Assembly (NCBI GenBank): GCA_045046875.1
Contig: JASFYY010000103.1
Coordinates: 1 to 11,004 of the forward strand
From: Verrucomicrobiota bacterium
GTDB lineage: Bacteria; Verrucomicrobiota; Verrucomicrobiia; Verrucomicrobiales; DEV007
Direction of reading: 5' to 3'
Length of the DNA stretch: 11,004 nt
In this document: positions 1 through 11,004 of the stretch, piece after piece
Layout of the letters: each line of letters opens with the position of its first letter
Numbering within the stretch: the stretch's first letter is position 1
Notes under the pieces: generated by a model
What the model was told of the DNA's origin: nothing
What the model saw: only the letters and a program-made list of their open reading frames with translations
Databases searched by the model: none
Program-made: the position numbers and the translations under genes

Positions 1-1
1 A

Positions 2-82
2 GAAGATCGGGATACCTTTATATTGAAACGCGTAAAGCCTAGTAAATCGTTGCTCTCTAAAAAAGAAAAAAAAGCCACTTAA
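2..82 (+). CDS. Possible 3' end of an upstream gene entering the window (..EDRDTFILKRVKPSKSLLSKKEKKAT*)
   Basis: Frame 2 is open from the window edge to TAA at 80-82 and has a Lys-rich tail. Frame 1 (..GYLYIETRKA*, stop 40-42) is an alternative. The product cannot be identified. Confidence 0.3.
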   Translation, partial: EDRDTFILKRVKPSKSLLSKKEKKAT

Positions 83-94
83 GTTGACGCGTAT

Positions 95-176
95 GCCTTA
101 CAGGGCTGAATAAATATTTCACCTACTCAACCCAGGGTTTCACCCCGGGCTGTCACATGGCCGGCCTTTCAGGCCG
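95..176. repeat. REP-like cluster of short GC-rich hairpins
   Basis: GCCTTACAGGGC (95-106), CCCAGGG-TTTCA-CCCCGGG (131-149) and the perfect CGGCCT-TTC-AGGCCG (162-176). The first and last hairpins resemble each other. Only one copy of the cluster is in the window, so its repeated nature is inferred. Confidence 0.55.
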
Positions 177-184
177 CAAAGATT

Positions 185-1180
185 ATGAAATTTAAATTCG
201 TAGCCCTAATATTGAGCATTCTATTTGCCCTGTGCCCGTCAACAAGAGCTGACGAGTTCCGTCCGGCTTTGCTAGAAATCATCGAACGGGATGGCGGCTG
301 GGTGGATGTGACCTGGAAGGTTCCTATGCGTTCGGATAAAGTGCTGGCGGTCAAACCGCTGCTACCTGGATTTCTAGAAGCAATGGGTCCCGGATCCGGA
401 CGTCGTGTTCCTGGTGCTTGGATCGAAACCGCTTCTTATCGTGCGGGGGATAAGACCTTAAACGGATCAACGTTGAAGATGGAAGGTCTTTCGGCTGTGC
501 CGGTGGATGTGTTGGTGCGGATCACCCTGAAGGACGGGACGCAACATTCAACCATCATGCGCTCCGGCAGCACCAGCTACACCATTCCAGAAAAAGTGAC
601 CAACAAACAATTGGCTTTTTCTTATTTACGCATGGGAACCATTCATATCCTGGAGGGGTACGATCATTTGCTGTTTTTGCTGGCGCTGTTGTTGATCGTA
701 TCCGGTTTCCGCAAATTGCTGTGGACGATCACCGCCTTTACCCTGGCTCATAGCATCACCCTGGGGCTGGCAACTTTGGGTTTGGTGCATGTTCCCTCGG
801 CACCTACTGAGGCAGTCATCTCCCTGAGCATTCTTTTCCTCGCGGCGGAGATTATCCGTCTGCGGGCAGGTGAAAAACCGCTCACGGCGAAGTATCCCTG
901 GGTGGTGGCCTTTTCATTCGGGCTCATCCATGGCTTGGGATTTGCCGGAGCTTTATCCGAAATCGGAGTGCCACAGAATGCCGTTCCATTGGCACTGGTG
1001 ATGTTCAATGTCGGGGTGGAAATCGGCCAAATCGCCTTTGTGACCGTGGTGGCGGCACTCATCGCTCTGACCAAACGATTCATCATGCCGAGCCATGAGT
1101 TTACAGGCAAGCTAGTGCCCTATGCGATCGGCGCAGTGGCTACGTTCTGGACGATTGAGCGGACGCTTTCGTTTTTGTGA
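185..1180 (+). CDS. HupE/UreJ-family membrane protein (HupE_UreJ_2 type) with N-terminal exported domain
   Basis: 331 aa with a signal peptide (MKFKFVALILSILFALCPSTRA). The C-terminal multi-TM domain has the family motifs HILEGYDHLLF, FTLAHSITL, FGLIHGLGFAGAL and FNVGVEIGQ. Confidence 0.9.
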   Translation: MKFKFVALILSILFALCPSTRADEFRPALLEIIERDGGWVDVTWKVPMRSDKVLAVKPLLPGFLEAMGPGSGRRVPGAWIETASYRAGDKTLNGSTLKMEGLSAVPVDVLVRITLKDGTQHSTIMRSGSTSYTIPEKVTNKQLAFSYLRMGTIHILEGYDHLLFLLALLLIVSGFRKLLWTITAFTLAHSITLGLATLGLVHVPSAPTEAVISLSILFLAAEIIRLRAGEKPLTAKYPWVVAFSFGLIHGLGFAGALSEIGVPQNAVPLALVMFNVGVEIGQIAFVTVVAALIALTKRFIMPSHEFTGKLVPYAIGAVATFWTIERTLSFL

Positions 1181-1189
1181 GCGTGATGG

Positions 1190-2527
1190 TCAAAAATACA
1201 AGCGCAGACCGCTGTACCACGTCCATCCTGAAAAATTTTCACTTTCGCTTCCGCCTACCATGTCAGCGTATTCGATTCCGGTCATCACTTTGAGTTTGTT
1301 GCCATAGATATACCAGTTCAGTCCCAGGTAGCCGGCTTGGTAGCGATTGCCAAATTCAGAGCTGGAAAAATCCGGCGTTTCGCGTTCGTAGTGCCTTTGC
1401 AAACGCAAGCCATCGATGTTGCTGGAGCTGGCATATTGATAACGGAGCACTACTTGTAATTTGTCTGAATAAATGAACCAGGCTGGTGTCAAGCTGAGCC
1501 CCCAAGCATCGCCTACTTCATCGTATCCTTCGGCGTAGAAGATCTGGGTGAGATTAGATGTGCGCCCTTCCTGAAGATCCATGCTTAATGAATACGAGTT
1601 GCGGTAGGGGCTGGCATTTTTGCTGTTTGCAGTCGAGTTGTGAAGGTAGTAGAAGCGAAAGTTGGCTTTTTCTACATTCAACTTTTCGCTCATATTGTAT
1701 CCCAGTCTCGCTAGAGCAAAAGGGTTGTCATAGGATTCCGTGAAAGTATTTCCAGAGTATCCGCCGATCAGATAAGTCCACTTATCCATTTTCATTTCCA
1801 GGGAAGCTCCGGGACTTTTGGAAGGTGATAATTGATCGACGAGCAGGGAGCGCTCAAGGGTGAGGATTCGACTTGATGAGGTATTGTATTCATCGGAAAA
1901 TCCAGCTTTTTGTTTACCGATTCTTATCTGGAAATTATCAGTGGGGCGCCAGGCAAGGGTGAAGGTGTCGAGTGCATTCACGTCGATGGAGTTATTGCTG
2001 ACTCCGTCGGTTTTGATATTGAAGTTTCCTGCCAGCGTGAAGTTCTCAAAAAAAATGGTTCGCAGGCCTAAGCGGGCACGACGTGTCTCCAGTTGACTGG
2101 CGCTTCCCGCTGAAGAGTCGATGGCATAGGATTCTATTTGGTAGAGACCGAAAAATGATATTTCCTGAATAAAGGGATTATCGGAATTGGAATAAATCAG
2201 GGGATAGGACCACAGGCGGTCAAGATAGGGGTGCTCTGCCTCCTCGGGCGCGCCTGTGCCGGTGATGTCAATTTCTTCATTGGCTTCCCCATAATACTGA
2301 GCACGTCGCATGAGTGGAAACCCTAATGGCGGGCGTATTGCCGAGTTAGTATGATTGGCAGGAGGAGCAAGGTTGGTGGTGGGGGCTCCCTCGGGTTTTG
2401 CTGTTTGTTGAGCCTGGGCTGGGGTAAGTTCCCAAAAAATCATCAAGCAGATCACAAGATGAAATACCCATAATGGGCATTTTGTGATCAATGTTATATG
2501 GCATGCCCGGGTCTGACTTTTGCTCAT
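1190..2527 (-). CDS. Outer-membrane porin, phosphate-selective porin O/P (OprO/OprP)-like; true start may be downstream of 2527
   Basis: Hydrophobic segment ending in AQA-QQ (signal peptide-like). Motifs ETRRARLG, IRIGKQK, SSSRILTLERS and GLNWY, amphipathic beta-strands, and a terminal Phe (..GLRLYF) typical of beta-barrels. Confidence 0.8.
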   Translation of the reverse strand: MSKSQTRACHITLITKCPLWVFHLVICLMIFWELTPAQAQQTAKPEGAPTTNLAPPANHTNSAIRPPLGFPLMRRAQYYGEANEEIDITGTGAPEEAEHPYLDRLWSYPLIYSNSDNPFIQEISFFGLYQIESYAIDSSAGSASQLETRRARLGLRTIFFENFTLAGNFNIKTDGVSNNSIDVNALDTFTLAWRPTDNFQIRIGKQKAGFSDEYNTSSSRILTLERSLLVDQLSPSKSPGASLEMKMDKWTYLIGGYSGNTFTESYDNPFALARLGYNMSEKLNVEKANFRFYYLHNSTANSKNASPYRNSYSLSMDLQEGRTSNLTQIFYAEGYDEVGDAWGLSLTPAWFIYSDKLQVVLRYQYASSSNIDGLRLQRHYERETPDFSSSEFGNRYQAGYLGLNWYIYGNKLKVMTGIEYADMVGGSESENFSGWTWYSGLRLYF

Positions 2528-2750
2528 GAGTAGAAGTGACTAATGTAGGCTAAATCAGCTGCCGGACAAGGAATACAATCGGGAGAAATGCGATTCAAAT
2601 ATAAGGCCGTTTTTACCGGCTGGTAAATATTCAAGTCGTTGACAGTATGGTTATTATTGCCGCGGCTTTAGCTGGTATTTAATGCAATGAGGCGTAGCCT
2701 GTTGGTCAAATTGGAAGCTGCGTTTTGCAAAATTCCAATAGCGAATAAAA

Positions 2751-4253
2751 ATGAAAGATGATCCAGAAAAAAAGCGTCATATCGTCAAGGTTCTCATCAG
2801 CTGGGTGCTGCACTCTTTGCTGATCACTTTAGCGGTGGTGATGACAATTGTCCTGGTATCGGCATTCGCTTCGCGAAATATGCCGACGATTGAAAAGTGG
2901 CATCACCAGCCTTTCAAGAATGAATTTGTCGCGAAGGATCTCACTGAGGATTATGGATTTGAGCAATACCTCGAGCTGGAAGAGTCGATGTTTAAAAGTC
3001 TAGCGGATTACATGCTGGACCCCGATAAGCTTGAAGGGCACTCGCCTTATTCTCGATTTGTCAATGGGGGGTCACAGGATCCTGCACGACAGCCCGTTAA
3101 TTGGAACCGTACGGTTGAATTACTGCCTTCAGGTAAGCTGAAAGGGGGGGTATTGCTGCTTCACGGTTTATCCGATTCTCCTTATAGTTTACGAAGTCAG
3201 GCAGAGTTATTTTATTCACAGGGCTTTTATGTGCTGGTTATGCGTATGCCTGGGCACGGCACAGTGCCTGCCGGATTATTGAATGTGACCTGGCAGGACT
3301 GGGCGGCTGCGGTGCAGCTTGGTGCCAAGCACGTGCGGGACAAGGTCGGAGGCTCATTGCCATTTTATATCGGTGGATATTCGAACGGCGGAGCTTTGGC
3401 GGTTCAGCACAGTCTGGCAGCAGTGGTCAAGGGGGAACCTGTTCCTGACCAGTTATTTCTTTTTTCTCCGGCGATTGGAATCACGGGTTTTGCCCGCGCG
3501 GCCTGGTGGGATTCTTTATACGGTTTCATCCCCTATTTTGAGAAATCAAACTGGCTCGGAATTGAGCTTGAATACGATCCCTACAAATACAATTCGTTCA
3601 CCAAGAACGCGGGCACCCAGAGCTGGGAGCTCGCCAATGAAATCAATGCGAGATTGATGGAGGTTAAAGAGAAAAGGCGCATGGATAGGGTGCCTTTGAT
3701 CCTGGCTTTCCAGTCTGTGGTAGATGCAACGGTTGAGGCCAGGGTTCTGGTCTCCGGCTTGTTTGATCATCTTGAAACCGAGGGCAATGAAGTGGTGTTT
3801 TTTGACATCAATCGCTCAGAGCAAATGGACAGTTTTTTGTCGTTAAAATTTGCTCAAAAGCTCGATGCATTAATGAAGCAGACTGATTTAAAATACACGG
3901 TTACAAAGGTGACTAATCGTGACCGGCAGACTCACCAGATCAGCGCCCACTCCCGTTTGCCAGGGGTGGCTGAATTGGAGGTGGAAGAGCTTGATTTCAA
4001 GTGGCCAGTCGGAGTTTATTCTCTCGCCCACGTGGCGATCCCATTTCCGGCGGATGACCCTCTTTATGGTGGGACGGCTCCCGAGCCGCCTGTTTTCGGG
4101 CTGAATATCGGTTCTTTTCATCCGATTGGAGAGAAACATGTGCTTAAAATTCCGCCGAGTCAGCTGATTCGCATAAGGTATAACCCTTTTCACCCTTATA
4201 TAAATGAACGCATGATGGAAGTGGTGGAGAAGGATTTAGGAGACGGGAGATAG
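2751..4253 (+). CDS. Membrane-anchored alpha/beta-fold hydrolase (esterase/lysophospholipase-like)
   Basis: 500 aa with an N-terminal TM helix, oxyanion motif LLLHGLSDSPY, RMPGHG, nucleophile elbow GYSNGG, and candidate catalytic Asp (SVVDATV) and His (SLAHVAIP). Confidence 0.85.
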   Translation: MKDDPEKKRHIVKVLISWVLHSLLITLAVVMTIVLVSAFASRNMPTIEKWHHQPFKNEFVAKDLTEDYGFEQYLELEESMFKSLADYMLDPDKLEGHSPYSRFVNGGSQDPARQPVNWNRTVELLPSGKLKGGVLLLHGLSDSPYSLRSQAELFYSQGFYVLVMRMPGHGTVPAGLLNVTWQDWAAAVQLGAKHVRDKVGGSLPFYIGGYSNGGALAVQHSLAAVVKGEPVPDQLFLFSPAIGITGFARAAWWDSLYGFIPYFEKSNWLGIELEYDPYKYNSFTKNAGTQSWELANEINARLMEVKEKRRMDRVPLILAFQSVVDATVEARVLVSGLFDHLETEGNEVVFFDINRSEQMDSFLSLKFAQKLDALMKQTDLKYTVTKVTNRDRQTHQISAHSRLPGVAELEVEELDFKWPVGVYSLAHVAIPFPADDPLYGGTAPEPPVFGLNIGSFHPIGEKHVLKIPPSQLIRIRYNPFHPYINERMMEVVEKDLGDGR

Positions 4254-4256
4254 GCA

Positions 4257-5345
4257 ATGCAAAATAATCGTATTCGTGGGTATTTGTTTTCCGTAGGTGG
4301 CTGGGTCGCGGCTGCGGGTTTGTTCATGCTGATTCGTTACATTGGACTGGGTTCAGTTCCGGAGTTCGAGGGTTTCGATTTTAGCCAGATTCAGCATGCC
4401 TATCTTTTTGCCAAGAGTTTGATCCTTGGAGGGATTTTGGGCAGTGTGTTTTATCTGCTCGATCGGGCGCTTAACCGACCGGCGCTTCGGCGCAAACCAT
4501 TCGGAGTCCTGATGATTGTTCAGGCGGTGGGAAATCTGGTTTTGGTCGTGGTTGCCCTGGTAAGCGTGGCTTTACTCGAAATGGCTCGGACGGAGCAAGG
4601 GTTTCAGGTAGCGGGGCTTGTTGATAGGATCATAAGTACTAATTTTTTGGTCGCTGCCACCTATGTCACGGTGGTGAGTTTTTTGTTTGGTTTTTTCAAG
4701 CAAGTGGATCGCAAATTTGGACCGGGAAATTTGTGGAAGCTGTTGATAGGCATGTATCATCACCCGCGCGAGGAGAAGCGCATTTTCATGTTTCTTGATC
4801 TTGAGGCGTCCACCACCCATGCCGAGCGCCTTGGGCATGTGCAGTTCAGCCGATTGATCCAGGATTGTTTTATAGATTTATCGGTGGTTATCGATCATTA
4901 CGCCCAGATTTATCAATACGTGGGGGATGAAGCGATTTTGTTCTGGGATGTCGAAGATGGCTTACGGGATGCCAACTGCTTGCGGGCTTATTTCAGGTTT
5001 GTCGATCAATTGGATTCCCGCAGTAATTATTACCAATCGGAGTATGGGGTAGCCCCGGTCTTTAAGGCGGGGATAAATATTGGCAGTGTCACGGTTTTGG
5101 AAGTGGGGGAGATCAAACGTGAAATTTCCTATCTTGGGGATGTTCTTAATACCGCAGCCCGAATTCAGGGCAAGTGTGGTGAATTGGGCGAGTTGCTGTT
5201 GATATCCGAAAAACTTCACCAACAGCTCACCAATATACCGGATAACTTCACGATGAAATCCATCGGCAGCATCGGGCTACGTGGACGTGAGCAAGCAGTT
5301 GATATTATAAGTGTTAGAAGGCGAGAGCGGAGCGTCGGCAATTGA
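4257..5345 (+). CDS. Membrane-bound class III adenylate/guanylate cyclase domain protein
   Basis: About 4 N-terminal TM helices. Cyclase motifs MFLDLEAST, YQYVGDEA, KAGINIG, GDVLNTAARIQ and LRGR. Starts 3 bp after the hydrolase stop codon. Confidence 0.9.
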   Translation: MQNNRIRGYLFSVGGWVAAAGLFMLIRYIGLGSVPEFEGFDFSQIQHAYLFAKSLILGGILGSVFYLLDRALNRPALRRKPFGVLMIVQAVGNLVLVVVALVSVALLEMARTEQGFQVAGLVDRIISTNFLVAATYVTVVSFLFGFFKQVDRKFGPGNLWKLLIGMYHHPREEKRIFMFLDLEASTTHAERLGHVQFSRLIQDCFIDLSVVIDHYAQIYQYVGDEAILFWDVEDGLRDANCLRAYFRFVDQLDSRSNYYQSEYGVAPVFKAGINIGSVTVLEVGEIKREISYLGDVLNTAARIQGKCGELGELLLISEKLHQQLTNIPDNFTMKSIGSIGLRGREQAVDIISVRRRERSVGN

Positions 5346-5365
5346 CATGCCTGCGCGCCAAATTT

Positions 5366-6739
5366 TTAATGAACTTGGTCGGGCACCAGGGTTTTCCAAG
5401 TGTCATCACCGGCGGCGATCATTTTTTGCACGTCACGGCCGGTGTATTTCAGCAAATCGAAATCGCTGCACAAAATAGGATGGATTTTCTGGTTCTCACG
5501 AAAATACGCATAAAGTTGTTCAAGGTGCTGGGCGACTTTGAAGTTTTCCGCTGTCACCAGTTCGTTGGTGCTTCGGTTCAGCCAAGGGTAAACGTAGAGC
5601 GCAAGTTCGTCTTTAAAAAGCCGTCCGAACGATTCGAGGATGCCTCCGGCTAGATTTTTTGACCATTTTTCTTTAAACAACTCGTTCAACAACCCGATGC
5701 TGAGAACGATGCCAATCGGGCTGGTGGTATTCATGCTTAGATAAGTGGCTATGCGATGAAATTCAGGGCAACGCGATATCAGCACCGTTTTGCCCAAAGC
5801 TTGAAGTGCATCGGCACGATCTAAAAAAGCGAGGTGATCGACTCCGCCTTCGCGTAGCAGATTATTCATCGATATCTCGCAAAGCTCGATGGTGTCTTTA
5901 TTTTGCTCAGCTGTCAGGTGTTTTTTGAACGCCCCTCGTGTCTGACGAATCATATCCAGATGAAGATTGGTCACCGGGTCAAAACTGCCTCGCAGCAGGA
6001 TAATGGGTTTTTTGTATAAAACTTCTGCTGGCTGTACCACCTCACCATTGGGCAGAAACAGCGCAGCATCGGTGAGTCCGCTTTGCACCAGCTGCAGATG
6101 GCACAGGCGGTTGTCGATCATTTCAAACCCTTTGCCGCTGAACTTCAGCATATCCACCTCGACCCGACCTTCGTTCAGGCCGTCCACCAGAGAGTCCACA
6201 AAAACCTTCAGACGGTCGCGATGATAAAATGCCGCGTGCAGTAGATTGACTCCTACCCGGCCGAGAGCTTCCATTTGGTCAACATTTTCGCGATCCAGCA
6301 GTCGCACGTGGATGAGGATTTGGCATGGCTCCTGTTGCGGTTTGAGCTGCAAGCGCACACCCAACCAACCGTGACATTCGGCAGAGTCTTTGTAACCACG
6401 GGCCCGCACGGTATTACAAAAACTAAAAAAAGTGGTATTGTCCCCGCGCCCTCCGGCTAGGCGCTCGAGTAGCAGATCGTATTCGTATTCGAGCATGGCG
6501 CTGACCCGTTCGCGCGACACATAACGCTCAGCTTTGCCATAAATGGCATCGCTCACTGTCATGTCGTAAGCAGAGATCGCCTTAGCTACGGTACCGGCTG
6601 TGGCTGATGCGCGGAAAAACCAGTTGGCGACCTCTTGACCTGCGCCGATTTCGGCGAAGGTGCCGTAGGTGGCTGCATCGAGATTGATACGCAGGGCTTT
6701 GTCGTAGGTTGAAGCGACTTTCTTCTTTCTCTTTTTCAT
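5366..6739 (-). CDS. Conserved cytoplasmic protein with CinA/PncC-like N-terminal region and HIGH-superfamily nucleotidyltransferase-like C-terminal domain
   Basis: 457 aa with no signal peptide or TM segment. N-terminal YGTFAEIGAGQEVA..AKAISAYD..YVSRER. C-terminal LRGSFDPVTNLHLDMI resembles the GSFDPxTxGH motif of CoaD/NadD-type enzymes. Good RBS (GGAG directly before ATG). Confidence 0.7.
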   Translation of the reverse strand: MKKRKKKVASTYDKALRINLDAATYGTFAEIGAGQEVANWFFRASATAGTVAKAISAYDMTVSDAIYGKAERYVSRERVSAMLEYEYDLLLERLAGGRGDNTTFFSFCNTVRARGYKDSAECHGWLGVRLQLKPQQEPCQILIHVRLLDRENVDQMEALGRVGVNLLHAAFYHRDRLKVFVDSLVDGLNEGRVEVDMLKFSGKGFEMIDNRLCHLQLVQSGLTDAALFLPNGEVVQPAEVLYKKPIILLRGSFDPVTNLHLDMIRQTRGAFKKHLTAEQNKDTIELCEISMNNLLREGGVDHLAFLDRADALQALGKTVLISRCPEFHRIATYLSMNTTSPIGIVLSIGLLNELFKEKWSKNLAGGILESFGRLFKDELALYVYPWLNRSTNELVTAENFKVAQHLEQLYAYFRENQKIHPILCSDFDLLKYTGRDVQKMIAAGDDTWKTLVPDQVH

Positions 6740-6897
6740 CTCCAGTGGTGAGTCATCATTGATTCTACGCGAATGCAGTGAGCTGGTTTTTAGCCTGACG
6801 CGTGGTTGCCGAACCTTAGAGAGAGCTTCCGGATTTGCAATCGTTGTTGTGATGAATCTCGAGCATTAGGCTCGCGGCAATTTAGTTGTCGCGGTCC

Positions 6898-8157
6898 TTA
6901 ATTACTGCGGCGCTTGAAGGGGTCATACTCACCGTGTCGGATTAGTGTGACGCCTTGTTTTTTCCAGACTTGACGAATTTCGCTAGCGAGTTGTGGATAG
7001 GTGCGTTGGCGCAGTAAGTGTAACTTTTCGGCTTCAGGGGCAGGAACCCCTTGCCTGATAGCATGAAGATAAGCGGCCAGATGGGCGGCATTGCCTTTGT
7101 CGTCATGGTGAATGAAAAAATGAACCAGCAAAGCCGCACTGTTGTATTCAAGAATGGGGGTGTTGCGTTGTAGGCGGGCGTCCCAGTCGCCGTGTTGACT
7201 GGACATCAAGTCTTCCATTTTCATCATCGGGATGCGTTTAGGGTCTTCGTCAAAGCGCCATTTGTTAAGGTACTGATGCAAGTGCCGGTCGATGGAGGTG
7301 AAACGGTAGCGTCCTTGGGAGTAGGGGGCGGCCCCTATGTATTCGGCAAAACCTTCTTGGAACCATAGCGGTAAATAAGGGAACCAGTCGTGGAGAAGGT
7401 GATGGGTGATTTCGTGTTTCAAGACAAAGGTGTTTTTTATATAATCAGAGCGCGACAAAGTTTTGTCCTTATGGATGCCAAGATTGGTCAGAGACAAAAA
7501 AGTGCGGTTTTTCAGAGGATCGTAAAAACCACCACTGCCTGATGCGGCTCCCGACTGGGCGAAGGATTCACGGTTGTGGTAGAATTGAACCCGCAGCAAA
7601 TCCGGGTCATATTTCAAGGAGGGATACTTATGTTGCCAACGCAGTTGCATCTCGGATGCGGGAGGGCTGGCGGCCAGGCCCAGGGGCAGGCTGTGCAGGG
7701 CGATTCGGGTGGCTTCAAAAACAGTGGCGATGTCAGACACGGCAAATAAAGGCAATTCGATATCAGAGCGCAGTTCGAAATGGGGGCTGCGGTAGATATA
7801 ATCAGAGCTTTGATCATCAGCTGGCATTCGGTGAACTTTGACCGGGCCTTTACCAAGGTTTTGCGGCCATGCGGGCATGGTCTCGGGATCCACCCACGGA
7901 GCTTGTGGATACTGCTTGCGCCAAGTTGCGATGAACTGGCGATCCGCTTCACATAAAAAAGTCAGTGGCAGCACTTTTTTAGAATTGTCTTCCACTCGTA
8001 GAGTTACTCGCAGCCCATCACTGGCCACCAGTTCACCAATGATTTCGCGGCCCTTGATGTCTTTCCAGAAGCGCAGAGGTTCTGTCTCGGAAGCTTGTAA
8101 TGACGTCAGCGAAGTAGCGGCTAACAGCAATAGAACGAATTTCCACCCGGCCATCAT
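6898..8157 (-). CDS. Secreted SHD1-domain, HEXXH (gluzincin/DUF1570-like) zinc metallopeptidase
   Basis: Signal peptide, then an SHD1-like module (RFWKDIKGREIIGELV..VTLR..LPLTFLCEADRQFI). Zinc motif HEITH with a downstream third ligand in PLWFQEGFAEY. The ATG overlaps the upstream stop (ATGA, 8157-8154). Confidence 0.8.
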   Translation of the reverse strand: MMAGWKFVLLLLAATSLTSLQASETEPLRFWKDIKGREIIGELVASDGLRVTLRVEDNSKKVLPLTFLCEADRQFIATWRKQYPQAPWVDPETMPAWPQNLGKGPVKVHRMPADDQSSDYIYRSPHFELRSDIELPLFAVSDIATVFEATRIALHSLPLGLAASPPASEMQLRWQHKYPSLKYDPDLLRVQFYHNRESFAQSGAASGSGGFYDPLKNRTFLSLTNLGIHKDKTLSRSDYIKNTFVLKHEITHHLLHDWFPYLPLWFQEGFAEYIGAAPYSQGRYRFTSIDRHLHQYLNKWRFDEDPKRIPMMKMEDLMSSQHGDWDARLQRNTPILEYNSAALLVHFFIHHDDKGNAAHLAAYLHAIRQGVPAPEAEKLHLLRQRTYPQLASEIRQVWKKQGVTLIRHGEYDPFKRRSN

Positions 8158-9392
8158 AATTTCGGGTAGAAGGTGTAATACACTGTGCCCTCCATTTCTT
8201 CGAAACGCATTCGACGATTGCGGGCTTCCTCGCCCCAGCTCTCGGTGAAAATAATTTCGCCGCGCTTGGAATTATAACCGGTGATCACGGAGGCATGGCT
8301 GAAAGCCTTTTTGTCCGGCCAGGTCGCACGGTCACGGCTGTCCGGCTGGGGCAATAGGGCGCTGGGATCCTGGGCAAAACGGGCGGCAAAGGTGGTGTGC
8401 ACATAATCCCGTTCTTTAGCCCAGCGACGCCAGACAATGATCGGTAATCCGGAATCCAGCACGGCCTGTGCTTTGCGAAAATCAAATTTCGTCGAGCGGG
8501 AGAGGCGCATGTTGGCCTCTCGGCCCGCCGCTTCGTAAACTTCTTTGATTTTTGATCCCTTGGTACTGCCGTAGCGGATGCCGGCGGCCGCGGCATAGTC
8601 CTCGGTATCGAGATTGAGTCCCATGTATTGCATGCTCATTGCCAGCGCCGATACTCCGCAGTAGGCGCGGTCACCCTGTGGGAAAAGGGGGATACTGGCC
8701 AGTCGGCGATCTCCGTTCTCAGCCGTGAATACGTTCTCAGCCAATTGTTTGATCCGGTCGCGACGCTTTAGCTTCACTTTGGCAGGGTCCAGCCAAAGTG
8801 ATTGGGCTTGATTGGCGTCGCGATAAAAAGTGACCTTGACCAATTGCTCGGGAATAGAATAATAGCGCGCGGTTAAATTGCCGGAGGGGAATAACAGAAC
8901 ATTCTGGCGTAGCATGGGAGTCAGGCCGAGGGAGGTCGGGTGCCCTTTAGAGCCGGTCAGTTGTTGCAAACCCTGTTGGACTTTGTTTGAGGTTTCTGTG
9001 TGCAAGGCTTGAAAGCTCTCGCGATTCATTTTTTTTGTCGCGGCGGCTTGCTCCCGGGGTATGTAACCAAAATGAGTGCCCGAGTCTAAAAAAAGCAAGG
9101 TGATCGACTCCAACTTTTGGTCGATGAAGTGGCCTGAAATTTGCTGCGGACGCAAGCCGAAAATAAGAGGTGGTTCAGGCCAGGTTTTATGTGTGATTCT
9201 GGCTATCGCCTTTTGCGGTTGCCACGCGTCGATGAAGTCTTTCTGGTCCCAGATTTCCGGTTTTTTTAGAGCTGAGGGAAGGGGGAAGCCGGTGTCCTTG
9301 GCCTGGATTTGTATTTGCCCAGTCACCAATAGGCTTATGAGCAATGCTGCTCTGGCAAAGAGCCGAGTGATCTGGGAATGGTCGAGATTCAC
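8154..9392 (-). CDS. Secreted papain-fold C39-like cysteine peptidase with N-terminal accessory domain
   Basis: Signal peptide. Catalytic pattern PQGDRAYCGVSALAM (Gln/Cys), SHASVITGYN (His) and FTESWG. The GTG start overlaps the upstream TGA (GTGA, 9392-9389). Confidence 0.8.
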   Translation of the reverse strand: MNLDHSQITRLFARAALLISLLVTGQIQIQAKDTGFPLPSALKKPEIWDQKDFIDAWQPQKAIARITHKTWPEPPLIFGLRPQQISGHFIDQKLESITLLFLDSGTHFGYIPREQAAATKKMNRESFQALHTETSNKVQQGLQQLTGSKGHPTSLGLTPMLRQNVLLFPSGNLTARYYSIPEQLVKVTFYRDANQAQSLWLDPAKVKLKRRDRIKQLAENVFTAENGDRRLASIPLFPQGDRAYCGVSALAMSMQYMGLNLDTEDYAAAAGIRYGSTKGSKIKEVYEAAGREANMRLSRSTKFDFRKAQAVLDSGLPIIVWRRWAKERDYVHTTFAARFAQDPSALLPQPDSRDRATWPDKKAFSHASVITGYNSKRGEIIFTESWGEEARNRRMRFEEMEGTVYYTFYPKL

Positions 9393-9910
9393 CGCGAAGT
9401 TACTGCTGTGGTTTGTGGGCGGATAGTGACGATTACTGCTCCGTTGGCTGATTCCTGAACACGGATGTTGATCTTTTTAAAATTGAAAGATTCCTGATCG
9501 GATTCAGACGTATTGCCGGTGAAGCTTCGAATGTTGGTTATCACTTGATCGACCAGGTTATGGGTTTGCTTGCTGCTTTTTTCAAAAATGATTTTAAAAA
9601 GTGAAATCTTGTCATCTTTGACCTGCGCGGTTATTTGGGAAGCGCTGATACCAAATACTTCGGCATGCATGTTGAGCCGGTATAGTATGACGTGGCTATC
9701 TTTGTTTAACGGATCCTGCCAATCTTGCCAATCACCTGGCAGTTTGGCATTTGCCTTCCAAGTGGAGGTTAAGGCCGCAAAATTTTCAAAACGCATGCCA
9801 GCTGGATTGACAAAGCCGACCCCGCCAATTTGATTGGGGATAGCTTGTAAAGACTTCGGCAATAGAGCCAATGCCAAAGCTATAAATAAGGAAGTCACAT
9901 TATTTTTCAT
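9389..9910 (-). CDS. Secreted hypothetical protein (173 aa), first gene of the peptidase operon
   Basis: The ATG at 9910 gives a clean signal peptide (MKNNVTSLFIALALALLPKSLQA), so it is preferred to the TTG at 9970 from the ORF track. The stop overlaps the next start. Confidence 0.75.
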   Translation of the reverse strand: MKNNVTSLFIALALALLPKSLQAIPNQIGGVGFVNPAGMRFENFAALTSTWKANAKLPGDWQDWQDPLNKDSHVILYRLNMHAEVFGISASQITAQVKDDKISLFKIIFEKSSKQTHNLVDQVITNIRSFTGNTSESDQESFNFKKINIRVQESANGAVIVTIRPQTTAVTSR

Positions 9911-9940
9911 GAACTCGAATAGGAATAGGGTTGCAGGTAC

Positions 9941-9986
9941 AATATGCAGTTGTTGTATGGCCAATGTCAATACTGGATTTTTGACA
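9941..9986 (-). promoter_or_regulatory. Candidate sigma70 promoter for the three-gene operon, within a TGTCAA-N10-TTGACA inverted repeat
   Basis: On the minus strand, TTGACA (9970-9965), 18 nt, then CATATT (9946-9941), about 30 nt before the ATG at 9910. A mirror TTGACA lies on the plus strand at 9981-9986. Confidence 0.4.
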
Positions 9987-10052
9987 AGAGGCAGGAGCTA
10001 GTCGGAGTTTCCCAGCAGGAAAGTGAATTTCCTTGCGCATTGATGAAAATAG

Positions 10053-10080
10053 TTAAAACTGTTCAAATGAACAATTTTAA
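10053..10080. promoter_or_regulatory. Palindromic operator containing a Verrucomicrobia-type LexA (SOS) box TGTTC-N4-GAACA
   Basis: TTAAAACTGTTCA-AA-TGAACAATTTTAA has 12/13 matching arms. The core TGTTC-AAAT-GAACA (10060-10073) matches the described Verrucomicrobia LexA motif exactly. Confidence 0.7.
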
Positions 10081-10216
10081 GTGTAGGATTAAAGGGGGGG
10101 CGAAAGTGATAGCGCAATTCATTATCCATAAGATTCAAGATTTTTTGGCGCACGCCGTCTCCATTTGATTTCGCTTAGACGGCTTATATTCTTGGAAAAA
10201 AGTAACTCAAATTTTC

Positions 10217-10244
10217 TTTACAAGGCCTCGTATCCAGATAAAAT
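10217..10244 (+). promoter_or_regulatory. Candidate cassette promoter (Pc-like)
   Basis: TTTACA (10217-10222), 16 bp, then TAAAAT (10239-10244), pointing at the cassette insertion point about 110 bp downstream. Confidence 0.4.
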
Positions 10245-10296
10245 CGGCTACGAAGTGTAGGAGACGAAGTCTGCCCAGACGGGTTACCTTTGTACC

Positions 10297-10358
10297 TATT
10301 ATACAGACTGCCCGGAATAATATGTTATTCAGGACAGTTCCATATTATACTGTTGGGC
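10297..10358 (+). mobile_element. Putative attI-like recombination site (crossover G|TT at 10352/10353)
   Basis: GTTGGGC (10352-10358) fits GTTRRRY and is the exact reverse complement of the attC R'' GCCCAAC. No attC stem-loop lies upstream. The region has a TATTATAC direct repeat (10297-10304, 10343-10350) and a 14-bp imperfect inverted repeat (10307-10338). Confidence 0.55.
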
Positions 10359-10940
10359 TGAAAAAATATGAAAGAGCAGGAGTTCAGGTTAGCGCTTATG
10401 GCCTATCTGTCCCCGCTTAAAGCAATGACGACCGACGCCCTTCGAACGTTCGTTGCACTGCCGATGCACGCCGATGTTCACTTCGTTGATTTCACGCTGA
10501 TAGCTCAGCAGGATTTTGCTGATCATCTTCCGATTTTCGTATGGGCGACGACCATTTCAAATGAAGTTTATACTGATGTTGGATTATCCACAATCCCGAC
10601 AGACAGATTTCTATGGGCTGACATTGCGGGTGACGAAATGGAGAATGAGGAGTTTGTGATGAAGGACACATTTGCTCGTTGGTTCCACTCGGCCTGGCTC
10701 GATGCAGGTGGGAATCAATACCGAACCCCGGCATTCTTGACGCTTCAGCACGATATTGATACGTTCTGTCTACGTCGTGGGGAATGGGCTGAGTGCGAGG
10801 TGAAATACAAGCCGTGGAATGCCCAACAAAAGTCAGCACCGAATCCCTGAGCCGCCTCGTAGTTATGATTCACTCTAATTTTAACCATCAACCATTTCGC
10901 CCACGCGCGCTCCCACTCAGGGATGCGGTGTGACTCGACG
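10353..10940 (+). mobile_element. Integron gene cassette (588 bp) carrying one ORF
   Basis: Bounded by G|TTGGGC and the attC G|TTGATA. A promoterless ORF starts 15 bp after the left crossover and ends inside attC. Confidence 0.85.
10368..10850 (+). CDS. Cassette-encoded hypothetical protein (160 aa, acidic, Trp-rich)
   Basis: The ORF fills the cassette. C-terminal motif RWFHSAWLDAGG..PAFL..HD..FCLRRGEW. The tail AQQKSAPNP* is encoded by the attC left arm. Confidence 0.8.
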   Translation: MKEQEFRLALMAYLSPLKAMTTDALRTFVALPMHADVHFVDFTLIAQQDFADHLPIFVWATTISNEVYTDVGLSTIPTDRFLWADIAGDEMENEEFVMKDTFARWFHSAWLDAGGNQYRTPAFLTLQHDIDTFCLRRGEWAECEVKYKPWNAQQKSAPNP

Positions 10941-10946
10941 TTGATA
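10821..10946 (+). mobile_element. attC site (126 bp)
   Basis: R'' GCCCAAC (10821-10827), 5 bp, L'' TCAGCACC (10833-10840) ... L' GGTGTGA (10927-10933), 6 bp, R' GTTGATA (10940-10946). L'' equals the reverse complement of L' plus one extra base at position 4. The stem continues with ATCCCTGAG/CTCAGGGAT. Confidence 0.88.
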
Positions 10947-11004
10947 TGGCTGATGATTTGTCAAGTGGGTAAAGTTCTCCTGTCCTATCATTTTGTTGAT
11001 GGGT

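Follow-up and report, generated by a model that had tools for sequence, protein, structure and literature searches.

The window analysed here is the whole of contig C103 (11,004 bp) of a Verrucomicrobiota genome, G000, whose assembly comprises 5.59 Mb in 163 contigs and is 94.7% complete. The relatives of its integrase stem nearly all from Verrucomicrobiota records, and one public run that holds the stretch of the window is a hydrothermal vent metagenome. Related genomes are denoted G001, G002, G004, G005, etc., their contigs by C-numbers, and public runs by X1 to X4. The right part of the window holds the start of a cassette array next to a chromosomal operon, with the following features.

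6898..9910, minus strand: chromosomal three-gene operon for a 173-aa secreted protein, a C39-like peptidase (Peptidase_C39_2, E 1.1e-08) and a HEXXH protein, from the ORFs
9974..9981, plus strand: 8-mer at the approximate left edge of the inserted platform; similarity to empty sites stops near 9975
10033..10060, plus strand: predicted intI promoter TTGCGC-N16-AAAACT, directed at attI, proposed from a layout shared with intI genes
10060..10073, no strand assigned: LexA-type operator TGTTC-N4-GAACA, from a box survey and a matrix; the old intI start codon (ATG 10067) falls inside it
10067..10122, plus strand: old start codon, then about 50 bp whose origin is uncertain; they may be the intI 5' end (not established)
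10123..10158, plus strand: intI remnant with the codons of the catalytic His motif, from alignment to three intI genes
10155..10178, plus strand: intI remnant with the last codons and stop, from alignment to three intI ends
10217..10244, plus strand: predicted cassette promoter Pc, TTTACA-N16-TAAAAT (10/12 consensus match)
10256..10358, plus strand: attI of the reverse-integron class, from identity to intI-linked attI; internal inverted repeat 10307-10338, crossover G/TT at 10352/10353
10353..10940, plus strand: first gene cassette, 588 bp, from matched ends; ORF 10368-10850 (160 aa, no family)
10821..10946, plus strand: attC site, from its bottom-strand fold and the score of an attC model
10941..11004, plus strand: start of a second cassette, stopped by the contig end, from the sequence

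A Rfam search of the integron region gave no family. At the other end of the window, positions 131-176 show a weak match to Rfam Acido-Lenti-1 (30.5 bits, cut-off 37) before a HupE/UreJ-family gene.

Integrase remnants and the LexA-type box

In accordance with the first-pass annotation of this DNA, neither the ORF list nor the family searches hold a tyrosine recombinase in the window. Next to the array, i.e., on C103 and on C43:1-6200 (see below), no intI gene appears as an ORF or as a tblastn trace at E<0.04. A complete integron with an adjacent intI carrying the integron-specific insertion is found on neither stretch; what is seen are remnants. That annotation had proposed an integron that lost intI and kept its cis elements. 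This holds for the loss itself and for the retention of attI, a predicted Pc and a LexA-type box, but not for the classical divergent layout that was assumed along with it. Since intI of the window's clade is directed at attI, the missing gene lay inside 10067-10178. The peptidase operon, which had been put in the intI position, is a chromosomal neighbour, and the intI remnants sit between the box and attI.

Of 80 related intI loci, 20 have attC sites downstream on the strand of intI, and none has them upstream on the opposite strand. The reverse layout, in which intI precedes attI and the cassettes on one strand, is seen in the orientation of the remnants as well as in the intact examples G001:C79 and G002:C269. 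By its layout, the window descends from such a reverse-type (co-oriented) integron.

Two pieces of intI are recognisable. Bases 10123-10158 agree at 29, 26 and 24 of 36 positions with intI of G001, G005 and G000:C117, respectively, and their profile score is reached by 4 of 2000 shuffles; they read IHKIQDFLAHA where intact genes read IRTVQDLLGHA. The gene end (10155-10178) is identical at 17/24 positions to each of three intI ends and reads PSPFDFA* (intact: PSPLDFT*), i.e., the last eight codons survive. Between the two pieces, 59 bp are deleted, and the junction shows a short repeat. The ATG at 10067 has the same register within the box as intact intI starts and shares the reading frame of the His motif. 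For 10067-10122, comparison with five intI 5' ends gave 21/50 for the G001 gene (p 0.018, uncorrected, one of five comparisons) and no signal for the four others. Surviving 5' codons were thus discarded as not significant over five comparisons; a stronger value of 32/70 used a longer stretch and is also one of five. Both a genome-wide profile search and protein searches miss the remnant. By the alignments, intI of the window is reduced to a scar of about 110 bases by internal deletion.

This deletion is not a misassembly, since contigs of three other runs (one study) span box, remnant and Pc: X1 covers 9919-10226 twice, X3 8644-10278 and X4 10107-10354. Run X1 holds two alleles, one of them with 33 differences plus 7 gap letters in about 310 bp, and both have the deletion. 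In X2, cover is missing at 10053-10139, a stretch that includes part of the remnant.

With regard to the box, a perfect TGTTC-N4-GAACA had been reported about 280 bp upstream of the crossover; it is found at 10060-10073, 279 bp before it, and is one of 5 exact sites in the 5.59 Mb genome. Further exact sites are found in front of the C117 intI and of genes for a Y-family polymerase, a RhuM-family protein and a helix-hairpin-helix protein. Allowing for at most one mismatch, the box stands at the start of 28/40 related 5'-complete intI genes (control: 0/40). In a matrix from 36 intI-linked boxes, the window's site ranks first in G000 (21.6 bits); a weaker matrix site is located at lexA, and near-matches precede lexA and recA. 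We take TGTTC-N4-GAACA to be the published LexA motif of Verrucomicrobia; our literature search found no text with this motif. The box is predicted to belong to intI as a host-type LexA operator overlapping its promoter. By eye, the layout TTG..N..AAnACT before the box also occurs at the intI genes of C117, G001 and G024; the promoter scan did not pick up the predicted intI promoter of the window. Regulation of the peptidase operon by the box was rejected, given that the operon promoter is conserved in G001 and G002, which have no box there.

Of 16 integrase-less heads checked, only one other, G001:C115, has a box. The box is therefore not a general feature of lone heads. At a locus of its own, G001:C115 repeats the layout of the window (box, 5' codons reading GSDWQRY, Pc, attI), which we read as having arisen independently of the window's architecture. 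At the intI starts of L060, L071 and L215 and at lexA (G000:C124:12640), the operator overlaps the start codon, with a predicted -10 located 6 nt before. This placement of operator and -10 suggests that intI and lexA transcripts are leaderless.

attI, cassettes and insertion site

The structured non-attC site that had been noted to the left of the cassette (hairpin z -3.06) is an attI homolog. Aligned to intI-linked attI, 10160-10357 matches C117:20262-20458 with 89% over 199 bp; there, an intI end leads into attI and into cassettes of equal orientation, i.e., a reverse layout. Within 10205-10354, 141, 141 and 139 of 150 positions are identical to the intI-linked attI of G000:C117, G005:C187 and G001:C79, and 107/150 of this Pc-attI block to a fourth intI-linked copy. 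At the sequence level, the window has an attI with a GTT crossover, and the core columns are 0.92 conserved among 22 attI copies.

The hexamer pair facing the cassette is likewise present as described, with the 10/12 match listed above. Since 5 such sites were found where 2.5 are expected, the scan alone proves little. Among the 22 attI copies, both hexamers are conserved at 0.73 compared to 0.57 for the spacer, which is a modest contrast.

The matched cassette ends are all in place (GTTGGGC at 10352, GCCCAAC at 10821, unit of 588 bp), and so is the canonical attC: 10821-10946 folds on the bottom strand with z -3.51, and 1/200 shuffles is as good. With an attC model derived from 16 sites in other genomes, the five closest relatives being left out, the site scores 65.7 bits over its full length (E 5.7e-14). 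The R''/L''/L'/R' boxes and the bottom-strand hairpin are present, with L'' one base longer than L'. The attC family has 49 matches on 17 contigs of G000.

The locus had been described as carrying a single cassette. This appearance is due to the contig end: a second cassette starts at 10941 and the contig stops 64 bp on, i.e., 58 bp past the attC. On C43 of G000, about 5.2 kb of cassettes in the expected orientation precede the polysaccharide deacetylase gene, and C43:1-6200 holds 6 further attC sites at E<0.001. Given this gene order, the window most likely holds the first part of an array that counts at least ten cassettes, is inserted between operon and deacetylase gene and continues on C43; C103 and C43 are joined by synteny only. 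No terminator-like site is found in 9850-11004.

The 160-aa cassette protein has no Pfam or NCBIfam match, one homolog and a DUF6389-like lead only. An 88% identical protein in G001 is encoded by a cassette at another locus, with a different attC. On G001:C23 (L074:5208-5290), the window's cassette gene adjoins a sulfatase gene at a site with the attI core only.

With regard to the insertion site, the operon directly adjoins the polysaccharide deacetylase gene in G001 and G002, without box or attI; that is, the operon has no integron beside it in 2/2 relatives with assembled flank. The 8-mer of the left edge recurs at C43:5256, the far end of the array, and once in the empty site of G001; absent from the G002 empty site, it is a possible, unproven target duplication. 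In G005, the head is unassembled beyond the box, which has 1 mismatch there, and no continuation of it was found. The G005 array at this locus has one 799-bp block of 4,650 bp in common with G000. This sole shared block (L259:612-1183 = G000:C43; L233:2006-2792) is a two-ORF cassette, which presumably resembles a toxin-antitoxin pair, a type that we assume to resist loss.

attI heads and integrases across genomes

G000 holds ten attI sites in three classes: the window's attI occurs in six copies, the second class at C12, C135 and C142, and the third once, at C11. There are two intI genes, of which that on C117 has two stops and that on C27 runs into a contig end; no intact intI is assembled in G000. 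Given ten attI sites versus one broken and one partly assembled intI, the sites are likely loaded by an enzyme encoded elsewhere.

We also screened the family with an attI model that uses sequence only and was built from 22 copies, which match by construction. It finds 52 places in 11/134 genomes, including 5/5 congeners. Nine of them have intI or a piece of it upstream and 43 are without detectable intI, where 3 of the 43 have less than 1.6 kb of upstream sequence. Five of the lone matches have no recognisable core, and several copies in G004 lack the GTT. The core of the first cassette equals the first attC exactly at 10/14 testable lone sites and at 5/6 intI-linked ones, compared to 10/380 in a cross-site null. 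The nearest attI copy is in the same lineage for 37/43, a value reached in 0/2000 permutations (G000 and G005 pooled; 5 matches without core and 4 from other genomes left out). The attI loci mostly differ between species. An exact 20-mer scan of metagenome contigs gave 2 matches, one a similar attI with cassettes and one unrelated.

Across the phylum, 31/41 full-span intI genes are intact, and 22 loci with 5'-truncated intI tails were examined. IntI-mediated excision as their source was rejected, with a GWT at the junction in 2/22 cases for a background of 0.20. We also dismissed a transposon-like end of the heads, since the sharp boundary common to C12, C135 and C142 turned out to be a dispersed hairpin repeat without specificity for integrons. 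This 25-bp repeat has 28 matches in G000 at up to 3 mismatches, with compensating stem changes among these places; we assume it to be REP-like.

Some further arrangements were observed. C12, C135 and C142 (first 600 bp) and C11 (about 61500-61620) hold integrase-less heads of two other, classical integron classes, and the former three have a common 530-bp module bounded by the hairpin repeat, which is also found past the C27 intI stop. On G000:C128 (L031, L036), tandem attI copies bracket four attC cassettes and one ORF, and the second attI stops the contig at GTT. C26 and C57 both begin with an apparent 3' end of a group II intron, as we take these contig starts to be, inserted in attC.

Signs of activity come from close relatives and from public runs. 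At the trxA locus, the heads of G000 and G005 are integrase-less and 91-94% identical including the flank, with no cassette in common; the difference starts at the crossover. G000 arrays have gaps, i.e., shared cassettes may be missed. The attI of the trxA locus is absent in 4/4 other congeners. The reverse intI genes of G000 and G005 show 48 synonymous and 27 non-synonymous differences (dN/dS 0.145) and have different lesions; therefore, intI was probably working after the G000/G005 split, and an enzyme was probably available in trans after it.

Four contigs stop exactly at the attI crossover. In X1, X2 and X3, the first cassette has a depth of 5.5, 6.4 and 4.4 for a flank of about 28, 27 and 13, i.e., roughly a fifth to a third, where contig depth is a weak measure and does not give the share of cells. 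The first cassette is missing from X4, and the cassette contigs of X1-X3 match from the crossover G onwards.

Reading of the locus and relation to known systems

On balance, we think that the window holds an eroded reverse integron head, one of several that probably still receive cassettes from a distant integrase. Service in trans had been suggested beforehand, and is plausible in view of the many heads, the matched cassette ends and the differing arrays. We propose the following course. The whole platform would have been copied to, or acquired at, the window's locus in the G000/G005 lineage. Subsequently, intI would have been eroded by deletions, with attI and Pc kept by selection or homogenised. 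Under SOS, IntI from elsewhere would recombine attC sites with the window's attI; its source may have been C117-type until recently and is now perhaps C27-type or that of another strain. Pc would then express the first cassettes, and the old intI promoter, located about 290 bp from the crossover, might add DNA-damage-inducible transcription of the array.

The alternative that survives best is that of frozen relics, i.e., the heads are old integrons that died with their own intI, and the arrays differ due to RecA-type attC exchange or horizontal segment replacement. The missing intact intI in the G000 assembly and the decay of some lone attI copies fit this idea, as do the co-occurrence of two head alleles in run X1, which implies homologous exchange at the head, and the commonness of integrase pseudogenes, some from duplication within a genome (PMC2426708). 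On the other hand, attI/Pc is 93-94% identical to intI-linked copies and the adjoining remnants only 67-81%. Exact core matches at lone sites and a change at the trxA head that affects the first cassette itself, from the crossover on, also argue against relics, which we consider unlikely.

A chimera is far less probable still. Here, an attI module with an intI tail would have landed by an unrelated LexA-controlled promoter, and the box would never have been that of this intI. The 50 bp past the start codon are indeed not clearly intI, and none of the 22 loci with 5'-truncated tails has a box (at most one mismatch) upstream. Against this stand the ATG register and reading frame, the clear 5' codons in the same layout of G001:C115, the absence of both box and attI from the empty sites, and the 40 bp upstream, which resemble the C117 intI promoter (21/40, p 0.007 uncorrected, 1 of 5 comparisons). 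Insertion of the cassette at a secondary site of the genome (attG), or a collapse of intI during assembly, would agree with the contig end so close to the attC and with IntegronFinder-style rules, which would call a single attC without integrase, but is hardly credible given a left site that is a full attI with Pc instead of a GWT triplet and single contigs from other samples that span box, remnant and Pc.

Beyond the window, we tentatively propose, at somewhat less than even chances, a distributed integron in verrucomicrobial chromosomes: Pc-attI heads would multiply within a lineage, shed intI and stay selected, all of them loaded in trans by one SOS-controlled integrase, and a spared operator, as in the window and in G001:C115, would become a damage-inducible cassette promoter. 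If true, many CALINs would be live satellite platforms with unrecognised attI heads, neither debris nor off-target insertions.

As in reverse integrons such as those of Treponema denticola (PMC4909258, PMC4889954), intI was co-oriented with the array, upstream of attI and Pc, and the cassettes carry attC. Differences to Treponema denticola are an intI of about 110 bp, a verrucomicrobial clade with a 470-aa IntI and many heads per chromosome. CALIN and SALIN denote attC sites without recognisable intI nearby; the papers on them treat them as headless, such that Pc cannot express them (PMC4889954; 10.1101/2022.09.11.507474). The window shares the lack of a recognisable intI near its attC. In contrast to CALIN and SALIN, it keeps attI and a predicted Pc, and its remnant is too short for protein-profile searches. 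A difference from a plain CALIN had been suggested on account of a seemingly retained attI, Pc and SOS operator; this is borne out by homology for attI, and Pc and operator are predicted. The window would act like an integron platform yet be filed as SALIN or CALIN.

Loss of intI is among the CALIN origins considered by Cury 2016 (PMC4889954), where pseudogenes lie near only 15/279 CALINs and 95% are without a recognisable one. For SALIN, Loot et al. (bioRxiv 10.1101/2022.09.11.507474) proposed attG insertion; for the window we rejected it, as the left site is a true attI homolog. Mobilisation of CALIN cassettes in trans has been stated by Ghaly 2022 and in a Xanthomonas preprint (10.1101/2025.06.18.660453). 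CALIN origin and activity are open, since most have no intI pseudogene and attI is unsearchable in most clades (PMC4889954, PMC9024848). In the window, an intact attI adjoins a remnant that escapes profile searches by its small size. The relatives range in steps from an intact intI to its absence and have a searchable clade-specific attI. Therefore, the idea of one integrase and many docking sites is directly testable.

Nemergut 2008 (PMC2426708) described pseudo-integrases, some from duplication within a genome, and a Xanthomonas pathovar holds an integrase-less array that is frozen (10.1101/2025.06.18.660453). The inactivation or deletion of intI is common to pseudo-integrons (PMC2426708) and the window. 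Unlike here, these studies count intI without tracking attI (PMC2426708; 10.1101/2025.06.18.660453), and the arrays considered here differ between close relatives. Our search found no paper on several integrase-less attI/Pc heads per chromosome; most subscription journals were outside its range, and relatives of these genomes may appear in the tables of integrons by Cury 2016 and Cambray 2011.

Cambray 2011 (PMC3108266) found only E. coli-type boxes at intI promoters and concluded that control is lost where LexA reads another motif. As there, the window's operator overlaps the predicted intI promoter; unlike there, intI of this clade carries a host-type palindrome in 28/40 genes. Such intI genes with a putative non-E. 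coli LexA operator run counter to that conclusion, and loss of intI in a reverse layout could place cassettes under SOS control.

Finally, an ATG-started ORF ends at the crossover in 33/61 verrucomicrobial attI regions compared to 10/61 shuffled ones (L080-L156). These ORFs mostly comprise 31-32 codons, ranging from -103 to -4 or -7 relative to the crossover. They resemble ORF-11 and ORF-17 of attI1 (PMC8876359) and may couple translation to the first cassette. In the window (10250-10352), the frame has ACG in place of the ATG and is without a stop.
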